Assembly (NCBI GenBank): GCA_964498425.1 | Contig: CAZCGQ010000002.1 | Coordinates: 34,193-98,192 of the forward strand | DNA length: 64,000 nt | Origin: an uncultured Gammaproteobacteria bacterium | GTDB taxonomy: Bacteria > Patescibacteriota > Microgenomatia > UBA12405 > JAHJSD01 | Reading direction: 5' to 3' | In this document: piece after piece, positions 1 to 64,000 of the stretch | How the letters are laid out: each line of letters begins with the position of its first letter | How positions within the stretch are numbered: position 1 is the first letter of the stretch | The notes under the pieces: model-generated | Seen by the model: the letters and a program-made list of their open reading frames with translations, nothing else | Database searches by the model: none | Told to the model about the DNA's origin: nothing | Position numbers and translations under genes: made by a program

Positions 1-1
1 T

Positions 2-397
2 GATCCCAAGGTTGAGGAAAAAATTGAATCTAATTACGTCGCAGTTAGATTTAAAGATAACCAGGAGTTTGGCTGGCTTTATCGACAGTCAGATTTGGTA
101 ATCGGAAGAAGCGGAGCGAATATTTGTACTTATCTGGCAGCTTTAAGGAAAAAAGCAATTCTAATTCCTATACCTTGGACTTCTCAAAATGAACAGGAGA
201 GAAACGCTGATTGGATGGAGAAGATTGGATTGGGCAAAAAAGTTGAACAGAATAAACTAAGTGCAAATAGTTTACACAAAGAGATCAAATCATTGCTAGA
301 ATCAAGTAAAGTCGTTGATCTGCCAGATTGGTGGTCAAAAGCCGACCCGAGAAAGGCGGGGAAAAAGGTCTGGCAGTTGGCTAAAGACTGTCTATGA
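2..397 (+). CDS. murG: MurG glycosyltransferase, C-terminal fragment; 5' end lies upstream of the window
   Basis: Frame is open from position 2 and translates ...FGWLYRQSDLVIGRSGANICTYLAALRKKAILIPIPW...NEQERNADWMEKIGLG. This matches the conserved MurG C-terminal domain (ADLVIsRAGA.T..E / ilvP). Confidence 0.75.
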   Translation, partial: DPKVEEKIESNYVAVRFKDNQEFGWLYRQSDLVIGRSGANICTYLAALRKKAILIPIPWTSQNEQERNADWMEKIGLGKKVEQNKLSANSLHKEIKSLLESSKVVDLPDWWSKADPRKAGKKVWQLAKDCL

Positions 398-807
398 AAT
401 TAAAGCAACTGCCCATAGCTATTTTAATTTCTGGAATTATTTTGCTTTTTGAATTTAAGGTTCTTCCCTATGCCATCAATGAAATAAGGAACTGGAATAA
501 GAGTAGTTATCAACCTATTCAGGAATCGGAAATTGTCAAGACTAAACTTATCTCTGCTTTGAAGGAAAATGGCATTCCAATTTTAAGTGGACCCAAAACT
601 AGACCGGAAATAAATGGTTTAGAGGTAATTATTAAAGAAAAGGGATATCAAATGAAAGTGATTTTTTCTACCCAACAACCGCCGCAAAACCAACTTGCCT
701 CTTTACAACTTATCTTAAAAGAGTCTAAAATTGAGGAGAGATTAGCGGGGGGAAATCCCCCCAAATTAATTGACTTAACCGGAGATAAACCATATGTCTC
801 GTTCTAA
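394..807 (+). CDS. Short FtsQ/DivIB-like cell-division protein
   Basis: N-terminal TM helix and a position between murG and ftsA. The C-terminal ...PKLIDLTGDKPYVSF resembles FtsQ tails. Start overlaps the murG stop (ATGA). Confidence 0.4.
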   Translation: MKLKQLPIAILISGIILLFEFKVLPYAINEIRNWNKSSYQPIQESEIVKTKLISALKENGIPILSGPKTRPEINGLEVIIKEKGYQMKVIFSTQQPPQNQLASLQLILKESKIEERLAGGNPPKLIDLTGDKPYVSF

Positions 808-2053
808 TTTGATTGTTGGCTTAGATATTGGCAGTAGTAAGATTGTAACTTTGGTTGGCCAACATTATCCAGAGGAAGAAAGATTAAATATTATTGGCGT
901 TGCTAATTTCCCAGCGGAGGGAATGCGCAAGGGCCAGATTGTTGATATTGATGAAGCGACCCAGTCAATGATCAAGAGCGTTGAGGCGGCGGAGAGAATG
1001 GCAAACTTCCCGATTTCTGAAGCCTTTGTGAGTATTTCTGCCCCCCATATCGATTCCTTGAATTCGCAGGGTGTAGTAGCAGTATCTGATCCTACAGGCG
1101 AAATCACTAAGGAGGATGTTGAGCGGGTGATTGAAGGGGCAAAAGCGGTATCTTTGCCGTCTTCTCAGGAAATCCTACACGTTATTCCCCGGCATTACTC
1201 GGTTGATGGACAATCGGGGGTAGTTGACCCGGTTGGTATGGCGGGTGTTCGGTTGGAAGTTGAATCTCACATTGTAACAGCTTCAACGGCAGCATTGAGA
1301 AATTTGAGCAAGTGTTTGGATGAATCTGGGATTAAGGTTTTAGATTATGTTTTTTCCGGCTTTGCCTCAGCGGAGTCGGTTCTGACACCAACTGAAAAGG
1401 AATTGGGAGTAATTTTGGTAGATATGGGTGCCAGCGTTACTTCTTTAACTATTTTTCACGAAGGAGCTCCGGCTTATTCTGGTGTGATTCCAATTGGGGC
1501 TAAAAATGTTACTAATGATCTGGCGATTGGTCTTCGGCTGTCGCTTGAGGAAGCAGAAAAGCTGAAATTAAAGTTAACTACTGACCTTGATGCTGAAGAT
1601 GAGGTTGGATTGAAAGAGTTAGGAGTAAGTCAATCTGACCAGAAGGTTTCTATTAAGACTGCTGTTGACGGTATTGTTGCTCCACGCTTGGAAGAAATTT
1701 TTAAGTTGATTAGGGAAGAAATAAAGGAAAGTGGTTTTGGCGGGGCTACTCCAGCAGGAGTAGTTTTAACCGGAGGCGGAGCCCAAACCGTTAGAATTAA
1801 ATATAATTGCCAACACACTCTTGGGCTTCCGGTTAGGATCGGTCAACCTGAAGATGTTGGCGGGATTGTTGATGAGTTGTTGACCCCTAATTTCGCTTCT
1901 TCTATCGGGCTGATACTTTATGGTGTCAAATCTAAACGTGCTCAAGGAACTTTGCCCCATCGGATGTTTGATTTAGGTAAATTCAAGGGCAAGTTACCAA
2001 TTAAGGGGGCAGTTCAACGGTTAGGAGACATCCTTAAACCGTTGCTGCCGTAA
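794..2053 (+). CDS. ftsA: Cell division protein FtsA
   Basis: N-terminal LIVGLDIGSSKIVTLVGQ actin-fold phosphate-1 motif, DMGASVTSLTIF, 419 aa, immediately upstream of ftsZ. Confidence 0.9.
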   Translation: MSRSNLIVGLDIGSSKIVTLVGQHYPEEERLNIIGVANFPAEGMRKGQIVDIDEATQSMIKSVEAAERMANFPISEAFVSISAPHIDSLNSQGVVAVSDPTGEITKEDVERVIEGAKAVSLPSSQEILHVIPRHYSVDGQSGVVDPVGMAGVRLEVESHIVTASTAALRNLSKCLDESGIKVLDYVFSGFASAESVLTPTEKELGVILVDMGASVTSLTIFHEGAPAYSGVIPIGAKNVTNDLAIGLRLSLEEAEKLKLKLTTDLDAEDEVGLKELGVSQSDQKVSIKTAVDGIVAPRLEEIFKLIREEIKESGFGGATPAGVVLTGGGAQTVRIKYNCQHTLGLPVRIGQPEDVGGIVDELLTPNFASSIGLILYGVKSKRAQGTLPHRMFDLGKFKGKLPIKGAVQRLGDILKPLLP

Positions 2054-2059
2054 ACTTCT

Positions 2060-3217
2060 ATGGCTTTAGTTGAACCACGACCAAGTCAAATTGCCAATAT
2101 TAAGGTTATTGGCGTTGGCGGCGGCGGAGGAAATGTTGTTAATCATATGATTAAGTCTAACCAAATCAAAGGGGTTGATTTTATTGCTGCTAATACCGAT
2201 GCTCAGGCTTTAATTTCTTCTAAAACAGATACTAAAATTCAGTTGGGTAAAAAATTAACCAAGGGGTTAGGAGCTGGAGGTAATCCTAAAATTGGACGAG
2301 AGGCTGCTCAGGAATCAGAAACCGAGATAGAGGATTTGATTAAGGGTTCGGATATGGTTTTTGTTGCTGGAGGGATGGGAGGCGGAACTGCCAGCGGAGC
2401 CGCTCCGGTTATCGGGAAAATTGCTAAGGAAAAATTAGGTATTTTAACCGTTGGTGTGATTACTAAACCGTTTATGTTTGAAGGGACGCGGCGAATGGTT
2501 ATTGCTGAAGAAGCGATTGAGCGAATGAAGGAGGCAGTTGACACCCTAATTGTTATTCCCAACCAGAAGCTTTTGGATATTGCTAATGAAAAAATGACTT
2601 TGGTTGAGGCTTTTAATTTGGCGGATTCAGTTTTAACTCAGGGTGTAAAAGGAATTTCGGAGTTGATTACTACGCCAGGATTGATTAATTTGGATTTTGC
2701 TGATATTAAGTCAATTATGAAGAATGCCGGTAGTGCCATGCTCGGAGTTGGTGAAGCAAGCGGAGAAGAAAGAGCTAAGCAGGCGGTTCATAAGGCTATT
2801 TCGTCGCCGCTTCTCGATGTCAGTATCGACGGAGCCAGGGGCATTCTCTTTAATATTACCGGCGCTAATGACTTAACGATGATTGAAGTGGAAATGGCTG
2901 CTCAAGAAATTAGTCAACAGGTCGGGGGAGACGCCAATATTATTTTTGGAGCGAATATTGTTCCTGATCATAAGGGAGTAAAAATTACAGTTATTGCCAC
3001 TGGGTTTGATCAGTCCCGGCAGGTTTTGTCACAGTTAGTTAGCGAGGATAAGAAGCCACCCCAAAGCCAACCTCAGCCTCAATCTGAATCTCAACCCAAA
3101 GAGACTAAGGAAGAAGAGAGTGAGGATTTGCCTTTTGCTGAAGAGGACTTGCCAGAGGGAGTTGAAATAAATGATGAATTTGATATTCCTTCTTTCTTGA
3201 GAAAACAAAAGAAATGA
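2060..3217 (+). CDS. ftsZ: Cell division GTPase FtsZ
   Basis: GGGGGN tubulin signature ([14 protein letters not shown]), T7 loop region, acidic C-terminal tail ending [10 protein letters not shown]. Confidence 0.95.
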
Positions 3218-4212
3218 TTGCTGTACCTGGACTGATGCTGATTAATCTTCTAATGATTTGGGGACTTGACCGGAGTTTGTTTTGGAGGCAGTTATTGTTT
3301 TGGCTAGTTGGCTTCGCCATTTTTTTTGGTGTCAAAAAAATAGGCAGAAAGAATTTATTTAAGTGGAATAAGTATATTTATTGGGCAACTATTTTGTTTT
3401 TGGGCCTGCCCTTAATTTTTGGCCGGGTTGTTCGTGGGTCAATGCGCTGGATAACTATTGCCGGGTATAGCTTTCAACCGTCGGAATTAGCTAAACCAGT
3501 TATTCTTGGCTGGTTGAGTAATTATTTGTCTCAGGAAGGGATGGGTAATTTTTTAGAGTTTATTATTGACTTAAGCCTGATTTGTTTACCTTGTTTTTTA
3601 ATTTTAATGCAACCAGATCTAGGCAGTGCCGGAGTTATTTTTCTCAGCCTAATTATTTTACTTTTTATTAGAAAACCGAAGATTCACTGGTGGGGTCCAT
3701 TAATTTTGATTGGTTTAGTCTTTTTGGCTTTCAGCTGGAGTAGACTCCTTCAACCTTATCAAATTGACCGGATAACTGGATTCCTTCATCCCGGCCAAGA
3801 TCCGTTAGGTAAGGGATATAACCAGATTCAAGCTAAAATTGCAATTGGAGCAGGGGGTTGGTTAGGGAGAGGTTTTGGCTTGGGACGGCAAACACAGTTA
3901 GCTTTTTTGCCGGAAAAGCAAACTGATTTTATTATTGCCGCTATTGGTGAAGAGTTAGGGTTTATCGGAATTTTGTTTACACTTGGTTTTTACCTTTATT
4001 TTTTACTGTGGATGGTGAAGAAAATTCAGGAAGCGTCTAGTGGAAGTGAGTATAATTATCGTCTTGGTTTTTTTATTTTGTTTTTTTTGCAAACTAGTTT
4101 TAACATTGGTATGAACCTGCAGTTGTTTCCGGTTGTTGGTTTGCCCCTGCCGCTGTTGTCTTACGGAGGTTCATCCTTAATTTCAACTCTTTTTGGTTTG
4201 GGAATGTTTTGA
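3214..4212 (+). CDS. SEDS-family peptidoglycan polymerase (FtsW/RodA)
   Basis: Multi-TM protein carrying SEDS motifs: [49 protein letters not shown]. Confidence 0.8.
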
Positions 4213-4228
4213 TAATTTTCAAGGCTAT

Positions 4229-4237
4229 TGATATAAT
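4229..4237 (+). promoter_or_regulatory. Extended -10 promoter element (TGaTATAAT) for rplU-rpmA
   Basis: TGATATAAT lies 11 nt upstream of the rplU ATG at 4248, implying a leaderless or very short-leader transcript. Confidence 0.35.
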
Positions 4238-4247
4238 TACCCCTGAC

Positions 4248-4565
4248 ATGGATTACGCAATCATTGATTTCAAAGGACACCAGTACCAAGTTAAACCTAA
4301 TCAGGAGTTGATTGTTGATAGGTTAGATGTTGATGCCGATAAGGAAATTACTATCGATCAAGTACTTTTGATTAAGGATGGTAAGAATGTAAGCATCGGC
4401 CAGCCGACTGTTGCAAATGCTAAGGTTACGGCTCAGGTTATTGAACATTTTAAAGGAGATAAGATTAGGGTTTCAAAGTTTAGAGCGAAGACTAGATATC
4501 GACGAGTTAAGGGGTTTCGTCCATATTTGACTAAAATTAAGGTTAAAGATATAAGCGTGAAATAA
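4248..4565 (+). CDS. rplU: 50S ribosomal protein L21
   Basis: [26 protein letters not shown] matches the L21 N-terminus. The ATG at 4248 is preferred over the TTG at 4209, which overlaps the SEDS gene. Confidence 0.85.
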
Positions 4566-4816
4566 TGGCAAAGACAAAGGCAAAGGGAAAGGTAAACCAG
4601 AAAAGTCAACGGATGCGAAGGGGAAAACACCGCGGGGTTAAGTTGTACGCCGGCCAAACAGCAGAACCGGGAAATATTATTGTTCGACAGTTGGGCAGTA
4701 AGTTTCACCCCGGGCCGGGAACTAAGATGGGACGCGATTTTACTATCTACGCTAACAGGCGGGGAGTAGTCAAGTTTGAGAAGAGAAAAGATAACAAACT
4801 TGTTTGCGTTTATTAA
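4565..4816 (+). CDS. rpmA: 50S ribosomal protein L27
   Basis: [12 protein letters not shown]...[28 protein letters not shown] matches the L27 consensus. Confidence 0.9.
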
Positions 4817-4825
4817 ATTTAATCA

Positions 4826-5299
4826 ATGGCTGAACTCGGCAACTACGATAAGCTAAATCCTCTTGAGCGGGCGAGATTGTTTAAAAGAATTAAAGAGGAT
4901 GAAGGCTTAAGCTACAAGGAACTTGCTAAGAAAATTGATAAGAGTGCTTCTTTTGTTGCTAATTCTGTTCGATTAATAGATCTTCCGATTGCAATTAAGG
5001 ATGGATTAATGGGTGGGGTAATTTCAGAAGGACACGCAAGAGCTTTGGCTTCTTTAAATAATCCAACCGATTGTATTTCAGTTTATAAAGAGGTTTTGAA
5101 AAGTCATGCTACGGTTAGAGAAACGGAAGAATTGGTTAGGGAAAAGAAGCAGGACCAAAAAAGTAAAGTAGATATTGATGAAAAACAAGCTAAAAAAATT
5201 AAGGATTTTTTAGAAAAACTTCTTGATGTTGAAATTAGTGAAATTGAGGCTAATCCTAAGGTGAGCCGACTAATCTTAAAGGTTTTTTTGAATAGTTAA
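4826..5299 (+). CDS. ParB/Spo0J-like HTH protein lacking the N-terminal ParB/Srx domain
   Basis: LSYKELAKKIDKSASFVANSVRLIDLP...ISEGHARAL matches the ParB HTH region. No GERRxRA-type N-terminal domain is present. Confidence 0.5.
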   Translation: MAELGNYDKLNPLERARLFKRIKEDEGLSYKELAKKIDKSASFVANSVRLIDLPIAIKDGLMGGVISEGHARALASLNNPTDCISVYKEVLKSHATVRETEELVREKKQDQKSKVDIDEKQAKKIKDFLEKLLDVEISEIEANPKVSRLILKVFLNS

Positions 5300-5862
5300 T
5301 AGTCGGCGTGTTCAATTAAGCCAACTCTATCCGTTGGCCAGTAACGGAAGAAGGCTCGGCCAACAATGTCTTCTTTAGGTGTCGTGCCAAATTCGCGACC
5401 ATCACGGGAATGTGAACGGTTATCGCCTAGAAGTAGATATTGGCCTTGGGGGACAATTAAGGGCTTTCCTTCACGAAGATAACTTCCTGAGGCGGTTTTA
5501 AAGTCTAATGGCAGATATTCTTCATAAAGCGGGTCACCGTTTATCCAAATCCGGTCGTTTAGAATTCTGATGGTTTCACCGGGAAGTCCAATAACTCGTT
5601 TAATGTATTCACATTCGTTTTCGGCACAAGGCTCGCTGGGAGGGGCTTTGAAAACAACAACTTCCCCTCGTTGCGGCTCACGTCGTTTATAGCTGACTTT
5701 TTCGGTTAAAACGAATTCTTTGTCGTGAAAGTTTGGCTCCATTGAGTGGCCGTGAACCTGGTTTGGCTGGGCGACAAAGAGGTAGAGCAAAACAAAGACG
5801 GATAAGGCCAAAACAAGGGCCTGAACTGAATCTAGAAAAAATCTGAAAACTTTCTTAAACAT
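5296..5862 (-). CDS. lepB: Signal peptidase I
   Basis: N-terminal TM helix, HGHSMEPNF (Ser box), GDNRSHSRDGREFG (box E). Confidence 0.85.
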   Translation of the reverse strand: MFKKVFRFFLDSVQALVLALSVFVLLYLFVAQPNQVHGHSMEPNFHDKEFVLTEKVSYKRREPQRGEVVVFKAPPSEPCAENECEYIKRVIGLPGETIRILNDRIWINGDPLYEEYLPLDFKTASGSYLREGKPLIVPQGQYLLLGDNRSHSRDGREFGTTPKEDIVGRAFFRYWPTDRVGLIEHADY

Positions 5863-5908
5863 ACTGGTACAGTTTATACCCTTTGATATAATATCTCAAG
5901 GGGTAATC

Positions 5909-5981
5909 GGGCCTGTAGCTCAGCGGTTGGAGCGCGCCGTTCACATCGGCGAGGCCAGTGGTTCGAATCCACTCAGGCCCA
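5909..5981 (+). tRNA. tRNA-Val (anticodon CAC)
   Basis: Cloverleaf GGGCCTG/CAGGCCC acceptor, GCTC/GAGC D-stem, anticodon loop TTCACAT, TTCGAAT T-loop. CCA is not encoded. Confidence 0.85.
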
Positions 5982-6794
5982 CAGATTGATGGTTGTGAAA
6001 TAACGCCCGCGGTAGTTGGAAAATCGGGGAGAGGAGAGAATTAGTTTCTTGGCTTCGTCAATGTTAAAACTCTTAGGGTTTAGTATATCTGTAAACTTTG
6101 ATAGTTTATCCCAAGAGTAAGCTTCTTTTGGTTTTCCACCGGATTGATTCCAATTATCGGTCTTTTGCTGAGAGAGATAAAAGTCGGTTGTTAAGTATAT
6201 TTTGCCGTTGTTTTTTTTCACTCGAAGCATTTCTTTTAACGCTTGTTTTGTTCTTGGCCAGTCGTCTAGGTGTTCTATGGCAGATATGGATATGACCAGG
6301 TCGAATTGATTGTCTTTGAACGGCATTTGGCACATATCGGCTTTAACGAAATTAACCTTTGTTTCCGGCACATCCGACCAGGGCTTATTTATTTTCTTTA
6401 TGTCTAAGGACGTAACGTCTGCTTTTAAACTAGCTAAATATTCTGGAAGTAAGCTTGGGCCAGTACCAATATCAAGAATTTTTAATCCCTTGAAATTAGT
6501 ATCTTTTAGTAGATTAAGCAATGCGCCATATTCCCAAGCCCGTATGCCATATGTTTCCGGCTCAAATATCCGTTGAAACCAACCAGAATGAAATTCACCC
6601 AGCTTTTTTATTTTCTGTCTAACCAGACGAATATCTTGACGGTCAGAAATCTTGTTTTGAAGAGGATCTTCTTGGCTATTGAAAGGAGTAACCCATTCCC
6701 AACCATAATTTAACAACCATTTTGTATCCCAATATCCATTTTTGCTGAATAGTTTGATCCAGTTGATTAGGGCTTGGTGCCAGTATTGCCGCAT
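5973..6794 (-). CDS. Class I SAM-dependent methyltransferase
   Basis: LKILDIGTGPSLLPEYL (motif I), DLVISISAIEHL. The stop codon overlaps the tRNA-Val 3' end by 9 nt. Confidence 0.7.
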   Translation of the reverse strand: MRQYWHQALINWIKLFSKNGYWDTKWLLNYGWEWVTPFNSQEDPLQNKISDRQDIRLVRQKIKKLGEFHSGWFQRIFEPETYGIRAWEYGALLNLLKDTNFKGLKILDIGTGPSLLPEYLASLKADVTSLDIKKINKPWSDVPETKVNFVKADMCQMPFKDNQFDLVISISAIEHLDDWPRTKQALKEMLRVKKNNGKIYLTTDFYLSQQKTDNWNQSGGKPKEAYSWDKLSKFTDILNPKSFNIDEAKKLILSSPRFSNYRGRYFTTINLWA

Positions 6795-6818
6795 GAAACA
6801 TTATAACTTATAAAGCTT

Positions 6819-9449
6819 TTATCGCGGTTGGCGAACTCTTGATGGATTTTTGAAGTATGTTTCTTGACCTAAGTTTATGCCAAAGTAAGCATCTGGTTGA
6901 GCAAGAAAATATTTATACTGATTGGTTTCTTCAGCGGCTAGACCATTTATTGCTTCTCCTAATTTTAAACTAGCCGGCTTCAACTTATTGATATCCTGAT
7001 TACGATCATTGGCTAATTGCAAATAATTTTTGCCTAAACTGGAATAACCAACTGCTTTTTTAAAATTATTTAAGGCATCTTGTTTGGAAATCGACAAGTG
7101 ATATTGATTAATTTTTTGCCAAGCAGAAACAAGCAAGCGACTAATTTCTAGTGAATGATTGAATTTAGCAATTTCGTTTTCTAATAGCTTTTTCCTATAT
7201 TCCGACAAGTTATCTAGAGCATTTTTGATTTCAGCGATTACATCTAACCAATTTTGACTGTCTACGTTATCAATGGCTGAAGAAATGTTGTTTTCAGCAG
7301 TATTGAGAACTTGAGCATTGTTGTCGTTTAGTTTTCTTAACTCAAACAAGGCTAGTTCGAGCAAGTTTTTTCCAGTTTGATCAACTAAGGGGTCTTCTTC
7401 TGGTTGATTGGGCTTGATTTCAAATAAGTATTCTTTTTCTTGACTTAAGCTTATTTCGCCTTGATAGGTTTGCCAGTAACTGCCTTGTGGGGTTAACTGT
7501 CCCAAATAGAGATGATAGGTTCCGTCGGCAATTCCGGTTAATTTTGCTAGATAGTCATTTGGATTTTGAGGATGATCAATATATACCATTTGTAGATCAT
7601 CTTCTTCTGGAGTGTAAGTTTGGCCAGTATTTAAGTCTTCAACCTCTAAAACAGCAGGAGAGGCTAAGTAAAAAATTAGCATATCGCTGGCTGAGGGTAA
7701 CTTATACCCAGGGGCAAGGGTTGGGATTACTGGGTTGCTAATTCCAATCTCTTTTAAAATTTCTTCTAAGGGCTGGTCATCGTGGACTAGTTCCTTGTGT
7801 TCTAATGGGAACTCTAATGGATTGTCATTTCCGAGATAACTGCTCGAACGAAGAACTGTTTGGTCTCCAACACCAAATAAGGTTTGAATCGGCTTACCGT
7901 CAGGCCACAAATTAAGCAATTTGTCGACGAGGTTTGTTTGATTTAAATTAAGCTGTTCTGGAGTAGAGTCCGGCATGTTTCCGGCAATGAAACTGGTCTG
8001 GTTGATAAATGTATTTGTTACCGGATCGGCATTGAGGTCAATCAAATAGTTATTAATAAAATTGTGGCCGTTATTTGACGATAGCATCTGACCATCTTTA
8101 AAAAGATAATCAAAGGAGGGTGTTAGGTCGTATAAAACTGGAGCAAAGTTTTGAATTACTGCAGCATCGATTTGAAAACCACGTCGATTGATGTGAACTA
8201 ATAACTCCATGCCAATCCATTCTAGATCTCGCTGTTCGCCAATTTTACCGCCGGCTAAGGCTTGATAGGCTTGAACAGCACCTTGATGAGGAGAACCTAC
8301 GGTTACTATCTTCCCAACCTTGTTTTGATTATCTTTAGCCCACTGTCTACTAACCATACCGCCTAAAGAATGTCCAATTAAATTAATTTTGTCCTTTGTT
8401 TTTAAGCCGTCAGTATTTTCAATGAAAAAAGCTAGATCATCGGCGGATTCTGATATTGGCTGACGCCAATCATACGGCCAAAGAAACAAATCTTCACCAG
8501 TTGTATAACCATTTTGCTCAAGTGCATGATATAACCGTTGATAGACTGGTTTAGCGAATGGGATTAGCTTCCACTCGCTTTGATCAACCTCCTGGTCTAA
8601 GACCATTGCCTTTGTATTCCAACTTGCCGACAACCCCGGCACAACCACCACCCCCTCACTCGTTAAATTCGGTTCTCCAACAGAGCGGACTAATACATCA
8701 TCAAAGCTCTTAATCATTTCTCTACCTTCTGACACACTTGGATAAGTACCACTCCAAGAAGCTAAACCAATGCCTCCAACCGATAAAGGGTTTACGCTTA
8801 TATCTTTAAATTTAACAACTTCATAAAAACTGGTACTATCCGGACATTTAATAAACAAATTAAATTTATTTTCGGATACCTCTACCCTTAATGAATACCA
8901 TTTGTTATTGTAAATCGAACAACCTATCCTTTCCGGCTGAATTTCCATCCAAGTATTTTTAAAATTAATATTTTCATCATCACCAATTATTTCTGCCCAG
9001 TCAAAAATATCAATTTCCTGTTTATCGATAACCTTTACTATTCTAATATTATTTTCCTCCCAATATAGAGGGGCATTCGCTCTTAAATCAATAAAATAGT
9101 AACTTTTTTGATCACTTGCCACTCGTATTAGTACATCTTGATCAACTCCATCTTTTCCATACATTTTGACTTCTATAATGTAGTCACTCAAATCGTAAAT
9201 CTGGCTATCAGAAGGAAAATAAGTTTCAAAAACTCTTTTTTCAGCAAAATTGACTTCAATTGACTTGTTACCCAAATCATTATCAACTAATTTCCAATTT
9301 TCTGAACCAATCCAGTATTCTCTAATTGAATCAAAATTATCTTGAAAATAAACAGAACTCGCATATACTGATTTTGAATTAAAAAGGAAGCCAATTATAA
9401 TTACAGAAAGAAAAAAGAAGATGTAATTAACAATTACCTTTAATGGCAT
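6819..9449 (-). CDS. Large secreted alpha/beta-hydrolase (LCAT/PGAP1-like lipase) with an N-terminal ConA/LamG-like domain
   Basis: Signal peptide, WPYDWRQ plus GHSLGG (LCAT-family YDWR and GxSxG nucleophile elbow), 876 aa, C-terminal helical/coiled region. Confidence 0.6.
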   Translation of the reverse strand: MPLKVIVNYIFFFLSVIIIGFLFNSKSVYASSVYFQDNFDSIREYWIGSENWKLVDNDLGNKSIEVNFAEKRVFETYFPSDSQIYDLSDYIIEVKMYGKDGVDQDVLIRVASDQKSYYFIDLRANAPLYWEENNIRIVKVIDKQEIDIFDWAEIIGDDENINFKNTWMEIQPERIGCSIYNNKWYSLRVEVSENKFNLFIKCPDSTSFYEVVKFKDISVNPLSVGGIGLASWSGTYPSVSEGREMIKSFDDVLVRSVGEPNLTSEGVVVVPGLSASWNTKAMVLDQEVDQSEWKLIPFAKPVYQRLYHALEQNGYTTGEDLFLWPYDWRQPISESADDLAFFIENTDGLKTKDKINLIGHSLGGMVSRQWAKDNQNKVGKIVTVGSPHQGAVQAYQALAGGKIGEQRDLEWIGMELLVHINRRGFQIDAAVIQNFAPVLYDLTPSFDYLFKDGQMLSSNNGHNFINNYLIDLNADPVTNTFINQTSFIAGNMPDSTPEQLNLNQTNLVDKLLNLWPDGKPIQTLFGVGDQTVLRSSSYLGNDNPLEFPLEHKELVHDDQPLEEILKEIGISNPVIPTLAPGYKLPSASDMLIFYLASPAVLEVEDLNTGQTYTPEEDDLQMVYIDHPQNPNDYLAKLTGIADGTYHLYLGQLTPQGSYWQTYQGEISLSQEKEYLFEIKPNQPEEDPLVDQTGKNLLELALFELRKLNDNNAQVLNTAENNISSAIDNVDSQNWLDVIAEIKNALDNLSEYRKKLLENEIAKFNHSLEISRLLVSAWQKINQYHLSISKQDALNNFKKAVGYSSLGKNYLQLANDRNQDINKLKPASLKLGEAINGLAAEETNQYKYFLAQPDAYFGINLGQETYFKNPSRVRQPR

Positions 9450-9484
9450 TACTATAATTATAAGCTAACTCATTAAACTATAAT

Positions 9485-10360
9485 ATGTCAAGCAAAACCT
9501 TACCAATAACAGTAATAATTGTAACCTACAATAGTAATAAACATATTTTCAAATGCATCGAAAATATCAGTAAATCTACCCAGACACCAAAGGAGATAAT
9601 TATTTTTGATAATAATTCAAATATTTCACCTTTTAAAGAGATAAAAAAACTAAATAACAAAAAAATTAAAATTCAAACAATTCAAAATAAATCTAATATC
9701 GGTTTCGCAAAAGCTGTAAATAAAGCTAGTAAACAATCAAAAACGGATTATTTACTACTATTAAATCCGGACTTTTACATTAATAAAAAGGCAATTGAAA
9801 GCATATGGAAAACTATGAACTTAAAAATGTCTACAGCGGTTGTAGGAGGAAAAGCAATAGGTCAAAATAATAATATACTCAAAACTATTGCCAACAAACC
9901 AAGTTTTATGACTTTATTTATCGAATTCACTTCTTTAAAGAAAATATTTGAGCTTTTTAACATCGAAAACGCTAGTAATTTCTGGGATTGTAAAGCTTTA
10001 AGATCTAAAAAACCTGTACAGGTCGATGCTGTTTCAGGGTGCTTCATGTTAATCAAAAAGAAGTGGTTTGACGAAATTGGTAAATTTGACCCAAAATTTA
10101 AATTGTATCTAGAAGATCTTGATTTATGTTTAAGAATTGGTAATAAAAATGGAAATATTTATTTTGATCCCCTTAGTTATGGTTACCATATTGAAGGAGG
10201 CAGCAGTGTAGATAAACCAAATAAAATCAATCAGGCTTTCTGGGACAAATCTAAAAGGTATTTTTCTAAAAAATATTTTGGTACACTGGGAAGATTGCTA
10301 ATAGTAGTGTATTTTCTGGATGATATACTACTTAAAATTAAAAAATCAGTACTTAAATGA
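9485..10360 (+). CDS. Family-2 glycosyltransferase
   Basis: ITVIIVTYNSNKHI...IIIFDNNS, DXD-like region, GT2 fold. Gene is very AT-rich. Confidence 0.7.
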   Translation: MSSKTLPITVIIVTYNSNKHIFKCIENISKSTQTPKEIIIFDNNSNISPFKEIKKLNNKKIKIQTIQNKSNIGFAKAVNKASKQSKTDYLLLLNPDFYINKKAIESIWKTMNLKMSTAVVGGKAIGQNNNILKTIANKPSFMTLFIEFTSLKKIFELFNIENASNFWDCKALRSKKPVQVDAVSGCFMLIKKKWFDEIGKFDPKFKLYLEDLDLCLRIGNKNGNIYFDPLSYGYHIEGGSSVDKPNKINQAFWDKSKRYFSKKYFGTLGRLLIVVYFLDDILLKIKKSVLK

Positions 10361-11115
10361 AAGTAACGGGGATAGTTTTAACCAAAAATGAGGAAAGGAA
10401 TATTGAAAGGTGCTTAGAGAGCATTGAATGGTGCAATGAAGTAATTGTAGTTGACGACTTCTCAACGGATAATACCCGCAAAATTGCTGAAAATAGGGGA
10501 GCGGTAGTAGTGAAAAGAAAACTAAATAATGATTTCGCCGCTCAGAGAAATTTTGGCCTGGAAAAAGCTAGCAACGAGTGGGCATTATTTGTAGACGCTG
10601 ATGAAGTTGTCTCCCCTCTTCTTCATGAGGATATTGTGCGACGCGTAAAGGATAAAAAGTATTGCGGTTTTTTAATTCCCCGCCAGGAATATTTTGTTAA
10701 CCATAAACTTCATTGCACTGATAAACCTTCCTGGGATTGGTCTTTTGGTTTTAATAAACTTTTACGGCTTGGCAAAAAAGATGCCGGAAGGTGGGAAGGA
10801 AAGGTTCATGAGGTTTGGAAAATAAGCGGAGAAATTGGTGAGTTGGAAGGAAAACTAATTCACTTTTCTCATCCGGATATAACAACTGCTTTAGAAAAGG
10901 TTAACCAATACTCAACCATTCGAGCAAAAGAGCTGGCTGATAACGGTGAAACTAGTAATTTGTTTGATGTTTTGACATACCCAACGGCAAAGTTTTTTAA
11001 GGATTTTTTTTGGCATGGTGGATATAAAGATAAAACTGCCGGATTTATTTATTCCTTACTGATGGCCTTTCAGTCTTTTTTAACGCGAAGTAAGTTATGG
11101 CAGATAAGTAACTGA
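10357..11115 (+). CDS. Family-2 glycosyltransferase (LPS-core type)
   Basis: VTGIVLTKNEERNIERCLESI...VIVVDDFSTDNT...AQRNFGL...DADE. Confidence 0.7.
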   Translation: MKVTGIVLTKNEERNIERCLESIEWCNEVIVVDDFSTDNTRKIAENRGAVVVKRKLNNDFAAQRNFGLEKASNEWALFVDADEVVSPLLHEDIVRRVKDKKYCGFLIPRQEYFVNHKLHCTDKPSWDWSFGFNKLLRLGKKDAGRWEGKVHEVWKISGEIGELEGKLIHFSHPDITTALEKVNQYSTIRAKELADNGETSNLFDVLTYPTAKFFKDFFWHGGYKDKTAGFIYSLLMAFQSFLTRSKLWQISN

Positions 11116-11814
11116 AAGTGTTTTGTCTGTTTGATTGCCGGCTTTGTCGGTAACAACAATTTCAATTTTATTACCGCCCTCTTGTAATATTACGCTGTCG
11201 GAAAATTCACCTTCTTGGTCAACAATAGCTACATGTTCGTTTACCAACACTCGAGCTTTGGGCTCAGTCCTGCCCTGAACTTCTATTGTTTGTTCTTCTA
11301 ACGCGGCCCCATCTTCCGGCTTAATTATTTCTAATTCTGGAGCTTCTGTGTCATAAATGATTTCAAGCCGCTCTGTTCGCTCACTTTCATTATCAGCAGA
11401 GTCAACTGCCCAGGCAATAAGCTCATTGCTGCCTTCGTCTAACATTAACTTCTCAAGGTTAAATTCCCCTTCTTCATCAGCTTTAGTTTCGATTACTTCT
11501 CCATTTAGATTAATTTTTATTTCAGCTTCTGACTCCGAAACTCCCTTTAATTCTAATTGTCCGCTATTGGTTGCTTCCGGAATGGTATTGAAAAGGGGAA
11601 CTGGGGGAGGAATGACATCTTCATTGGCAATTCTTTCGTTTTCAGATTTTGTTTCACCAAGAAATTCAACGAGGCTGATAAATAAAGGGATGCCCCAGAC
11701 AGCAATAACGGTTACTAAAACAATAGTTAGTAAACCAAAGATTACTGCTCTTCGCCGTATTTTGTCTTCTTCAGTCACGGGTTTTTCTTTTTGATGAAAC
11801 TGATTTGCTTTCGT
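11095..11814 (-). CDS. Membrane-anchored protein with two Ig-like (Big) domains
   Basis: TM helix followed by two repeated beta-rich modules (EIKINLNGEVIETKADEEGEF / VLVNEHVAIVDQEGEFS). Start chosen at the internal Met; the longer ORF extends to 11862. Confidence 0.45.
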   Translation of the reverse strand, partial: TKANQFHQKEKPVTEEDKIRRRAVIFGLLTIVLVTVIAVWGIPLFISLVEFLGETKSENERIANEDVIPPPVPLFNTIPEATNSGQLELKGVSESEAEIKINLNGEVIETKADEEGEFNLEKLMLDEGSNELIAWAVDSADNESERTERLEIIYDTEAPELEIIKPEDGAALEEQTIEVQGRTEPKARVLVNEHVAIVDQEGEFSDSVILQEGGNKIEIVVTDKAGNQTDKTLSVTYLP

Positions 11815-11903
11815 CATGATTGAACTGGCAAACCCAGCTCGGAGTAATTGTACCAGAATCAATTATCGCTTACAAACAAAGTAAGAATGGGCTAATAAAA
11901 GAG

Positions 11904-11976
11904 AGCCTGCGGTCGGAATTGAACCGACGGCCTATCCCTTACGAAGGGATTGCTCTGCCCCTGAGCTACGCAGGCA
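11904..11976 (-). tRNA. tRNA-Thr (anticodon CGT)
   Basis: Reverse-complement cloverleaf GCCTGCG...CGCAGGC, anticodon loop TTCGTAA, T-loop TTCAATT. Confidence 0.8.
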
Positions 11977-11982
11977 TGAAGG

Positions 11983-12056
11983 AGCGGGAGACCAGATTCG
12001 AACTGGCGACCTTCTGCTTGGGAAGCAGACGCTCTAACCAACTGAGCTACTCCCGC
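11983..12056 (-). tRNA. tRNA-Gly (anticodon CCC)
   Basis: GCGGGAGTAGCTCAGTTGGTTAGAGC..., anticodon loop TTCCCAA, TTCGAAT T-loop, discriminator U. Confidence 0.8.
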
Positions 12057-12165
12057 CTACGCTAAGACTACAGCGAGGTAAACCCGTCTAATCCGCTAAA
12101 ACACGAATACGACGAGGTAAACCCGCCCTATCACTTAAACTTAGTAACTAATTTTAAGTTTACTT

Positions 12166-12702
12166 TTAATCTCTAGGAATTTCAAGCTCCATGCCCGGCT
12201 CAATTACATTAGGATTGTCAATCGACTGGCGATTGGCTCCCCAAATCTTTGGCCACTCAAACATGTCACCATAGGCCCTTAAAGCAATTTTGCTGAGGGA
12301 ATCACCTTCCTTGACAGTGTAAGTGCTTCCTTCGATTTTCATGTCATCAGCAACACCTGTATCTGGTAGTTGAGTAACGGTCATTTCTTTTCTCTCAACA
12401 TCAGGAATGGTGAGCTCTTGACCAACGGCTAAAAGATTAGGACTGCCGAGATTGTTCTCTTCAGCAATATCCACCCAGTTGTAACCAGATAGATAATATT
12501 TTTCGGCTATTTCCCAAAGACTTTCTCCCTGACTAACACTATGTGTAGCAGGTAATTCTGCTTCTTGTTCCTCTTGATCAGAATCTTCTTGCTGTTGTTC
12601 TTGCTCTTGATTTTTCTTAGGCATCGAGGGTAATCCCTTACCTTGAAAATAACGATAGGCTAATCCACCAATAGCGAGAACAACCAAAACACCCATAATC
12701 AT
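12166..12702 (-). CDS. Membrane-anchored protein with two LysM domains
   Basis: TM helix, acidic/Gln-rich linker, two LysM repeats (YTVKEGDSLSKIA...; GESLWEIAEKYY...). The ORF's N-terminal extension to 12933 overlaps tRNA-Asp and was trimmed. Confidence 0.6.
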   Translation of the reverse strand: MIMGVLVVLAIGGLAYRYFQGKGLPSMPKKNQEQEQQQEDSDQEEQEAELPATHSVSQGESLWEIAEKYYLSGYNWVDIAEENNLGSPNLLAVGQELTIPDVERKEMTVTQLPDTGVADDMKIEGSTYTVKEGDSLSKIALRAYGDMFEWPKIWGANRQSIDNPNVIEPGMELEIPRD

Positions 12703-12837
12703 ACTAATAACTTGCTCGGAGTTTTTAACTCTTTGAACTAAATTTTGGTTTTCTTCGTAGTTTATCAATTTATTCACCTCCTTAATTGGGCAGTCAAGGG
12801 CAGGTGGGCAGAAGTCGGAACTTTTAATGCTCCGCGG

Positions 12838-12911
12838 CGGGGCTGACGGGACTCGAACCCGCAACTTGTTCCTCGACAGGGAACTACTCTGACCGATTGA
12901 GTTACAGCCCC
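12838..12911 (-). tRNA. tRNA-Asp (anticodon GTC)
   Basis: GGGGCTGTAACTCAATCGGTCAGAGT..., anticodon loop CTGTCGA, TTCGAGT T-loop. Confidence 0.8.
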
Positions 12912-13117
12912 AATTCAACATTGATTTTATCAAGTAAGACTTTTTAATGCAATAACTAAGTAATAATTTTTATAGAATTTTGAATGATGTTTGTCTTTTG
13001 GGACATATTAGGTTGCATCGTTTAAATATTTTATACTAGTTAAATTTAATTTAACATTTGCTTTTTTAAGTAATGCTGATTAACATCATGGTAGTGAAGG
13101 GAGGTGATGATATTTAA

Positions 13118-13699
13118 ATGGCACTTATTATCGTTGCAGTTTTAGTTATTATAGCTGTTTATGTTGTAACAACTTACAATCAACTGCAAACTTTAAAAAC
13201 ACGAATTAGAGCTGCTATTCAGGAAATTGGTAACCAACTGAAGCGGCAGGCTAACTTGATTCCAAACCTTAGCGAATCAGCTAAAGGTTATTTGGAACAT
13301 GAAAAAGGTATTTTTAAGGAATTAGCCGATGCTCGAAAGGCAGTTAACCAAGCTGTAGAGTCAGGCGACACCCAAAAAATGCTTGATGCTCAGGATAAAG
13401 TCCAAAACGCATTGGGCTCACTTAAAGTAGTTGTGGAAAGCAACCCAGAACTAAAAGGAGCTGATGTTGTTTCAAAATTAATGGGAGAACTAAGAGATAC
13501 GGCTGATAAGGTTATGTACTCAAGACGTACATTAATTGACCTAGTTGCTGACTACAACCGTAAGTTGGTAACTATTCCTAGCAATATTGTGGCAACAGCT
13601 TTCGGATTTAAGCCTGAAAAAGGTTTGGAAATCGCAGAAAGCGGTGAGCACTTGGAAGTTAGTCAAGAGGAAACAAAAGCACCTAAGGTTGATTTGTAA
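13118..13699 (+). CDS. lemA: LemA family membrane protein
   Basis: N-terminal TM helix plus the LemA helical domain. Strong SD GGGAGGTGA lies upstream. Confidence 0.75.
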   Translation: MALIIVAVLVIIAVYVVTTYNQLQTLKTRIRAAIQEIGNQLKRQANLIPNLSESAKGYLEHEKGIFKELADARKAVNQAVESGDTQKMLDAQDKVQNALGSLKVVVESNPELKGADVVSKLMGELRDTADKVMYSRRTLIDLVADYNRKLVTIPSNIVATAFGFKPEKGLEIAESGEHLEVSQEETKAPKVDL

Positions 13700-13713
13700 T
13701 ATAATAGGCTGAA

Positions 13714-14610
13714 ATGCTTAACGTCTATGAACGCGTTGACCAAAACAAAAGGCGATCAGTAATCGTAATGATTGGCTTTGTTTTTTTTGTGGTTGGCTTT
13801 GTTTACCTGATCGGACAGTTAACTGATGCCGGCCAAGGAACAATTATCATGGCTGGCATTTTTTCTCTGTTCTCTTCGTTTGGCAGTTATTTTTGGGGGG
13901 ACAAAATAGTTTTAAAGTTGTCCAGCGCTAAACCGGCTAACCGGGATGAACATTTTAACTTTTACACTGCTGTTGAGAATTTAAGTTTGGCTGCCCAAAT
14001 TCCAATGCCGAAGCTTTATGTGATTGACTCACCGGCAATGAACGCCTTTGCTACCGGACGTGACCCAGAACATGCTGTTATTTGCGTTACTAGTGGTTTA
14101 CTGAAGAATTTGGATCGAACTGAACTGGAAGGGGTGATTGCTCATGAAATATCACACATCACTAATTTTGATATCCGATTGATGATGATTGTCGCTGTTC
14201 TGGTCGGGATGATAACAATTGTTAGTGATTGGCTGTTGAGACTAGGGAGAATCGGGTTTTCTGATGATGACAATAAAAAGGCTAACCCGATTACAATGGC
14301 GGCAGGATTAATTGCCGTGATTGTTTCCCCAATTGCGGCAAAATTAATCCAATTGGCTTTATCGAGAAAGCGGGAATATTTGGCCGATGCAACAGCAGTT
14401 AAACTGACTCGACAGCCGGAAGGACTAATTAATGCTCTGAAAAAATTGGGCCAAAGTCCAGTACCGCTAAGAACGGCTAATCAGGCAACCGCTCATTTAT
14501 ATATCACTAACCCCTTAAAAAATAAGCGCGGCCTGCAAAAAGTGGCTGGCTTGTTTTCAACCCATCCGCCGCTTGAAGACAGAATTAGAAATTTAACTCA
14601 AATGCTTTGA
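13714..14610 (+). CDS. htpX: M48 zinc metalloprotease HtpX
   Basis: HEISHITNFD (HExxH), four TM segments, conserved LemA-HtpX pairing. Confidence 0.8.
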   Translation: MLNVYERVDQNKRRSVIVMIGFVFFVVGFVYLIGQLTDAGQGTIIMAGIFSLFSSFGSYFWGDKIVLKLSSAKPANRDEHFNFYTAVENLSLAAQIPMPKLYVIDSPAMNAFATGRDPEHAVICVTSGLLKNLDRTELEGVIAHEISHITNFDIRLMMIVAVLVGMITIVSDWLLRLGRIGFSDDDNKKANPITMAAGLIAVIVSPIAAKLIQLALSRKREYLADATAVKLTRQPEGLINALKKLGQSPVPLRTANQATAHLYITNPLKNKRGLQKVAGLFSTHPPLEDRIRNLTQML

Positions 14611-15080
14611 CCAAGCTTCAAACAATTTTTATAGCTTTTTTCGGTATCCTTAACCTGTTATTGGGTTTAAAAGGGTTTGTTCAGTGCAGTAGAAAGGCTA
14701 ATACATATGGCATAACCTGGGGATTATTTCCGCTAGGGATTTTTGTTTGGGGTGACGCAGTCATTTTTGGTCCCTTTTGGGCTGGGGCGAGTATTGTTAG
14801 TCTTCTTCTAAAAGATTGGCTATTATTTTTACTGGTCTTTTCAGTTTTTTGGGTGGTTAGAAGCCTTGGGGAAACAATCTATTGGTTTAACCAACAATTC
14901 AGCGGTACTCACCGGTACCCGCCAGAACAACTAATCGGACATAAAATTTTTAAGGGAAAATTGATTGAAGAATATGACGCAATTTGGTTTGTTAATCAAA
15001 TTGCCATGCAATGTCTTACGGTAATATCACTAATTACCACAATTTATATTACTTACCTTTGGCTAAACAATATTTTTTAA
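14607..15080 (+). CDS. Hypothetical polytopic membrane protein
   Basis: Four hydrophobic segments. Start overlaps the htpX stop. Confidence 0.4.
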
Positions 15081-15187
15081 TACTTCCTTAGGTGCAGGTA
15101 TAAATTCATGGATTCGACTACGCTCACCACAAGCTCCTGGAGGTGTAAACTGGCAGAAAAATACTTTATTTGCTAACAAATTGGCAC

Positions 15188-15216
15188 TTGACAAGATAGA
15201 CTGCTTGTTTTATATT
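15188..15216 (+). promoter_or_regulatory. Sigma70-type promoter (TTGACA-N17-TATATT) for clpB
   Basis: Consensus -35 with 17-nt spacer. The -10 ends 9 nt before the clpB ATG at 15226, indicating a leaderless or short-leader transcript. Confidence 0.5.
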
Positions 15217-15225
15217 TTAATTAAG

Positions 15226-17817
15226 ATGGCACTAAACCCAGAAAAGCTAACATATAACTCTAGACAAGCCTTGGCAAAAGCCCAGGAATTGGCCGAAGAA
15301 AAGCGGCATCCTCAGGTAATGCCGATGCACCTCCTTTTGGCTTTAGTTGTTGATTTGGAGGGAGTTGTTGTTGAGATTATTAAGAAGCTAGGAGTTGAAA
15401 TTGAGCAAGTTGTTAAAAAAGCTGAAAGTAGGCTGGAACAGGCCCCGCAAGCCGGCGGCGAAATGGACCAAGTTTACCTTTCCCGGGAATTAAGTAAGGT
15501 TTTAACCCAAGCCAATAAGGAAGCGGAGCAACTCCAGGACGAATTCGTTTCTAGGGAACATTTGTTTTTGGCTTTGATTGCAATTGACCCGGAAACACAA
15601 TCGGTTTTGGAAGACTTGGGTATTGAAGTCACTAAGGTTAAAAAAGCATTGGAGGATGTCCGGGGAAGTCAAAGAGTAACGGATCGATCGCCAGAAGGCG
15701 GCTATAACGTTATTGATAAATATACCTTGAATCTAACCAATTTGGCTGAAAAGGGGGATTTGGATCCGGTTATCGGCCGAGATCAGGAGATCCGTCGGGT
15801 AATGCAAATTCTATCGCGGCGGAAAAAGAATAATCCAGTTTTAATCGGTGACCCGGGAGTTGGAAAAACAGCTATTGTTGAAGGACTGGCTCAACGAATA
15901 GTTGAAGGTGATGTTCCGGAAAGTCTTAAGGATAAAACCATTCTGTCTTTGGATCTGGCTTCACTTTTAGCTGGAAGTAAGTTTCGCGGCGAGTTCGAAA
16001 AAAGATTGAAGGCGGTCTTGAAGGAAATTGAATCAAATCCTGAAAAATATATTTTGTTTATAGATGAGCTGCACACTTTAGTTGGTGCCGGGTCGGCAGA
16101 GGGGGCAGTTGATGCTGCGAATATGTTGAAGCCGGCATTGGCCAGAGGCAGTTTACACGCAATCGGAGCAACAACTGTATCTGAATACCGGAAACACATC
16201 GAAAAGGATGCTGCTTTGGAGCGACGATTTCAACCAATTATGGTTACTGAACCTTCTGTTGAAGATACGATTGCTATTTTACGGGGATTAAAGGAAAAAT
16301 ACGAGATTCACCATGGAATTAGAATCCGAGATGAAGCAATTGTCGCGGCAGCTAAACTGTCTGACCGCTACATTCGGGATAGATTTTTACCTGATAAGGC
16401 AATTGACTTGATTGATGAAGCAACTTCGGGACTTAAGATTGAGGCAGAGTCTATGCCGGCTGAACTTGACCGACTGCAAAGAAGTATCCGCCAAAGAGAA
16501 ATTGAACTGGAGGCATTGAAAAAGGAAAATACTGATGCGGCAAAAGAAAAAAGAAAGGAACTAAAAAAAGAAATTGCAGAAAAAAAGGAAACTCTCCGAG
16601 ACAAAAAGTCTGCCTGGGAAAGACAAAAGGAAATCGTTACTAATATTCGTGATGCCAAAGCAAAATTAGACGAACTTCAAGAAGAATTGAAAAAGGCAGA
16701 ACGGGAAGTTGATCTTAATCAGGCGGCGGAAATTAAGTATGGGAAGATGCCTGAAACAGAAAAAGAATTAAAGAATTGGCGGGAAAAATGGAAAGAAATT
16801 AAGGATAAAAACCGGCTGTTGAAAGAAGAAGTTGGGGCGGAGGACATCGCTGAGGTTATTTCCCGATGGACAAATATACCGATTTCAAAACTGGTGGAAT
16901 CAGAAAAGGATAAACTGGCAAACTTGGAAGACCGGCTGCATGAGCGGGTTGTTAACCAGAATGATGCTGTTACTGGAGTGGCTAACGCTATTCGACGAGC
17001 CCGAGCGGGGATTAAAGAAGAGAATAAGCCAATTGGGTCGTTTCTCTTTGTCGGGCCAACTGGGGTTGGGAAAACGGAATTGGCCAAGGCTTTAGCTGAA
17101 GTAATGTTTGATAATGAAGAAGCAATGGTCAGAATTGACATGAGTGAATATATGGAGCGGCATTCGGTAGCGAGATTAATTGGTTCACCTCCGGGTTATG
17201 TTGGTTATGAGGAGGGTGGGCAGTTGACGGAAGCTGTTCGGCGTCGACCATACACAGTCATTCTTTTAGATGAAGTAGAAAAAGCCCATGATGAGGTGTT
17301 TAACCTCCTCCTTCAAATTCTGGATGACGGCCGTTTGACTGACGGTAAGGGGAGAACAGTTGACTTTAAAAACACACTGATTATCATGACCTCAAATATT
17401 GCCAGTGACATTATCATGGAATACGCCGAAGAAGAAAAAGATAAGAATGAGATGGAGGACAAGGTTACTGAGCGAATCCGGCAATCTTTCCGACCAGAGT
17501 TTATTAATCGGCTGGACCAGATAATTTTGTTTGAGTCTCTGTCAGAGGAAATGCTTGAAGAAATTGTTGAACTGCAAATTAACTTGGTCAAACACCGGCT
17601 AGCTGAACAGGATATTGACATTATAATTAGCGACCAAGCTAAAGAGGTACTGGCTAAGGAAGGGTACAGCAGAACTTTTGGTGCCCGGCCGCTGGAACGG
17701 GTGATTCAAAATCAGATTTTGGACCCATTGGCAATGATGATTGTTAAGGGAGAAGTCGGCGAAGGCGACAAAATCAAGGTATCATCCTCTAAGGGAAAAA
17801 TAACCGTCTCCAAATAA
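15226..17817 (+). CDS. clpB: AAA+ disaggregase ClpB
   Basis: Two AAA modules ([15 protein letters not shown]; [19 protein letters not shown]) and a long middle coiled coil. ATG at 15226 is preferred over the TTG at 15181, which lies inside the promoter. Confidence 0.9.
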
Positions 17818-17819
17818 AT

Positions 17820-18500
17820 TTAAATTCTGGCAAAAAAGTAGAGCCAGTCTTTTTCCTCGTTTTCTTCTGACTTTTGGCCGGTCTGAATAATTTGAAAATT
17901 ATTGGTAATCAAAACCTCTTGAAATTCTTTGCGCTTAAAAAGGTGAAAAAATCTGGCTATCTGGTTATTGCCCTTACTGGAAATTTTCATTTCCTTTTTC
18001 TCTCTTCCCTTGGTTCTCTTTTCCAGAGTAATAAAGACTAAACCATCAGGTTTAATCACCCGTTTTATTTCAGTTAGTGCTTTTTTTAAGTCTGGCGAGT
18101 CAAGATGGAGTAGTACAGCTGAAACCCAAACAACATCAAAAGTGTTAGCTCTAAAATCTAACTTAGCTACATCCATTTGATGAAATTCAACTTGAGGAAA
18201 ACTTTTTCGGGCTACTTTTAACATGCCGGCTGATAAATCAACACCGGTATAGTTCATACCCGCTTTCAAAGCTAGAGCGGCATCCCTACCTACGCCGCAA
18301 CCTAAATCTAGAAATCTACATTCTGATGTTTTGATACCAGACTCTTTTAGAAGTTTTAGAAGCAAATCGAATTCTTTCTGCCAAAAAAAAGGTTGAGCGT
18401 TTTCCTTTTTGTAAAATCTAGCAAATTTATCATAGGCCTGAACGGTAGTAGCTTTATAGTTTTGAAATTTATCTTTAGCCATTATCCTATATCTTACCAA
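17820..18500 (-). CDS. Class I SAM-dependent methyltransferase
   Basis: RFLDLGCGVGRDAALALKAG (motif I), DVVWVSAVLLHL. Confidence 0.7.
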   Translation of the reverse strand: MVRYRIMAKDKFQNYKATTVQAYDKFARFYKKENAQPFFWQKEFDLLLKLLKESGIKTSECRFLDLGCGVGRDAALALKAGMNYTGVDLSAGMLKVARKSFPQVEFHQMDVAKLDFRANTFDVVWVSAVLLHLDSPDLKKALTEIKRVIKPDGLVFITLEKRTKGREKKEMKISSKGNNQIARFFHLFKRKEFQEVLITNNFQIIQTGQKSEENEEKDWLYFFARI

Positions 18501-18525
18501 ATGTAGCCTATGATATGATATTTTT

Positions 18526-19041
18526 ATGTCGCCGGTAGTTTTAATCGCCCTAATTATTACTCTTGTTTCAATTATTTATTACCTCTGGTACGTTACTTTT
18601 TCTCCACAATCCGGGCCAGTCTATGTACCAACCAAGGATGAAACTGTTAAAAAGATGATTGAAATGGCTGACCTTAAAAAAGGGAATACGGTTGTTGACC
18701 TTGGCTCTGGCGACGGTAGAATTTTAATTGCGGCGGCTAAAAAAGGAGCTAAAGCGATTGGCTACGAAATAGACCCGATTTTGGTAGCTGAAAGCAAACG
18801 TAAAATAAACAAGGCAGGGGTATCAGACAACGCTAAGGCAAACTTGAAAAACATGTGGCAGGCGGATTTTAATGAGGCAGATGTAATTTTCGTCTATTTG
18901 TTTCCGAAATACTTAGCAAAATTAAAAAAGATGTTGGAAGATAATTTAACTCATCCGGTAAAAGTGATTTCTAACGACTACCAAATACCAGAGACAGAAC
19001 CAATTACGGTGAAAGACAATATCTACCTTTATCAATTTTAA
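18526..19041 (+). CDS. Membrane-anchored class I SAM-dependent methyltransferase
   Basis: N-terminal TM helix, TVVDLGSGDGRILIAAAKKG, ADVIFVYL. Confidence 0.6.
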   Translation: MSPVVLIALIITLVSIIYYLWYVTFSPQSGPVYVPTKDETVKKMIEMADLKKGNTVVDLGSGDGRILIAAAKKGAKAIGYEIDPILVAESKRKINKAGVSDNAKANLKNMWQADFNEADVIFVYLFPKYLAKLKKMLEDNLTHPVKVISNDYQIPETEPITVKDNIYLYQF

Positions 19042-19056
19042 TTTCTTGGAATTGGC

Positions 19057-19077
19057 CGACGCATCCTGCGTTTTCTT
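19057..19077 (+). terminator. Candidate intrinsic terminator
   Basis: GACGCA-tcc-TGCGT stem followed by TTTTCTT. Confidence 0.3.
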
Positions 19078-19207
19078 AACCTTGCCATCGTACCGTTGTC
19101 TTTAGGAATAGATTCCTTTTTAGCCGGCTTTCTGAACTTCTGAGGAGACTCTATTTTTTTCTCTCTTTCCTGCATGTTTCATAATAACATTATTGGGATG
19201 GTTTTTG

Positions 19208-19873
19208 TCAAGGGGCAGGTTGGTAAGGTTTGTCGTAGCATTTTTGGGATTTAGTATAACCCGCTTCTACAGCCTCTTTTTCTGAACAAAACCACTGTTC
19301 ACCACGGTCTAACTCAACAATAACATTGCTATAACCACTGCACCCAAGAAAGTGATAAATTTTATCTCCATAATGTTTTTCAATATTTCCCTTAATGGCA
19401 CATTTTGGGTCGGGCGGCGATTTTTGGGTGCATTTATAGCTGTAAACACCAATCTCATTATTTCGAGCATAATGAGATGCCTCTAGTAAAATGCCATCTT
19501 TAGATGTTCCGCTATTTTCATAACGAGCATAGCCATTTTTTAACATAATTTCGTTTACTAACAGATTACCTTGATAAACTAGGGCTATTGGTCGACCTCG
19601 TGAACCACGCCTGGACTCTTCTACTGCTATCCGTTTATTAAGAACGAGCTTCTCCAATGCTTGTTTTGCTTCTAACCCGTAACAAAATTCAGGTTCAGGA
19701 GCTTGAATTGACGCTAACCGAATCGCCTGATCCGGTTCAATTAAAATCGTATCACCATCAAAAACTTCCTTAACTAAAAATGGTTGTTTTTTATTAAATA
19801 TGTGATACAAATTTACAGCGATAGAAGTTAACAAAAGCAAACCCCCAAAATAAAGAAGCATTCTCTTACGCAT
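19208..19873 (-). CDS. Secreted/membrane-anchored thermonuclease (SNase-like) with a Cys-containing C-terminal domain
   Basis: N-terminal TM helix, FDGDTILI...IRLASIQAPE...GRPIALVY SNase core, C-terminal YHFLGCSGY...WFCSEKEAVEAGYTKSQKC. Confidence 0.7.
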   Translation of the reverse strand: MRKRMLLYFGGLLLLTSIAVNLYHIFNKKQPFLVKEVFDGDTILIEPDQAIRLASIQAPEPEFCYGLEAKQALEKLVLNKRIAVEESRRGSRGRPIALVYQGNLLVNEIMLKNGYARYENSGTSKDGILLEASHYARNNEIGVYSYKCTQKSPPDPKCAIKGNIEKHYGDKIYHFLGCSGYSNVIVELDRGEQWFCSEKEAVEAGYTKSQKCYDKPYQPAP

Positions 19874-19920
19874 TAATTTGATTATACAGAAAAAGTTAAA
19901 AAATATGTTATATTAAATTA

Positions 19921-20292
19921 GTGGTCAAAAAAGAACGCGACAAATCATCAAATTTAGAAGATGAATTTAGCATTAAGGCTAAAGATAGTTTTGGAGAAAA
20001 AGTTGGCAACGCAATAATAGGATTTGCTTCTTCCTGGGCATTTTTGATTATAAATATCTTTTTTTTCGCTGTCTGGCTTCTTTCAGGATTAAATTTTGAT
20101 TTATTAACAATGTGGGTTTCTTTGGAAGCAATTGTCCTAACCGTTTTAATCTTAATTCAAAGCAAGCAACTAGAAGAATCTGACCGAAGTCGTAGTATTA
20201 AGGACTATAAGATCGACGCTTCGATGGCCAAACGGCTGAAAAGAATGGAATTAAAGCTTGATGAATTTGTAAAGAAGGAAACTTCAAACTAA
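19921..20292 (+). CDS. DUF1003-like small membrane protein
   Basis: Two TM helices and a C-terminal coiled coil; pattern resembles DUF1003. Confidence 0.4.
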   Translation: MVKKERDKSSNLEDEFSIKAKDSFGEKVGNAIIGFASSWAFLIINIFFFAVWLLSGLNFDLLTMWVSLEAIVLTVLILIQSKQLEESDRSRSIKDYKIDASMAKRLKRMELKLDEFVKKETSN

Positions 20293-20293
20293 G

Positions 20294-21292
20294 ATGGTAA
20301 TTTCTACACCAGAAACTACTGAAACTCCTCAACTACCAAGCTGGCCGAGAAAGGATATTGACTACCGACCACAGGCAGTGGAAACAAGGATTAAGCCTGA
20401 CCAACAATTAGAAGTTGAATTTGATCCGGAAAAAATCATGATTGAGCCTCTGCCTGAGCATTTTTATGATCGGTATCAATTGTTAAAGAAAGTAGTAAAT
20501 GATGGCATGGATGAAATGGCTGATTTAGTCGAAAAAGGGGGAAACTTGGAAACGTTATTGGACAGTCTTGATAAAATTCATACTGTCACGGAATCCTGGG
20601 GAGAATATACCAGATCACCAGGCCAAAGAGACTTGAGCAGTTCTATCCGCCACGATGTTATTAATCGCATTGGAAACATCATCACCAGTATACAAGGAAC
20701 TGTTTTAGACCCTGAGGTTAAGAATGCTTATTTGGACATTGCTCAGGCAGAAAGTAAATCAGTAAAACCGGCAGTGGAAAGTTGGGCCAGGGTTTTGAAT
20801 GTTTTAAGGGGAGAGGAAGCCGAACCAATCCAACTCAATAAAGACTTTAGGCTAATTAGCGAAATAAATAACCTGGTTATTCCCAACCGCGAAAGCCGAA
20901 AGGTACTAGAAAATATCTATATCCCCGGCGGATTTTTACCGGTAATTGTCCTAAATCTTAAATCTAATTCGGATTTAGTTGCTAAGGAAAGGGGTATTCT
21001 TCCCAGCTTAAAATGTTCAGTTGGTGCAGTTGAAAATGAAGACCAAGATTGGCTTGTTTTTCGAGCCTGGGATGAAGCGGGAGGATTTGATGAGGAAATG
21101 TTTGATAACGGCCAGCTCAAAGTCGGCAAAACCACTCGTCAAGGCGGAACTGGCATTGGGTTGCAAACAATAGAAAGCTTTTTGGACTCAATGGATGGAA
21201 CAGCTACTGCCGGCAATTGGTCTGACCCGGAAACTGGTGAAACCAAAGGTGCCTACTTTGAATTCCGCATCCCGCTAAAAAAGAAGGAATAA
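20294..21292 (+). CDS. Soluble protein with a C-terminal GHKL (histidine-kinase-like) ATPase domain
   Basis: G1-like WDEAGGFD, G2 GGTGIGL, possible H-box SSIRHDVINRIG. No TM helix and no response regulator nearby. Confidence 0.45.
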   Translation: MVISTPETTETPQLPSWPRKDIDYRPQAVETRIKPDQQLEVEFDPEKIMIEPLPEHFYDRYQLLKKVVNDGMDEMADLVEKGGNLETLLDSLDKIHTVTESWGEYTRSPGQRDLSSSIRHDVINRIGNIITSIQGTVLDPEVKNAYLDIAQAESKSVKPAVESWARVLNVLRGEEAEPIQLNKDFRLISEINNLVIPNRESRKVLENIYIPGGFLPVIVLNLKSNSDLVAKERGILPSLKCSVGAVENEDQDWLVFRAWDEAGGFDEEMFDNGQLKVGKTTRQGGTGIGLQTIESFLDSMDGTATAGNWSDPETGETKGAYFEFRIPLKKKE

Positions 21293-21318
21293 GCTACGGA
21301 AGGGCAAGCAGTAAATTT

Positions 21319-22533
21319 TTATTTATCTTCTTTTCTATAATACCTACGCCCCACAAGATTAGTTGGCAACAAATTCTTTTTTTCATCGGGATACATTTCG
21401 TAACCCTTGCCGTAATCTAGATCTTCCATCAATTTTGTTGGGGCGTTGCGGAGATGGAGGGGAATAGGCAAATTACCGTGTTCCTTGACATCTTTCTGGG
21501 CGGCACGCAGGGCGTTGTAAGCGGAACGGTCTTTTTCAGCGGTTGCGAGATAAACCGTGCCATGGGCAAGATTAATGGCACATTCTGGATAACCGATGGT
21601 TTCGCAAGCCCTGAAAACCTCATTGGCAACAACCAAGGCGGTCGGCTGGGCCATACCGATGTCTTCAGATGCAAATATCACCATCCGGCGGGCTATAAAA
21701 AGCGGGTCTTCGCCAGCATCAACCATTCGGGCAAGATAATAAATTGCCGCGTCTGGGTCGGAAGCCCGCATGGATTTAATGTAGGCAGAGATAGTGTTGT
21801 AGTGTTCTTCACCTTTCTTATCAAACCGCAGATGTTTTGACTGCAAGGTTTCCTTAAAACTTTTTATGGTTAACCGGCCGTAAAGCTCAAAGGTATTTTC
21901 AATCATAGCCACAGCCTGACGGGCATCGCCATTAGCCATACCGATCAACCATTCCTTAGACTCTTCTTTAAAACTTATCTTTTCATCTTTAATTTCAGCT
22001 AGTTCAGTAACTGCCCGGTCAACCACTTCGGCCATATCATCTTCATTTAAAGCATTGAGGGTAAAAACTCGACAACGAGACAAGAGGGGAGAAATAACTT
22101 CAAAACTTGGGTTTTCTGTTGTCGCTCCGATTAAGGTAATTGTTCCTTCTTCAACAAAGGGAAGCAAATAATCTTGCTGGGCTTTGTTAAACCGGTGAAT
22201 TTCATCAAGAAAGAGAACAACCCGTTGTGAATTGTCAATTTTATCTAACAAATCCGGTTGTTTGCCCCGAATTTGTTTAATAATTTTTCGAATATCTTCT
22301 TTCTTGGCAGAGACAGCCGAAAGATGAATAAACTTGGCTTCGGTTTCGTTGGCAATTATTCGGGCTAAAGTAGTTTTGCCGCACCCTGGTGGACCCCAAA
22401 ATATCATTGAAAATATTTTGTCTTGCTCAATGGCTAACCGAATCGGTTTGCCTTGACCAACTAAATGCTTTTGGCCAATAAATTCATTTAAATTATCTGG
22501 TCTGATTTTATCTGCTAACGGTTGTTGAGGCAT
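21319..22533 (-). CDS. rarA: Replication-associated recombination protein RarA/MgsA
   Basis: FWGPPGCGKTTLARIIA (Walker A), FLDEIHRFNK, MgsA C-terminal helical domains. Confidence 0.85.
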   Translation of the reverse strand: MPQQPLADKIRPDNLNEFIGQKHLVGQGKPIRLAIEQDKIFSMIFWGPPGCGKTTLARIIANETEAKFIHLSAVSAKKEDIRKIIKQIRGKQPDLLDKIDNSQRVVLFLDEIHRFNKAQQDYLLPFVEEGTITLIGATTENPSFEVISPLLSRCRVFTLNALNEDDMAEVVDRAVTELAEIKDEKISFKEESKEWLIGMANGDARQAVAMIENTFELYGRLTIKSFKETLQSKHLRFDKKGEEHYNTISAYIKSMRASDPDAAIYYLARMVDAGEDPLFIARRMVIFASEDIGMAQPTALVVANEVFRACETIGYPECAINLAHGTVYLATAEKDRSAYNALRAAQKDVKEHGNLPIPLHLRNAPTKLMEDLDYGKGYEMYPDEKKNLLPTNLVGRRYYRKEDK

Positions 22534-22568
22534 AGTTTATTATACCTTAAGAAGTGTTATAATTAACT

Positions 22569-23210
22569 ATGGCTGAAGATAAGAATGGGTTTAACGCCAA
22601 GGCGTTGTTAATTATCGGTGCTGTTGGTTTGTGGATTGTAGGTGCTTATTTAATCAACCAGGGAAAACCGGGCTTTCTTGGCCAACCGGAACCAACCCCA
22701 ACGCCGTTGCCTAGCCCAACCTCAACCCCAATGCCAATGCCTACTCCATTTTTGCAAGAATACGAAAGCGAGGATTTAGGTGTAAAATTATCCTATCCGC
22801 AAAACTGGCTATTAGAGGAATCTAATAATTTGATGCAAATTACCAACTACAACCCGGAAAATGCTCCCGGTCGAGGCTATGTCCCAGAAGTAGATGGAGA
22901 TTTATTTAAAGTAGAAATGTACTTAGATACTGAATACTCTGATGTTGAGGAATGGTTAACAAACAAGCTGAATGAACCGGACCCGATTACCGGGGAGCCG
23001 CTGGAGATTACGAATAGAAATGATATATCCATCGACGGGAATAATGGTATTTTTTACGAAACGGAAAGCCCAATGACCGGGTTGAAGCTTGGCAACGTTC
23101 ATATTGAAACACCGGATAAGGGAATACTTCATATTTACGGTCAGCTTAATTATCCTGACCACACCGAAGACTTTACTGAGATATACCAATCAGTAGAATT
23201 TATTGAGTAA
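22569..23210 (+). CDS. Membrane-anchored hypothetical protein with a Pro/Thr-rich linker
   Basis: TM helix followed by PEPTPTPLPSPTSTPMPMPTP and a globular domain. Confidence 0.4.
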   Translation: MAEDKNGFNAKALLIIGAVGLWIVGAYLINQGKPGFLGQPEPTPTPLPSPTSTPMPMPTPFLQEYESEDLGVKLSYPQNWLLEESNNLMQITNYNPENAPGRGYVPEVDGDLFKVEMYLDTEYSDVEEWLTNKLNEPDPITGEPLEITNRNDISIDGNNGIFYETESPMTGLKLGNVHIETPDKGILHIYGQLNYPDHTEDFTEIYQSVEFIE

Positions 23211-23598
23211 TACTTACTGTTACTTGGCGTTGACTGCGGGGACCGTCAAGCTCGACTAAAAAAATTTGCTGCCAAGTGCCTCGCTGCAATTTGCTGTTTT
23301 TGACCGGTATAAATTTTGCCTGGCCAATTAGACCTGACATAAGATGAGCTTCTGCATTGTTGTCAATTTGATTGTGTTCCCAATTTTGGCCTGAAGGCAA
23401 ACTGCCAATAAAATCTTGCCAGTCATTAAGAAGACCGGTTTCATTTTCAGTTATTAAAACAGCGGCAGTGGAATGGGTGACGAAAACTAAACAATTACCT
23501 TCAGTGATACCGGATTGACTAACAATTTTCTCTACCCGGTTAGTGATATCAACTAATTCAACCTCGTCATTGGTTGATATTGTGAACTGCTGATTCAT
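23200..23598 (-). CDS. YjbQ/UPF0047 family protein
   Basis: GNCLVFVTHSTAAVLITENE...NAEAHLMSGLIG matches the YjbQ family. Confidence 0.7.
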   Translation of the reverse strand: MNQQFTISTNDEVELVDITNRVEKIVSQSGITEGNCLVFVTHSTAAVLITENETGLLNDWQDFIGSLPSGQNWEHNQIDNNAEAHLMSGLIGQAKFIPVKNSKLQRGTWQQIFLVELDGPRSQRQVTVSITQ

Positions 23599-23621
23599 AA
23601 TTTATTGTAACATAGGGGGAG

Positions 23622-24803
23622 CTAGTTACTGTTAGCTATAAGCTTGAATGCAACGGGAAAAACTGTGATAACAGTAATTAGGCCGAGAACGGTATAAATT
23701 AAACCGGTGCCAACTGCTTCTTGAACTTGGCCGCCGAAGAATATAAAAGCCCCGGAAATAATGCTGACGAGCATGTTTAAAGCTGAAATTGCAGTTGCCC
23801 GATAACGAGATTGAAATTCGATATTAGTGTATTCATTTAAGATGGCAAACCGAGCAGAGCCGGTAAGCTGGGTTAAGAGCAAGATTACAGCCCCATATAT
23901 TTTGCCAGAGAAATTGGCCGGAACTAGGGCTAAACCGATTATCAGCGGCAAACCGAGGTAAACCCGTTTTCTTGTAAGAAATTTTTCGCTCCGGGTAAGA
24001 ATAATGAGCAGAATAGAGGTAATGAAATAGGTTGCTGAAAATACCCAGCTCCGGCTGATTTCGTTGAAGCCAACCTCCAAGGCAAACGGTTGATTGAAAT
24101 AAAAAATACAGGCCCAGGTAATCGAACCAACTAAGACATAATAAGCTGACAATAGTTTGATGTGAGTATTTTTTAAAATTTCATTAAAGCCAATTTTAGT
24201 CTGGGTAAGGTAAGATTTTAAACTAAATTTTTCAGTGTCAATTTTGGGCTCTTGCATCAAACCAAATATTAAGGTTGCAACGAGCAAACTGACCCCATGA
24301 GCTAAATAGGGCAGTCCTATCCAGATTTGATAAAGGTAACCGCCAAGAAGACTAGCCAAGCCCAAGGCTGAGCGATGAACTAAGCCCATGACAGAAAAAT
24401 ATTTGGAAAAGTTTTTTTCTTCGCCGAGTTCTTTTAAGCTGTCAAATAACAAAGCGGTGTCTGCCCCGGAGACTAAGGCAGAACCAATGCTAATTAAGCC
24501 ATAACCAAGGTATAAATGTACCGGTAAGGAAGCAAAGGAAAGAAAGGCAGTTGCTAGACCATTAATTAAATAGCCGAGAAATATTGTTTTTTTTCTGCCA
24601 AGAAGGTCGGCTAAGGCTCCAGTGGGGAGTTCTAAAATGGTGGTACTGACAGAAGCAATGGCGGTATAAATAGCAATTACTGAATAACTAACTATCCTTC
24701 TTTCAAAGTTAACCCAAATAGGGATAAGAAAAACCAAGGCGGTGAAAAAACTGGTTAGATTAAAAAGGAAGATATTTCTTTTTAAACGAGCTTTGTATTT
24801 CAT
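23622..24803 (-). CDS. MFS transporter
   Basis: About 12 TM segments with an MFS-type GR[KR]-like loop (LLGRKKTIFLGY). Confidence 0.65.
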   Translation of the reverse strand: MKYKARLKRNIFLFNLTSFFTALVFLIPIWVNFERRIVSYSVIAIYTAIASVSTTILELPTGALADLLGRKKTIFLGYLINGLATAFLSFASLPVHLYLGYGLISIGSALVSGADTALLFDSLKELGEEKNFSKYFSVMGLVHRSALGLASLLGGYLYQIWIGLPYLAHGVSLLVATLIFGLMQEPKIDTEKFSLKSYLTQTKIGFNEILKNTHIKLLSAYYVLVGSITWACIFYFNQPFALEVGFNEISRSWVFSATYFITSILLIILTRSEKFLTRKRVYLGLPLIIGLALVPANFSGKIYGAVILLLTQLTGSARFAILNEYTNIEFQSRYRATAISALNMLVSIISGAFIFFGGQVQEAVGTGLIYTVLGLITVITVFPVAFKLIANSN

Positions 24804-24819
24804 AATTTTGATTTTACCA

Positions 24820-26046
24820 CTAACTAACTGTCCCTAGATGGGGGAGATTAAATTTTCGGGGGCGGTCTTCTAAAGCAGGTAAACTGGAAGCTAAGGTCAG
24901 AATTTGACTGCCGTAGCGTTGTTTGAGCTTGTCGACATGATAATAAACTTGGTCTAGTTTTTGCTTTCTTAATTTTGACGAGAATAAGTCCATTTGAACT
25001 TTACCAGCTGGCTGGAGCCTTTTCATGGTTACTCCGGTGGCTCGGTAGGTAATTCGGGGACGAAACATTTTTTGAAAAGCCCGTTTGACAGCTAAAGACA
25101 TTTCCTGAGGGTTGTTGGTCGGAGTGTCGAACTTGACAACTTCGGCTTGGAAATTAAAGGTTTGGGTTTTTAACATAACATTAACCTGCCCGGCAACCAT
25201 TTTTAAACTTCTTAGTCGAGAACAAGCTTTTTCTAAGTTTTTGGTCAGTTCGCCGAAAACTTTGTCGGCTTTGTCGGAAGCGGGATGAAAAGTCCTTGAC
25301 CGGGTAATTGATTGATAGGCTTCTTTCTCACCAAGATCTAGTTGGTAAACTTTGTCGCCGTTGAGTTCCTGCCAAGTTTCATGATGGGGTTTGGTTAAAT
25401 GCTTTTTGACCCAAGATTCAGGCCTTTGGGCAAAGTCCCAAGCGTCTTTGACACCGAGCTTTTTGAGATAAGCACTGGTTTGGCTGCCGATGCCCCATAT
25501 TTCGGAAAGGGGTAGGTCTTTGAGGTGGTGGTGAATTCGATTGCCTGGTATAGCAACCAAACCAGATGGCTTATCCCACTCGGACGCAATTTTAGCAATA
25601 GTTTTATTCGGGCCCAATCCAACGGAAACAGTGATGCCTAAGTCGGATTCAATTTTTTCTTTGATCTGGCGGGCAATGCCTAGATAGGAAGTGTTGTAGG
25701 GACGGCGTAAACCGGTCAAATCAGCAAAACACTCGTCAACAGAATATTTTTCAACTTCGGGAGTGAACTGGGTGATGATATTGAACAAGCGTTGGGAAAA
25801 AAGGTGATAAACTTCATAGTCAGAATTGACAAAGTTACAGTCCGGGCAAAGCTGTTTGATTTTTGAGCCAAGCATGCCACGTTTGATACCGTAACGTTTG
25901 GCTTCATAACTTATTGCTGTCGCTAACCCTCTTTCTGCCCCAATAACAACCGGTTTACCTTTTAATTTCGGGTTTAACGCTTGAGCACAAGAGGCAAAAA
26001 AAGCGTCGCCGTCAACATGGAGAAGGGAAGGAGCGTTTATCGGCAT
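24820..26046 (-). CDS. dinB: DNA polymerase IV (Y-family)
   Basis: LHVDGDAFFASCAQ (catalytic DxD..F), Y-family palm/fingers, little-finger C-terminal domain. Start overlaps the lexA stop. Confidence 0.85.
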   Translation of the reverse strand: MPINAPSLLHVDGDAFFASCAQALNPKLKGKPVVIGAERGLATAISYEAKRYGIKRGMLGSKIKQLCPDCNFVNSDYEVYHLFSQRLFNIITQFTPEVEKYSVDECFADLTGLRRPYNTSYLGIARQIKEKIESDLGITVSVGLGPNKTIAKIASEWDKPSGLVAIPGNRIHHHLKDLPLSEIWGIGSQTSAYLKKLGVKDAWDFAQRPESWVKKHLTKPHHETWQELNGDKVYQLDLGEKEAYQSITRSRTFHPASDKADKVFGELTKNLEKACSRLRSLKMVAGQVNVMLKTQTFNFQAEVVKFDTPTNNPQEMSLAVKRAFQKMFRPRITYRATGVTMKRLQPAGKVQMDLFSSKLRKQKLDQVYYHVDKLKQRYGSQILTLASSLPALEDRPRKFNLPHLGTVS

Positions 26047-26609
26047 TTGCGAATAACTCCTTTGACAATAGCTGCAACTTTTAAATCTTCCTGAGGATAG
26101 ATTGGTTTAAAATCTTTGTTGGCCGGCATGAGATATGGCCGACCGTTTTTCTTTTGCAAATATTTCATCGTCCACTCACCGTCAACTTCGGCAATGACAA
26201 TCCGACCAAAGTCGGCTCGGTCGGTTTTTTCAACTAAAACAAGATCGCCGGGTAAAATGCCGGCGTCTTTCATAGATAAGCCTTTGACTTCTAAAAGATA
26301 GGTTGATTCTTTGTTGTCGATTAGGAATTCATCTAGACTGACGGTGTCGACAAAGTCTTCTTGAGCATCGGTTGGAAAACCGGCTTCAACTTGACCCAAA
26401 ATTGGAGTTTGGCCGTAAAGGTTATTGGGAATCAGTCGTCCCTGACCGTCCTGAGAAACAAATTTTTCAGCAACCAGCTTTTTGACGAGTTTGTAAACGG
26501 AGTTTTTGGAATTATAGTCGAACATGTCCATCATTTCCCGATAAGTAGGCATGCGTTTGTTTTGCTGATAGAAGTTTCTGACTTTTTTCTTTTTGTTTTT
26601 TAAGGTCAT
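26037..26609 (-). CDS. lexA: LexA repressor (S24 peptidase)
   Basis: N-terminal winged HTH, GQVEAGFP cleavage region, GLSM...K Ser-Lys dyad (EVKGLSMKDAGILPGDLVLV; TMKYL). Confidence 0.85.
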   Translation of the reverse strand: MTLKNKKKKVRNFYQQNKRMPTYREMMDMFDYNSKNSVYKLVKKLVAEKFVSQDGQGRLIPNNLYGQTPILGQVEAGFPTDAQEDFVDTVSLDEFLIDNKESTYLLEVKGLSMKDAGILPGDLVLVEKTDRADFGRIVIAEVDGEWTMKYLQKKNGRPYLMPANKDFKPIYPQEDLKVAAIVKGVIRKCR

Positions 26610-26620
26610 GATTTAATACT

Positions 26621-26638
26621 AGTGAACGATCGTTCACT
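26621..26638. promoter_or_regulatory. SOS box: perfect 18-bp palindrome AGTGAACGATCGTTCACT (GAAC-N4-GTTC, Cheo-box type)
   Basis: Sits 12 bp upstream of the lexA start, in the divergent intergenic region shared with the nuclease/helicase operon. Confidence 0.7.
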
Positions 26639-26700
26639 TGTCAAGAGGGAATTTCACTTCAAAAAAATAATCTAGAACTTCTATGTGTTACAATTTTTGT

Positions 26701-27567
26701 ATGGAGCAGGATAAATACGAGGCGTTGTGGCTGTCGCATACCAAAATTCAGGCTTATTTGAAGTGCCCGCGGGCTTATTACCTTAAAAACATCTACCGTA
26801 ATCCGGATACAGGGAATAAAATCCAGTTGATGCAGCCGCCATTGGCTCTTGGCCAAGCGGTTCATGAGGTTTTGGAAAGCATCGCAGATTTACCTAAGGA
26901 GGAACGGTTTAAAACTTCGCTGTTAGCTAGATTGAAAAATGTTTGGAAAAACGTTTCTGGGAAGAAAGGTGGTTTTTTTTCCGATGAGGTTGAAAATCAA
27001 TATCGGCGTGAAGCGGAGGAAATGCTGGAAGCAGTAACCGATAAGCCGGGACCGCTGAAACGGTTGGCTGTAAAGATTAATATGGATCTACCTCATTACT
27101 GGTTGTCTAAAGAGGATAATTTTATTCTTAGCGGCAAGATTGACTGGCTGGAATATTTGCCTGAGACGGATTCGGTCCATATTATTGATTTTAAAACTGG
27201 GCAAGCCCGGAATGACGAGAATTCACTTCAACTGCCAATTTACCGGCTGCTGGTAGAAAACTGTCAAACCTGGCCGGTTGAAAAGGCAAGTTATTGGTAT
27301 TTGCGCCACAATAAAATGGAGGAAAAGAAGTTGCCCTCAAGCGAGGAAGCTAAAAAGAAAGTGATGAAGATTGGCAAAAAGATTAAGCTGTCTGGACAGT
27401 TGAATAAGTTTCCTTGTCCGGAAGGGGAAAAGGGGTGCCGATACTGCCGGTCGCTAGAAAGAATTGTTAATGGAGAAGGGGAGTTGGTTGGCCAGGGGAA
27501 ATACGGTAGTGATATTTTTGTTCTTCCTAAAGAAAAGACGACTAAAAAGAAAGCTACACTTCTTTGA
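26701..27567 (+). CDS. PD-(D/E)XK nuclease of the Cas4/AddB/RecB family with a 4-Cys Fe-S cluster
   Basis: Cys near the N-terminus (YLKCPRAY), GKIDWLE, HIIDFKTGQ (D/ExK), QLPIYRLL (QxxxY), C-terminal CPEGEKGCRYC. The ORF could start at 26683. Confidence 0.65.
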   Translation: MEQDKYEALWLSHTKIQAYLKCPRAYYLKNIYRNPDTGNKIQLMQPPLALGQAVHEVLESIADLPKEERFKTSLLARLKNVWKNVSGKKGGFFSDEVENQYRREAEEMLEAVTDKPGPLKRLAVKINMDLPHYWLSKEDNFILSGKIDWLEYLPETDSVHIIDFKTGQARNDENSLQLPIYRLLVENCQTWPVEKASYWYLRHNKMEEKKLPSSEEAKKKVMKIGKKIKLSGQLNKFPCPEGEKGCRYCRSLERIVNGEGELVGQGKYGSDIFVLPKEKTTKKKATLL

Positions 27568-27582
27568 TAGAATTATTTTGCG

Positions 27583-28773
27583 GTGAAATTGAGTAATGAC
27601 CAAAAATTGGTTTTGAGAGAAATTTGGAAGTGGGTCTTCAAGAAGGAGTTTGATTCCAAGTTTAAGAATAAGTCCTTTTTGACTTTTGGGGGGTATGCTG
27701 GAACAGGGAAAACAACGATGATGGCGGTTTTTCGACAGGGACTTCATCAACGTAAACCAAAAAAGAAGGTGGCTTTTTGTTCTTACACTGGTAAAGCAAC
27801 CCGGGTTTTGGAACAAACTTTGGATAAGTTTAGCGCTAAACTTCCGGGCGATAAGTCCGGAACAATCCACTCATTGATTTATGAACCAATAACTAATGAT
27901 AACGGCCAAGTTATTGGCTGGCAGAAAAAGAAAACACTGGAGGTGGATTTAATTATTGTTGATGAAGCGTCGATGGTGGACGGCTACATCTGGTCAGATT
28001 TGCAGTCGTTTGGCGTACCTATTTTAGCGGTTGGCGACCACGGCCAACTCCCGCCAATTCGAGGCGAGTTTAATTTAATGGAAACACCGGATATTAAACT
28101 GGAAAAAATTCATCGCCAGGCTAAGGGAAACCCGATTATTGAGTTGTCGGAAAAAGTTCGCCAAGGGGAGAAAATCCCCATTGGTGATTTTGGCCAGGTA
28201 AAAAAGTTTGACCAAACTGACTGGGAAACCAAGGCAGTGGTTGATGACATCGTTAGCAATTATGACGATAATTGGCTGATTTTGGTTGGCTATAACCGGT
28301 CACGGGTTCAACTGAATAATGAAATCCGCCAAGTTAATGGAATGATGACGGAAGAACCGCAAAGCGGAGATAGAGTAATTTGTTTGAAGAATAATTATGA
28401 AAAGGGGATTTACAACGGTATCCGAGGAGTAATAACCTCGATTCAAGAAAAAGAAGATGCCGAGGGCAGAGGATTGTGGTATGAAATGTCAGCCAAAATG
28501 GATGATGGAGTTAATTACTCCGGTAGGGTTTTGCAAGAACAGTTTAACGCTAAAAAAACAATTAATAAACCTGATGATTTGGATTACAAAGATATGGGGG
28601 ATTTGTTTGATTACGGCTATGTTTTAACTGTTCATAAGGCCCAAGGGAGTCAAGCCCCAAAGGTGCTTCTTTTTGAAGAACGATTTAAACAGATGACTGA
28701 CGATGATTGGCGGCGGTGGCTGTACACCGCGGTTACCCGAGCCGAAGAAGAACTGATCATTATTGGGAATTAA
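27583..28773 (+). CDS. SF1B RecD/Dda-like DNA helicase
   Basis: GGYAGTGKTTMM (Walker A), IIVDEASMVD (Walker B), VGDHGQLPPI, VLTVHKAQGSQAPKV, TAVTRAEEEL. Confidence 0.75.
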   Translation: MKLSNDQKLVLREIWKWVFKKEFDSKFKNKSFLTFGGYAGTGKTTMMAVFRQGLHQRKPKKKVAFCSYTGKATRVLEQTLDKFSAKLPGDKSGTIHSLIYEPITNDNGQVIGWQKKKTLEVDLIIVDEASMVDGYIWSDLQSFGVPILAVGDHGQLPPIRGEFNLMETPDIKLEKIHRQAKGNPIIELSEKVRQGEKIPIGDFGQVKKFDQTDWETKAVVDDIVSNYDDNWLILVGYNRSRVQLNNEIRQVNGMMTEEPQSGDRVICLKNNYEKGIYNGIRGVITSIQEKEDAEGRGLWYEMSAKMDDGVNYSGRVLQEQFNAKKTINKPDDLDYKDMGDLFDYGYVLTVHKAQGSQAPKVLLFEERFKQMTDDDWRRWLYTAVTRAEEELIIIGN

Positions 28774-28814
28774 TCCATCATCTTTATAACTTTAATATTA
28801 TGTTATAATCTGCG

Positions 28815-29177
28815 ATGGAAAGAGAAGCAAATTTGGCTCCAATATCTTGTAACCCAAGATGCTGTCCAGTTTTTGCGGAGGCTGTTAATCAAACAATATC
28901 AACAGTAATTAACGAGGTTTATGCTGATTATTTTTACCATGAAGTATGCCGAAAAGAACTTCCCGAAATAAAAACATTTAGAGATTTACCTTATTCCAGA
29001 GAAATTGAAGTTATTCCAGCAATTTGCACTGAAAGTCCGGTAATGGTTCCCAGAGGTTGTCTAGCTACAGGTTTTTTGGAAATTGACTTATCGATAAAGC
29101 CGGAATCAACAGCTAATGGAGAGTTGACTATTACTTCGCGACCTATTACTTGCCCAATCCGCCACGTTGAAGTTTAG
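28815..29177 (+). CDS. Orphan Cys-rich hypothetical protein
   Basis: 120 aa with about nine Cys (CNPRCCP...C...C...C...C). Confidence 0.3.
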   Translation: MEREANLAPISCNPRCCPVFAEAVNQTISTVINEVYADYFYHEVCRKELPEIKTFRDLPYSREIEVIPAICTESPVMVPRGCLATGFLEIDLSIKPESTANGELTITSRPITCPIRHVEV

Positions 29178-29947
29178 TTTTGTTTAAACCAAGGGATTAG
29201 TAAAGAAGTAGATTTTTTATACTGCTGGTATTTACGATTGTCGCCATATTTTTTTTCATAACGTTTTTCTAGCGGTGGTATGCCGGAAACAAAAAGCAAC
29301 AGCGAAATGATGTAAATCGGGCTGATAACAAATAGGTATTGGAAACCAGATAGATAGGGGACTACAGCGATAAATAAGCCGACCCAACAGAGAATTTCCC
29401 CGAAATAATTCGGATGGCGGGAGTAATACCATAAACCAACATCTGTCCATTTGCCTTTGTTTTCTGGGTTGTTTTTAAAGTTAAATTTTTGTTGATCGGC
29501 AATTGCTTCAATAGTTAATCCGACAGCCCAAATAATTAGGCCAACATAAAACAACGGTTTTACCTCCATCGGAGGTTGATTAACTACCCAGATGTGGGGT
29601 AAAAGAATTATCCAAATAGTAATTGTCTGGAGAATCCAAAACTTGGCAAACTCCCAAATCTTGTCCCGTCGGTCATCAAAACGTTTATCTCGCCCGATTT
29701 TTAATATCCGGATAAATAAGTATCCGGCCAAACGAGCACCCCAAATAGTAACCGCAATGACAATTAGCAGTTTGACTAGAGAATGGGCGGAGGAAAGATA
29801 GACCAGCCAAAGGGCAATAAAAAAACTGATGCCGTAAGCTAAGTCGGTAACTTTGTCAGTTTTAAAAGTTGAAGCAATTAAAAAAAAGAGGACTTGAAGA
29901 CCTAAAATAATCAAAAACGTAAATAAAAATACGTTCATTAAGGTCAT
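29174..29947 (-). CDS. DUF1295 / steroid-5alpha-reductase-like membrane protein
   Basis: Polytopic membrane protein with the C-terminal YYSRHPNYFGE motif. Confidence 0.6.
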   Translation of the reverse strand: MTLMNVFLFTFLIILGLQVLFFLIASTFKTDKVTDLAYGISFFIALWLVYLSSAHSLVKLLIVIAVTIWGARLAGYLFIRILKIGRDKRFDDRRDKIWEFAKFWILQTITIWIILLPHIWVVNQPPMEVKPLFYVGLIIWAVGLTIEAIADQQKFNFKNNPENKGKWTDVGLWYYSRHPNYFGEILCWVGLFIAVVPYLSGFQYLFVISPIYIISLLLFVSGIPPLEKRYEKKYGDNRKYQQYKKSTSLLIPWFKQN

Positions 29948-30094
29948 TATACACTAATCAGCGGTTAAAGACTTTTCCCAGCGGGTTTGTAGTTATTTAA
30001 CGGCGGATTCCCTTTTTTCTTCGTCAAAATTTCGTTCAACTCTACCTGCCACTTTCATTATTCTAACATAAAGGGTTATTGATATAATTGATTT

Positions 30095-32638
30095 ATGGCA
30101 AAGTTGGACCAACAAGAAGAGTTGGCAAAGCTAGACAAGCTGGACTTTTCGACACCAATGATGGAGCAGTATTTGAAAGTTAAAAAGGAATACGCTGATT
30201 GTTTGGTTTTGTTCCGGCTTGGGGATTTTTATGAATTGTTTCTGGATGACGCCAAAATCGGGTCTGAGGTTTTGGGAATTACTTTAACCACCCGCAAACG
30301 TGGAAGCGACGGCCGAATACCAATGTGCGGTGTACCTTATCACGCACTTGATTCTTACCTCGGTAAGCTGGTTAAAGCCGGCTATAAAGTGGCTATTTGT
30401 GAGCAAATGGAAACGGCTGATGAGGCTGATGGAATGGTTGAGCGTGATGTGGTTCGGGTAGTAACACCGGGTACAATTTTAGACGATCAGAATTTGATTC
30501 AGAAAGAGAATAATTTTACTCTTGGTATAGAAATCGGTAAAAAGGAATTGGGTCTGGCCTATGCTGATTTGAGTACTGGGGAGGTTTATCTTCGCCAAAT
30601 TGAATTTAGAGATTTGGAAGAAGCCTTGGCCGGTGAAATTATCCGGATTAAACCGGCTGAAGTGATTTCATCTCATCAGAATTACAACCAACCGGAGATT
30701 TTAAGAGCTTTGCGAGTTACCCCTAACGTTAATATTTACCCAGATGATAAGTGGGAAAAGAGCACTAAGAATTTCCTCCAGGTTTTGAAAGATCATTTTC
30801 AGGTTAAATCTTTAGAAGGATTTGGGATTGATGAAGAAGAACAAAGGATAGGACTAAAGGCGGCGGCAGGAATTTTAGGTTATTTGAAAGAAACCCAAAA
30901 GAACGATTTAGAACATATTAAAAAGATTACCCCCTTTAGGAAAAGTGACTTTCTCCGGCTGGATCCAACAACAATTGTTAATTTGGAACTGTTAACGACA
31001 GTTCGCGGGGAGAGAAGCGAGGCAACGCTGATAAATGTCCTTGACAATACGCATACCGCGGCTGGCGGAAGAAAACTGCGCAATTGGCTGCTTCACCCGT
31101 TAACCAATATTAATCAGATAAATCAACGCCTGGATGGAGTAGAAGTTTTAAAGACCCAACCAGATAAACGAAAAAATGTTCAGGATTTGTTAAGCCAAGT
31201 TATGGATATGGAACGGCTTGTTTCAAGAATTTCTATTGGCACAGCTAACCCAAGAGATTTGATTGGACTGAAAACTTCATTAGAACGGTGTGTAGAAATT
31301 AAGGATTACCTGTCTAACCAAATTCCAGAATTAGAATACCTTTTTCCGGACGAGCTGATTACTGAAATTAAACCAGCAATTACTTTGATTGATAATCAGG
31401 TTAAACCGGAACCACCAGCGACTTTGTCTGACGGCGGATATATTGCTGATGGGGTAGATTCGCAGTTGGATAATTACCGGGAAATACTTTCAGGTAGTGA
31501 AAATTGGCTGAAAGAATTTGAAAAGAAACAGCGTCAGCTGACTGGAATTGAAAGTTTAAAGATTGGGCAGAATAAAGTTTATGGGTTTTATATTCAGGTA
31601 AGCAAATCTAACCTCAATAAAGTACCCGATAATTATATTCGCAAGCAAACTTTGGTTAATTCTGAGCGCTATATTTTGCCGGAGTTGAAAGAGCGGGAAG
31701 AGTCAGCTTTGGAAGCTGAAGAAAAGAGCAAACAGCTGGAGAAAGAGATTTTTCAAAAATTGTTGGCAGAAATCTTGTCATACACAGGCTTTATTCAGCA
31801 GTCGTCTATCTCAACTGCTAAGCTGGATGTGTATACCAGCTTAGCCGAATCCGCTCAAAAAAACCGCTATGTCCGTCCAATTTTAACTGAAAATGGCGAG
31901 CTAGGTATAAAAAAGGGCCGTCACCCGGTAGTTGAAAGTATCCAGGATGAGCCGTTTGTCCCCAACGACACCGTAATGAAAAGTGATGACCAGCAAATCT
32001 TAATTATTACCGGTCCGAACATGGCCGGTAAGTCTACTTATCTACGTCAAGTTGCCCTAATTAGCCTGATGGCCCAGGTTGGTAGTTTTGTGCCGGCAGA
32101 ATCGGCTGAAATACCTCTGCGTGACCAGATTTTTACCCGGGTAGGGGCAAGTGACAAGATTAGTTTGGGGCAAAGTACTTTTTTGGTAGAAATGATTGAA
32201 ACAGCCAATATACTTAATAACTGTACCCCCCAAAGTTTAATAATTTTTGATGAAATTGGCCGAGGAACAAGTACGTTTGATGGGATGAGTTTGGCTTGGG
32301 CGGTAGTTGAATACCTTGCTGAAAATGGGAATAAACAGGCGTTAACTTTGTTTGCTACTCATTACCACGAATTAACTAACCTGGCTGATAAGTATGACCA
32401 AATCAAAAATTACCAGGTAGCGGTAAAACGTGAAGGAGATGAGATTGTTTTTCTCCATCAGGTGGTTGAGGGCGGGTCTTGGCACAGTTACGGCATTGAA
32501 GTTGGCCGGTTGGCCGGTTTGCCGAAGTCAGTTATCCGCCGGGCAAAGAAAATTCTGCAGAAAACTAAGCAGGATCAACAGGATTTATACCGCACCCGAC
32601 GCAAATCCGAGGAAGATAAACAAGAAGAATTATTCTAA
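30095..32638 (+). CDS. mutS: DNA mismatch repair protein MutS
   Basis: TPMMEQY, GPNMAGKSTYLRQ (Walker A), DEIGRGTSTFDG, FATHYHEL. Confidence 0.95.
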   Translation: MAKLDQQEELAKLDKLDFSTPMMEQYLKVKKEYADCLVLFRLGDFYELFLDDAKIGSEVLGITLTTRKRGSDGRIPMCGVPYHALDSYLGKLVKAGYKVAICEQMETADEADGMVERDVVRVVTPGTILDDQNLIQKENNFTLGIEIGKKELGLAYADLSTGEVYLRQIEFRDLEEALAGEIIRIKPAEVISSHQNYNQPEILRALRVTPNVNIYPDDKWEKSTKNFLQVLKDHFQVKSLEGFGIDEEEQRIGLKAAAGILGYLKETQKNDLEHIKKITPFRKSDFLRLDPTTIVNLELLTTVRGERSEATLINVLDNTHTAAGGRKLRNWLLHPLTNINQINQRLDGVEVLKTQPDKRKNVQDLLSQVMDMERLVSRISIGTANPRDLIGLKTSLERCVEIKDYLSNQIPELEYLFPDELITEIKPAITLIDNQVKPEPPATLSDGGYIADGVDSQLDNYREILSGSENWLKEFEKKQRQLTGIESLKIGQNKVYGFYIQVSKSNLNKVPDNYIRKQTLVNSERYILPELKEREESALEAEEKSKQLEKEIFQKLLAEILSYTGFIQQSSISTAKLDVYTSLAESAQKNRYVRPILTENGELGIKKGRHPVVESIQDEPFVPNDTVMKSDDQQILIITGPNMAGKSTYLRQVALISLMAQVGSFVPAESAEIPLRDQIFTRVGASDKISLGQSTFLVEMIETANILNNCTPQSLIIFDEIGRGTSTFDGMSLAWAVVEYLAENGNKQALTLFATHYHELTNLADKYDQIKNYQVAVKREGDEIVFLHQVVEGGSWHSYGIEVGRLAGLPKSVIRRAKKILQKTKQDQQDLYRTRRKSEEDKQEELF

Positions 32639-32856
32639 CTAATTAGAAAGTTACCATATTATCTTTTCTGAGACAATCGCTCATTCTTTAGTGCCGACAT
32701 ACACATTTTTTAAAAAGCTCATTCCGCTACTCGCACCCAATAAGTAACTTTTTTAATTGAATTTTTTAGCAGGGTGCTCCTAGAGGCTCGTTCAAAGATA
32801 ATAATGCTAACTTTCTTAGAACCACTAGTTATTTTGGTTTTTGATAAAATACATCT

Positions 32857-34617
32857 ATGGGGAACAAAATAAAAGTATTACCAGAGGAGTTGGTTAACCA
32901 GATTGCGGCGGGGGAAGTAGTGGAGAGGCCGGCTTCGGTGGTTAAGGAATTGGTTGAAAATGCTTTAGACGCTGGGGCAACTTTTTTGGAAATTAGCATT
33001 GTTAAAGGTGGGAAAGAGGGAATTGAAGTTCGGGATAACGGCCAGGGAATGACTAAGGAAGATGCTTTGTTAGCGGTGAAAAGATACTCAACTTCAAAAA
33101 TTAATTCCGTTGATGATTTAAACCAAATTAAAACCTTTGGATTTCGGGGCGAAGCTTTAGCAAGTATCGCTTCGGTGTCAAAATTTACCTTGAAAACGAA
33201 GCCTAGCGATTCTGTTGAAGGAACAAAGATTACTCTTGACGACAACGGTCAACCGAAAGCGGAAACCTGTGCGCACCCGACGGGAACGACGGTAGAAATT
33301 AATGATCTTTTTTACAATGTACCAGCCCGGCAGAAGTTTATGAAAACCGATCAAACAGAGTTTAAACATATTCGGGATTTTGTTACTGCTCAAGCAATTT
33401 GTCATCCTCAAATCGGCTTTCTTTTAAACCACAACGAAAGAGAAGTTTTTAACCTTCCTGAAAATCAAAAGCTGTCCAGCCGGCTAACTAATTTGCTTAA
33501 TTTGGATCTTGAACAATTTTTGCCAATCGAATTGAAGGCGGATTATTTCAGTTTGAAAGGATTTGTTGGTTTGCCGGAGGTGGCTAGGAAGAAACAATCG
33601 GTTCAGTATTTGTTTGTTAATCAGCGGTACCTGTCAAATAAAACCGTCTCCGGGGCGATTTATAAAGCCTACAGCCAGTTACTGCCTTCGGGAATTAAAC
33701 CGGCTTACGTTTTAAAAATAAATGTCCGACAGGATTTGATTGATGTCAATGTTCATCCTCGTAAGGAGGAAGTTAAGTTTATTTCTCCGGGAGTGATTTT
33801 TAACAACCTTTATAAAGCAATTTATTCAAAACTGAACCAAGCGGCAGAAAACCAACGAGTTGTTTATAAAGCTCCACCAAGTCAGGTTCACCAACAATCG
33901 GCAGGAGGAGGGACAGCCAAAAGTAATTACCAGCCGGAAACTCGGCCAAAACCGAACTACACTGAACAACAACAGTTTGTGCAATCAATCCTTGAAGACA
34001 AAGATTCAGGTTTGGTAAATTCTGGGCCAAATGATATTTGGCAGATTAGTAGTTTGTATTTGGTTGTTAGGGGCGATAAAGAATTGATAATTTATGACCA
34101 GCATGCAGCGGAAGAAAAGATACTTTTTGAGCAATTTAAAAAGGATTTTATGGCCAAACGCGGGGACAGCCAGGAACTGTTGTTTGAAGAAGAAATTAGT
34201 TTAACTCCCGAGGATTTAAACCTAGTTAAGGAACATCAAAAAACCTTGGAAGCTATTGGATTTCAATTCGAAATTACAAATAATGCTATTAAGATAAAGG
34301 GTATCCCGATAGTTTTGGAAGATAAAAATATTGGGGTAATCTTTCGAAATTATCTGGATGAGCTGAAGTCGCCAGAAGAAGAACTGCATCCGGATCCAGG
34401 CGATACCGGCATTGACAAAAACACTTTAACAAACCTGGCTTATCTTGCCTGCCGGTCAGCCGTTAAACAGGGAGATAAATTAACTCCAGCAAAACGTCAA
34501 GAGATTATTAATAAATTGAGTGATCTTGGAGCAGTTGGAATGACTTGCCCTCACGGTCGACCGACATATATTAAAATCTCTCTAACTGATTTAAACAAAC
34601 GCTTCCACCGAAGTTGA
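32857..34617 (+). CDS. mutL: DNA mismatch repair protein MutL
   Basis: GHKL N-terminus (VVKELVENALDAGAT; RDNGQGM; GFRGEAL), C-terminal dimerisation domain. Confidence 0.9.
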   Translation: MGNKIKVLPEELVNQIAAGEVVERPASVVKELVENALDAGATFLEISIVKGGKEGIEVRDNGQGMTKEDALLAVKRYSTSKINSVDDLNQIKTFGFRGEALASIASVSKFTLKTKPSDSVEGTKITLDDNGQPKAETCAHPTGTTVEINDLFYNVPARQKFMKTDQTEFKHIRDFVTAQAICHPQIGFLLNHNEREVFNLPENQKLSSRLTNLLNLDLEQFLPIELKADYFSLKGFVGLPEVARKKQSVQYLFVNQRYLSNKTVSGAIYKAYSQLLPSGIKPAYVLKINVRQDLIDVNVHPRKEEVKFISPGVIFNNLYKAIYSKLNQAAENQRVVYKAPPSQVHQQSAGGGTAKSNYQPETRPKPNYTEQQQFVQSILEDKDSGLVNSGPNDIWQISSLYLVVRGDKELIIYDQHAAEEKILFEQFKKDFMAKRGDSQELLFEEEISLTPEDLNLVKEHQKTLEAIGFQFEITNNAIKIKGIPIVLEDKNIGVIFRNYLDELKSPEEELHPDPGDTGIDKNTLTNLAYLACRSAVKQGDKLTPAKRQEIINKLSDLGAVGMTCPHGRPTYIKISLTDLNKRFHRS

Positions 34618-34625
34618 ATCTTCCA

Positions 34626-34670
34626 AGGTTCAAACCTAAACAACCTTGAAGGTTAATTAGGTTTGAACCT
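34626..34670 (+). terminator. Nested stem-loop downstream of mutL (12-bp stem AGGTTCAAACCT/AGGTTTGAACCT with an internal AACCTT-G-AAGGTT hairpin)
   Basis: Inverted repeats read directly from the sequence. There is no clean U-tract, so terminator function is uncertain. Confidence 0.3.
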
Positions 34671-34690
34671 AATTATGATATGATGAATTT

Positions 34691-35377
34691 GTGGGGAAAA
34701 GGGCTTACACCATTCATGATTTGCCTGAGGAAGAACGGCCGCGGGAAAGACTTCAGAGGGTAGGAGCAGGTAATCTTTCTCATCAAGAATTGTTGGCAAT
34801 TATTATTGAAAAAGGCAGTCAGGGCGAAAACGCCTTACATTTGGCTCAACGGCTAATTGCTGAATTTGGTTCTTTGAGAAAGGTAAAAAAAGCAACTTTT
34901 GAACAACTGACTTCAGTTAAGGGCATTGGGCCAGCAACTGCCTGCAAACTGAAAGCTGCTTTTTGTCTCGGTCAGGCTGGCAAAACAAAAAGCTTAGGTA
35001 AAAGGAAGATTAAATCTGCCAATGATATTTATAGGTTGGTTAAGGATGAAATAGGGGAGAAGCAAAAGGAATTTTTTATCTTAATTTGTTTAGACAGCCG
35101 CAACTGCGTTACCAGCCAGGAGGTTATTTCTATTGGGTCACTAAATTCTAGTTTGTCTCACCCAAGGGAAGTTTTTAAAGCGGCAATTGACCACCGAGCG
35201 GCGGCGATTGTTCTTTGTCATAATCATCCGTCTGGTGATGTTCAACCAAGCGATAGTGATTTGAAGTTGACGGAAAGGTTAAAACAAGTCAGTCAACTGG
35301 TTGATATTCCTTTAATCGATCATCTGATTGTTTCCCCAACTACTTTCTTTAGCTTTTCCGAAAAAAGCTTGATGTAA
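34691..35377 (+). CDS. radC: RadC-like JAB/MPN domain protein
   Basis: Helix-hairpin-helix N-terminus and HNHPSGD plus SDSD JAMM motif. Confidence 0.85.
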   Translation: MGKRAYTIHDLPEEERPRERLQRVGAGNLSHQELLAIIIEKGSQGENALHLAQRLIAEFGSLRKVKKATFEQLTSVKGIGPATACKLKAAFCLGQAGKTKSLGKRKIKSANDIYRLVKDEIGEKQKEFFILICLDSRNCVTSQEVISIGSLNSSLSHPREVFKAAIDHRAAAIVLCHNHPSGDVQPSDSDLKLTERLKQVSQLVDIPLIDHLIVSPTTFFSFSEKSLM

Positions 35378-35378
35378 G
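35321..35378 (+). repeat. Direct-repeat copy A (radC 3' end), 58 bp
   Basis: 54 of 58 nt identical to copy B at 36168-36225. Confidence 0.8.
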
Positions 35379-35400
35379 TTTGGTGTGATATTATTGAAAA

Positions 35401-36159
35401 ATGGACGAAGGTTTTGAAAGCCAACCGATCAGGAAACGGATTAAAAAATCTACGGAAAATTTTGAAAGAAACTCCGGGTGGGTTAAAACAAGACGATTGC
35501 AAAGACCTGAAGGTCTAGGTCTAACTGACGCAACAGCCTCTTATGTTGACCTGCTACCACGTTTTGAAAAGAAAACTTTCCTGGATCACCTGTACCAGCT
35601 GGTTGATGATAAAGGAAAAGGAAAGTACCTTGACATAGGCGGCGGAACTGGGCTCGCTGCTTTAGACTTAAGAGAAATTTTCCCACCTGAAAAGTTGGAC
35701 ATTGCTGTCATTGGCCATCAAACTGACATTGAAGAAGGACAATACGCACATTTCGGCAGATATCCATTGCAGCCAACAAAAGAAAAGTTGGAGGAGAACA
35801 ATATTAACTTTATTCACACAGATTTCCTAAAAGCACATAAGAAATTAGGCAGCAGTTCTTTTGATGTTGTGACTGCATGCTGGTCATTAAACTATATAGA
35901 ATATCCCCCTTACGCAATTTTAAAAAAAGTCTGGCGGCAATTGACTCCTAATGGAGTAGCCTTTATTTATCCTCTCTCAGTAGGATTGGTTGATACAAAA
36001 ACGGGAGACCGGCTTTCTTTCACTGAATATCTACAAGATGAATTTGATTTAGATATTGAGGCAAGAGGTGGTGGAATTAGTTTTAGAAGGACAAAACCTC
36101 AACTCCCAAACAATTTAAAACAAAACATCAGGTATGGTGACGTAGAACTACCAAAATAA
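35401..36159 (+). CDS. Class I SAM-dependent methyltransferase carried between the 58-bp direct repeats
   Basis: YLDIGGGTGLAALDL (motif I), DVVTACWSLNYI. Confidence 0.65.
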   Translation: MDEGFESQPIRKRIKKSTENFERNSGWVKTRRLQRPEGLGLTDATASYVDLLPRFEKKTFLDHLYQLVDDKGKGKYLDIGGGTGLAALDLREIFPPEKLDIAVIGHQTDIEEGQYAHFGRYPLQPTKEKLEENNINFIHTDFLKAHKKLGSSSFDVVTACWSLNYIEYPPYAILKKVWRQLTPNGVAFIYPLSVGLVDTKTGDRLSFTEYLQDEFDLDIEARGGGISFRRTKPQLPNNLKQNIRYGDVELPK

Positions 36160-36167
36160 TTTTATAA

Positions 36168-36225
36168 TCACCTGATTGTTTCCCCAACCACCTTCTTTAG
36201 CTTTTCCGAAAAAGGCTTGATGTAA
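36168..36225 (+). repeat. Direct-repeat copy B: a non-coding duplicate of the radC 3' end that re-creates ...LIVSPTTFFSFSEKGLM*
   Basis: Aligns to 35321-35378 with four mismatches. Confidence 0.8.
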
Positions 36226-36266
36226 AAATTGAATTAACCCTATTTTTCTGATAATATCCCAGTAAT

Positions 36267-36800
36267 ATGGTAGAAAGAATGGCCGGCTTGACTGCTGTTG
36301 ACGCACTACTCTCACCCCAACAAAAGGAAATTGACTCACTTCTAAGTAATTATTTGGTTGTAGATGAACTTCTTCAAACTCGCTACAAATCTGTAATGTC
36401 ACGAACTTCCAGCAGGGATGATATGCTAGAAAATCCTCCTCGATTTCGTTTTTTGTCGAAATACTGCACGGCAATATATGATCCCCAAGCAGAAGTTTTA
36501 TATGAAGGAAAGTGGAGTGACCTACATTTTTGGATTGCTCGAAAAAATGGATTGGCAACCTTGTCCGAAGAATGGCATGATAGAAAACAACGCTATGTAA
36601 GTTGTGATCTTTTTTCTCTTAGGGCAGTTAGGGGAGTTAGAGTAGCAATATTAAATACCCTTCATATTTTTGCTAAACAAGATTTAAACAAGATAAAAAA
36701 ATTAGGATTTGAAGTTATGGGGCCCGAATATCATTGGCTTATTGAAAACAATTACACTTTTGAGGGGTTTATTAAAACACCATCGGCCTTAACAAGGTAA
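36267..36800 (+). CDS. Hypothetical protein
   Basis: 177-aa ORF with no recognised motifs. The competing antisense ORF at 36148-36558 was rejected. Confidence 0.35.
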   Translation: MVERMAGLTAVDALLSPQQKEIDSLLSNYLVVDELLQTRYKSVMSRTSSRDDMLENPPRFRFLSKYCTAIYDPQAEVLYEGKWSDLHFWIARKNGLATLSEEWHDRKQRYVSCDLFSLRAVRGVRVAILNTLHIFAKQDLNKIKKLGFEVMGPEYHWLIENNYTFEGFIKTPSALTR

Positions 36801-36823
36801 ACTAATTTCTTTTTTAAGGTTTT

Positions 36824-37312
36824 TTAACTTCGGGCGAATTTGGTGAAGAAGAAGAGAGAAATGGCTACACCGCTGGTGAGAAGCATTATTGTCGGGAAGG
36901 TTACTCCAACGGTCGGCAAACTGCTGTCAGTGGCTGTACCGCTGCCAACAGAGTCCCAATTAATATTCTCATTACCAAGAGTTAAAGTAAAGGAAATTGT
37001 GCTTTCATTGTTGGTTAAGGTTACTGAGTGATCGCCGCCAGATAAGGCTGATGACGGGGTCCAAGACCAAGAACCGGAGCTGTCGGCAGTAGTCGTATAA
37101 TCTGTTCCGTCAATGTTAATCGTAACCGTTGAATCGGCAGGAGCTTCACCGGTAAATGTTGGTTGTAGGCTGGTGTGATACCACTGAGAGTAAAGCTTGC
37201 CGTCGGTATTAACCCCTCCAATGGATTTAAGGTTAAAACCAGAAGCAAAAGCTTGGGGTGCTGAAAGTAAAAAGAATAGGGCAAGTAAAGTTAATGTTTT
37301 AAAAAACTTCAT
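36824..37312 (-). CDS. Secreted Ig-like (Big) domain protein
   Basis: Signal peptide (LLSAPQAFA|SG) plus a Thr/Ser-rich beta domain and a C-terminal hydrophobic anchor. Confidence 0.45.
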   Translation of the reverse strand: MKFFKTLTLLALFFLLSAPQAFASGFNLKSIGGVNTDGKLYSQWYHTSLQPTFTGEAPADSTVTINIDGTDYTTTADSSGSWSWTPSSALSGGDHSVTLTNNESTISFTLTLGNENINWDSVGSGTATDSSLPTVGVTFPTIMLLTSGVAISLFFFTKFARS

Positions 37313-37360
37313 TAATATATTAATAGCATAAATATTTTATTTGTGCAAAATTTTCATCAC

Positions 37361-37384
37361 AGGGACAACTATAGAGTTGTCCCT
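37361..37384. other. Perfect 10-bp inverted repeat AGGGACAACT-atag-AGTTGTCCCT
   Basis: Lies downstream of rmuC on the minus strand. No flanking U-tract. Confidence 0.4.
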
Positions 37385-37401
37385 ACAGATAACAGATAGT
37401 A

Positions 37402-38508
37402 TTATTCTTCTAGATCAGCGGAAATTTGTTTGGGTTGGTCGAGTTGGATTTTATCAATCGCCCGAACAAGCTGGTTGGTTCGAGTGGAATCGACTTCGCG
37501 GTATTGACGAGTTAGAGATTCGATTCTTGAGCCGATTTTTTCAAAGGCTTCGTTGTATTTTTTGAACTGTTTTTCGAATTCCTTTATTTGTGTAATGATT
37601 TGATAGATGTTTTCCTGATAGCGAAAGTTGTCATAGGCTTGGCGAATCATTCTTAGGATCGCTGTAAATGAAAACGGGCCGGCAAGGATAACTTTTTTCC
37701 TCATTGCTTCTGACCAGATTTCATTCATTTTATCGTAGATGTAGGAAAAAATCATTTCATTGGGAACAAAGAGGATGACAAAGTCAACCGTGTTGCTTTC
37801 GGGATTGATGTAATCACGGCTGGTAATTTGTTTGATTTTTTCTTTAACGTCACGAGAGAATTTGCGAAAATATCTGGCTTTAGCGTCTTCGTCTTCGGTT
37901 TCAACCGCGCGTTGAAGATTAGAGTAGGGGAATTTGGAATCAACGTTTACCCGCATACCATCGGGAAGGAAAACACAAAAGTCTGGACGGGTTTTGGATT
38001 CTTTTTGTTCTTTGTTGAATTCGTAGTCAACTCCTTTGACAAACCCGGTCATTTTTAACAGGTTTTCGGCAACTTGCTCGCCGAACTGGCCACGAAGACG
38101 ATTGTCGGAGAGAACTCGTTTGAGATTTTCAGTTGTGCTGGAGAGATCTTTAGTGATTTTGGTTTGTTCTTCAACTTTGTTTTTTAATTCTCGGAAGGAA
38201 CCAATTCTGTCTTTTTCGGCATCTTCCAGCTTTTTATTGCTTTTTTCGAGTTCTTTTTTCAAGTTATCAACTAATTCTTTTATCGACTCTCGCTTGTTCT
38301 CCAAATCTGTTTTTATTTCTTTTTTTTCGGCCCCAAGCTTTTGGTCAGCCATCATAATCAGTTGTTCGTTGATTTTAGGAAAGATCTCGTTTACTTTTTG
38401 TTCTAAGCTGGTAGTAAGTGTGTTTGCCTGTTGCTTGTTTCTAAAGCTAGAAAATAAAAAGGCGAGAACAAACCCTCCCAGCAGACCTAAGATAATATAG
38501 AAAATCAT
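37402..38508 (-). CDS. rmuC: DNA recombination protein RmuC
   Basis: N-terminal TM helix, long coiled coil, C-terminal RmuC nuclease-like domain (DFVILFVPNEMIFSYI). Confidence 0.75.
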   Translation of the reverse strand: MIFYIILGLLGGFVLAFLFSSFRNKQQANTLTTSLEQKVNEIFPKINEQLIMMADQKLGAEKKEIKTDLENKRESIKELVDNLKKELEKSNKKLEDAEKDRIGSFRELKNKVEEQTKITKDLSSTTENLKRVLSDNRLRGQFGEQVAENLLKMTGFVKGVDYEFNKEQKESKTRPDFCVFLPDGMRVNVDSKFPYSNLQRAVETEDEDAKARYFRKFSRDVKEKIKQITSRDYINPESNTVDFVILFVPNEMIFSYIYDKMNEIWSEAMRKKVILAGPFSFTAILRMIRQAYDNFRYQENIYQIITQIKEFEKQFKKYNEAFEKIGSRIESLTRQYREVDSTRTNQLVRAIDKIQLDQPKQISADLEE

Positions 38509-38646
38509 AGCTATATTGTAACGTAGATGAAGAAATTTCTAAAATTGAAGTTAAGGTTTTGAGGATTAATGTATTATAATTACTAAGGTGTTTCACCTCC
38601 GAGGAGTCAATTCTGCCACCTCGCAGGAGAAACTCATCTTAATACA

Positions 38647-38937
38647 ATGACAAACAAAGTTGATGTTGAACATTTGGCAAAACTAGCCAAGTTGGAAGTT
38701 AGTACAAAAGAAAAAGAGACACTGGCTGGCCAACTGGAAGCCACGGTTGACTATATTGAAGTTTTAGATGAACTGGAAACCGATGAGGTTAAACCAAGTT
38801 TTCAGGTTACCGGACAGTCTAACGTTTCTAGAAAAGATGAGCCTGAAACATACTTAACCCAAGAAGAAGCTTTAGCTAACGCACCTAAAAAATTGAATGG
38901 TTATTTTGTTGTCAAAAAGATTGAGTGGGGAGAATAA
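38647..38937 (+). CDS. gatC: Glu/Asp-tRNA amidotransferase subunit C
   Basis: DVEHLAKLAKLEVS...LDYIEVL matches the GatC pattern; 96 aa. Confidence 0.8.
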   Translation: MTNKVDVEHLAKLAKLEVSTKEKETLAGQLEATVDYIEVLDELETDEVKPSFQVTGQSNVSRKDEPETYLTQEEALANAPKKLNGYFVVKKIEWGE

Positions 38938-38982
38938 TTAGGTGTTAGGTGTTAGGTGCTAGCGGCTAGTGGTATATAAATT

Positions 38983-40374
38983 ATGAAAAGTCTTAATAAA
39001 TTAACAATAACTGAGGCGAGAAAGGGTCTTAAGAATCAAGATTTTACGGTTACAGATTTAGTTAAGGCTTGTCTTAACCGAATTGAAGAAACGAACCAAG
39101 AACTGAATTCATTTTTAACTGTCTGCAAAGAGGAATCTCTTGCCCAAGCCAAAAAATTAGACCAGGATTTAAAAAACGGATCACTAGCCACTAGCACCAA
39201 GCCGCTACTTGGCATTCCTATCGCTGTTAAAGATAATTTTTGTACCCAAGGGGTAAGAACGACTGCCAGCTCTAAGGTTTTGGATAATTTTGTTCCTCCT
39301 TATGACGCAACTGTGGTCGCTAAACTTAAGGAAGCGGGAGCAATTATTATCGGTAAAACTAATATGGATGCTTGGGCTCATGGTTCGTCAACTGAAACTT
39401 CAGCTTACGGCACAACTAAAAACCCTCATAATACCGATTTTTCGCCGGGTGGATCTTCGGGCGGTAGTGCAGCTGCGGTGGCTAGTCATCAAGTTATTGC
39501 GGCGGTTGGTTCGGAAACAGCTGGGTCAATCCGCCAACCAGCGGCTTGGTGCGGTGTGGTTGGATTGAAACCTACTTACGGCCGGGTCAGCCGATGGGGA
39601 TTGATTGCCATGGCTTCATCGACTGATTCTCCTGGGCCGATAACCAAAACTGTTGAAGACGCTGGAATTTTGTTGAGCGTTTTGGCTGGTAAGGATAAAA
39701 AGGATGCCACCAGTTCGAATGAACCGGTCGCCGATTATCAAAGCTATGATTTAGACCCAAAGGAAATCACTATCGGAATTGCCAAAGAATATTTTCTTGA
39801 AAATATGAATAAAGAGGTAAAAGAAGTTGTTAATCAAAAGATTGAAGATTTGAAGAAAGCTGGTTTTAAAGTTAAAGATGTTTCGCTTCTTGATCCCAAA
39901 TATTCTATTGCTGTCTACACTATTGTTCAACGAGCGGAGGTATCTTCAAATTTAGCTAGATTTGACGGCATTCGTTATGGTAATAACCGTACTGCTTTTG
40001 GGTCTGAGGCAAAAAGACGGGTTATGCTTGGTACCCATGTTTTGTCCTCGGGATATTATGATGAGTATTACACTAAAGGCCAGCGGGTAAGAACACTAAT
40101 TAAAGAAGATTTGGATAAGGCTTTTCAAGAAGTTGATGTTATTGTCGCCCCTACGTCTCCAACTCCAGCTTTAAAAATTGGGGAAAGCGCCAAAAGTCCG
40201 ATGTTTGGCGAAATGCAAGACGTTTTAGTAGAGGCTAGCAGTTTAGCCGGGTTACCAGGAATAAGTATTAACGCTGGATTTTCCAACAAACTACCAATAG
40301 GAATTCAATTTTTTGCCCCTCAGTTTAAGGAAAAGTTAGTTTTAGGAATTGCAAGTATGGCGGAAAATGTTTAA
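38983..40374 (+). CDS. gatA: Glu/Asp-tRNA amidotransferase subunit A (amidase)
   Basis: Amidase signature GGSSGGSAAAVA, Ser-cisSer-Lys triad region. Confidence 0.9.
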   Translation: MKSLNKLTITEARKGLKNQDFTVTDLVKACLNRIEETNQELNSFLTVCKEESLAQAKKLDQDLKNGSLATSTKPLLGIPIAVKDNFCTQGVRTTASSKVLDNFVPPYDATVVAKLKEAGAIIIGKTNMDAWAHGSSTETSAYGTTKNPHNTDFSPGGSSGGSAAAVASHQVIAAVGSETAGSIRQPAAWCGVVGLKPTYGRVSRWGLIAMASSTDSPGPITKTVEDAGILLSVLAGKDKKDATSSNEPVADYQSYDLDPKEITIGIAKEYFLENMNKEVKEVVNQKIEDLKKAGFKVKDVSLLDPKYSIAVYTIVQRAEVSSNLARFDGIRYGNNRTAFGSEAKRRVMLGTHVLSSGYYDEYYTKGQRVRTLIKEDLDKAFQEVDVIVAPTSPTPALKIGESAKSPMFGEMQDVLVEASSLAGLPGISINAGFSNKLPIGIQFFAPQFKEKLVLGIASMAENV

Positions 40375-41623
40375 AAGAATTTCTTTGTTTAAAAACCGGA
40401 ATTTTATAAAATTGTGGACGGCACATATTTTGTCTCAATTGTCTGGTTATGGTTTGTTGTTTTTAGTTATTTCTAGAACCTTTGAGTTGACTAATTCCAG
40501 TGTTATTACTGGAATAGTTTATATTTCTTTTTCCTTACCAATGGTTTTTGTTTCGCCTTTTGCCGGATCGTTGGTTGATGCTTGGCCAAAAAGAAGAACC
40601 TTAATTGCTACATATTTGAGCCATTTTGCGATTATTTCTTTTGCAGCGTTGAGCTTTCTGTCGGGCAAGTTTGATTTGATTTATTTTCTTTTGTTTTTGT
40701 TTTCAACGGTAACTTCAGTAAATGATCCGGCAGAGTTAGCCCAACTGCCAAATGTGGTTGAGGATAAAAATGATTTGATGTTGGCCAATAATATTTTCTT
40801 TTTTACCGATCAGGCTTCATTAATAACCGCTTCGGCAATAACCGGTATTTTAGTTAATTTTATTTCTTTTCCAATTACTTTAGGTCTAGTTGGTTTGATG
40901 CCTTTAACGGCAAGTTTGGTTATTTCTAAACTTCCATCGGCTAATGGAGGGGGAGAGCCACTTTCTTTAATTAAGGAACTGGAAAGTTTGCTAAAACGCG
41001 TTAAGGCTGGCTATCAGTTTTTATCCAGCAATACTTTAGTTCTTTATTCATTTGGATTAGTGGTTATTTTTCGGGTTTTGACTTCGTTAGCAGTTTTGCT
41101 CTTGCCGAATATTGCCAATAATATTTTTAATATTTCTGCCTTTGATGCCGGTTATTTTATTATCCTCCCGGTGGCGGTTGGATTATTTGTTGGAACAACG
41201 ATTTTAAATAAACGTGGTGAGGAGGAAAGTCGAAAGAATAAATGGATTGGGACTGGATTTAGTTTGATGGGAATGATGGTTCTGGCTGTGGTTTTTGGCC
41301 GTCAAAGTAATTACGTTATCCAGTTGTTTTTGGATTTGGCTTATTTGGTTTTGATCGGGGTATCAGCGTCTGTCATTTTTGCTCCATCGGTAACTTTTTT
41401 ACACGAATATACCCCAAACCAAGTTCGGGGACATACTTTTGCCAATTTGATGTTTTTTGTTAATCTGGCGATTATTCCATCGTCGCTTTTGGCAACGTCT
41501 TTGGCCGAGCTTTTAGGTATTCAAGCATTGATGGCCGGGGTCGGGTTCTTGATTTTAATTCTTGGCGTTATAATTATTAACAAAGGAAATGCAATCATCT
41601 TGGCAACCAATAATCGGAGTTGA
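40349..41623 (+). CDS. MFS transporter inserted between gatA and gatB
   Basis: About 12 TM helices; DAWPKRR loop. Confidence 0.6.
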   Translation: MQVWRKMFKRISLFKNRNFIKLWTAHILSQLSGYGLLFLVISRTFELTNSSVITGIVYISFSLPMVFVSPFAGSLVDAWPKRRTLIATYLSHFAIISFAALSFLSGKFDLIYFLLFLFSTVTSVNDPAELAQLPNVVEDKNDLMLANNIFFFTDQASLITASAITGILVNFISFPITLGLVGLMPLTASLVISKLPSANGGGEPLSLIKELESLLKRVKAGYQFLSSNTLVLYSFGLVVIFRVLTSLAVLLLPNIANNIFNISAFDAGYFIILPVAVGLFVGTTILNKRGEEESRKNKWIGTGFSLMGMMVLAVVFGRQSNYVIQLFLDLAYLVLIGVSASVIFAPSVTFLHEYTPNQVRGHTFANLMFFVNLAIIPSSLLATSLAELLGIQALMAGVGFLILILGVIIINKGNAIILATNNRS

Positions 41624-42896
41624 AATCCATGTTGAGCTGAACACGGCATCAAAGATGTTCTGCCGATGTCAGAACGACCATTTTCAAGTGGAACCGAATA
41701 CCCATGTCTGTCCGGTTTGTTTAGGATTACCGGGTGCCTTGCCAGTACCTAATCAAGCGGCTATTGATAACACAATCATGATTGCTTTGACCCTCAACTG
41801 CAATGTTAATGAGGAGTTTTGGTTTGACCGCAAAAATTATTTTTACCCAGATTTGCCAAAGGGGTATCAAATATCCCAACATTTTTCTCCAATTGGGGTT
41901 AAGGGAAAAGTGCCAATTTTGATTGACGGGGAATTTATGGATATCGGAATTAATGATGTCCATTTGGAAGAGGATACCGGTAAATTGGTCCATCAGGATG
42001 ATAAGTCATTGATTGATTTTAACCGCAGTGGAGTGCCTCTGGTTGAAATTGTCTCCAGCCCGGATTTACATTCAGCTAAGCAGACTAAGGTTTATTTGAA
42101 ACGGATCCAACAGACTTTACGCTGGCTGGGTGTTTCTGACTGTGATATGGAGAAGGGGTCAATGCGGTTGGAGGCAAATATTTCAGTCGCGGACTCCTCA
42201 GAGGTGGCCGCGTTACCTGATTACAGGGTAGAAGTTAAGAACTTGAATTCGTTTAGGTTTGTGGAGAAAGCAATTGATTATGAGGTTAAGCGCCAAATAA
42301 AGCTTTTAGAAAAAGGTGAAAAACCTCGGCAAGAAACTCGCGGTTATGATTCTGACAAAGATATGACTTTTGTTCAACGCGGAAAGGAAGTCGCTAAAGA
42401 CTATCGCTATTTCCCTGAACCAGATATACCACCCTTTAATGTTCAAAAATCCAATATCCAAATGTTCAAAAAGAAAATTAATAAATTACCTTGGGAGGAA
42501 GAGAGGAAAATTATTGAGGCCGGGGTTAGATGGAAGTGGGCGGAGATTATTGCTCGGGAAACGGCAACGATTAACTTGTTTTGGCAGACTGTTCAATCCG
42601 GACTTGACGCTGAAGATGTGGCTAATTATATGGTTAATAACCCTTTACCCGAGGATACTACCGCAAAAGATTTGGCCAAAATAATTAAAGCAGAACAAGA
42701 CAAGTTTGATTTGGGTGAAAATGAAGTAAAAAAAGCAGTTAAAAAGGCAATTTCAGAAAATCCACAAGCTGTTGAAGATTACCAGTCAGGCAAAAAGGCA
42801 GCGGTTGGATTTTTAATTGGGCAAGTAATGAAATTAACTTCCGGCCGGGCTGATCCAAACACCGCCCGCCAACTGCTAATAGAAGAACTAAAATAA
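41589..42896 (+). CDS. gatB: Glu/Asp-tRNA amidotransferase subunit B
   Basis: IGVEIHVELNTASKMFCRC...CPVCLGLPGALP matches the GatB N-terminus; C-terminal YqeY-like domain. Confidence 0.9.
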   Translation: MQSSWQPIIGVEIHVELNTASKMFCRCQNDHFQVEPNTHVCPVCLGLPGALPVPNQAAIDNTIMIALTLNCNVNEEFWFDRKNYFYPDLPKGYQISQHFSPIGVKGKVPILIDGEFMDIGINDVHLEEDTGKLVHQDDKSLIDFNRSGVPLVEIVSSPDLHSAKQTKVYLKRIQQTLRWLGVSDCDMEKGSMRLEANISVADSSEVAALPDYRVEVKNLNSFRFVEKAIDYEVKRQIKLLEKGEKPRQETRGYDSDKDMTFVQRGKEVAKDYRYFPEPDIPPFNVQKSNIQMFKKKINKLPWEEERKIIEAGVRWKWAEIIARETATINLFWQTVQSGLDAEDVANYMVNNPLPEDTTAKDLAKIIKAEQDKFDLGENEVKKAVKKAISENPQAVEDYQSGKKAAVGFLIGQVMKLTSGRADPNTARQLLIEELK

Positions 42897-43312
42897 TGAA
42901 AACTGATAATATTTTATCGCATAATATTTACAGCCAAAAATTTAAAGACGAATTTTTAGTTATGGCTTCATGCTTACCAGATATTCACCCTAAAATTATT
43001 AAACAATTTTGTGAAAACTGGAAAAATGTAGTCTATTTTTGTTTAGAACAATTTCACTACAATCAACTGATTGCAAAATTATTTGATATTTTGGCAATTG
43101 GCAAGACAAAAAAAGTCGGATTCATTACCCCCGATGGTTCACCTCATTGCGTTCAAATGCATTACGCAAGCAAATATTTAAAAAGGGGGCTAAATAAGAA
43201 AGTAATTTTTGAGCATTTTGTTATTGACAAAGACGGTGAACCTTATGAAATTAATCAAAAAGATATAGACCGATCTAATAAACTTTCACTAAAAGGTATT
43301 AAAATAAAATGA
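42896..43312 (+). CDS. Hypothetical protein
   Basis: 138-aa ORF, no recognised motifs. Confidence 0.3.
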   Translation: MKTDNILSHNIYSQKFKDEFLVMASCLPDIHPKIIKQFCENWKNVVYFCLEQFHYNQLIAKLFDILAIGKTKKVGFITPDGSPHCVQMHYASKYLKRGLNKKVIFEHFVIDKDGEPYEINQKDIDRSNKLSLKGIKIK

Positions 43313-43866
43313 AAACTGATCTTATTAATAAAGCTAAAAATCATTTTAAAAAATCTTTTCAGCAAGCTGACCCTGACATTCTTCTTTACGAAGACCTACC
43401 CACCCACGTTAAAGAATGCGAAAAGTGGGCCAAAAGAGTTCTAGAATTGTATCCCGAAGCCGATAAGGAAGTTGTTTTAACCTCGGTCTGGCTACATGAT
43501 ATTGGACAAGCATTCCCCCCAAAGGAAAAAGATCATGCAATCAAATCGGAAACCGAAACTTTAAAATTTCTTAAAAAACAGAATATAAATAAAGATAAAG
43601 CAAATAAAATTGCTCACATCGCTAGGTCACATCGAAATAAAGATGTACCGCCTCAAACCACTGAAGCAAAAATCTTAGTTGCTGCCGATTCGGCAAGCCA
43701 TATGACAGATTATGTTTATATTAAAATAATTAAAAGCCAGGGAAAAAAGTATGCCCTTAGCAAACTTGAACGTGACTTTAGAGATGTCAGTCTTTTACCT
43801 AAATTAAAAGAAGATATTCTTCCACTTTATACCGTTTGGAAGGAATTAATTGAGATTTATCCATGA
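43309..43866 (+). CDS. HD-domain phosphohydrolase
   Basis: H...E...WLHDIGQ and ...AADSASHM HD motif residues. Confidence 0.6.
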   Translation: MKTDLINKAKNHFKKSFQQADPDILLYEDLPTHVKECEKWAKRVLELYPEADKEVVLTSVWLHDIGQAFPPKEKDHAIKSETETLKFLKKQNINKDKANKIAHIARSHRNKDVPPQTTEAKILVAADSASHMTDYVYIKIIKSQGKKYALSKLERDFRDVSLLPKLKEDILPLYTVWKELIEIYP

Positions 43867-44630
43867 ATAAGATAATTGCAATTTATGGGCCGACTACTTC
43901 TAATAAGTTGGGGTTGGCTTACAATTTAAGCAAGTATGTTTGGGGGAAATATGAAATTGACCCGGAGGTGATTAACACTGACCCGATTAAGGCTTACCGG
44001 GGATTTGACATTTCCCAAAGTTATCCTAATGAGAATTTTAAGGAAAAGGTTGAAGTTCATTTGTTTAACGCCTTTCCGCCTAATCAGGAAATTGATTTAT
44101 TCGATTTTAAACAGGCAGTTGATGAAAAGGTTAGTGAAATTCAAAGCCGAGGAAATTTGCCAATTTTGGTCGGCGGGTCGGCTATGTATCTTTTAGCAAT
44201 TCTGCAAAACTGGCAGAAAGGAGAAAAAGAACATTCAAAAAAGATTCCGGATAATATTTTAGTTTTTGGACTGACGGTATCCAAACCAGCAATGAAAAGA
44301 GCCGTCGAAAAGAATGTTAAGAATATGTTTAATCAAGGACTGTATGAGGAATTTAAAAGGCTATTTGAACAAATAGAGGAGGGCAGTGTTAATCGAGAAA
44401 TTTTAGAGAAGGTAGCTGGATATCAACAGTTTTTAGAAATGGCCAGGGTTTCTAAGAAGTCGCCTTTGGATTTGAATAAGCAAGATTTAAATAAAATTAA
44501 GAAGTGGTTGATTAAGGATATTGTTGACTACGGTTATCACCAAACATTAAATTACAAAAAGTTTCCGGGAATTTACAAAATTCGAGAATTTAATCAGGCC
44601 CGACAAATTGTCGATAAGTTTTTAAAGTAA
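43863..44630 (+). CDS. miaA: tRNA dimethylallyltransferase (MiaA-like, short form)
   Basis: IYGPTTSNK (P-loop), INTDPIKAYRGFDISQSYP, LPILVGGSAMYL, VAGYQQF all align with MiaA motifs. Confidence 0.65.
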   Translation: MNKIIAIYGPTTSNKLGLAYNLSKYVWGKYEIDPEVINTDPIKAYRGFDISQSYPNENFKEKVEVHLFNAFPPNQEIDLFDFKQAVDEKVSEIQSRGNLPILVGGSAMYLLAILQNWQKGEKEHSKKIPDNILVFGLTVSKPAMKRAVEKNVKNMFNQGLYEEFKRLFEQIEEGSVNREILEKVAGYQQFLEMARVSKKSPLDLNKQDLNKIKKWLIKDIVDYGYHQTLNYKKFPGIYKIREFNQARQIVDKFLK

Positions 44631-44645
44631 GTTTCCGAGGAGCAA

Positions 44646-45080
44646 TTACTTTTTGATAACGATCATTAATATTCTGAAGCCTGTTTCTACCGATGGGCCA
44701 ACAATGACAAAGTCTGAAAGTGGTTTTTCTTGATCTCCATCCGCCCGTTGAAGCTTTAACACTTCAGACAAATGTTTAATTTGATTTGGCTTACGTAATT
44801 CTTCTTGAACAGATTTTATTATTCCAGGAGGTTTGGTTCTAACGTGCTCCTCAACCATATTTCTTTTTACCTCTCGCGGGAGCTCCATTACGTAAAGATC
44901 GTAGTTTTCGATTTCTTGACGATACTTAAAAACTGGTTCGTTGTTTACATAGATGGCATCCCCATTTGATTTTTTCAGCTGTTCAAATTGCAGAAATGAA
45001 GCTTCTAAATAGGCAAGCCGAGCAGTTAATTCTGCTTTGTCAAATGCCTTTGCAGTTTTTTCGTCCAACTTGTCTGCCAC
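44646..45080 (-). CDS. Hypothetical protein
   Basis: 144-aa ORF, no recognised motifs. Confidence 0.3.
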   Translation of the reverse strand: MADKLDEKTAKAFDKAELTARLAYLEASFLQFEQLKKSNGDAIYVNNEPVFKYRQEIENYDLYVMELPREVKRNMVEEHVRTKPPGIIKSVQEELRKPNQIKHLSEVLKLQRADGDQEKPLSDFVIVGPSVETGFRILMIVIKK

Positions 45081-45143
45081 AACTAAATCCTACCATAAAT
45101 ATGTCTGTTAAAAATTCATGCAAGTTTTTGATAAAATCAGTTT

Positions 45144-45533
45144 ATGAAGAGGGTTGTTATTGCTGGCAGTGCTTCACTTCAAAATAAAATTAACAAATGG
45201 ATTAAGTATTGGAAGGATAAGGGATACAAGGTTATTGATTACCCTAAACCAATTGTCGAAGACTTCGAAGCCAAATATGCGAGCATTTATCGTGAATTCA
45301 TGAGTAATCTCAGAAAAGCTGATGTTTTGTTTATTATGAATGAAACGAAGAATAACATTCAAGGCTACATTGGTGCAGAGACTTTTGCGGAATTGTCTTT
45401 TGGTGTTATTTTAAATCAGATCGATAATAAAAATATTGATATCTATTTGTTACAAGAACCCTCTAGCCAAGTCCAGTCTTATGATGAAATTAATCTCTGG
45501 CTAAAACTAGGCTGGATTAAAATTTTAAAATAA
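45144..45533 (+). CDS. Nucleoside 2-deoxyribosyltransferase/DNPH1(Rcl)-like small Rossmann protein
   Basis: ADVLFIMNE and GAETFAELSFG resemble the NDT-family catalytic-Glu motif. Confidence 0.35.
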   Translation: MKRVVIAGSASLQNKINKWIKYWKDKGYKVIDYPKPIVEDFEAKYASIYREFMSNLRKADVLFIMNETKNNIQGYIGAETFAELSFGVILNQIDNKNIDIYLLQEPSSQVQSYDEINLWLKLGWIKILK

Positions 45534-45564
45534 ACCTTTTTACCTAAACTAAAGGGTAAAGTGC

Positions 45565-47379
45565 TTATTTATAGCCTTTGGCTTGGAGATTAAAGAGATG
45601 GGCATACTTGCCTTCAAGAGACATTAATTTGTCGTGATTACCTCGTTCGATAACTTGTCCTTGGTCGATTACAAATATTTTATTGGCGTTACGTACGGTA
45701 GAGAAACGGTGGGAAACAAAGATTAGCGATTTGTCTTGATACTGGCTTTGGAGGTTGTTAAATATTTGATATTCGGCTTCAGCGTCTATAGAACTGGTTG
45801 GTTCATCTAGAATTAATACTGGCGGTTGTTGATAGAACGCTCGGGCAATTGCCAGTTTTTGCCATTCACCAGTAGATAATTCCTCACCATCTTCAAATTC
45901 CCGACCAAGCATTTGGTCATATTTTTGGGGCAATCTTTCAATAAAATCAGAAGCACCAGATTTTTCGGCTGCTTCTTCAATCGCCGCTTGATCTTTTCTG
46001 CCTGGTGCACCAAGGGTGATGTTTTCTTTAACATTGAAGTGATAACGAACAAATTCTTGAAATAAAGTTCCGATAAATTTGTACCAGTTACTTAAGCTAA
46101 TTTTCTTAATATTGACATCATTAATTAGTATTTCACCGCTAGTAACATCATAAAAACGACAAAGGAGCTTGATAATTGTGGTTTTGCCAGCACCGTTGTG
46201 ACCGACAAAGGCTACACTTTCCCCAGGATCAATAACAAGTGAAACATCGTTGAGAACTTTTGGCCCATCAGGATATTGAAAAGATACGTTTTTAAATTCA
46301 ATTTTAGGAGGTTTGATTTCTTTAAAGACAATCGGGTCTTTGGCTTGTTTAACAATTTTAGGCAAGTTCATTAAGTCAAAGAAATGATTAACGTATAAAC
46401 TGTTTTCATAGAGCTCTCCAAGTTTAGCGGAAGCATTTGCTGCTCGACCGCTTAGCTGTTCGAGCATGTTTATGAATAAGGTAAAACTACCAATAGTCAT
46501 TGCCCCAGTAATCACTGTTGGAAGAAATTGGGCAGAAACAAGAACGATAATTAGCACCTCAAAGAATGGTGGAATAATTGATACTTTTAGGTAGTCGTCA
46601 AGAGGTTTTTTATTTAAGTCATAAAGTTTTTCTTGAATATTTTTAAATTTTCTAATTAAATATGAAGAGGATTGCGATACCCGCGTTTCTTTGATTGCCG
46701 TTTGCTCTTGTAGAAGCCAATTAAAATACCATAACTTCCTAACCTGCGGCGCACCAGAACCCCATATTGACCATTGAATTGAACCGTATTTGGCTTTTAG
46801 GTACAGCCGTGGCAAGGTTATTACAGTAATTAATAAGGGTATCCACCATTGAAACGAAAAAACCACAAAAAAAGCTGCAAAGTAACCAACGACATCCCGA
46901 AAAAGATATGAGAATACTCTGAGAAAGTCAGGTAACCGCCACTGCATCGTATCTCGAGTTTTGGTTATCAGGTCTTGGGTTTTGTGATTTTCTAGATGAC
47001 CTATGTCTAATTGTGCATTATTTTTGTGAAACTCCAGAGTAACCTTGTTTTGAAGCTTATAACGAAAAAGATAGTCTAGATAAGTTTGGTTGTATCCCCA
47101 ATAAAGGATGTTTTCAATTAAGGAAATGATGTAGCGGGAAGCAAGAATGAAAACAATAACAAATGGAACACTACGAATATTGGCTGTTTGCAAATACTGC
47201 AATTCATCTATTAATAATTTAATAACGTAACTTGCTCCAAGAGGAATTAAGGCTCCGATTGCAGCGGTAAAATAATAAAGAAAGGTTATTTGCCGATCAA
47301 CACTCCAAGCCAATTCCAGCATTCGCTTCGTATTTTTATAAAGGTCAGTTAATACATCGGAAATTGTTTTTAATTTCAT
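45565..47379 (-). CDS. ABC exporter, fused permease-ATPase (MsbA-like)
   Basis: Six TM helices, Walker A GHNGAGKTT, LSTGEWQKLAIARA signature, ILDEPTSSID Walker B. Confidence 0.85.
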   Translation of the reverse strand: MKLKTISDVLTDLYKNTKRMLELAWSVDRQITFLYYFTAAIGALIPLGASYVIKLLIDELQYLQTANIRSVPFVIVFILASRYIISLIENILYWGYNQTYLDYLFRYKLQNKVTLEFHKNNAQLDIGHLENHKTQDLITKTRDTMQWRLPDFLRVFSYLFRDVVGYFAAFFVVFSFQWWIPLLITVITLPRLYLKAKYGSIQWSIWGSGAPQVRKLWYFNWLLQEQTAIKETRVSQSSSYLIRKFKNIQEKLYDLNKKPLDDYLKVSIIPPFFEVLIIVLVSAQFLPTVITGAMTIGSFTLFINMLEQLSGRAANASAKLGELYENSLYVNHFFDLMNLPKIVKQAKDPIVFKEIKPPKIEFKNVSFQYPDGPKVLNDVSLVIDPGESVAFVGHNGAGKTTIIKLLCRFYDVTSGEILINDVNIKKISLSNWYKFIGTLFQEFVRYHFNVKENITLGAPGRKDQAAIEEAAEKSGASDFIERLPQKYDQMLGREFEDGEELSTGEWQKLAIARAFYQQPPVLILDEPTSSIDAEAEYQIFNNLQSQYQDKSLIFVSHRFSTVRNANKIFVIDQGQVIERGNHDKLMSLEGKYAHLFNLQAKGYK

Positions 47380-47473
47380 TACTTCTTCATTATAGCGAAG
47401 ATTTTTTTCTGTTATACTGTGTTAAGAATTTAACGGTTGGTGGTGAGAGTTGCCCCTCGCTCAATTTTTTAAA

Positions 47474-50400
47474 ATGTCAAAAAAATCTGATTTTGTTCAT
47501 TTGCATAACCATACAGAATATTCACTTTTGGACGGATTGAGTCAAATTGACCCAATGCTGGATAAGGCCAAAGAATTGAGAATGGATACAATTGCGATTA
47601 CTGACCATGGAGTAATGTATGGGGTAATTGATTTTTATAATTCTTGTTTGGAAAAAGGGGTTAAACCAATTGTTGGCTGTGAAATTTATATGGCTCAACG
47701 GTCACGATTAGACAAACAACCCAAGGTTGATGCTGATCAATATCATTTGGTTCTTCTGGCAAAGGATTATCAGGGTTATCAAAATTTAATGAAGATCGTT
47801 TCTAAAGCACATTTGGAAGGATTTTATTATAAACCCCGGGCGGATATGGATTTACTTAGGGAGCATCATCAAGGATTGATTGCTTTGACAGCTTGTATTG
47901 AAGGTGAAGTTCCATCTTTGATTTTGCAGGATAATTATCAGGGAGCAAAAAGAAAGGCTGAGGAACTTTTAGAAATTTTTGGTGAGGATTTTTATTTGGA
48001 GATTCAAGACCATCCCAAGATTAAACTTCAGCAAAAGGCTAATCAGGGATTGGTTAAGTTGTCTAGGGAATTAGGAATCCCGTTAGTAGCTACCAATGAC
48101 AACCATTATATTGCACCGGAGGACGCCGAGGCCCAAGATGCTTTATTGGCAATTCAAATGCAAAAGACGGTTGATGACCCGGATAGATTGTCAATGTTAG
48201 ATTCCCCAGATTTTTATATCCGACCAGAGGAGGAAATGGTTGAGGCTTTTGCTGATTATCCAGAAGCAATAGCTAATACACGAAAAATTGCCGATAAATG
48301 TAATATTGAGATCCCACGGGGGAAGTGGCGGGTGCCGCCGTTTCCAATTCCAGATGAATATGATACTGCCGCTGATTATTTTGACCATTTAATTGAAGAG
48401 GGTTTAGAAAAACGCTATGACAAGATCACCGATAAAATACGCCAGCGAGCTGAGTATGAAAGAAATACAATTGTAACTAAGGGATATGAAACATATTTTT
48501 TGATTGTTCAGGATATTGTTAACTGGGCTAAGTCCAAGGGAATTCGAGTAGGTCCAGGGCGAGGGTCAGTAGCTGGGTCAATTGTTTCTTTTGCTTTGCG
48601 GATTACTAGTGTTGACCCGATGTTTTTTGAACTCCCGTTTGAGCGGTTTATGCATCCTGATCGGCCGTCAACTCCGGATATCGATATTGATTTTGCTGAT
48701 GACCGGCGGGATGAAGTTATTCATTATGTTATGGAAAAGTATGGCTATGATCACGTAGCACACATTATTAGTTTTGGCCGGATGGAGTCCCGGTCGGCAA
48801 TTAGAGATACGGGCCGAGCTTTAGGTATGCCTTATTCTGAACCGGATAAGGTTGCCAAGCTTATTCCCCAGGGAGACTCGATTGATGAAACCTTAGAATC
48901 CAGCCCCGAGCTGAAGAGTATTTATCAACAGCCAGAGTTTAAGAAACTGATTGATTTGGCCAAAAAATTTGAAGGCCAAGCTCGGCATGCTTCGATTCAT
49001 GCCGCTGGGGTAGTTATTGGCGATAAGAAACTGACAAATTATGTTCCTCTGCAGTTAGAACCAAAGACAAAGGAAAAGCGTGTAACCCAGTATGACATGT
49101 ATTCAGTCGATATCGATGCTAATAAAAAAGCTATTGGCTTGCTGAAAATTGACTTTTTAGGTTTGAGAAATTTAACTATTTTGGAAAAGGCAAAAAAGTT
49201 TGTTAAGGAGTCTACTGGAAATGTAATTGATTTTTCTGAACTGCCGCTTGATGATGAAAAAACTTATCAGCTGTTGTCCAGCGGAGATACTATCGGTGTT
49301 TTCCAAATGGAGTCTTCAGGAATGCAAAGATACGTCAAAAAACTGGAACCAAGCTCAATTTTTGATGTCATGGCAATGCTTGCTTTGTACCGACCGGGTC
49401 CGATACAGGTTATTGATGAGTTTATTAATCGAAAGCATCATTCTGACCAGATAGAGTTTATGCATCCAAAGTTAAAATCAATTTTAGATAAATCCTATGG
49501 ATTAATCACTTATCAGGATGATGTTCTTTTGACAGCGGTTAATGTGGCCGGCTATACCTGGATTGAAGCTGATGAGCTTCGGCACGCAATGAGTTCTAAA
49601 AAACATCGGCCGGATATGGAAAAAATTAAACAAAAATTTGTCAACGGATGTGTTAAAAACGGTCTAAAAAGAAAAAAGGCGGAAAAGCTGTATAAGTTGA
49701 TTGAACCTTTTGGGGCATATGGATTTAATAAGAGCCATGCTTCCTGTTATGCGCTGATTGCTTATCAAACGGCATGGATGAAGGCTAATTATCCAGTTCA
49801 ATTTATGGCGGCGTTAATGACGGCAGAAGCTAATAATGAAGATAAGATTGCTTTGGCTATTGAGGAATGCCGAAAAATGGGAGTTAAGATTTTACCGCCT
49901 GATATTAATACTTCTTGTACTGGTTTTACTTTGGAGAAGGATAAAGATTCGGTTGATAATTTAGCGGTTAGGTTTGGATTAACTGCCATCAAGAATGTTG
50001 GCGAGGCGGCGATTGAGGAAATCATTCGTATCCGTGAAGACGGCGGCCGGTTCACTTCATTGACTGATTTTTGTTTAAGGGTGGATTCTAGAAAGGTGAA
50101 TAAAAAGGTTATTGAAAGTTTAATTAAAGCTGGGGCAATGGATGATTTTGGCAATCGGAGCTCAATGTTGGCTTCACTAGAACAGATTAAACGTCGAGCA
50201 GACAAGAAGCAAAGGAATTTGCGTAACGGCCAAGTGGGTTTATTTGGCGGAGGCAAGAAGAATGAAGTTTTGGAGGATAATATGATTGAAATGGAGGAGT
50301 ATTCAAAAGAAGAACTGCTTCGGCTGGAAAAAGAGCTGTTAGGTTTTTACCTAACCGAACATCCGTTGAAAAATAAGCTGGATCGATTAGCGGAAATTAT

Positions 50401-50959
50401 TACCCACAAGAGTCATCAGGTTAAGGAAATGAAGTCGGGTAAGGTTAAAATGGCTGGAATTGTTTCTAATAAAAGAATTGTAACTACCCGCAAATCAGGA
50501 AAAGAAATGGCTTTTGTTGATCTAGAGGACGAAACCGGTAAGGTGGAAATGGTTGTTTTTCCAGGTATTTTTGATGCCAGTAAGCATTTATTAAACGGGG
50601 AACATGTAGTTGTTGTTAAAGCTAAAGTTGATATGCGTGATGATGAACAATCATTAATTGCTGAAAAAATTACTAAGGCCGAGAAGTTTACTGAAAAGAA
50701 ATCAAAAAAGAAGGCTGGTAACCCGCGTAATGATTCTAATTCTAACGATGATGATCAAGATAGCCTTGATTTTCGTTTAGAAATCCCCCAGGGAACAACG
50801 AGAGATGCTTTGGTCAAGCTGAATAACCTGCTTAAAAATAATAATGGCGATCATAATGGTGTTTTGAAATTTCCAAATGGCAGAGATGTCCAGGTGCCGT
50901 TTGGGGTGAATTGGACGGAAAAATTAAAGAAAAAGATTGAGAAACTTTTAGGTATTTGA
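47474..50959 (+). CDS. dnaE: DNA polymerase III alpha subunit
   Basis: PHP domain [15 protein letters not shown], palm/fingers, OB-fold C-terminus. ATG at 47474 preferred over TTG at 47450. Confidence 0.95.
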
Positions 50960-50972
50960 TAGAATCAACTCC

Positions 50973-51308
50973 ATGGCAATTAAAGCAAAGTGGAACGACA
51001 AGGTTGAATTTCATGTTGGCGATACTGTCCGAATTGATTATAAAATCGTTGAAGAGGGAAAAAAGGACAGGACCCAACCTTATGAGGGAGTAGTCATTAG
51101 TATTCGAGGTAAGGGAGAAAGCCGGTCTTTTACTGTTCGAAAAAAAGCGGTTGACAATATTGGAGTTGAACGTATTTTTCCACTAAATTCTCCCTGGATA
51201 CAAAGTCTTAAGGTCACCAAGGAGCCTAAAGATAAAGTTCGACGAGCTAAACTGAATTTTCTTCGAGAAGAACGCAGTAAAAAGAAAAAGAAGAAAAAGA
51301 AAAAATAA
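50973..51308 (+). CDS. rplS: 50S ribosomal protein L19 with a poly-Lys C-terminal tail
   Basis: [34 protein letters not shown] matches L19; ends ...[12 protein letters not shown]. Confidence 0.85.
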
Positions 51309-51487
51309 TGGCCGACAAAGAAGCACTTACCGCCTGCCTCAAGGACATGGGTATGTCTGAAGAACAAATTGAGATAACGGTTACCACCATCGACCGAGTT
51401 GAGGTGGCTAGGGATGCTTACACGCCAGAAGGAACAAAACGACTCCAGGAAATTAACCGCGAGTTACTCCTCCGAGGTGACGCTTGA
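51308..51487 (+). CDS. Small ORF (59 aa) translationally coupled to rplS (TAATG overlap)
   Basis: [25 protein letters not shown]...; GC content is noticeably higher than the flanks. Not in the supplied ORF track (below 60 aa). Confidence 0.3.
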   Translation: MADKEALTACLKDMGMSEEQIEITVTTIDRVEVARDAYTPEGTKRLQEINRELLLRGDA

Positions 51488-51532
51488 CGGCTCCTCGGAT
51501 GGTGTAACGTAGCGATAATCTAACCTAAATTC

Positions 51533-51567
51533 ATGTTATAGTATCGAAGTAGTTTGCCGCCATAGTC
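51533..51567 (+). repeat. 35-bp direct repeat: upstream copy of the tRNA-Glu 5' flank plus its first 12 nt
   Basis: 32 of 35 nt identical to 51986-52020 (atgttataRtatcgaaRtagtttgccgccatMgtc). Confidence 0.7.
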
Positions 51568-51692
51568 CCCGTACCAAAGAGAAAAGTAAGGAGAGCAAAA
51601 CTCTACTAAACCCGCGTACCCCGCAGTAAAAAGAAAAAGAAATAACTCACGATATTTGTGATTTGTATTATATATGATATCATTCGTTTATA

Positions 51693-51956
51693 ATGCCAAA
51701 CAAAACAACTGAGTTTGATAGATATCTTCAAGAAAAAGGAGGTCTCCCCGAAACAGAAGCTTATGTTGTCAAATCAGGTATTCTTTCAAGAAGGATAATA
51801 ACGCCAAAACAATTACGACCAAAACTTCGTGCTGCTAGAGCAATTGCAACAGTTCGTCTAAAAGGCATGACAGAAACAAGAAAAATATTAAAAAGATGTA
51901 GAAAAGACGGAGGGCTAGATCTAGAAGGTCCTCCAATGAGTGTTACCGACCAGTAA
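51693..51956 (+). CDS. Small basic hypothetical protein (87 aa) lying between the 35-bp repeats
   Basis: Lys/Arg-rich (KQLRPKLRAARAIATVRLKGMTETRKILKRCRK). Confidence 0.35.
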   Translation: MPNKTTEFDRYLQEKGGLPETEAYVVKSGILSRRIITPKQLRPKLRAARAIATVRLKGMTETRKILKRCRKDGGLDLEGPPMSVTDQ

Positions 51957-52008
51957 CTAATATAACTGCAAAAAAATTACTCCAAATGTTATAATATCGA
52001 AATAGTTT

Positions 52009-52081
52009 GCCGCCATCGTCTAGTGGCCGAGGATCTCAGCCTTTCAAGCTGAAGACACGGGTTCGATTCCCGTTGGCGGCA
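52009..52081 (+). tRNA. tRNA-Glu (anticodon TTC)
   Basis: GCCGCCATCGTCTAGTGGCC...CTTTCAAG anticodon loop, TTCGATT T-loop, acceptor TGGCGGC. Confidence 0.8.
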
Positions 52082-52194
52082 CAGGATTTGCTTCACAAGT
52101 TTTTTTAAAGCCACACCAATAACTTAATTTTTGCTTTTTAATAAAGATATTTTTCAGATGTAACCTGCAATTAATGATTTTGCTAGAATAAATT

Positions 52195-52695
52195 ATGAAA
52201 GACTTTTACCAAAGATCATATGCTGTTCACAGGGATTGTCACCAATTAATAAAACAATCATTAGGGAACTATCTTCCGGTTGCTGGCAATATTGGAATAT
52301 TCTGCCAATCTGACCGTGAATGTAAAACCTTTTCAAATTTAAAAAAAGAAATAACTTTTTTATCTGATAACCCCAATCAAAAATACTTTCAACTGAGAGA
52401 ACCGATAGTTATTCCGAATAAAAACAACATTCCGGAAGCAAAATATACTCATCTTTATATTCGAAAACCCGACCCTTCTCAGTTCGGAAAATATTTAGGA
52501 GATATAGATTTTATAATGCAACCAACTGAATATAAAAAACTAAAACAAAAGGTTGTTAAAGGAAAAATAATAAATGCTAGTTTATTTAACCGTCCCAAAT
52601 GGGATATGATCCAAATTACTGATCCGAATATTTCTTCCGTTGCATTTATAACCACAAAGGATTTTGCTGAAAAAATAAGAATTAAACTCGATTAA
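52195..52695 (+). CDS. Hypothetical protein
   Basis: 166-aa ORF, no recognised motifs. Confidence 0.3.
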   Translation: MKDFYQRSYAVHRDCHQLIKQSLGNYLPVAGNIGIFCQSDRECKTFSNLKKEITFLSDNPNQKYFQLREPIVIPNKNNIPEAKYTHLYIRKPDPSQFGKYLGDIDFIMQPTEYKKLKQKVVKGKIINASLFNRPKWDMIQITDPNISSVAFITTKDFAEKIRIKLD

Positions 52696-52730
52696 TTCAT
52701 AATACTTAAAATAGTTGTTAAAATAGAGAC

Positions 52731-53735
52731 ATGAATCAAGTAACATATACCAAAGACTTCTCTAGAATTAGTCAAATAGCTCGAGGCTTATTTAAACATT
52801 TCTATCAAAAAGACTCAAGAATTTATATCAAAGTCCATTTTGGCGAACCAGGTAATAATAAAACATTAAAACCAGCTGATGTTAGACCGATAATAGAAGT
52901 ACTTAAAGATTTTAAACTGAAACCAACTCTGATTGACACCCCGGTAGCATACCCTTCACCCAGGGGAACAGTTAAAGGTTATGAGAAAATAGTCAAAGAA
53001 AAAGGTTGGAATAAATTGGCTCCTTTTATTATTTCCGATAATTATGTAGAGGTTAAAACCAAAAACTTACCCGCCCAAGTATGCAAAGAACTTGTTGAAG
53101 CAGAAAATGTTTTGGTCATTTCTCATGTTAAAGGACACGCCTGTTCAGGATTTGGCGGAGCAATTAAAAACCTTGGGATGGGAGGAGTCAGTAAGAAAAC
53201 CAAGGGATTAGAACATGGGTTATCACAACCTAAATTTGTTAGAGAATGTAAAGGCTGTGGTATATGTGCTGAATTGTGTCCAACAAAAGCCATAAGCATG
53301 AAAAATGGAAAAGCTGTTTTGAACAATAACATTTGTTGGGGTTGTTCAATTTGTCAAATCGAATGTCCTCACGATTGCCTTGCTCCACAAAAAGCAATAT
53401 TTGATGATATGTTAGCTCAAGCAGCCTCAGCAGTTATTAATAATCTTCCCAAAAAAACTTTTTACATTAACCTAATAAAAAATGTCACTAAATACTGTGA
53501 TTGTGAAGTAGAACACGGCGGAATTATCGCTAACGATATAGGGGCATTATTTTCCCAAAATCCAGTTGCAATAGACACAGCTAGTATTGACTTAATTAGA
53601 AAACAAGAAGGTAGGAAAATTTTTAAAGAATTAGAACACAAAGACCCGTTACTTCATGTTAACTTTGCTGCAAAATACACGAATTTGAATAGCAATTACG
53701 AAATATCAAACTTCAATTCAAGCGTGGGCTTGTGA
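52731..53735 (+). CDS. DUF362-family protein with an embedded 2x[4Fe-4S] ferredoxin domain
   Basis: CKGCGICAELCP and CWGCSICQIECPHDC cluster motifs within a DUF362-like scaffold. Confidence 0.55.
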   Translation: MNQVTYTKDFSRISQIARGLFKHFYQKDSRIYIKVHFGEPGNNKTLKPADVRPIIEVLKDFKLKPTLIDTPVAYPSPRGTVKGYEKIVKEKGWNKLAPFIISDNYVEVKTKNLPAQVCKELVEAENVLVISHVKGHACSGFGGAIKNLGMGGVSKKTKGLEHGLSQPKFVRECKGCGICAELCPTKAISMKNGKAVLNNNICWGCSICQIECPHDCLAPQKAIFDDMLAQAASAVINNLPKKTFYINLIKNVTKYCDCEVEHGGIIANDIGALFSQNPVAIDTASIDLIRKQEGRKIFKELEHKDPLLHVNFAAKYTNLNSNYEISNFNSSVGL

Positions 53736-53826
53736 ATGGTACTTATTTCTTCTAAAATAGAGTTATGAAGAGGATGGAACCCACCGAAAACATAGTATTT
53801 AGGCGGGCAAGGAGGGGGGTGAGAAT

Positions 53827-54087
53827 ATGGCTGATTTAAAGGTTGGAACTATTACTCACTTTTTTGGCAAGATTAATGTCGGTGTTTTGGATATTGAAGA
53901 TGAAGCTCTAGAAGTTGGAGACACGATTAAGATTGTCGGAAGGGGAGAGGAATTTGAACAAGAAGTAACTTCTATGCAGGTTGAACACGATAGTATTGAA
54001 AAGGCTGAGCCCGGAGTAAGTGTCGGACTAAAGATTAAAGAAGGTGAGCAGGTTAAAGAGGGTGATGAGGTTTTTAAGGTTGAGTAA
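53827..54087 (+). CDS. Small EF-Tu domain-2-like beta-barrel protein
   Basis: KVGTITHFFGKINVGVLDI...VGDTIKIVG...QVEHDSIEKAEPG pattern. Strong SD GGAGGGGGGTGAG upstream. Confidence 0.4.
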   Translation: MADLKVGTITHFFGKINVGVLDIEDEALEVGDTIKIVGRGEEFEQEVTSMQVEHDSIEKAEPGVSVGLKIKEGEQVKEGDEVFKVE

Positions 54088-54132
54088 ATAGAGATCAGAG
54101 ACTAGAGATTAGGGACCAGGAGAATTAATATT

Positions 54133-54816
54133 ATGGCGATTTACATTTACCACGGTGACGATAGTTTTCAAAGTCGCCGGGAACTTACTAATGCTTTGAA
54201 AGGATATCCCCAAGTTAAACGCTTTGAAGGTAAGGATATATCTTCTGAAGGTATAATCCAGGCTAGTGGCGGGTTATTTAGTCAAGGCAATGTTGCTTTA
54301 GTTTTAGAGAAGTTGTTTTCACTTGGAAAAAATCAATTTAAAGAGGTTAATAAGTATATCGAAAAACTTAGTCCAGATTATGATTTTTTTATCTGGCAGG
54401 GAAAACGGCTTTACCCCAATCAAATTAAAAAGATTGCCGATAAACCGAAGGTTAATGAGTACAAACTGCCGAATACTATTTTTAAGTTATTAGATTCTAT
54501 TGGAAAGAGTAATCATAACCAACTGTTAACCCTTCTTCAGGGTAGTTTTCAAACTCATCCACCGGAGGTTATTTTTTATTTGGTTCAAAAGCGTTTGAGA
54601 AAGATGATTTTGGCCAAAGAAGATTCAGAATATTTAACCGGAGCTGGTTGGCAAAAGAGAAATTTGTATAATCAAGTTAAGGGAATATCTACAGATTTGA
54701 TTGCTGATTGGTACAAGAAAACTGTTATTATTGAATATAAGAATAAAACCGGGCAGCTTGGTCGAGAGTTGGACGCGGAGTTGGTGAATTTAATGGTATT
54801 ATTTAGTAAGCGCTAG
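54133..54816 (+). CDS. holA: DNA polymerase III delta subunit-like (short HolA)
   Basis: N-terminal IYIYHGDDSFQ, typical of HolA, and a helical C-terminal domain. Confidence 0.4.
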   Translation: MAIYIYHGDDSFQSRRELTNALKGYPQVKRFEGKDISSEGIIQASGGLFSQGNVALVLEKLFSLGKNQFKEVNKYIEKLSPDYDFFIWQGKRLYPNQIKKIADKPKVNEYKLPNTIFKLLDSIGKSNHNQLLTLLQGSFQTHPPEVIFYLVQKRLRKMILAKEDSEYLTGAGWQKRNLYNQVKGISTDLIADWYKKTVIIEYKNKTGQLGRELDAELVNLMVLFSKR

Positions 54817-54857
54817 GGGGTTAGTGACTAGTGGCTTGTGGTTTGTGAAATATAAAT

Positions 54858-55640
54858 ATGAAATCGTTAGATAATTTAACTAAAGCGGATTTAGAAAATA
54901 TCAAGTTGTTGTGTTTTGATTGCGATGGAGTAACCATAAAAGAAGGTACGTTCCTTCAGGAAAAACAGGGGGAATTGACAGTTAGAACTTCAAAGTTAAC
55001 CCCGGAGATGACTAAGAAGATTAATCTTTTAAAGAATAATTTCTACATTATGTTTTCCAGCGGTCGTCACCCCTTGTATTTAGCTAGAATGTATGAAGCT
55101 ATTCTTTGGGACAAGGTTATCCTACAAGGTGAGAATGGCTTGCTGACGGTTTTTAACGGACAGGTTAGTCAGTTTGAAAAATACCCAATGGAGTTATTGG
55201 AAACTGCAACAAGGATTAAAGCGGATTTGAGACGCTTGGCAAATAGTAATGATAAGGTTGATGGGTTTGAGCCAAAGCAATTTTTAATTTCCCTTCATTG
55301 TCAAGAGGAGCTAGATGAAGTTAGGGAGATTGTTGATAAGCATGATACTGAAAATGAGTTTTACTGTTTATGGAGCGGTGAGGCTTTTGATGTTGCCCCG
55401 AGAAAGTTTAATAAGGGTAATGGCTTGAAATCAGTCTTAAAAAAGCTTAATCTTAAGATGGAGAATGTTTTGGCGGTTGGAAATGACCCGAATGATAAGG
55501 AAATGGTGGAGTGGGCTGGAATCAGCGTAACTACTGATCCGGAGAGTATTATCGAAGGAGCCGATTTTATCACTGATAAGCGCGGAGTAAGTGGGGGAGA
55601 GGAAATTATAGATAAGATTATTAAAGTGATTAGCGATTAG
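54858..55640 (+). CDS. HAD-IIB (Cof-type) phosphatase
   Basis: Motif I FDCDGV and motif IV VGNDPNDKEM, with an inserted cap domain. Confidence 0.65.
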   Translation: MKSLDNLTKADLENIKLLCFDCDGVTIKEGTFLQEKQGELTVRTSKLTPEMTKKINLLKNNFYIMFSSGRHPLYLARMYEAILWDKVILQGENGLLTVFNGQVSQFEKYPMELLETATRIKADLRRLANSNDKVDGFEPKQFLISLHCQEELDEVREIVDKHDTENEFYCLWSGEAFDVAPRKFNKGNGLKSVLKKLNLKMENVLAVGNDPNDKEMVEWAGISVTTDPESIIEGADFITDKRGVSGGEEIIDKIIKVISD

Positions 55641-56032
55641 TGAAAAATTTTAAAAAATATATAACCAAACCTTATTCGAAAAGGATTGATAAACCTTGGG
55701 GATACGAAATTAAGCTTACGCCAGAGGATTTTGAACATACCGGAAAGATTTTGTTTATTGAAAGCGGAAAGAGGTTTTCTTTTCAATACCATGATCAAAA
55801 AGAAGAGGCTTTATGTTTATTTTCCGGCAAGGCAAAAATTTGGATAGAAAATGATCAAGGAGAGATAGAAAAAAAACCGATGGAGATTAATAAAGGTTAC
55901 GTAATTGCTGTTGGTCAGAAACACCGGATCGAAGCAATCGAGGATAGCTTTATTTTTGAAGTTTCCGGCCCGGAAGCAGGAACTACTTACCGATTAGAAG
56001 ACGATTATCAACGCGATAATGAAGAAAAATAA
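55640..56032 (+). CDS. Cupin-domain protein
   Basis: Two-motif cupin barrel (FQYHDQKEE...; GQKHRIEA). Confidence 0.5.
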   Translation: MKNFKKYITKPYSKRIDKPWGYEIKLTPEDFEHTGKILFIESGKRFSFQYHDQKEEALCLFSGKAKIWIENDQGEIEKKPMEINKGYVIAVGQKHRIEAIEDSFIFEVSGPEAGTTYRLEDDYQRDNEEK

Positions 56033-58319
56033 TTCTGCCAGAAAAGGCAAGGATATTCTTTGGTTTAAGGAAGTAAAGAAGGATGATGTTGAGTTGGTTG
56101 GAGGAAAGGGAGCGAATCTCGGTGAGATGGTTGAAGTATTGGGGGATTTGGTTCCTAACGGATTTATGGTTACGGCTGCCGCTTATTTTAAGTTTATTGA
56201 GTTTAATAATCTGTCAGACAAAATCCGCGATGTCTTGAAAACAACTAATATTGAACGTCAGACAGAATTAACTTCTGCTTCTAAAGAAATTAAACAATTG
56301 ATTACTAACGGCCGATTTCCTGATGAAATGGCTAATAAAATAATGACGGCTTATAATGAACTTGGCGATATGTTTGGTTTAAAACAGTCGCTGGTTGCGA
56401 TTCGATCTTCGGCAACAGCAGAAGATTTGCCTGATGCTAGTTTTGCTGGGCAACAAGAAACTTATTTAAACATTAAGGGAGAAGCTAATGTTATTAATCA
56501 TGTCAGAAAGGCTTTTGCTTCTTTGTTTACCCCGCGAGCAATTTTTTATCGTGAAGAAAAAGGCTTTGATCATTTTAAGGTCGGATTAGCGGCGGTTGTT
56601 CAAAAAATGATTCAGTCGGAAGTATCCGGAGTTATGTTTACTATTGATCCGGTTACTAATGAAAAGGAGAAGATTATTATCGAGGCGGTCTGGGGATTAG
56701 GAGAATACGCTGTGCAGGGGATAGTTACACCAGACCATTACAAGATATTAAAGAAGGAGAATCGGATTATTGAAATGGATGTTAACCCCCAGCGTTACCA
56801 ACTTATTCGACAGCAGGACAAAAATGTTAAAACTAAGGTCCCTAAAGAAAAACAAAATATTCAAAAGTTGAATTCTTCAAGAATTATTGACTTGGCTGAG
56901 ATAGGCGAAAAGATTCATCAGCATTACTTTTTTCCTCAAGATATTGAATGGGCTGCCAGTAAGGATAAGCTTTATATTCTTCAAACTAGACCAGTAACAA
57001 CGACCAATATGAAACAGGACAGTGCTAAAAGTGACGAAAAAATTAATGGGGAATTAGTTTTAAAAGGTGATCCGGCAAGTCCAGGAATGGGAAGCGGAAA
57101 AGTGAAATTGATTAAAAAGGCGGATAATATTGACAAGGTCAAAAAAGGAGATGTCTTGGTAACTAATATGACTGCCCCGGATTTTGTTCCAGCAATGAAG
57201 AGAGCAGCAGCAATTGTAACCAATTTAGGTGGGTTGACTTCTCATGCTGCCATTGTCTCCAGAGAGTTAGGTATACCTTGTGTAGTTGGAACAGAAAAGG
57301 CAACAAAGATTCTTAAAAAAGGGGATGAGGTTGTTGTTAATGGAAAAACAGGGGAGATTTGGCTGGGTACAATCAGTGAAAAGTTAAAAGTGAAAAGTGA
57401 AAAACCTAAGAAGAATAAAAAGAAAAAAATCAAAACGGCTACAAACCTTTATGTTAATTTGGCTGAACCTACTTTAGCCAAAGATATGGCGGAAAGAAAT
57501 GTTGATGGTGTTGGGCTTTTGCGGGCTGAGTTTATGATTGCTGAAATTGGAACCCACCCTCAACGCATGCTTCAGCAAAATCAAGGTAAGGAGTTTACTA
57601 ACAAGCTAGCAGAGGGAATTAAGGAGTTCTGTCAGGCCTTCAACCCCAGACCGGTTGTTTATCGAGCAACTGACTTTAAGAGCAACGAATACCGCCATCT
57701 AAAGGGTGGTAAAGACTTTGAACCAGAAGAGCCAAATCCCTTGCTCGGGTTTAGGGGTGCATTGCGCTATATTAGTACGCCAGAAGTCTTTGAATTGGAG
57801 CTGGAAGCGATTAAACAAGTCCGCAATAAACATGGCTTAAAGAATCTTTGGATGATGGTTCCGTTTGTTAGAACACCTGAAGAATTGTTGGAAGTGAAAA
57901 GAATTGCCGCCGCTCAGGGATTATCGAGAAGCCCAAGCTTTAAATTATGGATGATGGTTGAAATTCCAAGTAATGTTATTTTGCTTGAAGATTTTATTAA
58001 GGTTGGAATTGACGGAGTTTCGATAGGTAGTAACGATTTGACCATGCTAACTTTAGGATTAGATAGAGATAATAATGAAATTGCTTATCAATTTGATGAA
58101 ACTAACCCAGCTGTAATGAAATCAATTGAGAAAACCATTAAAACTTGTAAGAAGAATAATGTCACTTCTTCAATTTGTGGACAGGCACCTAGTCAATATC
58201 CGGATGTTGTTGAAGACTTGGTTAAATGGGGAATTACTAGCATCTCAGTTAACCCAGATGCAATTGAACGCAGCCGGGAAATTATCGCTTCTGCTGAAAA
58301 AAATAAATTAAAAAAGTAA
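56019..58319 (+). CDS. ppsA: Phosphoenolpyruvate synthase / pyruvate,water dikinase
   Basis: N-terminal ATP-grasp nucleotide domain, phospho-His domain GGLTSHAAIVSRELGIPCVVG, C-terminal PEP-utilising TIM barrel. Confidence 0.75.
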   Translation: MKKNNSARKGKDILWFKEVKKDDVELVGGKGANLGEMVEVLGDLVPNGFMVTAAAYFKFIEFNNLSDKIRDVLKTTNIERQTELTSASKEIKQLITNGRFPDEMANKIMTAYNELGDMFGLKQSLVAIRSSATAEDLPDASFAGQQETYLNIKGEANVINHVRKAFASLFTPRAIFYREEKGFDHFKVGLAAVVQKMIQSEVSGVMFTIDPVTNEKEKIIIEAVWGLGEYAVQGIVTPDHYKILKKENRIIEMDVNPQRYQLIRQQDKNVKTKVPKEKQNIQKLNSSRIIDLAEIGEKIHQHYFFPQDIEWAASKDKLYILQTRPVTTTNMKQDSAKSDEKINGELVLKGDPASPGMGSGKVKLIKKADNIDKVKKGDVLVTNMTAPDFVPAMKRAAAIVTNLGGLTSHAAIVSRELGIPCVVGTEKATKILKKGDEVVVNGKTGEIWLGTISEKLKVKSEKPKKNKKKKIKTATNLYVNLAEPTLAKDMAERNVDGVGLLRAEFMIAEIGTHPQRMLQQNQGKEFTNKLAEGIKEFCQAFNPRPVVYRATDFKSNEYRHLKGGKDFEPEEPNPLLGFRGALRYISTPEVFELELEAIKQVRNKHGLKNLWMMVPFVRTPEELLEVKRIAAAQGLSRSPSFKLWMMVEIPSNVILLEDFIKVGIDGVSIGSNDLTMLTLGLDRDNNEIAYQFDETNPAVMKSIEKTIKTCKKNNVTSSICGQAPSQYPDVVEDLVKWGITSISVNPDAIERSREIIASAEKNKLKK

Positions 58320-58338
58320 TAAGTGTGACTAGCGACTA

Positions 58339-59388
58339 GTGAATAAAATAAATATAAAGCAATTGAAGGCCAGAAAAATTTTGAATTCTAACGGGAACTG
58401 GACTATTGAATGTCAGCTGGAAACTGATCGAGGAAATGCATTGGCAGGAGTTCCAACTGGAATTTCACAGGGGAAGGAAGAAAAAGAAGTTTCGCCAATT
58501 GAAAAGGCAATTAGAGAAATTAACGAATCGATTTTTAAAGAAGTTAAGCACGAGAAGTTTGAACAAAAGTCACTGGATTATTTACTCAGTACCGGCGGAT
58601 GGGGAAGTAATGCAACTTTAGCAGTTTCAGCCGCATTTTTTAATTTAACTAAACAGTTGGATAACCCTACCGTCCCAAAACTAATGATGCTTATGTTTGA
58701 AGGTGAAGAACACGGAAATCCCAATTTTACTATTCAGGAATTTATGGTTGTGGTTGATCAAATAGAGCCCGGTATTGAATACTATCGCCTCTTGGAAAAA
58801 AAACTTAAAGAAAGCAGTCTCTTGGATACGGTGGGAAAAGAGGGCGGGTTCTCGCCTGCGGGTTTAAAGTCAGATGATGAGGTTTTAGACCTACTAGCTA
58901 ATAGCGGCGTTAAGAATATTGCTCTTGACGTGGCTGGAAATGTTAACCCGCCCACAGTTGCTGAATTAGTTAGTTTAATTAAGGATTACCCAATTGTTAG
59001 TCTGGAAGATCCATTCCCAGAAGATGACCTAAATTCATGGAAGAATTTTTATCAGGAGGCAATTAAAGTTAACCCTGATATTTTAATTGTTGGCGATGAT
59101 TTAACCGTAACTGATAAGGATAAGATTGAAGCTGCCGTTAAAGATAAATTAATTAACGCAGTAATTATTAAACCAAATCAACAAGGTACGATTACTGCCG
59201 CAGTTGAGGCAGTTGAAACCGCCAAAAATTTGGGTATAAAAACTATTGCTTCTCACCGCGGAGAATCAACCAATGACACCTGGATTGCTGACTTTGCCTT
59301 GGTCAACCAGGTTGATTACGTTAAGTTCGGAGCTCCAGCCAGGGGAGAGCGAATTGCCAAGTATAACCGCTTACTCGAGTTTAATTAA
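58339..59388 (+). CDS. eno: Divergent, short enolase-like protein (349 aa)
   Basis: N-terminus ILNSNGNWTIECQLETDRGN...VPTGISQG matches enolase SRGNPTVE...PSGASTG; C-terminus IIKPNQQGTITAAVEA...SHRGESTNDTWIADFALV matches LLKVNQIGS...SHRSGETED..IADLAV. GTG start. Confidence 0.6.
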   Translation: MNKINIKQLKARKILNSNGNWTIECQLETDRGNALAGVPTGISQGKEEKEVSPIEKAIREINESIFKEVKHEKFEQKSLDYLLSTGGWGSNATLAVSAAFFNLTKQLDNPTVPKLMMLMFEGEEHGNPNFTIQEFMVVVDQIEPGIEYYRLLEKKLKESSLLDTVGKEGGFSPAGLKSDDEVLDLLANSGVKNIALDVAGNVNPPTVAELVSLIKDYPIVSLEDPFPEDDLNSWKNFYQEAIKVNPDILIVGDDLTVTDKDKIEAAVKDKLINAVIIKPNQQGTITAAVEAVETAKNLGIKTIASHRGESTNDTWIADFALVNQVDYVKFGAPARGERIAKYNRLLEFN

Positions 59389-60051
59389 AGCAGTAATTTC
59401 ACCCTTTATTCCATCTCTTTGCTTTAACTTATCGATTACTTCGACAAGTTTACCCCTGATTTTTTCCTCAAACTTTTTCGTTAATTCTCGGCAAATGACT
59501 GTTGGAAGATTTCCAAAAACTTGATGGGCAACCTCTAAGGTAGCAATTAATCTTTTTGGCGATTCATAAAAAATTACCGTCGGAATATTTTCTTTTGTTT
59601 GGCTAAGGGACTTGAAAATTGCAGTTTTCTTAGTCTTGCTTTTTGGTAAAAAGCCTAAAAAAGTAAATCTGGTTGGCGGAAAACCTGAAACAACTAAAGC
59701 AGTTGTTAAGGCTGTTGGCCCCGGAATTGAGATTATTTCAACCTTTTGTTTAATCGCCATTTTTACTAACTCATAGCCAGGATCAGAGATCACTGGACTT
59801 CCAGCATTAGAAACTAAACCAACTTCTTTTCCTTGTTGAAGCTGAGTAATTATTTGAGGAATTTTTCGGTGTTTATTTTGATCATTGTAGGTTGTAATTT
59901 CATAATCATCGATTTTTAAATGTTTTAGTAATTTAGCTGTTTGTCGGGTATCTTCAGCCAAAATTAGATCTACCTGGCCAAGTGTTTCTTGAGCTCGCTG
60001 GGTAATATCACCTAAATTTCCAATTGGAGTAGTTATTAAATATAATGCCAT
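59371..60051 (-). CDS. rsmI: 16S rRNA (cytidine1402-2'-O)-methyltransferase RsmI
   Basis: LYLITTPIGNLGDITQRA...LILAEDTR matches the RsmI/tetrapyrrole-methylase fold. Confidence 0.8.
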   Translation of the reverse strand: MALYLITTPIGNLGDITQRAQETLGQVDLILAEDTRQTAKLLKHLKIDDYEITTYNDQNKHRKIPQIITQLQQGKEVGLVSNAGSPVISDPGYELVKMAIKQKVEIISIPGPTALTTALVVSGFPPTRFTFLGFLPKSKTKKTAIFKSLSQTKENIPTVIFYESPKRLIATLEVAHQVFGNLPTVICRELTKKFEEKIRGKLVEVIDKLKQRDGIKGEITALIKLE

Positions 60052-60056
60052 AATTT

Positions 60057-61817
60057 ATGTATAATGAATTTATGAAACCTAAATATATTTTAGCAAACTT
60101 AGTTTGTCTTAGTTTCATTTTAAGCGTTTTTGCCTTTCCTATTCAGGGGATAACTGAATTTACAGCAACTAACGAGTTAACTTATGAAGTAAATCCACGA
60201 GGAAACGGTAGTGTTTCTCAAGAAATCAGCTTAACTAATAATTTTTCCAATATTTTCCCCAAAGAATACCAACTGCAAGTTACGGGAAATAAAATTGAAA
60301 ATATAACCGCCTCTGATTCCAAAGGTTCAATCCTAAAGAAGGTTGAAGAGTATGATGAAAAGACAATCATTAAGTTGTCATTTAACGACTCCGTTGTTGG
60401 TAAGGACAAACAAACTGCCTTTACTATCAACTATGATTTGCCAAACCTAGCAACTAAACGTGGTCAAATTTGGGAAATAGCTATCCCTGAGCTCGGTAGT
60501 AAGGATGAATTTGAAGAACTGAAAACTATCGTTAAGGTTCCTCAAGCTTTTGGCTCCCTTGCCTACAGTTCAATTTCTCCCCAAACCGAGAAAACCCTCA
60601 ACAATCAACAAGTATTAACCTATAACAAAAATCAGCTTGGCAATAACCCGATTTTGCTAGCCTTTGGGGAATTTCAAATTTTTGATTTTGACCTTGACTT
60701 CACCTTGATTAATGAAACTAGCCAAATAACCACCAAAACGGTGCCAATACCTCCAGATACAAGCTACCAAAGTGTTTTCCTAACTGCAATTAATCCCAAG
60801 CCAATAAAAATTGACTATGACGAAGATTATAATTGGCTAGCTTATTATCAATTGTCTCCTGGCCAAATTATTGAAATTAATGTTCAAGGTCAAGCTAAAA
60901 TATATTCTAAGCCAGAGAATATCAAGGCAACAGAATTAAATAGAAATGCCTCTTTATCACCATATTTAGAAGATGATGAGTATTGGCAGGTTAATTCTCC
61001 AACTATCCAAAATATCGCCGATTATTTTTCTAGCCCAAAACAAATATATAATTTTGTCATTGACGAACTCGAATATGATTTTGAAAACTTAAAAAACACG
61101 GAAAGATTAGGGGCAGTAGAAGCTTACAAACAAAAGCAAGGAGTTTGCACTGAGTTTAGCGACCTTTTTATAACTTTATCCAGAGCAACCCAAATTCCAG
61201 CTCGGGAGTTACAGGGTTTTGCCTTCACTGAAAATAAAGAACTTTTTACATTAGCCGCTGAAAATGATGTTTTACATTCTTGGGTTGAATATTGGGACTC
61301 TAGTAAAAAAATATGGGTGCCAGCTGACCCAACCTGGGCAAAAACAACGGAAGGAATAGATTTTATTGATGACTTTGATCTTGGACATTTTGCCTTTGTA
61401 ATTCACGGCCACAGCAGTACAAACCCAGCTCCTCCTGGCTTTTACAAAACCACCAATAACCAGAAGAAAAACGTAAAGGTTAATTTTGCTGAAAAATTAA
61501 TCCCTCCACCCAGCTCAAACCTTGAAGCAAAAATTGCCAAAGACCATATAAGTATTAAAAATAATAGTTTTTCACCAGCTTACCAGACTAAGGTTGTTCT
61601 TCATGGCTGGAGCAATAAAAAAGTGAAGACTAAAACTATTGGCGGATTGCCTCCATTAGGAGAAGTAAAGTTTGAAATTGAAGAACCCGGATTTTGGGCC
61701 AGGCTTTTTCGCAAATCAAAGTACAAAGTTGAAATTGATAAAGAAATATTTGAACTGAAATATCCTCGGAAAAAATTGAATTTTTTTGACTTTTTTGCTA
61801 ACCTTTGGCCAGGTTAA
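60057..61817 (+). CDS. Secreted transglutaminase-like protein
   Basis: Signal peptide plus the Cys-His-Asp core (GVCTEFSDLF...IPARELQGF...HSWVEYWD...PADPTW). Confidence 0.6.
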   Translation: MYNEFMKPKYILANLVCLSFILSVFAFPIQGITEFTATNELTYEVNPRGNGSVSQEISLTNNFSNIFPKEYQLQVTGNKIENITASDSKGSILKKVEEYDEKTIIKLSFNDSVVGKDKQTAFTINYDLPNLATKRGQIWEIAIPELGSKDEFEELKTIVKVPQAFGSLAYSSISPQTEKTLNNQQVLTYNKNQLGNNPILLAFGEFQIFDFDLDFTLINETSQITTKTVPIPPDTSYQSVFLTAINPKPIKIDYDEDYNWLAYYQLSPGQIIEINVQGQAKIYSKPENIKATELNRNASLSPYLEDDEYWQVNSPTIQNIADYFSSPKQIYNFVIDELEYDFENLKNTERLGAVEAYKQKQGVCTEFSDLFITLSRATQIPARELQGFAFTENKELFTLAAENDVLHSWVEYWDSSKKIWVPADPTWAKTTEGIDFIDDFDLGHFAFVIHGHSSTNPAPPGFYKTTNNQKKNVKVNFAEKLIPPPSSNLEAKIAKDHISIKNNSFSPAYQTKVVLHGWSNKKVKTKTIGGLPPLGEVKFEIEEPGFWARLFRKSKYKVEIDKEIFELKYPRKKLNFFDFFANLWPG

Positions 61818-62222
61818 ATGAAAAAAATACTCAAAACAACTCTAATCAGTTTAATCGCTCTAAGGACGACTGCTTTAATCATAGACAGTCTCAATTTTGC
61901 CCAGGGTCTACGATCGTTACTTTTTGCGGCTTTAGCCCTTACTGGATTTGAATATTTACTAAAGCCAATTGCCAAAATACTGTTTCTACCAATAAATATA
62001 TTAACTTTGGGAACTCTCCGCTGGATTATTAATGTAATTGGATTGTACTTGGTGACAATTTTTGTTGATGGTTTTAGCCTCTCGCCTTATAACTTTCCGG
62101 GATTAGAGTGGCAAGGAGTAGTTGTTCCCGCAGTCAGTTTTGGTTTAATTCCAACCTATATTTTGACCTCATTATTAATTAACCTAAATGTTACCTTAGT
62201 AACCTGGATTCTAAAAAAATGA
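61818..62222 (+). CDS. DUF360 (holin-4-like) 4-TM membrane protein
   Basis: LPINILTLGTLRWIINVIGLYL...VDGFSL matches the PF04020-type motif. Confidence 0.5.
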   Translation: MKKILKTTLISLIALRTTALIIDSLNFAQGLRSLLFAALALTGFEYLLKPIAKILFLPINILTLGTLRWIINVIGLYLVTIFVDGFSLSPYNFPGLEWQGVVVPAVSFGLIPTYILTSLLINLNVTLVTWILKK

Positions 62223-62431
62223 ATAAAGCAGTTATAATTACTCAAATTGTTACCTCCATTATTTTAATCGGCTTGGTTTTGCTACAAACTTCACCGGAAA
62301 CAAGCCAGCAAAGAGCAACATTAATTAAACCTAAGTATTCAAGAAGGGGAATGGAAAAAATAACTTATTTCCTTACTTTTTTCTTCTTATTTTTGTTTGT
62401 TGCCCTTTCTATAGTACAGTTATTTATTTGA
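62219..62431 (+). CDS. secG: Preprotein translocase subunit SecG-like
   Basis: 70 aa with two TM helices and a LVLLQTSPETSQ loop resembling the SecG LLQ motif. Confidence 0.45.
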   Translation: MNKAVIITQIVTSIILIGLVLLQTSPETSQQRATLIKPKYSRRGMEKITYFLTFFFLFLFVALSIVQLFI

Positions 62432-62441
62432 GTCATTAACT

Positions 62442-63779
62442 ATGAAAAGAATTAAATTTCTTTTTCAATACATAACTAAACTGATAAACAGATATTGGTA
62501 TTTTATTTTGGGTAGCTGCTTTCTAACTGGCTTAATCTTTTTTTTCTCCGTTCAATTTTCCAGCCTTATAAGCCAGCAAATACCCGATAAAAAATATGTT
62601 GGTGTTGTTGGCAAATATCGTTTAAATAACCTGCCTCCAGACATATATAAACTATTCAGCTACGGTCTAACTGAGATTATGCCCAACAGTAGAGCGACTC
62701 GATCTCCGATTGTTTCTAATTGGACTATTGATGCTGAAGGTCAAGAATACACCTTTTACCTTAAAGATAATGTCTACTGGCAAAACGGAGACCCATTAAA
62801 ATCTGACCAAATCAATTATGATATTCAAGGAGCGACATTTAATCCGGAGTTAAACAAAGTTATCATTAAGCTCGATTCACCATTTGCTCCGTTGCCAACT
62901 TTACTTAATCAACCGCTGATAAAAAAGAAAAAAATTGGGCTCGGCAAATATAGAATTCAATCACTACAAATTCAGGCTGGTGCAATATCCGCAATGACCT
63001 TATCTAAAGATAAACCCCAAAAAGAAAAAATACTTCTTAGCTTTTACCCAAGCCAAGAGGAATTAATTACCGCTTTTCAGTTAGGAAAAATCGATGAAGT
63101 TTGGAATGTAACAGAATTAAATGAAATAAAAAGTTGGAAAAATATTGAAATTAAAACTGAACAACATGCAACGACTAACTACGCAGCAGTTTTTTTTAAC
63201 ACTAAAAAACCGCCTTTGGATAACAAAAGAGTTCGCCAAGCCTTAGCCTACTGCTTAAAAAAACCACCCAAAAAAGATAGAGCAATAGGCCCAATATCTC
63301 CATCATCTTGGGCTTACAACGAGGGAGTAAAAACTTATTCATACGATCCTTCCCACGGAAGAAAACTTTTTGAAGAAGGTTGGGATCCAGGCGAAAAAAT
63401 GAATTTAACCTTGTCAACCCTACCAGAGTTATTAGATTGGGCTGAAGAAATAAAGGATGATTGGCAAAATAATCTTAATATCAATATAACTATAAAGGTG
63501 TCAAGGTTTGTCCCAGAACCTAATAATTTTGATGTATTTTTAGGATATGGAATTATACCCCCAGATCCCGACCAATATACCTTTTGGCATTCCACTCAAT
63601 CCGAAAATTTAACTGGTCTAAACAATGCTAAAATTGATCAATTACTCGAAAAGGGACGAAAAACAATTGACAGCGAAGAAAGAAAGGAAATATATTATGA
63701 TTTCCAGCAAACACTATCAGAAGAAGTACCCGCTATATTTCTTTTTTATCCTAAAAAATACAAGATAATTAGGAAATAG
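62442..63779 (+). CDS. ABC transporter solute-binding protein (family 5, peptide/oligopeptide type)
   Basis: N-terminal TM/signal anchor; overall length and motifs match the SBP_bac_5 pattern. Confidence 0.5.
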   Translation: MKRIKFLFQYITKLINRYWYFILGSCFLTGLIFFFSVQFSSLISQQIPDKKYVGVVGKYRLNNLPPDIYKLFSYGLTEIMPNSRATRSPIVSNWTIDAEGQEYTFYLKDNVYWQNGDPLKSDQINYDIQGATFNPELNKVIIKLDSPFAPLPTLLNQPLIKKKKIGLGKYRIQSLQIQAGAISAMTLSKDKPQKEKILLSFYPSQEELITAFQLGKIDEVWNVTELNEIKSWKNIEIKTEQHATTNYAAVFFNTKKPPLDNKRVRQALAYCLKKPPKKDRAIGPISPSSWAYNEGVKTYSYDPSHGRKLFEEGWDPGEKMNLTLSTLPELLDWAEEIKDDWQNNLNINITIKVSRFVPEPNNFDVFLGYGIIPPDPDQYTFWHSTQSENLTGLNNAKIDQLLEKGRKTIDSEERKEIYYDFQQTLSEEVPAIFLFYPKKYKIIRK

Positions 63780-63836
63780 TCCTCAACTTTTAGCTTGCTA
63801 CAAGTATGTTTTTTTGGTAAACTTGAAATTGAATTT

Positions 63837-63921
63837 GCCGAAGTGGCGGAATTGGCAGACGCGCACGGTTCAGGACCGTGTGGTCCCTAGGACCTTGTAG
63901 GTTCAAATCCTATCTTCGGCA
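63837..63921 (+). tRNA. tRNA-Leu (anticodon CAG), long variable arm
   Basis: GCCGAAGTGGCGGAATTGGCAGACGCGC..., anticodon loop TTCAGGA, 15-nt variable arm, GGTTCAAATCC T-arm. Confidence 0.85.
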
Positions 63922-64000
63922 CCCGTCTAATTCAACGGGGAATGCATTACGTAAAATGCCAAGGTAGTCAAGCAGGTCACGACACGAGTCTGAAAAACTT

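Follow-up and report, generated by a model that had tools for sequence, protein, structure and literature searches.

The window, that is, the whole 64,000-nt stretch of DNA that was analysed, contains on its minus strand an ORF for a protein of 876 aa, running from an ATG start to a TAA stop; its coordinates and length are as originally predicted. The product has a lectin-type head, a phospholipase-like core, a β-sandwich and a helical tail without known relatives. The gene, its modules and the most relevant neighbours are as follows:

6819–9449, minus strand: whole gene, encoding the 876-aa, predicted secreted four-module hydrolase (stop codon at 6819–6821; ORF list and translation)
9360–9449, minus strand: signal peptide, aa 1–30, with an n-region MPLK, a 19-aa hydrophobic core and a V-Y-A↓S cleavage-type site (presumed cleaved)
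8664–9359, minus strand: ConA-like jelly-roll head of the DUF1080/CBM66 type, aa 31–262 (AF2, Foldseek, and PF06439 via homologues)
7695–8663, minus strand: α/β-hydrolase core (lipase/phospholipase type) with cap insertion, aa 263–585
7905–8252, minus strand: cap/lid insertion, aa ~400–515, separating the elbow region from the strand that carries the Asp (model secondary structure)
7380–7694, minus strand: β-sandwich domain, aa 586–690, modelled with seven strands (pLDDT ~85–96)
6822–7379, minus strand: C-terminal seven-helix bundle, aa 691–876 (pLDDT above 90)
5296–5862, minus strand (same as the gene): signal peptidase I gene (lepB), downstream (Peptidase_S26, E 5.8e-47)
9485–11115, plus strand: two GT2 glycosyltransferase genes, 9485–10360 and 10357–11115, divergent from the gene (Glycos_transf_2, E 4e-19 and 3e-21)

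Database matches show that the ORF is a genuine gene, conserved in other genomes, rather than a reading frame that arose by chance: an identical protein is on record at NCBI (P0001), and 520 cluster representatives match it with E<=1e-30. Among the relatives found, those of full length come exclusively from Microgenomates-group CPR genomes, which fits the earlier guess of a small-genome episymbiont. The family is a large one with full-length members confined to one major CPR group, and it is so far undescribed: literature searches for CPR/Patescibacteria lipases or phospholipases of its type turned up no account of it. A named housekeeping esterase was rejected as an identity, as an NCBIfam search gave only sub-threshold, generic matches to the nucleophile elbow; together with the database searches, this places the protein outside the characterized housekeeping esterase families. 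The protein had been called giant; at 876 aa it is large, but not giant.

The neighbours comprise a methyltransferase, lepB, the GT2 pair, an Ig-like protein and a LysM protein. Full-length members occupy a conserved locus next to lepB, which is the best-conserved neighbour: in 10 of 14 CPR-type loci (L001–L014) lepB lies on the downstream side, and in L002 it directly follows the orthologue. The original prediction had passed over lepB and stressed the GT2 genes and the Ig-like protein instead; both are indeed present, but the emphasis is weak, as GT2 genes are kept at about half of the loci (in L001, L002, L007, L010 and L013 on the upstream side of the orthologue, in L011 on the downstream side), and the Ig-like gene at just one of the 14. 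The GC content of GT2a is just 27.6%. Also discarded were the methyltransferase (5973–6794) as a functional partner, since it is not conserved at orthologous loci, and the Ig-like and LysM proteins as a conserved 'surface module', since they occur together in L002 only. A scan for promoters and terminators around the gene gave counts no higher than in shuffled sequence.

The N-terminus presents a signal-type segment, from which Sec export is predicted. The segment, aa 1–29, is the sole hydrophobic, TM-like stretch of the whole protein and leads into V28-Y29-A30↓S31; in the AF2 model of the head, aa 3–23 form a helix. Moreover, this layout recurs in homologues: at −1, nearly all of the 25 that were aligned have Ala or, in some cases, Gly, a small residue located 1–3 residues ahead of the first strand of the head. 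Thus, the signal peptide proposed at the outset is borne out, as is the ConA/LamG-like jelly-roll region that follows it. A dedicated AF2 model of the head (pLDDT 88.5, pTM 0.83) has a ConA-like jelly-roll fold of the DUF1080/CBM66 type, and its top Foldseek matches are the CBM66 structures 4azz and 4b1m (E 3e-7, TM 0.71–0.76), the CBM66 of Bacillus subtilis being the best fold match; next in the list come the L-type lectins, namely, ERGIC-53, VIP36 and the legume lectins. Recourse to the DUF1080 profile gave a divided answer: in Pfam, PF06439 is matched by 18 of 25 homologous heads, with a best E value of 5.4e-12, but the head of the protein itself finds neither DUF1080 nor LamG even at E<=10, so that its membership of PF06439 is transitive only. 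When only the head was used to query a word-indexed database, nothing was retrieved, not even the protein itself, and a profile search gave a single outside match, to a protein carrying both PF07589 and PF06439. Hence, although the head and CBM66 have the ConA-like β-jelly-roll fold in common, the former lies below Pfam detection and contains an additional, lineage-specific insertion of about 19 aa (aa ~150–170). The mature protein has two cysteines, C177 and C202, and both are located in the head.

Across the family, the position of the head is taken either by one of two jelly-roll subtypes (A and B) or by a propeller of the GH43/GH32/GH130 type, all of which are carbohydrate-enzyme-like. From a comparison of heads and cores across the family, and from the low GC content of the head (31.3%, versus 41.7% for the core), it is apparent that the head has been swapped among lineages, while the catalytic body has stayed constant. 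We found no previous description of a CBM66/PF06439-type head fused to a lipase core. The head is a candidate glycan-binding module, and it would presumably engage carbohydrate; however, its role may go beyond binding, as PF06439 includes true enzymes (3-keto-disaccharide hydrolases).

Within the α/β-hydrolase core, both the WPYDWR motif and the GHSLGG elbow are present, as had been predicted, and three further elements can be added:

8616–8639, minus strand: PGLSASWN block, aa 271–278, located after strand 1, where the oxyanion-hole loop typically lies
8463–8480, minus strand: WPYDWR motif, aa 324–329, inside the Pfam LCAT match
8358–8375, minus strand: nucleophile elbow GHSLGG, aa 359–364, with the putative catalytic Ser361 at 8367–8369
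7863–7865, minus strand: putative catalytic Asp529, in GDQTV
7797–7799, minus strand: putative catalytic His551

These elements are strongly conserved in the family alignment. In the PGLSASWN block, to which an oxyanion role may be assigned by analogy with α/β-hydrolase topology, P271, G272 and S276 are each kept in 175 of the 183 rows, W277 in 168 and N278 in 163; in WPYDWR, the figures are 181 for both Y326 and W328, 174 for D327 and 166 for R329. H360, S361 and G363 of the elbow recur in 182 rows (the remaining row has a gap), and GHSLGG aligns to the GHSxGG elbow of family I lipases in phmmer and profile searches of PDB sequences. The elbow serine does have Asp and His partners: Asp529 is found in all 183 rows, and His551 in 182, with a gap in the other. 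Asp529 is part of GDQTV, where the family consensus is GDGTVL, and it aligns, albeit sub-threshold, to D308 of the ENDGVV motif in the Burkholderia lipase 8xy5; moreover, the Asp529–His551 spacing, 22 residues, equals that between D308 and H330 of 8xy5, which we take to be the catalytic D264 and H286 of the mature lipase. In the model, both residues come after late core strands, a position that fits α/β-hydrolase topology. Ser361, Asp529 and His551 are, therefore, an invariant set and a putative catalytic triad, which supports a prediction, made at the level of sequence, of a catalytically intact serine hydrolase of the lipase type.

The description of the core as LCAT-like holds in part. Three Pfam families exceed their gathering thresholds, namely, LCAT, PGAP1 (also named in the original prediction) and Palm_thioest. 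The match to LCAT (PF02450, the family of LCAT, LPLA2 and PDAT) reaches 55.7 bits, where the gathering score is 21 (E 6.6e-15), but it extends only from aa 302 to 406, corresponding to profile positions 68–180 of 392, less than a third of the profile. The Asp/His half has no sequence-detectable kinship with LCAT or LPLA2 (group XV PLA2): a profile of this segment, run against PDB sequences, retrieved no LCAT, LPLA2 or lipase, noise alone. LCAT and LPLA2 carry a similar Asp motif, 'GD(D/G)TV', which may be a lead to such kinship. The Asp–His spacing of LCAT is 32, whereas that of the protein, at 22, is like that of bacterial family I lipases. In fold comparisons, Tle4, LPLA2, BlEst2 and the family I lipases resemble the core to much the same degree.

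The cap is confidently modelled as three helices (409–421, 428–441 and 467–484) plus a β-hairpin, and has no match in Pfam; by analogy with the architecture of lipases, LPLA2 and Tle4, it could serve as a lipid-binding lid. The C-terminal half had been described as a long helical region. There is, indeed, a helical bundle, with seven helices spanning aa ~694–865, but this is preceded by the β-sandwich (aa ~586–690), the strands of which occupy aa 590–678 in the model. The β-sandwich also lacks a Pfam match, and is kept in 178 of 182 family members. The top Foldseek match, over 530 aligned columns (E 9e-10), is the propeptide form of BlEst2 (6wpx), and takes in the hydrolase plus the C-terminal domains. 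BlEst2 is also the closest structural match of EstA3, in which the C-terminal β-sandwich is required for C12-16 substrates (PMC10816834). The helical bundle is a novel module: it has no consistent match in Pfam, no significant match in the PDB and no known relatives. Iterative searching detects it in 104 of 183 relatives, in which R752 and E863 are its only invariant residues. The tail could conceivably be a fused lipase chaperone of the Lif type, but it gives no Lipase_chap signal in Pfam.

In a fold search, the nearest solved structures of the core are the phospholipid-attacking enzymes Tle4 and LPLA2. Tle4 (TplE, PA1510; PDB code: 4r1d), a T6SS phospholipase A1 effector of Pseudomonas aeruginosa, has the hydrolase fold with GxSxG in common with the core, but has neither head, sandwich nor helical modules; it is delivered by type VI secretion and paired with an immunity protein, Tli4, whereas export by signal peptide is predicted here. 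The neighbouring genes scanned include no T6SS gene and no gene of the immunity type, and the other large genes of the window that were scanned have housekeeping functions. Compared with LPLA2 and LCAT, the protein adds the lectin-like head, the β-sandwich and the helical bundle, is encoded by a CPR bacterium and is predicted to be Sec-secreted. In BlEst2 (Bacillus licheniformis) and EstA3 (Thermoanaerobacter tengcongensis), as in our model, a C-terminal β-sandwich packs after the lipase core; however, 6wpx is absent from both the phmmer and the profile searches of the PDB, and BlEst2, therefore, has no detectable sequence similarity to the protein. The chains of these Firmicutes enzymes are shorter (6wpx has 450 aa), which suggests that they have no counterpart of the lectin-like head or of the helical bundle of the CPR family. 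With the family I.1/I.2 lipases (P. aeruginosa LipA and the lipases of Burkholderia cepacia, B. glumae and B. stagnalis), significant alignment is limited to ~55 residues around the elbow and does not extend over the full length; the cap is far larger than theirs, three extra domains are present and there is no gene for a Lif foldase (Lipase_chap) among the neighbours.

Our main reading, to which we would give a probability of roughly 0.45, is that the gene product is exported through Sec and acts as a serine acyl-hydrolase of the lipase/phospholipase A type. Signal peptidase I would cleave the signal peptide, leaving the enzyme either released or surface-associated; the head would bind a glycan on the target surface, for instance, the envelope of a host cell or of a neighbour, or lipid associated with a polymer; the cap would open at the lipid interface; and Ser361 would attack the acyl ester of a glycerolipid or glycolipid, yielding fatty acid and lysolipid, or transferring the acyl chain. 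By analogy with EstA3 and BlEst2, the β-sandwich probably aids the binding of long acyl chains or gates the site, and, more speculatively, the helical bundle could regulate or inhibit the enzyme from within the same chain. The released products could be taken up by a CPR cell that is auxotrophic for lipids. CPR bacteria have been reported to lack lipid synthesis, yet CPR/Patescibacteria membranes are ordinary, fatty-acid-based and enriched in lysolipids, which may derive from the action of phospholipase A on other cells (PMC7242380). It is this reported inability to make lipids that suggests a role in taking lipids from other cells; phospholipase or acyltransferase activity, and the harvesting of host lipids, are putative for this protein.

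The heads fit a different substrate equally well. As the jelly-rolls and GH43/GH32/GH130-type propellers are all carbohydrate-enzyme-like, the protein could be a glycan-directed carbohydrate or glycolipid esterase, whose head binds or processes polysaccharide, and which removes acetyl, feruloyl or fatty acyl groups from polysaccharides, lipoglycans, lipoteichoic acid or peptidoglycan, while sparing membrane phospholipid; we regard this as unlikely, albeit deserving of serious attention. A general extracellular lipase or esterase, acting on free environmental lipids (necromass, triacylglycerols and wax esters), would require no host contact, and its head would merely tether it to particles or to the wall of the producer itself. 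In its favour, the elbow is similar in sequence (E ~1e-4 to 3e-8) to that of the secreted triacylglycerol lipases of families I.1/I.2, and the structure is close to secreted Streptomyces and Bacillus lipases. The missing immunity gene is also in keeping with it. Overall, we judge such a lipase to be rather improbable. For the main reading, the missing immunity gene is a point against, and it implies either that the enzyme is not membrane-toxic or that protection is intrinsic.

If the similarity to LCAT were taken at face value, the enzyme might be a transacylase that remodels the producer's own envelope, passing acyl chains from a donor lipid, possibly derived from the host, to an acceptor lysolipid or to a glycan made by the neighbouring GT2 enzymes. 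Hydrolysis and transfer cannot be told apart from sequence, the match to LCAT is partial, the LCAT-specific cap and membrane-binding portions are undetected by sequence, and GT2 adjacency is not universal; a transacylase, therefore, seems decidedly improbable. Finally, the secreted multidomain architecture, the lectin-like head and the proximity of the Ig-like surface protein and the LysM protein would suit a structural or adhesive surface protein that keeps the hydrolase fold without catalysing anything. However, the Ser, Asp and His residues, together with the elbow, the YDWR block and the block of the oxyanion region, hardly vary at all among 183 relatives, the cores of which are only ~27–60% identical to that of the protein: such a pattern is the mark of purifying selection for catalysis, and makes a non-catalytic role highly improbable.

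Returning to the acyl-hydrolase, its several features can be joined into a more ambitious scheme, which we consider distinctly unlikely as a whole: the missing lipid-acquisition device of Microgenomates-group CPR bacteria, in which a Sec-secreted phospholipase A is equipped with an exchangeable, glycan-recognizing head (either jelly-roll subtype or the GH-like propeller) that selects the host envelope, and with a cis-immunity tail. Host phospholipids may be converted to lysolipids and fatty acids destined for the symbiont membrane, and the helical bundle, together with the β-sandwich, may be an auto-inhibitor that replaces the separate immunity proteins of Tle enzymes; such a built-in 'cis-immunity' module would explain the absence of an immunity gene. 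Apart from this scheme, the protein is a tangible candidate, open to cloning, for the step by which CPR bacteria may harvest lipids, with the head as a possible determinant of host specificity. Even if the substrate is an acylated glycan, the four-module architecture and the pattern of head-swapping would be new. For all of these readings, everything beyond fold and conservation is inference. A further point against the main reading is the genomic context, which is unlike that of a typical accessory host-interaction factor: the gene keeps a strongly conserved place on the chromosome, with genes for cell division and housekeeping next to it.

The gene at 6819–9449 (minus strand) encodes a multidomain, secreted-type hydrolase that resembles lipases and phospholipases, has conserved catalytic residues and carries a lectin-type head. 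Its reading frame is exactly as the original prediction described it (876 codons, ATG start, TAA stop), and both motifs named there are present, WPYDWR at residues 324–329 and GHSLGG at residues 359–364. This is a real, conserved gene; an identical protein is recorded at NCBI on a 204.6-kb contig, and when 1.84 billion cluster representatives were searched exhaustively with HMMER, 3,738 came up as relatives at E ≤ 1e-3, of which 520 reach E ≤ 1e-30.

A whole-protein AlphaFold2 model, for which 37 family sequences were aligned, is confident between residues ~265 and ~868 (pLDDT mostly >90, pTM 0.71) and delineates the following modules:

Residues ~263–585: alpha/beta core
Residues ~400–515: long cap insertion inside the core
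Residues ~590–678: seven-stranded beta-sandwich
Residues 694–865: seven-helix bundle

The bundle accounts for the C-terminal helical region foreseen earlier, although the beta-sandwich preceding it had been overlooked. The N-terminal ~240 residues are poor in this model because N-terminal domains of unrelated kinds are combined in the alignment; ~40 relatives with N-termini homologous to that of the target were, therefore, extracted, and 25 of these were aligned. Re-prediction with this second alignment (pLDDT 88.5, pTM 0.83) gives a helix at residues 3–23, followed by an all-beta sandwich. Residues 1–29 form the sole transmembrane-like hydrophobic stretch, ending V28-Y29-A30/S31, and nearly all 25 homologues share this layout, with a basic n-region, then a hydrophobic core, then Ala/Gly at −1, a few residues ahead of the first strand; the N-terminus thereby looks like a signal-peptidase-I substrate, which would be cleaved.

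The core passes the Pfam LCAT threshold (55.7 bits against a gathering score of 21), as the LCAT-like assignment had implied, but less than a third of the profile is matched: residues 302–406 cover only positions 68–180 of 392. On the elbow region, the Pfam thresholds are also exceeded by PGAP1, Palm_thioest and Abhydrolase_1; nothing in NCBIfam reaches threshold. The Asp and His partners of the nucleophile, whose presence was to be checked, are both there and essentially invariant: across 183 family sequences, Asp529 is found in 183, His551 in 182 and Ser361 in 182 (the remaining row being a gap). The blocks PG..SWN, YDWR, GHSLGG, GSPHxG, WPDG and GDxTV are likewise essentially invariant in these relatives, whose core identity to the target is only 27–60%. 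When PDB sequences were searched with the family profile, the block 'GDgTVl...H' aligned, below threshold, with 'ENDGVV...NH' of the Burkholderia lipase 8xy5 (D308 and H330), and the Asp–His spacing is 22 residues in both. Less a 44-residue leader, D308 and H330 are the catalytic D264 and H286. The sequence link over the distal half is weak, since a stand-alone profile of the Asp/His segment found neither a lipase nor LCAT among PDB sequences.

The DUF1080 search proposed at the outset fails when applied directly to the target's head, which gives zero Pfam matches even at E ≤ 10. The head is nevertheless a ConA-like jelly-roll, as was claimed, because its homologues and its model both point there: PF06439 (3-keto-disaccharide hydrolase, once called DUF1080) is matched by 18 of the 25 homologues, with a best E of 5.4e-12, and Laminin_G_3 or DUF6250 by others, and the closest PDB fold for the confident model is Bacillus subtilis CBM66 (E 3e-7, TM 0.71–0.76), followed by ERGIC-53, VIP36, legume lectins, GH43 beta-sandwich domains and the galactocerebrosidase lectin domain.

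The beta-sandwich is kept in 178 of 182 relatives and, in the target, lacks a Pfam match. EstA3 needs its counterpart of this domain to act on C12–C16 substrates; that EstA3 sandwich is most closely matched by the C-terminal domain of BlEst2, an enzyme in which the C-terminal domains are said to be inhibitory (PMC10816834). The helical bundle, detected in 104 of 183 relatives, has only R752 (in an F-R-K motif) and E863 as invariants. Neither Pfam nor the PDB offers it a consistent relative, and a Lif/Lipase_chap signal is absent.

Bacteria are already known to secrete lipases and phospholipases that carry accessory domains, and the target is of this broad kind. It passes the Pfam LCAT threshold formally; it is no member of the Tle4 family, the scanned genes including no T6SS component or immunity gene; it is no member of the family I lipases, with which the elbow alone aligns and whose Lif is missing; and it has no sequence relationship to BlEst2. 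Nothing in the literature searched describes the family or its architecture. Its novelty lies in the four-module architecture, the helical domain without known relatives, the lineage restriction with conserved synteny and the interchangeable heads.

When 185,579 species-representative genomes were scanned, long matches were confined to Microgenomates-group CPR bacteria (Candidatus Shapirobacteria, Roizmanbacteria, Beckwithbacteria and Microgenomates, together with unclassified 'Patescibacteria group' genomes and three MAGs labelled Gammaproteobacteria). The organism of the window evidently belongs here too. The next-best match, in a Firmicutes MAG, spans 310 residues at 26% identity (E 4e-18), and all the remaining ones cover just 60–150 residues around the elbow. 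The three MAGs, TPA records labelled 'uncultured Gammaproteobacteria', each carry a full-length member (L005, CAYHFH010000001.1; L006, CAYNEE010000012.1; L007, CAYIVY010000082.1); L005 and L006 show the RodA/L21/ParB-like/signal peptidase I synteny of CPR-type loci and L007 a GT2 neighbour only, and the labels are probably wrong. The genes around the target are:

5296–5862, minus strand: signal peptidase I (lepB)
5909–5982, plus strand: tRNA-Val
5973–6794, minus strand: SAM-dependent methyltransferase
9485–10360, plus strand: glycosyltransferase GT2a
10357–11115, plus strand: glycosyltransferase GT2b
11095–11862, minus strand: Ig-like surface protein
12166–12933, minus strand: LysM protein

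Synteny at the locus is kept although protein identity is ~30%: signal peptidase I lies downstream of the orthologue on the same strand in 10 of 14 CPR-type loci, with a ParB-like gene, L21 and RodA/FtsW beyond it, and GT2 genes lie upstream in five. The Ig-like and LysM genes recur at one locus alone (L002). The methyltransferase, wedged between the target and lepB with its 3′ end overlapping tRNA-Val by 10 nt, looks like a lineage-specific insertion, as it is missing from the orthologous loci save for a weak match in L012.

Among the 183 relatives, 48 have the target's jelly-roll head (type A), 32 a head of ~235 aa (type B) and 69 one of ~300–370 aa, the rest being fragments or unclassified. 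Types A and B are remotely homologous (hhalign probability 98.4%, E 1e-14, to which signal peptides in both alignments add somewhat). The longest type matches the five-bladed propellers of GH130, GH43 and GH32 enzymes (7fip, E 2e-14; 4qqs, 3e-12), and in Pfam PF04041, PF04616 and PF00251; relatives P0010–P0037 and about 69 of the 183 representatives carry a propeller, weakly like GH130 mannoside phosphorylase, GH43 or GH32, instead of the jelly-roll. Head type does not track core similarity: the three closest cores (59.9, 53.7 and 46.2% identity) all bear type B heads, and the nearest type A relative has a core identity of only 45.4%. Moreover, orthologous loci sharing the lepB synteny differ in their heads, most matches beginning at about query residues 250–300. 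The head-coding part has a GC content of 31.3% (GC3 22.8%), against 41.7% for the core, 27.6% for GT2a and a window mean of 38.7%; together with GT2a it makes up a low-GC patch (8664–10360), which would fit recent acquisition or exchange of the segment. The head–core mismatch, the differing heads at syntenic loci and the low head GC are suggestive, at the level of sequence, of an N-terminal module exchanged on a stable catalytic body.

Very probably the protein is secreted and works as a lipase-type hydrolase with a lectin-like head, its activity being predicted. Our overall model, a secreted lipase/phospholipase with a glycan-binding head, we place at a little below even odds (roughly 0.45). 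After Sec export and signal cleavage, the head would dock on a glycan and the cap would open at a lipid interface, allowing Ser361 to cleave or transfer an acyl ester; the beta-sandwich might aid acyl-chain binding or gating, and the helical bundle possibly regulates. The main rival, an esterase whose substrates are acylated glycans or glycolipids, draws on the carbohydrate-enzyme-like character of every head type. For the lipase/phospholipase model, a role in harvesting host lipids is raised by a fold near Tle4 and LPLA2, by the CPR restriction, and by the lipid auxotrophy and the enrichment in lysolipids documented for CPR bacteria (PMC7242380), which are stated to have no known mechanism of lipid breakdown or uptake (PMC11665869). 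Tle4 itself has PLA1 activity and is among effectors likely degrading target-cell membrane phospholipids (PMC9860674). This specific role is less likely than not, the functional evidence being inferential throughout; the protein is, however, a good, testable candidate for the acknowledged open question of CPR lipid acquisition.

Elsewhere in the window, the Ig-like protein has Big_13, Glucodextran_B and Big_6 domains and an N-terminal transmembrane segment; its gene, on the strand opposite to GT2b, overlaps the end of the latter by ~20 nt and contains a probably spurious antisense frame of 145 aa (11357–11794, plus strand). The mechanically called LysM frame (255 aa, TTG start) traverses tRNA-Asp (12836–12911) on the same strand, so its first ~35 codons are almost certainly non-coding and the real start lies downstream. 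An MFS-type transporter gene (40349–41623, plus strand; MFS_1, E 1.6e-20) lies between a gatA-like, Amidase-family gene (38983–40374) and gatB (41589–42896), overlapping the ends of both; such an interruption of the gatA–gatB pair looks unusual. Finally, a 586-aa transglutaminase-core protein (60057–61817, plus strand) and, ~600 nt downstream, a family-5 solute-binding protein (62442–63779, plus strand) are further candidates for the surface or uptake machinery that this small genome encodes.

Follow-up and report, generated by a model that had tools for sequence, protein, structure and literature searches.

Genes and features of the lexA–nuclease locus

The window, the whole 64-kb stretch of DNA analysed, contains two gene pairs that diverge from a short intergenic region harbouring a palindrome and several promoter-like elements, as follows.

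24820..26046, minus strand: dinB, Y-family DNA polymerase IV, 408 aa (IMS 1.3e-48, IMS_C 4.2e-16, IMS_HHH 9.7e-6)
26037..26609, minus strand: lexA, self-cleaving SOS repressor, 190 aa (Peptidase_S24 1.5e-26; TIGR00498)
26616..26621, minus strand: -10 hexamer TAGTAT of the lexA promoter (promoter scan), followed by 6 nt (TAAATC) and then the ATG
26621..26638, no strand: SOS box, putative LexA operator AGTGAACGATCGTTCACT, with a GAAC-N4-GTTC core, constituting the 17-nt spacer of the lexA promoter
26639..26644, minus strand: -35 hexamer TTGACA of the lexA promoter (promoter scan), directly abutting the box
26686..26694, plus strand: extended -10 TGTTACAAT, putative nuclease promoter, 6 nt before ATG 26701 and 47 nt from the box
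26701..27567, plus strand: stand-alone Cas4/AddB-type PD-(D/E)XK nuclease with four Cys for an Fe-S cluster, 288 aa (PDDEXK_1 2.5e-28)
27565..27573, plus strand: extended -10 TGATAGAAT, putative helicase promoter, sharing bases with the nuclease stop codon and separated from the helicase GTG by 9 nt
27583..28773, plus strand: compact SF1B helicase, Dda/RecD2-like, 396 aa, GTG start (AAA_30 2.5e-20, UvrD_C_2 1e-16)

An earlier note on this DNA identified the minus-strand genes as lexA and dinB, and the Peptidase_S24, TIGR00498 and IMS-family profiles confirm both assignments. LexA scored 115 bits against TIGR00498 (cutoff 110.95) in an alignment spanning residues 10-189, while the best NCBIfam matches of DinB were Pol IV models at 210-227 bits, under their equivalog cutoffs. 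dinB is the second gene of a lexA-dinB operon, and its first 10 nt are shared with the end of lexA.

The palindrome and the lexA promoter

The palindrome AGTGAACGATCGTTCACT had been read as an SOS box of the Gram-positive type, and this view is supported. With up to three mismatches allowed, the 18-bp sequence is the single match in 64 kb, compared with 0 in 100 shuffles; the bare GAAC-N4-GTTC core also occurs once in the window but 0.84 copies are expected by chance, and the core alone is not significant. In the window and the related loci L001, L002, L084/L085 and L086 the half-sites are constant while the central two bases differ (GATC, GCTC, GTTC, GACC, GGTC). More broadly, a box (GAAC-N4-GTTC with at most one mismatch, within 150 nt before lexA) was found in 56 of 75 distinct related lexA loci, with the consensus CTTGACAGTGAAC-nnTC-GTTCAC. 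Across the 856 kb of loci scanned, full-strength boxes were confined to lexA promoters.

On the minus strand (26644..26616) the promoter scan returned TTGACA-17-TAGTAT, with 10/12 matches. This geometry is widespread: TTGACA (no more than one mismatch) lies directly 5' of the box in 50 of the 56 box-bearing lexA loci, and in most of these a -10 follows the box, with the lexA ATG usually 5-7 nt further on. Relatives carry TATTAT, TATAAT or AATATT at the same -10 position. As only 6 nt separate the -10 from the ATG in the window, the lexA-dinB mRNA is probably leaderless, with a transcription start predicted from the consensus elements. In 40 of the 51 related loci whose sequence extends far enough past lexA to be informative, the next gene is a co-oriented dinB. 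The palindrome is in all likelihood LexA's own operator, lying inside the promoter of the lexA-dinB cassette, and the cassette itself is very probably an ordinary, widely conserved, self-regulated SOS (damage-response) unit. A LexA dimer on the palindrome, between -35 and -10, would block RNA polymerase. Upon DNA damage, RecA-stimulated self-cleavage of LexA (Ala76-Gly77, Ser112/Lys149, all read off the sequence) would free the promoter, and LexA would then be resynthesised along with the translesion polymerase DinB.

The Cheo box, GAAC-N4-GTTC, serves Gram-positive-type LexA autoregulation in Bacillus subtilis and Mycobacterium. The palindromic GAAC-N4-GTTC operator of the window likewise overlaps lexA's own promoter, and a LexA with an S24 self-cleavage domain and a translesion polymerase core to the regulon are further likenesses to Gram-positive SOS. 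Unlike the Cheo box, however, the window operator takes up all 17 nt between the hexamers of a consensus -35/-10 promoter, has the extended half-site AGTGAAC and belongs to an apparently leaderless transcript. Jara et al. reportedly described, in 2003, two autoregulated lexA-dinB operons in Geobacter sulfurreducens. The window cassette would share with these an autoregulated lexA co-transcribed with a Y-family polymerase gene, but it comes from another phylum, has another LexA motif and shows the 10-nt lexA/dinB overlap. For the Patescibacteria, Sanchez-Osuna, Barbe & Erill have described an SOS network (Environ Microbiol 2017;19:3465, as cited in PMC8565304 and PMC7739468).

The nuclease and helicase

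The first plus-strand gene had been assigned to a PD-(D/E)XK nuclease with the Cas4/AddB four-Cys arrangement and a QxxxY motif, and this description holds. PDDEXK_1, a profile named in the earlier note, aligned over residues 17-256, and Cas_Cas4 matched at 1.4e-9. In 20 homologues the catalytic residues and cysteines are invariant (C22, C239-X6-C246-X2-C249, D148, D163-x-K165 and Q177-xxx-Y181, numbered from ATG 26701). The 6002 homologues detected at E<=1e-5 are mostly 286-292 aa long and 54-63% identical. Because a 288-aa product resembles these in length, ATG 26701, rather than 26683, is most likely the start, which would make the lexA-nuclease intergenic region 91 bp; the divergent orientation noted previously stands, while the proposed gap of ~75 bp probably does not. 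Foldseek searches with an AlphaFold model (pLDDT 88.6) retrieved the Cas4-family protein ACE1 (PDB 9iab, 9iac) as the best match, together with the nuclease domains of AdnA and AddB, and Dna2 (E 1e-8 to 4e-4; TM 0.41-0.60 normalised to query; 11-17% sequence identity). At the sequence level, profile included, the nuclease had no PDB match. It has the fold of these proteins, with one N-terminal and three C-terminal cysteines. Unlike AddB, AdnA and Dna2, it comprises only 288 aa without a fused helicase or helicase-like domain and, unlike the Argonaute-associated ACE1, it has no Argonaute gene nearby. The Candidate Phyla Radiation is rich in solo-Cas4 proteins, whose inheritance is mostly vertical and whose function is unknown (Hudaiberdiev et al. 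2017; PMC5704561). By description the window nuclease is like solo-Cas4 and the pfam12705 Cas4-like nucleases (PMC5704561), being a stand-alone Fe-S PD-(D/E)XK protein outside a CRISPR locus; its PF12705 score exceeds that for PF01930, and it falls short of the TIGR00372 cutoff (54.3 vs 65).

The second gene, previously described as a compact RecD/Dda-like SF1B helicase with Walker A and B motifs, proved to be just that: it matches AAA_30 and UvrD_C_2, again profiles named beforehand, and, over its full length, PHROG 325 'Dda-like helicase' (1.9e-89), while SH3_13 (1.2e-7) is under Pfam's cutoff. Across 15 homologues, from a family of 7757, little or no variation is seen in the motifs GGYAGTGKTT (Walker A), DEASM (Walker B), GDHGQLPP, HRQ, TVHKAQGSQ and YTAVTRA. 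Sequence matches in the PDB were 9kwf, RecD2 (3e1s) and Dda (3upu). Like T4 Dda and Deinococcus RecD2, which are SF1B 5'-3' helicases, the protein has the full SF1B motif set and an SH3-like 2B domain. In contrast to RecD2 it lacks the N-terminal domain, matching only the core of TIGR01448 (positions 333-689; 140.7 bits vs a cutoff of 500), and whereas T4 Dda is phage-borne, the window helicase is a chromosomal protein conserved throughout a phylum. Among the genes checked in the 64-kb window there is no RecB or RecC partner for the helicase and, in agreement with the earlier note, no recBCD or addAB.

Conservation of the gene arrangement

The proposed nuclease-helicase module is not borne out as a conserved unit. 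Their adjacency, with both genes in the same orientation and 15 nt apart, is limited to the window, L084/L085 and L086; in close relatives two opposite-strand genes lie between them, and in relatives at 60-65% identity they are unlinked. Beyond the window's clade, at 76 genome loci, the nuclease adjoins neither a helicase of the same family nor lexA, and its neighbours are not conserved. Similarly, of 80 related lexA loci only one (L086, LexA 95% identical) has the nuclease and helicase within 4 kb. The pair might nevertheless constitute a putative minimal split end-resection machine like Dna2, AddB or AdnAB, constitutive, LexA-free and not requiring adjacency. This would be consistent with the near-ubiquity of both families in Patescibacteria, with the union of both domain kinds in Dna2 and the structural matches to the AdnA, AddB and Dna2 nuclease domains, with the adjacency or near-adjacency of the genes in the window's clade, and with an unrelated genome (L069) in which a different, Pif1-like SF1B helicase is encoded immediately downstream of the nuclease. 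However, there is no conserved nuclease-helicase linkage in the 76 genomes and there are no fusion proteins among the top 120 matches of either family, and we regard such a machine as rather unlikely.

Putative promoters of the nuclease and helicase genes

An extended -10 of the form TGnTAnnAT lies 5-7 nt before the nuclease ATG not only in the window but also in L001 (TGGTAAAAT), L002 and L086 (TGCTAATAT) and L084/L085 (TGCTATTAT), irrespective of how far away the box lies, and the nuclease mRNA, too, would be leaderless as judged from these consensus elements. The layout of the putative helicase promoter is also repeated: TGATAAAAT plus 9 nt in L084, TGATAGAAT plus 9 nt and an ATG in L086, and TGTTACAAT plus 9 nt in L083, where the helicase stands alone behind a divergent sortase gene, with neither nuclease nor box upstream. 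Within the window TGnTAnnnT begins 14-18 nt before the start codon of 18 of 61 genes, against about 0.4 expected; by sequence, an extended -10 next to the start codon is the normal promoter layout of this genome. With such an element over the nuclease stop codon, the 'two-gene operon' suggested previously is not established.

The earlier note also held that the palindrome controls the plus-strand genes. A single LexA operator repressing both sides, with the nuclease and helicase as an SOS-induced end-processing module, would fit a box placed between divergent genes only 91 bp apart, the co-orientation and 15-nt spacing of the genes in the window, L084/L085 and L086, and the DNA-repair character of both enzymes. 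The box, however, is the spacer of the lexA promoter and occupies positions of about -80 to -63 relative to the predicted nuclease transcription start, outside the footprint of RNA polymerase at an extended -10 promoter. Moreover, the lexA-nuclease distance is not kept (91 bp in the window, 162 in L002, 207 in L084/L085, about 250 in L086, and 846 in L001, where the gap holds an inserted transposase-like gene); in these relatives, whose nucleases are 77-97% identical, the box stays fixed to lexA and the extended -10 to the nuclease ATG. No credible box was found at the 73 of the 76 nuclease loci with enough upstream sequence (five one-mismatch core matches, none resembling AGTGAAC/GTTCACT) or at the stand-alone helicase promoter of L083, and 79 of 80 lexA loci have neither gene nearby. 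Joint repression from one operator is thus improbable, and the claim that LexA control of the pair is unusual falls away, as that control is itself unsupported. At 47 nt, counted to the TG of the extended -10, the box lies closer to the nuclease promoter in the window than in any of the relatives. LexA bound to the box might act weakly on the nuclease from upstream, or the divergent promoters might interfere with each other.

Finally, a two-gene anti-phage defence system or phage-derived cassette that landed beside lexA is very improbable: the PADLOC matches are generic (Cas4 models 4e-15 for the nuclease; PDC-M16A 1e-37 and type IV RecD 6e-33 for the helicase), and PHROG phage families (exonuclease phrog_69 8e-19; Dda-like phrog_325) and Argonaute-associated ACE1 are matched, but no complete PADLOC system was, a search of 2.9 million viral contigs yielded no relatives, the flanking genes are housekeeping (lexA-dinB, DUF1295, mutS, mutL) with no defence island, most genomes show no linkage of the two genes, and thousands of members per family, kept at 50-60% identity across Patescibacteria lineages, suggest vertical inheritance.

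Three probably independent transcription units

The data argue strongly for three independent transcription units, in which the nuclease and helicase are probably housekeeping genes of DNA metabolism; both are most likely outside LexA control and would be expressed constitutively. The nuclease would be transcribed from its own extended -10 directly before the ATG, and the helicase from the one that overlaps the end of the nuclease gene. Since no terminator was found between the two genes in the window or in L084-L086, transcription may also read through from the nuclease gene into the helicase gene. A lineage-specific rearrangement would have placed the two genes beside the SOS cassette and each other. 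Given their shared orientation, the 15-nt spacing and the lack of an intervening terminator, they may be co-transcribed in the window and L084-L086, and their products may cooperate. Judged by their homologues, the nuclease and helicase represent large families that are conserved across, and near-ubiquitous in, the Patescibacteria.

The lexA-dinB cassette and its predicted operator

The earlier note described an 18-bp palindrome between divergent genes, and both the palindrome and the gene arrangement were confirmed in the sequence. The palindrome is the sole such site in the 64 kb at up to three mismatches, and none was found in shuffled sequences. The features of the locus are as follows.

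24820-26046, minus strand: dinB, overlapping lexA by 10 nt
26037-26609, minus strand: lexA
26621-26638: SOS-box palindrome, AGTGAACGATCGTTCACT
26686-26694, plus strand: extended -10 element of the nuclease gene, TGTTACAAT, 6 nt before the ATG at 26701
27565-27573, plus strand: extended -10 element of the helicase gene, TGATAGAAT, spanning the nuclease stop codon, 9 nt before the GTG
27583-28773, plus strand: SF1B helicase, GTG start, 15 nt past the nuclease stop

The motif GAAC-N4-GTTC corresponds to the classical SOS box of Gram-positive bacteria. The bare core occurs once in the window against 0.84 occurrences expected by chance, and is thus not significant by itself. Read on the lexA strand, the order of elements is TTGACA-AGTGAACGATCGTTCAC-TAGTAT-TAAATC-ATG, and a promoter scan scored TTGACA-17-TAGTAT with 10/12 matches, which places the palindrome as the spacer in the promoter of lexA itself, abutting both hexamers. 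Such a layout is the textbook arrangement for a repressor that acts by occlusion, and the palindrome, which is conserved among relatives, is the predicted operator. As the lexA ATG lies only 6 nt past the -10 hexamer, the lexA transcript would be leaderless. A second TTCACTT (26653-26659) was rejected as a half-site because it is not kept in relatives.

Family searches agree with the previous assignment of lexA and dinB. LexA contains a Peptidase_S24 self-cleavage domain (PF00717, 1.5e-26), where inspection of the sequence gives the Ala-Gly site (A76-G77) and the Ser/Lys dyad (S112 and K149), and its whole-protein score is above the curated cutoff (TIGR00498, 115 bits versus 110.95, residues 10-189). 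At the N-terminus, where the winged-helix DNA-binding domain of a LexA would lie, the TIGR00498 alignment begins at residue 10, and Pfam LexA_DNA_bind gave no match at E<=0.01. DinB displays the Y-family catalytic core (IMS, 1.3e-48), the little-finger domain (IMS_C, 4.2e-16) and the HhH motif (IMS_HHH, 9.7e-6). Its scores of 210-227 bits against the NCBIfam Pol IV models are under the equivalog cutoffs, and the protein is therefore a DinB-like Y-family polymerase rather than a curated equivalog.

The cassette recurs well beyond the window. In a survey of 80 metagenome loci whose LexA proteins share 48-95% identity with that of the window, the box (GAAC-N4-GTTC with at most one mismatch) was present within 150 nt 5' of lexA in 56 of the 75 distinct loci whose upstream sequence was long enough, and TTGACA directly preceded it in 50 of these 56. 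The consensus of the lexA promoter is CTTGACAGTGAAC-nnTC-GTTCAC-(C)TATAAT, with the ATG 5-7 nt past the -10 in most loci, and dinB is the next gene on the same strand in 40 of the 51 loci with enough downstream DNA. A nuclease and helicase lay within 4 kb of lexA in a single surveyed locus, that of a near-identical relative (L086). These data show that the conserved unit comprises the operator, lexA and dinB. Across 856 kb of fetched loci, box matches were confined to lexA promoters, apart from two weak matches inside open reading frames that were dismissed as chance.

Identity of the nuclease and the helicase

The two plus-strand genes were earlier called a PD-(D/E)XK nuclease and an SF1B helicase, and family searches bear out both names. 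The nuclease matches PDDEXK_1 (2.5e-28) and Cas_Cas4 (1.4e-9). On alignment of 20 sequences its catalytic residues proved invariant (D148 and D163-x-K165), as were Q177-xxx-Y181, the N-terminal C22 and the three C-terminal cysteines of C239-X6-C246-X2-C249, a Cas4/AddB-type arrangement predicted to hold an Fe-S cluster. An AlphaFold model (pLDDT 88.6) resembled in fold ACE1, an Argonaute-associated Cas4-family protein, the nuclease domains of AdnA, AddB and Dna2, and RecE and Cas4, while a nuclease profile search found no sequence relatives in the PDB at E<=0.01. As homologues are mostly 286-292 aa, ATG 26701 is favoured over 26683 as the start codon.

The nuclease is neither a CRISPR-associated Cas4 nor the AddB of an AddAB complex. 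It scores 54.3 bits against TIGR00372, with a cutoff of 65, its neighbours are lexA and the helicase rather than cas1 or cas2, and the 64-kb window contains no array-like tandem repeats. The protein has 288 aa compared with ~1100 aa for AddB, which also includes an inactivated helicase domain, and scores 19.4 bits against TIGR02786 versus a cutoff of 486.5; of those window genes that were checked, none was AddA-like.

The helicase matches AAA_30 and UvrD_C_2, with SH3_13 (1.2e-7) below the Pfam cutoff, and aligns over its full length with the PHROG family phrog_325, 'Dda-like helicase' (1.9e-89). Across 15 sequences, Walker A, Walker B and motifs Ia, III, IV, V and VI show little or no variation. 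These motifs and the SH3-like 2B domain identify a Dda-like SF1B protein, for which helicase activity is predicted. Assignment as RecD2 was rejected (TIGR01448, 140.7 bits versus a cutoff of 500, covering only model positions 333-689 of 713), as was assignment as the RecD of RecBCD (TIGR01447, 86.6 bits versus 310.15); the window genes that were checked included neither recB nor recC.

Both families are large, with 6002 nuclease and 7757 helicase matches, and are ~50-60% identical across Patescibacteria, the homologues being named as Woesebacteria, Shapirobacteria, Dojkabacteria and 'Patescibacteria group', which makes the organism a member of the Patescibacteria (Candidate Phyla Radiation). 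Stand-alone Cas4-like nucleases are common in the Candidate Phyla Radiation, where their function is unknown (PMC5704561). Many genome records with typical Patescibacteria genes, including those of the close relatives L001 and L002, are titled 'uncultured Gammaproteobacteria/Pseudomonadales bacterium' (TPA_asm MAGs); these titles look like placeholder or wrong taxonomy and are unsuited to placing the organism.

Possible association between the nuclease and the helicase

The earlier note viewed the two genes as a module for DNA end resection. The surroundings of the nuclease are not conserved, however, in 80 genome loci around nuclease orthologues. Neither lexA nor a helicase of the same family stood beside the nuclease outside the window's clade, and the largest cluster of neighbours, an ABC transporter, had 10 members in 8 loci. 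The nuclease and helicase were unlinked in two further fetched loci (L081 and L082) and in 76 of the genome loci. Helicase orthologues of 60-65% identity are set in other surroundings: small ORFs and an HSP20 gene precede them, and ruvCAB follows within a few kb.

Even among close relatives (L001, L002, L084/L085 and L086, with nucleases 77-97% identical to that of the window), direct adjacency is confined to the window, L084/L085 and L086. A convergent gene comes after the nuclease in both L001 and L002; that of L001 is DcrB-like and shares 62% identity with the first gene of L083, a related locus in which the helicase (83% identity) stands alone behind a divergent sortase gene. The order in genomes of the L001/L002/L083 type is thus probably nuclease, then convergent DcrB-like and sortase genes, then a helicase divergent from these; the window has neither the DcrB-like nor the sortase gene. 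The L083 helicase has its own TGTTACAAT promoter element, 9 nt before the gene, and no box upstream.

Other SF1B helicases were observed near nuclease orthologues. In the genome locus L069 a different, Pif1-like helicase lies just downstream of the nuclease (5758-7122, plus strand), and Pif1-like helicases are encoded three to four genes upstream of the nuclease orthologue in L040 (2454-3767) and L064 (3742-5073). Proteins of the L069 type have ~440 aa and are 22-27% identical to the window helicase. These cases hint, if only faintly, at a nuclease/SF1B association that recurs.

That the two enzymes partner as a split Dna2/AddB-like resection machine is attractive from the domain logic and the fold matches, but the lack of conserved linkage and of fusions makes it unlikely. 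Similarly unlikely is the broader proposal of a minimal split Dna2-like system for double-strand-break end resection that would replace AddAB/RecBCD in reduced Patescibacteria genomes; LexA control would be no part of it, and the co-oriented pairing beside the SOS cassette in this lineage would then represent a genomic trace of the partnership. A literature search on AddAB/RecBCD in Patescibacteria or Saccharibacteria found nothing relevant.

Promoters of the plus-strand genes

The extended -10 elements of the nuclease and helicase are of a kind widespread in the window. TGnTAnnnT begins 14-18 nt 5' of the start codon in 18 of 61 window genes, compared with ~0.4 expected (examples at 22555-22563, 23604-23612, 28801-28809, 30080-30088, 32842-32850, 45129-45137 and 52716-52724). 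At the same position many other genes show a plain hexamer of the TATAAT type, and Shine-Dalgarno sequences are mostly missing. Such start-proximal elements, together with the scarcity of Shine-Dalgarno sequences, suggest that transcripts in this Patescibacteria genome are usually leaderless; no paper linking leaderless genes to Patescibacteria emerged from a full-text literature search.

The box was previously proposed to control the plus-strand genes, a view that the comparison of relatives does not support. The five compared loci (L001, L002, L084, L085 and L086) all carry AGTGAAC-GNNC-GTTCACT-TGTCAA beside lexA, varying in the two central bases only, and in each of them TGnTAnnAT lies at 5-7 nt from the nuclease ATG. 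What separates box and nuclease promoter is unrelated in sequence among them, and the lexA-nuclease gap measures 91 bp in the window and 162, 207, about 250 or 846 bp in the relatives, the last in L001, where it holds an inserted transposase-like gene. The box and the nuclease promoter thus drift apart freely, indicating that the operator is not common to both. In the window the box lies at -80 to -63 relative to the probable nuclease start at ~26701, a distance that exceeds the usual reach of an occluding repressor, as judged from the predicted start. The promoter scan found no plus-strand promoter overlapping the box, and TTGTCA (26638-26643) has, by eye, no -10 at usable spacing.

A promoter-adjacent LexA box is likewise not conserved across orthologues. 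Leaving aside L002, in which the nuclease is adjacent to lexA, the nuclease upstream regions gave no more than five matches to the core, each with one mismatch and none similar to the extended half-sites, and no credible box was found upstream of the 73 other orthologues. Control of both divergent units by one LexA operator would be easiest to envisage in the window, which has the shortest spacing of the compared genomes, but it has no comparative support and we consider it distinctly improbable. Origin of the pair as a defence or phage cassette, for which PADLOC gave generic Cas4 and SF1 helicase matches only and no partner genes of known anti-phage systems, is highly improbable, since both families are conserved by vertical descent throughout the phylum, the flanking genes are housekeeping ones (on the downstream side mutS and mutL), and viral-contig scans revealed no relatives of either protein.

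Several further features were observed. The L001 transposase-like ORF (217 aa, 5237-5890, minus strand; flanks 5155-6000) resembles, by eye only, a REP-associated tyrosine transposase (IS200-like), and the ends of the intergenic region carry similar GC-rich motifs beside TATATA (CCAGGAGCGGTTTATATATACC ... GGTATATATAAACCGATCCAGGAGCGG). Short G/T-rich, TAG-containing repeats lie in intergenic DNA just upstream of promoters in L002 (3330-3365), L084 (1915-1990) and the window (38938-38962); the repeat is AATGGCTAGATGGCTAAATGGCTAGATGG in the relatives and (TTAGGTG)x3.6 in the window, ahead of the gene at 38983, and GTTAG/CTAG-rich stretches of similar kind precede the window genes at 54133 and 54858. 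The ORF at 28815-29177 (plus strand) encodes a cysteine-rich protein of 120 aa (MEREANLAPISCNPRCCPVF...) and has its own promoter-like element, TGTTATAAT; it had no Pfam, PADLOC or PHROG match, and a tblastn search of the matching region in the close relatives L083 and L084 showed no counterpart. The 876-aa ORF at 6819-9449 (minus strand), whose only NCBIfam match is negligible, and the divergent gene at 9485 share an intergenic region that is very rich in AT and contains mirrored TATAAT elements.

Discussion

The locus adds one more example to a known kind of SOS cassette, here beside two conserved, uncharacterised DNA-metabolism genes. The SOS network of Patescibacteria was the subject of a comparative study by Sanchez-Osuna et al. 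2017, as cited in PMC8565304 and PMC7739468. The data presented here correct the assumption that an SOS box nearby in a divergent intergenic region amounts to regulation by that box, and nothing in the locus shows joint action or a damage response of the nuclease and helicase. As enzymes conserved across the phylum, these two are reasonable targets for the study of DNA-end processing in Patescibacteria. The stereotyped cassette, in which a -35 hexamer, an operator as spacer and a -10 hexamer precede a probably leaderless lexA-dinB unit, recurs in dozens of related uncultured lineages; this supports the view that small-genome bacteria have a minimal SOS response centred on translesion synthesis.

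Follow-up and report, generated by a model that had tools for sequence, protein, structure and literature searches.

The repeated radC 3' end beside a lineage-specific methyltransferase gene fits a recombination scar better than a self-mobile cassette

Downstream of mutL, the window (the whole 64-kb stretch of DNA that was analysed) contains a radC gene, a gene for a methyltransferase, a second copy of the radC 3' end and the reading frame ORF177, followed by a convergent Big_13 gene and by rmuC (Table 1). The radC product shows the full-length architecture of RadC/UPF0758 proteins (UPF0758 N-terminal region, HhH and RadC-like JAB domain): it covers positions 1-120 of the 121 positions of the Pfam family RadC (E = 7e-42) and all 77 positions (1-77) of UPF0758_N, and it scored 236 bits against the NCBIfam model PRK00024, for which the cutoff is 180. 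Its C-terminus aligns through to the end of the radC products of relatives.

Table 1. Features of the radC locus and of the rplS/tRNA-Glu locus, with their positions in the window.
Feature	Position	Strand	Description
mutL	32857-34617	+	586-aa ORF; left-hand backbone; syntenic with the Pfam-annotated MutL upstream of radC in L126, L127 and L136
radC (RadC/UPF0758 JAB-domain protein)	34691-35377	+	intact, 228 aa, GTG start; TAA at 35375-35377
Repeat copy 1	35319-35377	+	working radC 3' end including TAA; AT-type states CAT/ACT/ACT/AGC (Ser)
Spacer from radC stop to methyltransferase start	35378-35400	+	23 nt; dissimilar to the sequence behind copy 2
Class I SAM-dependent methyltransferase	35401-36159	+	252 aa, intact; Pfam Methyltransf_11/23/12/25, E about 1e-7
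TTTTATA, from methyltransferase stop to copy 2	36160-36166	+	7 nt; contains the novel junction
Repeat copy 2	36167-36225	+	displaced non-coding remnant of the radC 3' end with its own TAA; GC-type states CAC/ACC/ACC/GGC (Gly)
ORF177	36267-36800	+	second lineage-specific gene of the slot; no family match
Big_13 (bacterial Ig-like) gene	36824-37312	-	Pfam Big_13; right-hand border of the slot, convergent with radC
rmuC	37402-38508	-	Pfam RmuC, E = 3e-69; backbone; syntenic in L136 and L133
Copy of the tRNA-Glu promoter-like region and the first 12 nt of tRNA-Glu	51533-51567	+	35 nt; 32/35 identical to 51986-52020
rplS (L19) 3'-end remnant, displaced	51574-51645	+	directly behind the tRNA-Glu 5' fragment; tblastn E = 1e-5
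tRNA-Glu	52009-52082		

A first-pass annotation had reported that the radC tail recurs behind the methyltransferase gene. We confirmed this repeat and found it to be unique in the window, although the reported positions had to be corrected by 1 to 2 nt: the direct repeat comprises 59 nt, and the stop codon of radC ends at 35377 and not at 35378. Both copies align without a gap, are identical at 55 of 59 positions and start 848 nt apart; the longest exact run common to them is 21 nt. Copy 1 corresponds to the last 19 radC codons and the stop codon, and copy 2 has retained the TAA, so that it re-creates a stop at the same relative position, as the annotation had also stated. Using a degenerate pattern of 54 nt with up to three mismatches, exactly two sites were detected in the 64-kb window. 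None of 100 dinucleotide shuffles matched this pattern, and chance copies are therefore not expected. A weak hairpin (AGCTTTT...AAAAGCT) is located inside the repeat.

The four mismatches, at 35323, 35341, 35344 and 35366, are all transitions. Read in the radC frame, three of them are synonymous third-position differences (His CAT/CAC and twice Thr ACT/ACC) and one exchanges Ser for Gly (AGC/GGC). Conditioned on transitions, this synonymous bias (three of four differences) is not significant (P 0.15-0.25). It therefore serves only as a hint of coding-sequence evolution in both radC tails, and the synonymous excess was dropped as a proof of this. The Gly state of copy 2 also occurs in the two closest radC relatives (L063 and L126), CAC is present in seven of eight relatives, and the AAAT that follows copy 2 is likewise found after the radC stops of L126 and L137. 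Copy 2 contains no indels and carries the more ancestral-looking states; a single amino-acid state and a handful of bases underlie this polarisation of the two copies. At the left edges, where ATCA is preceded by ...TTTAATCG in copy 1 and by ...TTTTATA in copy 2, the similarity is lost abruptly. At the right edge it stops precisely behind the radC stop codon.

As an argument against an insertion, the first-pass annotation had considered that copy 2 might be the remnant of a second, degraded radC paralogue. This possibility was rejected, because no radC similarity was detected upstream of copy 2, beyond the 59 nt. The extension of the radC match into the 3' end of the methyltransferase gene in tblastn is due to a gap of 4 residues and to LKQ, three residues that match by chance, and this 3' region aligns with the C-terminus of its own family, relative to which the methyltransferase is full length.

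Between the copies lie 789 nt (35378-36166) with a single ORF, which encodes a 252-aa protein with Pfam methyltransferase domains, and the earlier description of an insert of about 790 bp with one methyltransferase and no recombinase was thus accurate. The stop codon of this ORF falls into the reading frame that radC has in copy 2; by accident, this is expected in one case out of three. The codon-usage score of the methyltransferase gene is above zero in its own frame only. In composition and codon usage the insert is similar to the host, so that there is no compositional sign of foreignness. The gene probably joins the transcription unit of mutL and radC.

A word-indexed search of 5.8 billion proteins with the methyltransferase returned only the protein itself, and a full HMMER scan of 1.84 billion representatives returned seven non-self full-length relatives (E <= 1e-30, 37-44% identical); at E <= 1e-10 the family has roughly 27 members. 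The protein belongs to a rare family. The SAM-binding motif LDIGGGTG, of the GxGxG type, is kept across this family, in line with an assignment to class I, and the AlphaFold model (pLDDT 91.4) shows a Rossmann fold with alternating strands and helices. A comparison of the model with the PDB yielded 328 methyltransferase matches at E <= 1e-3, which are generic small-molecule or RNA methyltransferases only (TM-score 0.33-0.43), and all scores with NCBIfam equivalog models were far below the cutoffs. A generic PADLOC match to mad2 (E = 7e-6) was not taken as evidence for membership in a defence system, and a PHROG match to a tRNA methyltransferase (E = 1e-4) was not taken as evidence either. The one homologue with a known genomic context (L139) is located in an unrelated metabolic-gene setting, not beside radC and without repeats. 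Searches for phage, plasmid and viral-contig matches to the methyltransferase or to the repeat gave no match.

ORF177, the second gene of the slot, had no match in Pfam, PHROG, PADLOC or NCBIfam and matched only itself among 5.8 billion proteins. Its coding score is weakly positive, in its own frame only, and it was not found in any relative by tblastn.

The region between radC and Big_13 was compared with relatives whose radC is 68-75% identical. The relatives include the assemblies GCA_964547295.1, GCA_964468355.1, GCA_964432015.1 and GCA_964411085.1. Empty sites, in which Big_13 follows radC directly, are present in L136, L134 and L127-L132. In L136 the gene order is DUF1295, mutS, mutL, radC, Big_13, RmuC, gatC, gatA, MFS and gatB, which is the backbone of the window minus the methyltransferase and ORF177. 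The orthologues of Big_13 are 66-78% identical; they are located right after radC at these empty sites and behind the slot cargo in L126, L133 and L137. This cargo is a toxin-antitoxin pair (PhdYeFM with YafQ/HigB) in L126 and L133 and HD plus EamA in L137, and a GNAT-like ORF fills the slot in L063, L124 and L125. Because of the empty sites in relatives, the methyltransferase gene and ORF177 are lineage-specific insertions, and since other relatives hold different genes at this position, the slot is a hotspot. The absence of ORF177 from all relatives also means that the ancestral neighbour of radC is the convergent Big_13 gene. The empty site predicted by the first-pass annotation hence exists, but in a different form: ORF177 had been expected to follow radC directly, whereas it is missing as well and Big_13 adjoins radC instead.

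Neither a second copy of the radC tail nor a larger element was found at any of 131 other radC loci, which makes the event a one-off. No duplicate of the radC tail is present behind the toxin-antitoxin cargo of relatives. The contigs with the GNAT-like ORF also contain none, but they end too early to tell.

Genes for integrases, recombinases or transposases were detected neither in the insert nor in the syntenic 29-43 kb block nor among 30 further ORFs of the window, and no inverted repeats pair the ends of the insert. Non-coding DNA inside the insert amounts to only 23 nt plus 7 nt, which leaves no room for the arm sites of a recombinase. Integron cassettes carry behind their ORF an attC site with imperfect dyad symmetry (R''-L''...L'-R'), and an intI/attI platform is located nearby. 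Here the repeat is radC coding sequence, no attC-like structure was found and the scanned ORFs of the window include no integrase, so that an integron cassette was rejected. IS elements, MITEs and DDE transposons are recognized by terminal inverted repeats and a target duplication of 2-14 bp; an element of this type was rejected because terminal inverted repeats are absent and an imperfect duplication of 59 nt is too long. A Tn554-like insertion was rejected as well, since tnpA, tnpB and tnpC are absent, radC is intact to the last Pfam position and the duplication has 59 nt. Nothing supports the site-specific integration of a mobile cassette. Of the earlier claim of a site-specific insertion, the insertion itself is borne out by the empty sites in relatives, whereas site-specific integration lacks support, as neither an integrase nor inverted repeats nor attC were found.

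A second locus of the window has the same architecture, with the order rplS, ORF59, a 5' fragment of tRNA-Glu, a remnant of the rplS tail, ORF87 and tRNA-Glu. Over ten codons, PK(D/R)KVRRAKL, the rplS remnant and the resident rplS share two identical codons, and seven codons differ synonymously and one non-synonymously. The last 20 nt of the remnant are identical to 51273-51292. Because the differences are mostly synonymous and occur together with this identical patch of 20 nt, the remnant stems from a diverged orthologue and not from a local duplication. An internal stop interrupts this remnant, which is a decayed pseudo-fragment.

Islands integrated into the 3' ends of genes have a classic layout of bracketing repeats, one of which overlaps and completes the target gene. 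The insert behind radC resembles this layout: it lies between direct repeats, which stop at the stop codon, and one of these repeats supplies the missing 3' end of radC. The locus could accordingly be read as the relic of a site-specific integration, in which a tyrosine recombinase inserted a small element or a decayed CIME-like unit at the radC 3' end. The 59-nt copies would then be attL and attR, the copy borne by the element would have restored the radC frame, and the recombinase would have been lost or would be encoded elsewhere. In staphylococci, elements of the Tn554 family are known to target the 3' region of radC (bioRxiv 10.1101/2020.09.30.320143), and as the window covers 64 kb of a contig that measures at least 204 kb, a recombinase may act in trans. 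Nevertheless, we consider this reading unlikely. Neither an integrase in the scanned ORFs of the 64-kb window nor a larger insert at the 131 radC loci was found, and non-coding arms beside the core are lacking, as arm-type sites would not fit into the 23 nt and 7 nt available. Against it stand also the uniqueness of the second tail among these loci, the other slot fillings without a tail duplication (e.g. the toxin-antitoxin pair) and the lack of relatives in viral contigs, phages and plasmids. Furthermore, the junction at the rplS/tRNA-Glu locus duplicates the ends of two different genes, which an att-site model does not predict.

Taken together, a recombination scar at a hotspot of gene turnover accounts for the pattern better than a self-mobile cassette does. 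We lean towards the interpretation that a homology-anchored, additive recombination event in this hotspot left the repeat as its scar and that the repeat is not the boundary of such a cassette. The duplicated segment is in direct orientation, brackets the insert and ends where the lineages stop being homologous, as in a Campbell-type event. There is one sharp, illegitimate-looking junction, between 36166 and 36167, and the recipient DNA was duplicated and not deleted.

The ancestral backbone would have consisted of mutS, mutL and radC, followed by the convergent Big_13 gene, rmuC and gatCAB, and the gap between radC and Big_13 would have acted as a slot whose filling with small genes differs by lineage. 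ORF177 would already have occupied this slot here, behind the native radC tail, which was probably copy 2. A short segment from a related lineage, consisting of a radC 3' end (about 93% identical), the 23-nt spacer and the methyltransferase gene, would then have arrived and recombined via the homology of the radC tails without replacing resident DNA. One of the two radC tails would thus be of foreign origin, and the states of copy 2 suggest that this copy is the native one, which would also set the direction of the event. Searches detected neither a donor genome nor a near-identical strain, and look-ups of the exact radC and methyltransferase sequences yielded no contig.

Two routes may be envisaged for this recombination. 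The incoming fragment may have been circularised and integrated by one crossover, as in Campbell-type insertion-duplication, where a single crossover with a circular molecule leads to a duplication of the homologous segment around the inserted DNA (PMC3240628); the 848-bp circle is hypothetical. Alternatively, a one-ended strand invasion with copying may have been followed by end-joining. Classical homology-facilitated illegitimate recombination (HFIR) usually yields deletions (PMC3240628). It combines one homologous end with one microhomology junction. The expected product is the radC body with tail 1, the methyltransferase gene, tail 2 and ORF177, so that radC would have stayed intact, one tail would have been displaced and two alternative fillings would have been stacked. 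The left repeat boundary would be a one-off illegitimate junction. Since the coding sequence is all that donor and recipient have in common, with slot cargo downstream of it, the homology would end at the stop codon.

A local rearrangement without an incoming tail appears quite improbable to us. The methyltransferase gene would already have been located downstream of radC, and either a tandem duplication of the tail and the methyltransferase gene with loss of the second methyltransferase gene or a template switch during replication would have generated the copies, which would since have diverged by 7%. The copies are close together and in direct orientation, the insert has a host-like composition, and the few differences, all transitions, are statistically compatible with neutral drift. 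However, two events would be needed, with one deletion ending exactly behind the stop codon, and the end of the similarity precisely at the coding boundary would be left unexplained. Copy 2 would be the unconstrained copy, yet it is free of indels and looks more ancestral. In the parallel case, a simple local duplication is ruled out by the synonymous-dominated divergence of the rplS remnant.

An assembly artefact, in which a metagenome assembler joined the strain haplotypes radC-methyltransferase and radC-ORF177 head to tail, is in our view very unlikely. The genome is apparently represented by a metagenome-derived contig (the sole NCBI record has 204,570 bp), two loci with seemingly stacked haplotypes in one window could resemble serially concatenated assembly bubbles, and the exact radC and methyltransferase products are missing from an independent Logan assembly in which mutL, ORF177 and Big_13 are present. 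But this assembly lacks mutS and RmuC too, so that the pattern of absence is not specific to the radC locus. The junction of TTTTATA with ATCACCTG has no k-mer context in common with the junction between radC body and tail, and an assembler would therefore need real reads spanning TTTTATA and ATCACCTG. With 21 nt, the longest exact run is not long enough to misguide an assembler at the final k values in common use, and the rplS remnant, decayed and with an internal stop, is not the working gene end of a second strain.

That copy 2 was kept as a functional terminator, regulatory RNA or protein-binding site for the 3' ends of radC and the methyltransferase gene is extremely improbable: it has accumulated no indels and the repeat contains the weak hairpin, but folding is no better than in shuffled controls (z = -1.4 and +0.7, the latter for copy 2; not significant), neither a terminator-like site nor an Rfam match was found at the repeat, which led us to reject a terminator or structured RNA, and the conservation of the tail DNA among relatives does not exceed the coding constraint.

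Compared with known systems, the additive recombination that we favour resembles Campbell-type insertion-duplication, as described for conjugated plasmids in E. coli (PMC3240628) and used in insertion-duplication mutagenesis. In both cases the insert lies between duplicates of exactly the shared segment and needs no recombinase gene, and on one side the target gene is left whole. In contrast to the experimental duplications of 109-950 bp (PMC3240628), the radC homology has only 59 nt and is imperfect. Moreover, the radC event is a natural one with a hypothetical one-gene circle of 848 bp, and it would either be old enough for 7% divergence or involve a diverged donor. The slot also resembles the core-gene hotspots without mobile elements (Oliveira et al. 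2017, PMC5635113), in which varied small accessory genes are located between syntenic core genes, no mobile element is recognisable and recombination in the flanking core genes is implicated. Whereas such hotspots are usually pictured as the result of replacement by double crossover, the radC slot is additive, with two stacked cargo genes and a gene-end remnant.

Tyrosine-recombinase islands and cis-mobilisable elements also show attL/attR-type repeats, a restored 3' end of the target and a repeat that ends at the stop codon, but the radC insert is a single gene of less than 0.8 kb without an integrase, without space for arm sites and without a cognate element in the sampled genomes, and radC is not a recurrent target. 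Tn554 at att554 in staphylococcal radC shares the insertion point in the radC 3' region and the 3' remnants downstream (bioRxiv 10.1101/2020.09.30.320143); this element, however, has 6-7 kb, encodes TnpA/B/C, truncates radC and uses a 6-bp core, whereas here radC is restored and the duplication has 59 nt. HFIR and transformation-induced merodiploidy (PMC3240628, PMC3784515) likewise involve anchoring by one homology and lead to duplications or additive structures without mobile-element enzymes. Yet HFIR normally deletes recipient DNA of similar size, and merodiploids span 100-900 kb between IS-like repeats, compared with 0.85 kb here.

A more far-reaching idea, which we regard as highly doubtful, is that distinct single-gene units without a recombinase (about 0.35-0.85 kb) bear a copy of a conserved host gene's 3' end, which serves as their address. 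If so, such units would move between the lineages of small-genome bacteria as small circles or fragments, supply them with orphan genes and insert beside the matching gene by homologous recombination over 20-60 nt, thereby stacking hotspot cargo; radC with the methyltransferase gene and rplS with ORF59 and ORF87 would then be two instances in 64 kb.

The radC locus reveals no new type of mobile element and no new biochemical function. On the reading that we favour, it is a clean case, and one that can be dated, of a streamlined genome acquiring one foreign gene without mobile-element machinery: the gene was placed beside a conserved gene that remained whole, and a leftover gene end marks the event as a scar. 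The presence of two scars in 64 kb suggests that the hotspots of this lineage may regularly receive orphan genes by additive integration anchored in homology, and gene-end remnants of this kind could be used to mark and date transfers in metagenome-assembled genomes.

The direct repeat around the methyltransferase gene reported in the first-pass annotation was confirmed by a reading of the window and by a repeat finder, and the stop codon is indeed re-created in copy 2; the description was right, with positions that were 1-2 nt off. The two 59-nt copies are identical at 55/59 positions without gaps, and their starts are 848 nt apart. Copy 1 comprises the 19 final codons and the TAA stop of radC, which encodes a full-length RadC/UPF0758 protein (Pfam RadC positions 1-120/121, E 7e-42; score above the cutoff of NCBIfam PRK00024). 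Similarity ends on the right exactly past the stop codon and on the left abruptly, at a point without codon or gene meaning. With 3 mismatches allowed, a degenerate pattern hit these two sites only in the 64 kb window, and 100 shuffled versions contained no hit. All four mismatches are transitions; in the radC frame three are synonymous and one changes Ser to Gly, a synonymous excess that is not significant when conditioned on transitions (P 0.15-0.25). The repeat folds no better than shuffled sequence and is absent from viral contigs; no terminator-like site was found and no Rfam family matched. A functional role for copy 2 found no support and is highly improbable.

Coordinates of the features at the radC and rplS loci and of neighbouring elements (window positions unless a contig of a related genome, L-number, is given)
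Feature	Position	Remarks
radC	34691-35377	228 aa
Repeat copy 1 / copy 2	35319-35377 / 36167-36225	direct; window reading and repeat finder
Insert between the copies		789 nt: 23-nt spacer, one ORF (35401-36159, 252 aa), 7 nt
ORF177	36267-36800 (+)	downstream of copy 2
Big_13 gene	36824-37312 (-)	convergent
mutL-radC hairpin	34626-34670	45 nt
mutL-radC hairpin in relatives	L127 5955-5998, L136 5937-5982, L137 1602-1648, L133 4367-4410, L134 1-45
Partial hairpin copy	L126 6705-6740	downstream of radC
Extra mutL-radC ORF	L133 4358-4710, L138 4248-4522	~80 aa
Other methyltransferase genes	5973-6794 (-), 17820-18500 (-)	Methyltransf_11/25
Tandem ~39-nt units	12066-12139	two copies
tRNA-Gly/tRNA-Thr cluster	11903-12056	minus strand
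rplS	50973-51308	Pfam L19
ORF59	51308-51487	59 aa, uncharacterised, downstream of rplS
Copy of tRNA-Glu promoter-like region and tRNA-Glu nt 1-12	51533-51567	35 nt, 32/35 identical to 51986-52020
rplS 3'-end remnant	51574-51645	fused directly to the tRNA-Glu promoter/5' copy
ORF87	51693-51956	87 aa, uncharacterised
Real promoter region	51986-52020	downstream of ORF87
tRNA-Glu	52009-52082	downstream of ORF87

The ORF inside the insert is a genuine gene: it carries class I SAM-methyltransferase domains (Pfam), its codon-usage score is positive in its own frame only, and its AlphaFold model shows a Rossmann fold (pLDDT 91.4). It belongs to a rare family. A word-indexed search of 5.8 billion proteins returned only the protein itself. 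HMMER, run in full over 1.84 billion representatives, gave 27 matches at E<=1e-10, self counted; 7 of the non-self matches are full-length relatives at E<=1e-30, with 37-44% identity. Phage and plasmid collections held no relative. Structure searches returned only generic small-molecule or RNA methyltransferases (TM-scores 0.33-0.43), and every NCBIfam equivalog scored far under its cutoff. According to the family alignment the protein is complete and ends in a natural C-terminus of its own, which fits the family without any extension. Its TAA stop (36157-36159) is in frame with the radC-tail remnant (36167-36225), and read-through would add FYNHLIVSPTTFFSFSEKGLM; with a one-in-three chance, the shared frame is probably a coincidence. 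Two further class I SAM-methyltransferase genes in the window have much higher Pfam scores and are not among the relatives found in either search.

Relatives with radC of 68-82% identity were compared after their neighbourhoods had been fetched. On L136 the order is DUF1295, mutS, mutL, radC, Big_13 (convergent), RmuC, gatC, gatA, MFS and gatB, which is the order of the window minus the methyltransferase gene and minus ORF177. The Big_13 gene also directly follows radC on L134 and L127-L132, and the Big_13 orthologues are 66-78% identical to that of the window. These empty sites demonstrate that the methyltransferase gene is an insertion, as the first-pass annotation had proposed. The radC/Big_13 gap is a hypervariable slot: it holds a PhdYeFM/YafQ-HigB toxin-antitoxin pair on L126 and L133, HD and EamA genes on L137, and a GNAT-like ORF on L063, L124 and L125. 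Neither the methyltransferase gene nor ORF177 occurs in any relative compared, and a second radC tail is likewise absent from all of them; when the 135 fetched radC loci were scanned, 0 of the 131 usable ones had a second copy, and the window control was recovered. ORF177 represents cargo of its own, separate from the methyltransferase gene, and has no family match (Pfam, PHROG, PADLOC, NCBIfam) and no homologue besides itself among 5.8 billion proteins.

Variation was also seen on either side of this slot. The Big_13/RmuC gap is likewise hypervariable, with alpha-2-macroglobulin and Memo genes on L127, a metallophosphatase and a 765-aa unknown protein on L134 (with no rmuC ahead of gatC), and nothing in the window and L136. 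Between mutL and radC, L133 and L138 carry an extra small hydrophobic ORF missing from the window and the other relatives, another small variable insertion nearby. The same intergenic region of the window contains a near-perfect hairpin, AGGTTCAAACCTAAACAACCTTGAAGGTTAATTAGGTTTGAACCT (RNA MFE -24.9 kcal/mol, z = -5.1). Five relatives, with radC genes only 68-75% identical, carry it upstream of radC with hardly a base changed and with one compensatory pair change on L133; L126 has a partial copy downstream of radC instead. It matches no Rfam family and may act as a terminator or operator, or represent an RNA element not yet characterised. Elsewhere in the window, two tandem units, 74% identical with the common core GAGGTAAACCCG, adjoin the tRNA-Gly/tRNA-Thr cluster.

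Repeats were sought across the whole window, and the termini of every gene were compared with it at the protein level; these scans revealed exactly one other displaced gene end, the rplS remnant. Its ten codons PK(D/R)KVRRAKL match resident rplS in protein, seven differing synonymously and one non-synonymously, and its final 20 nt are identical. A fragment with such mostly synonymous divergence evolved as the functional 3' end of rplS in a different lineage, which rules out a local duplication of recent date. The locus reads as two alternative fillings of the rplS/tRNA-Glu slot in head-to-tail succession, which a crossover within the 20-nt identical stretch may have joined, and the radC locus reads in the same way, as [radC tail - methyltransferase][radC tail - ORF177]. 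ORF59 and ORF87 are thereby stacked between rplS and tRNA-Glu, in the layout seen at radC.

In experiments, a homologous segment is directly duplicated around inserted DNA when a circular molecule and the chromosome recombine by a single crossover, whereas classical homology-facilitated illegitimate recombination deletes recipient DNA (PMC3240628); additive duplicated structures are possible in transformation (PMC3784515), and hotspots that lack mobile elements and turn over through recombination in the adjoining core genes are a common occurrence (PMC5635113). We consider it moderately probable that the radC locus arose when a short segment from a related lineage, bearing a radC tail and the methyltransferase gene, was integrated additively, anchored by homology. 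Such an event would explain the similarity ending at the stop codon, the arbitrary left junction, the intact radC and the absent mobility genes. As to the route, we infer either that the fragment was circularised and entered by a Campbell-type crossover, or that invasion by one end and copying were completed by end-joining. Regarding direction, copy 2 carries Gly like the two closest relatives (L063 and L126), CAC like 7/8 relatives, and G or C where copy 1 has A or T at all four differences; the bases after it are AAAT, which also follow the radC stops of L126 and L137. These states point weakly but consistently to copy 2 as the displaced native tail, and copy 1 would be incoming or derived.

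A decayed or trans-mobilised site-specific element is unlikely, even though the recombinase scan covers only part of the genome. No recombinase was found in the insert, in the syntenic block of ~29-43 kb or among 30 further window ORFs, and the ORFs of the block and these 30 are all housekeeping genes. Inverted repeats pairing the insert ends were not detected by the repeat finder, and the 23 + 7 non-coding nt of the insert are too few to accommodate tyrosine-recombinase arm sites. The radC 3' region is a known target of Tn554-family transposons in staphylococci (bioRxiv 10.1101/2020.09.30.320143), but these elements carry genes for three transposition proteins and leave radC truncated, neither of which holds here. 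Purely local duplication and deletion is less probable still, as it requires two events, and the boundary at the stop codon would be a coincidence. Against an assembly artefact, which is very unlikely, speak the decayed state of the rplS fragment and the lack of any k-mer context common to the novel junction and the one between radC body and tail. As exact sequences, the products of radC and the methyltransferase gene (34691-36159) occur in the NCBI record only, and those of mutL, ORF177 and Big_13 also in an independent Logan assembly; contig breaks from population polymorphism at the insertion could account for this, or it may be simple fragmentation, since the NCBI-only mutS and RmuC are missing as well.

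Taken together, the locus is best regarded as the scar of a recombination event at a hotspot of gene turnover, a fresh example of a known event and no novel cassette system. Its most interesting aspect is that the pattern recurs within 64 kb.
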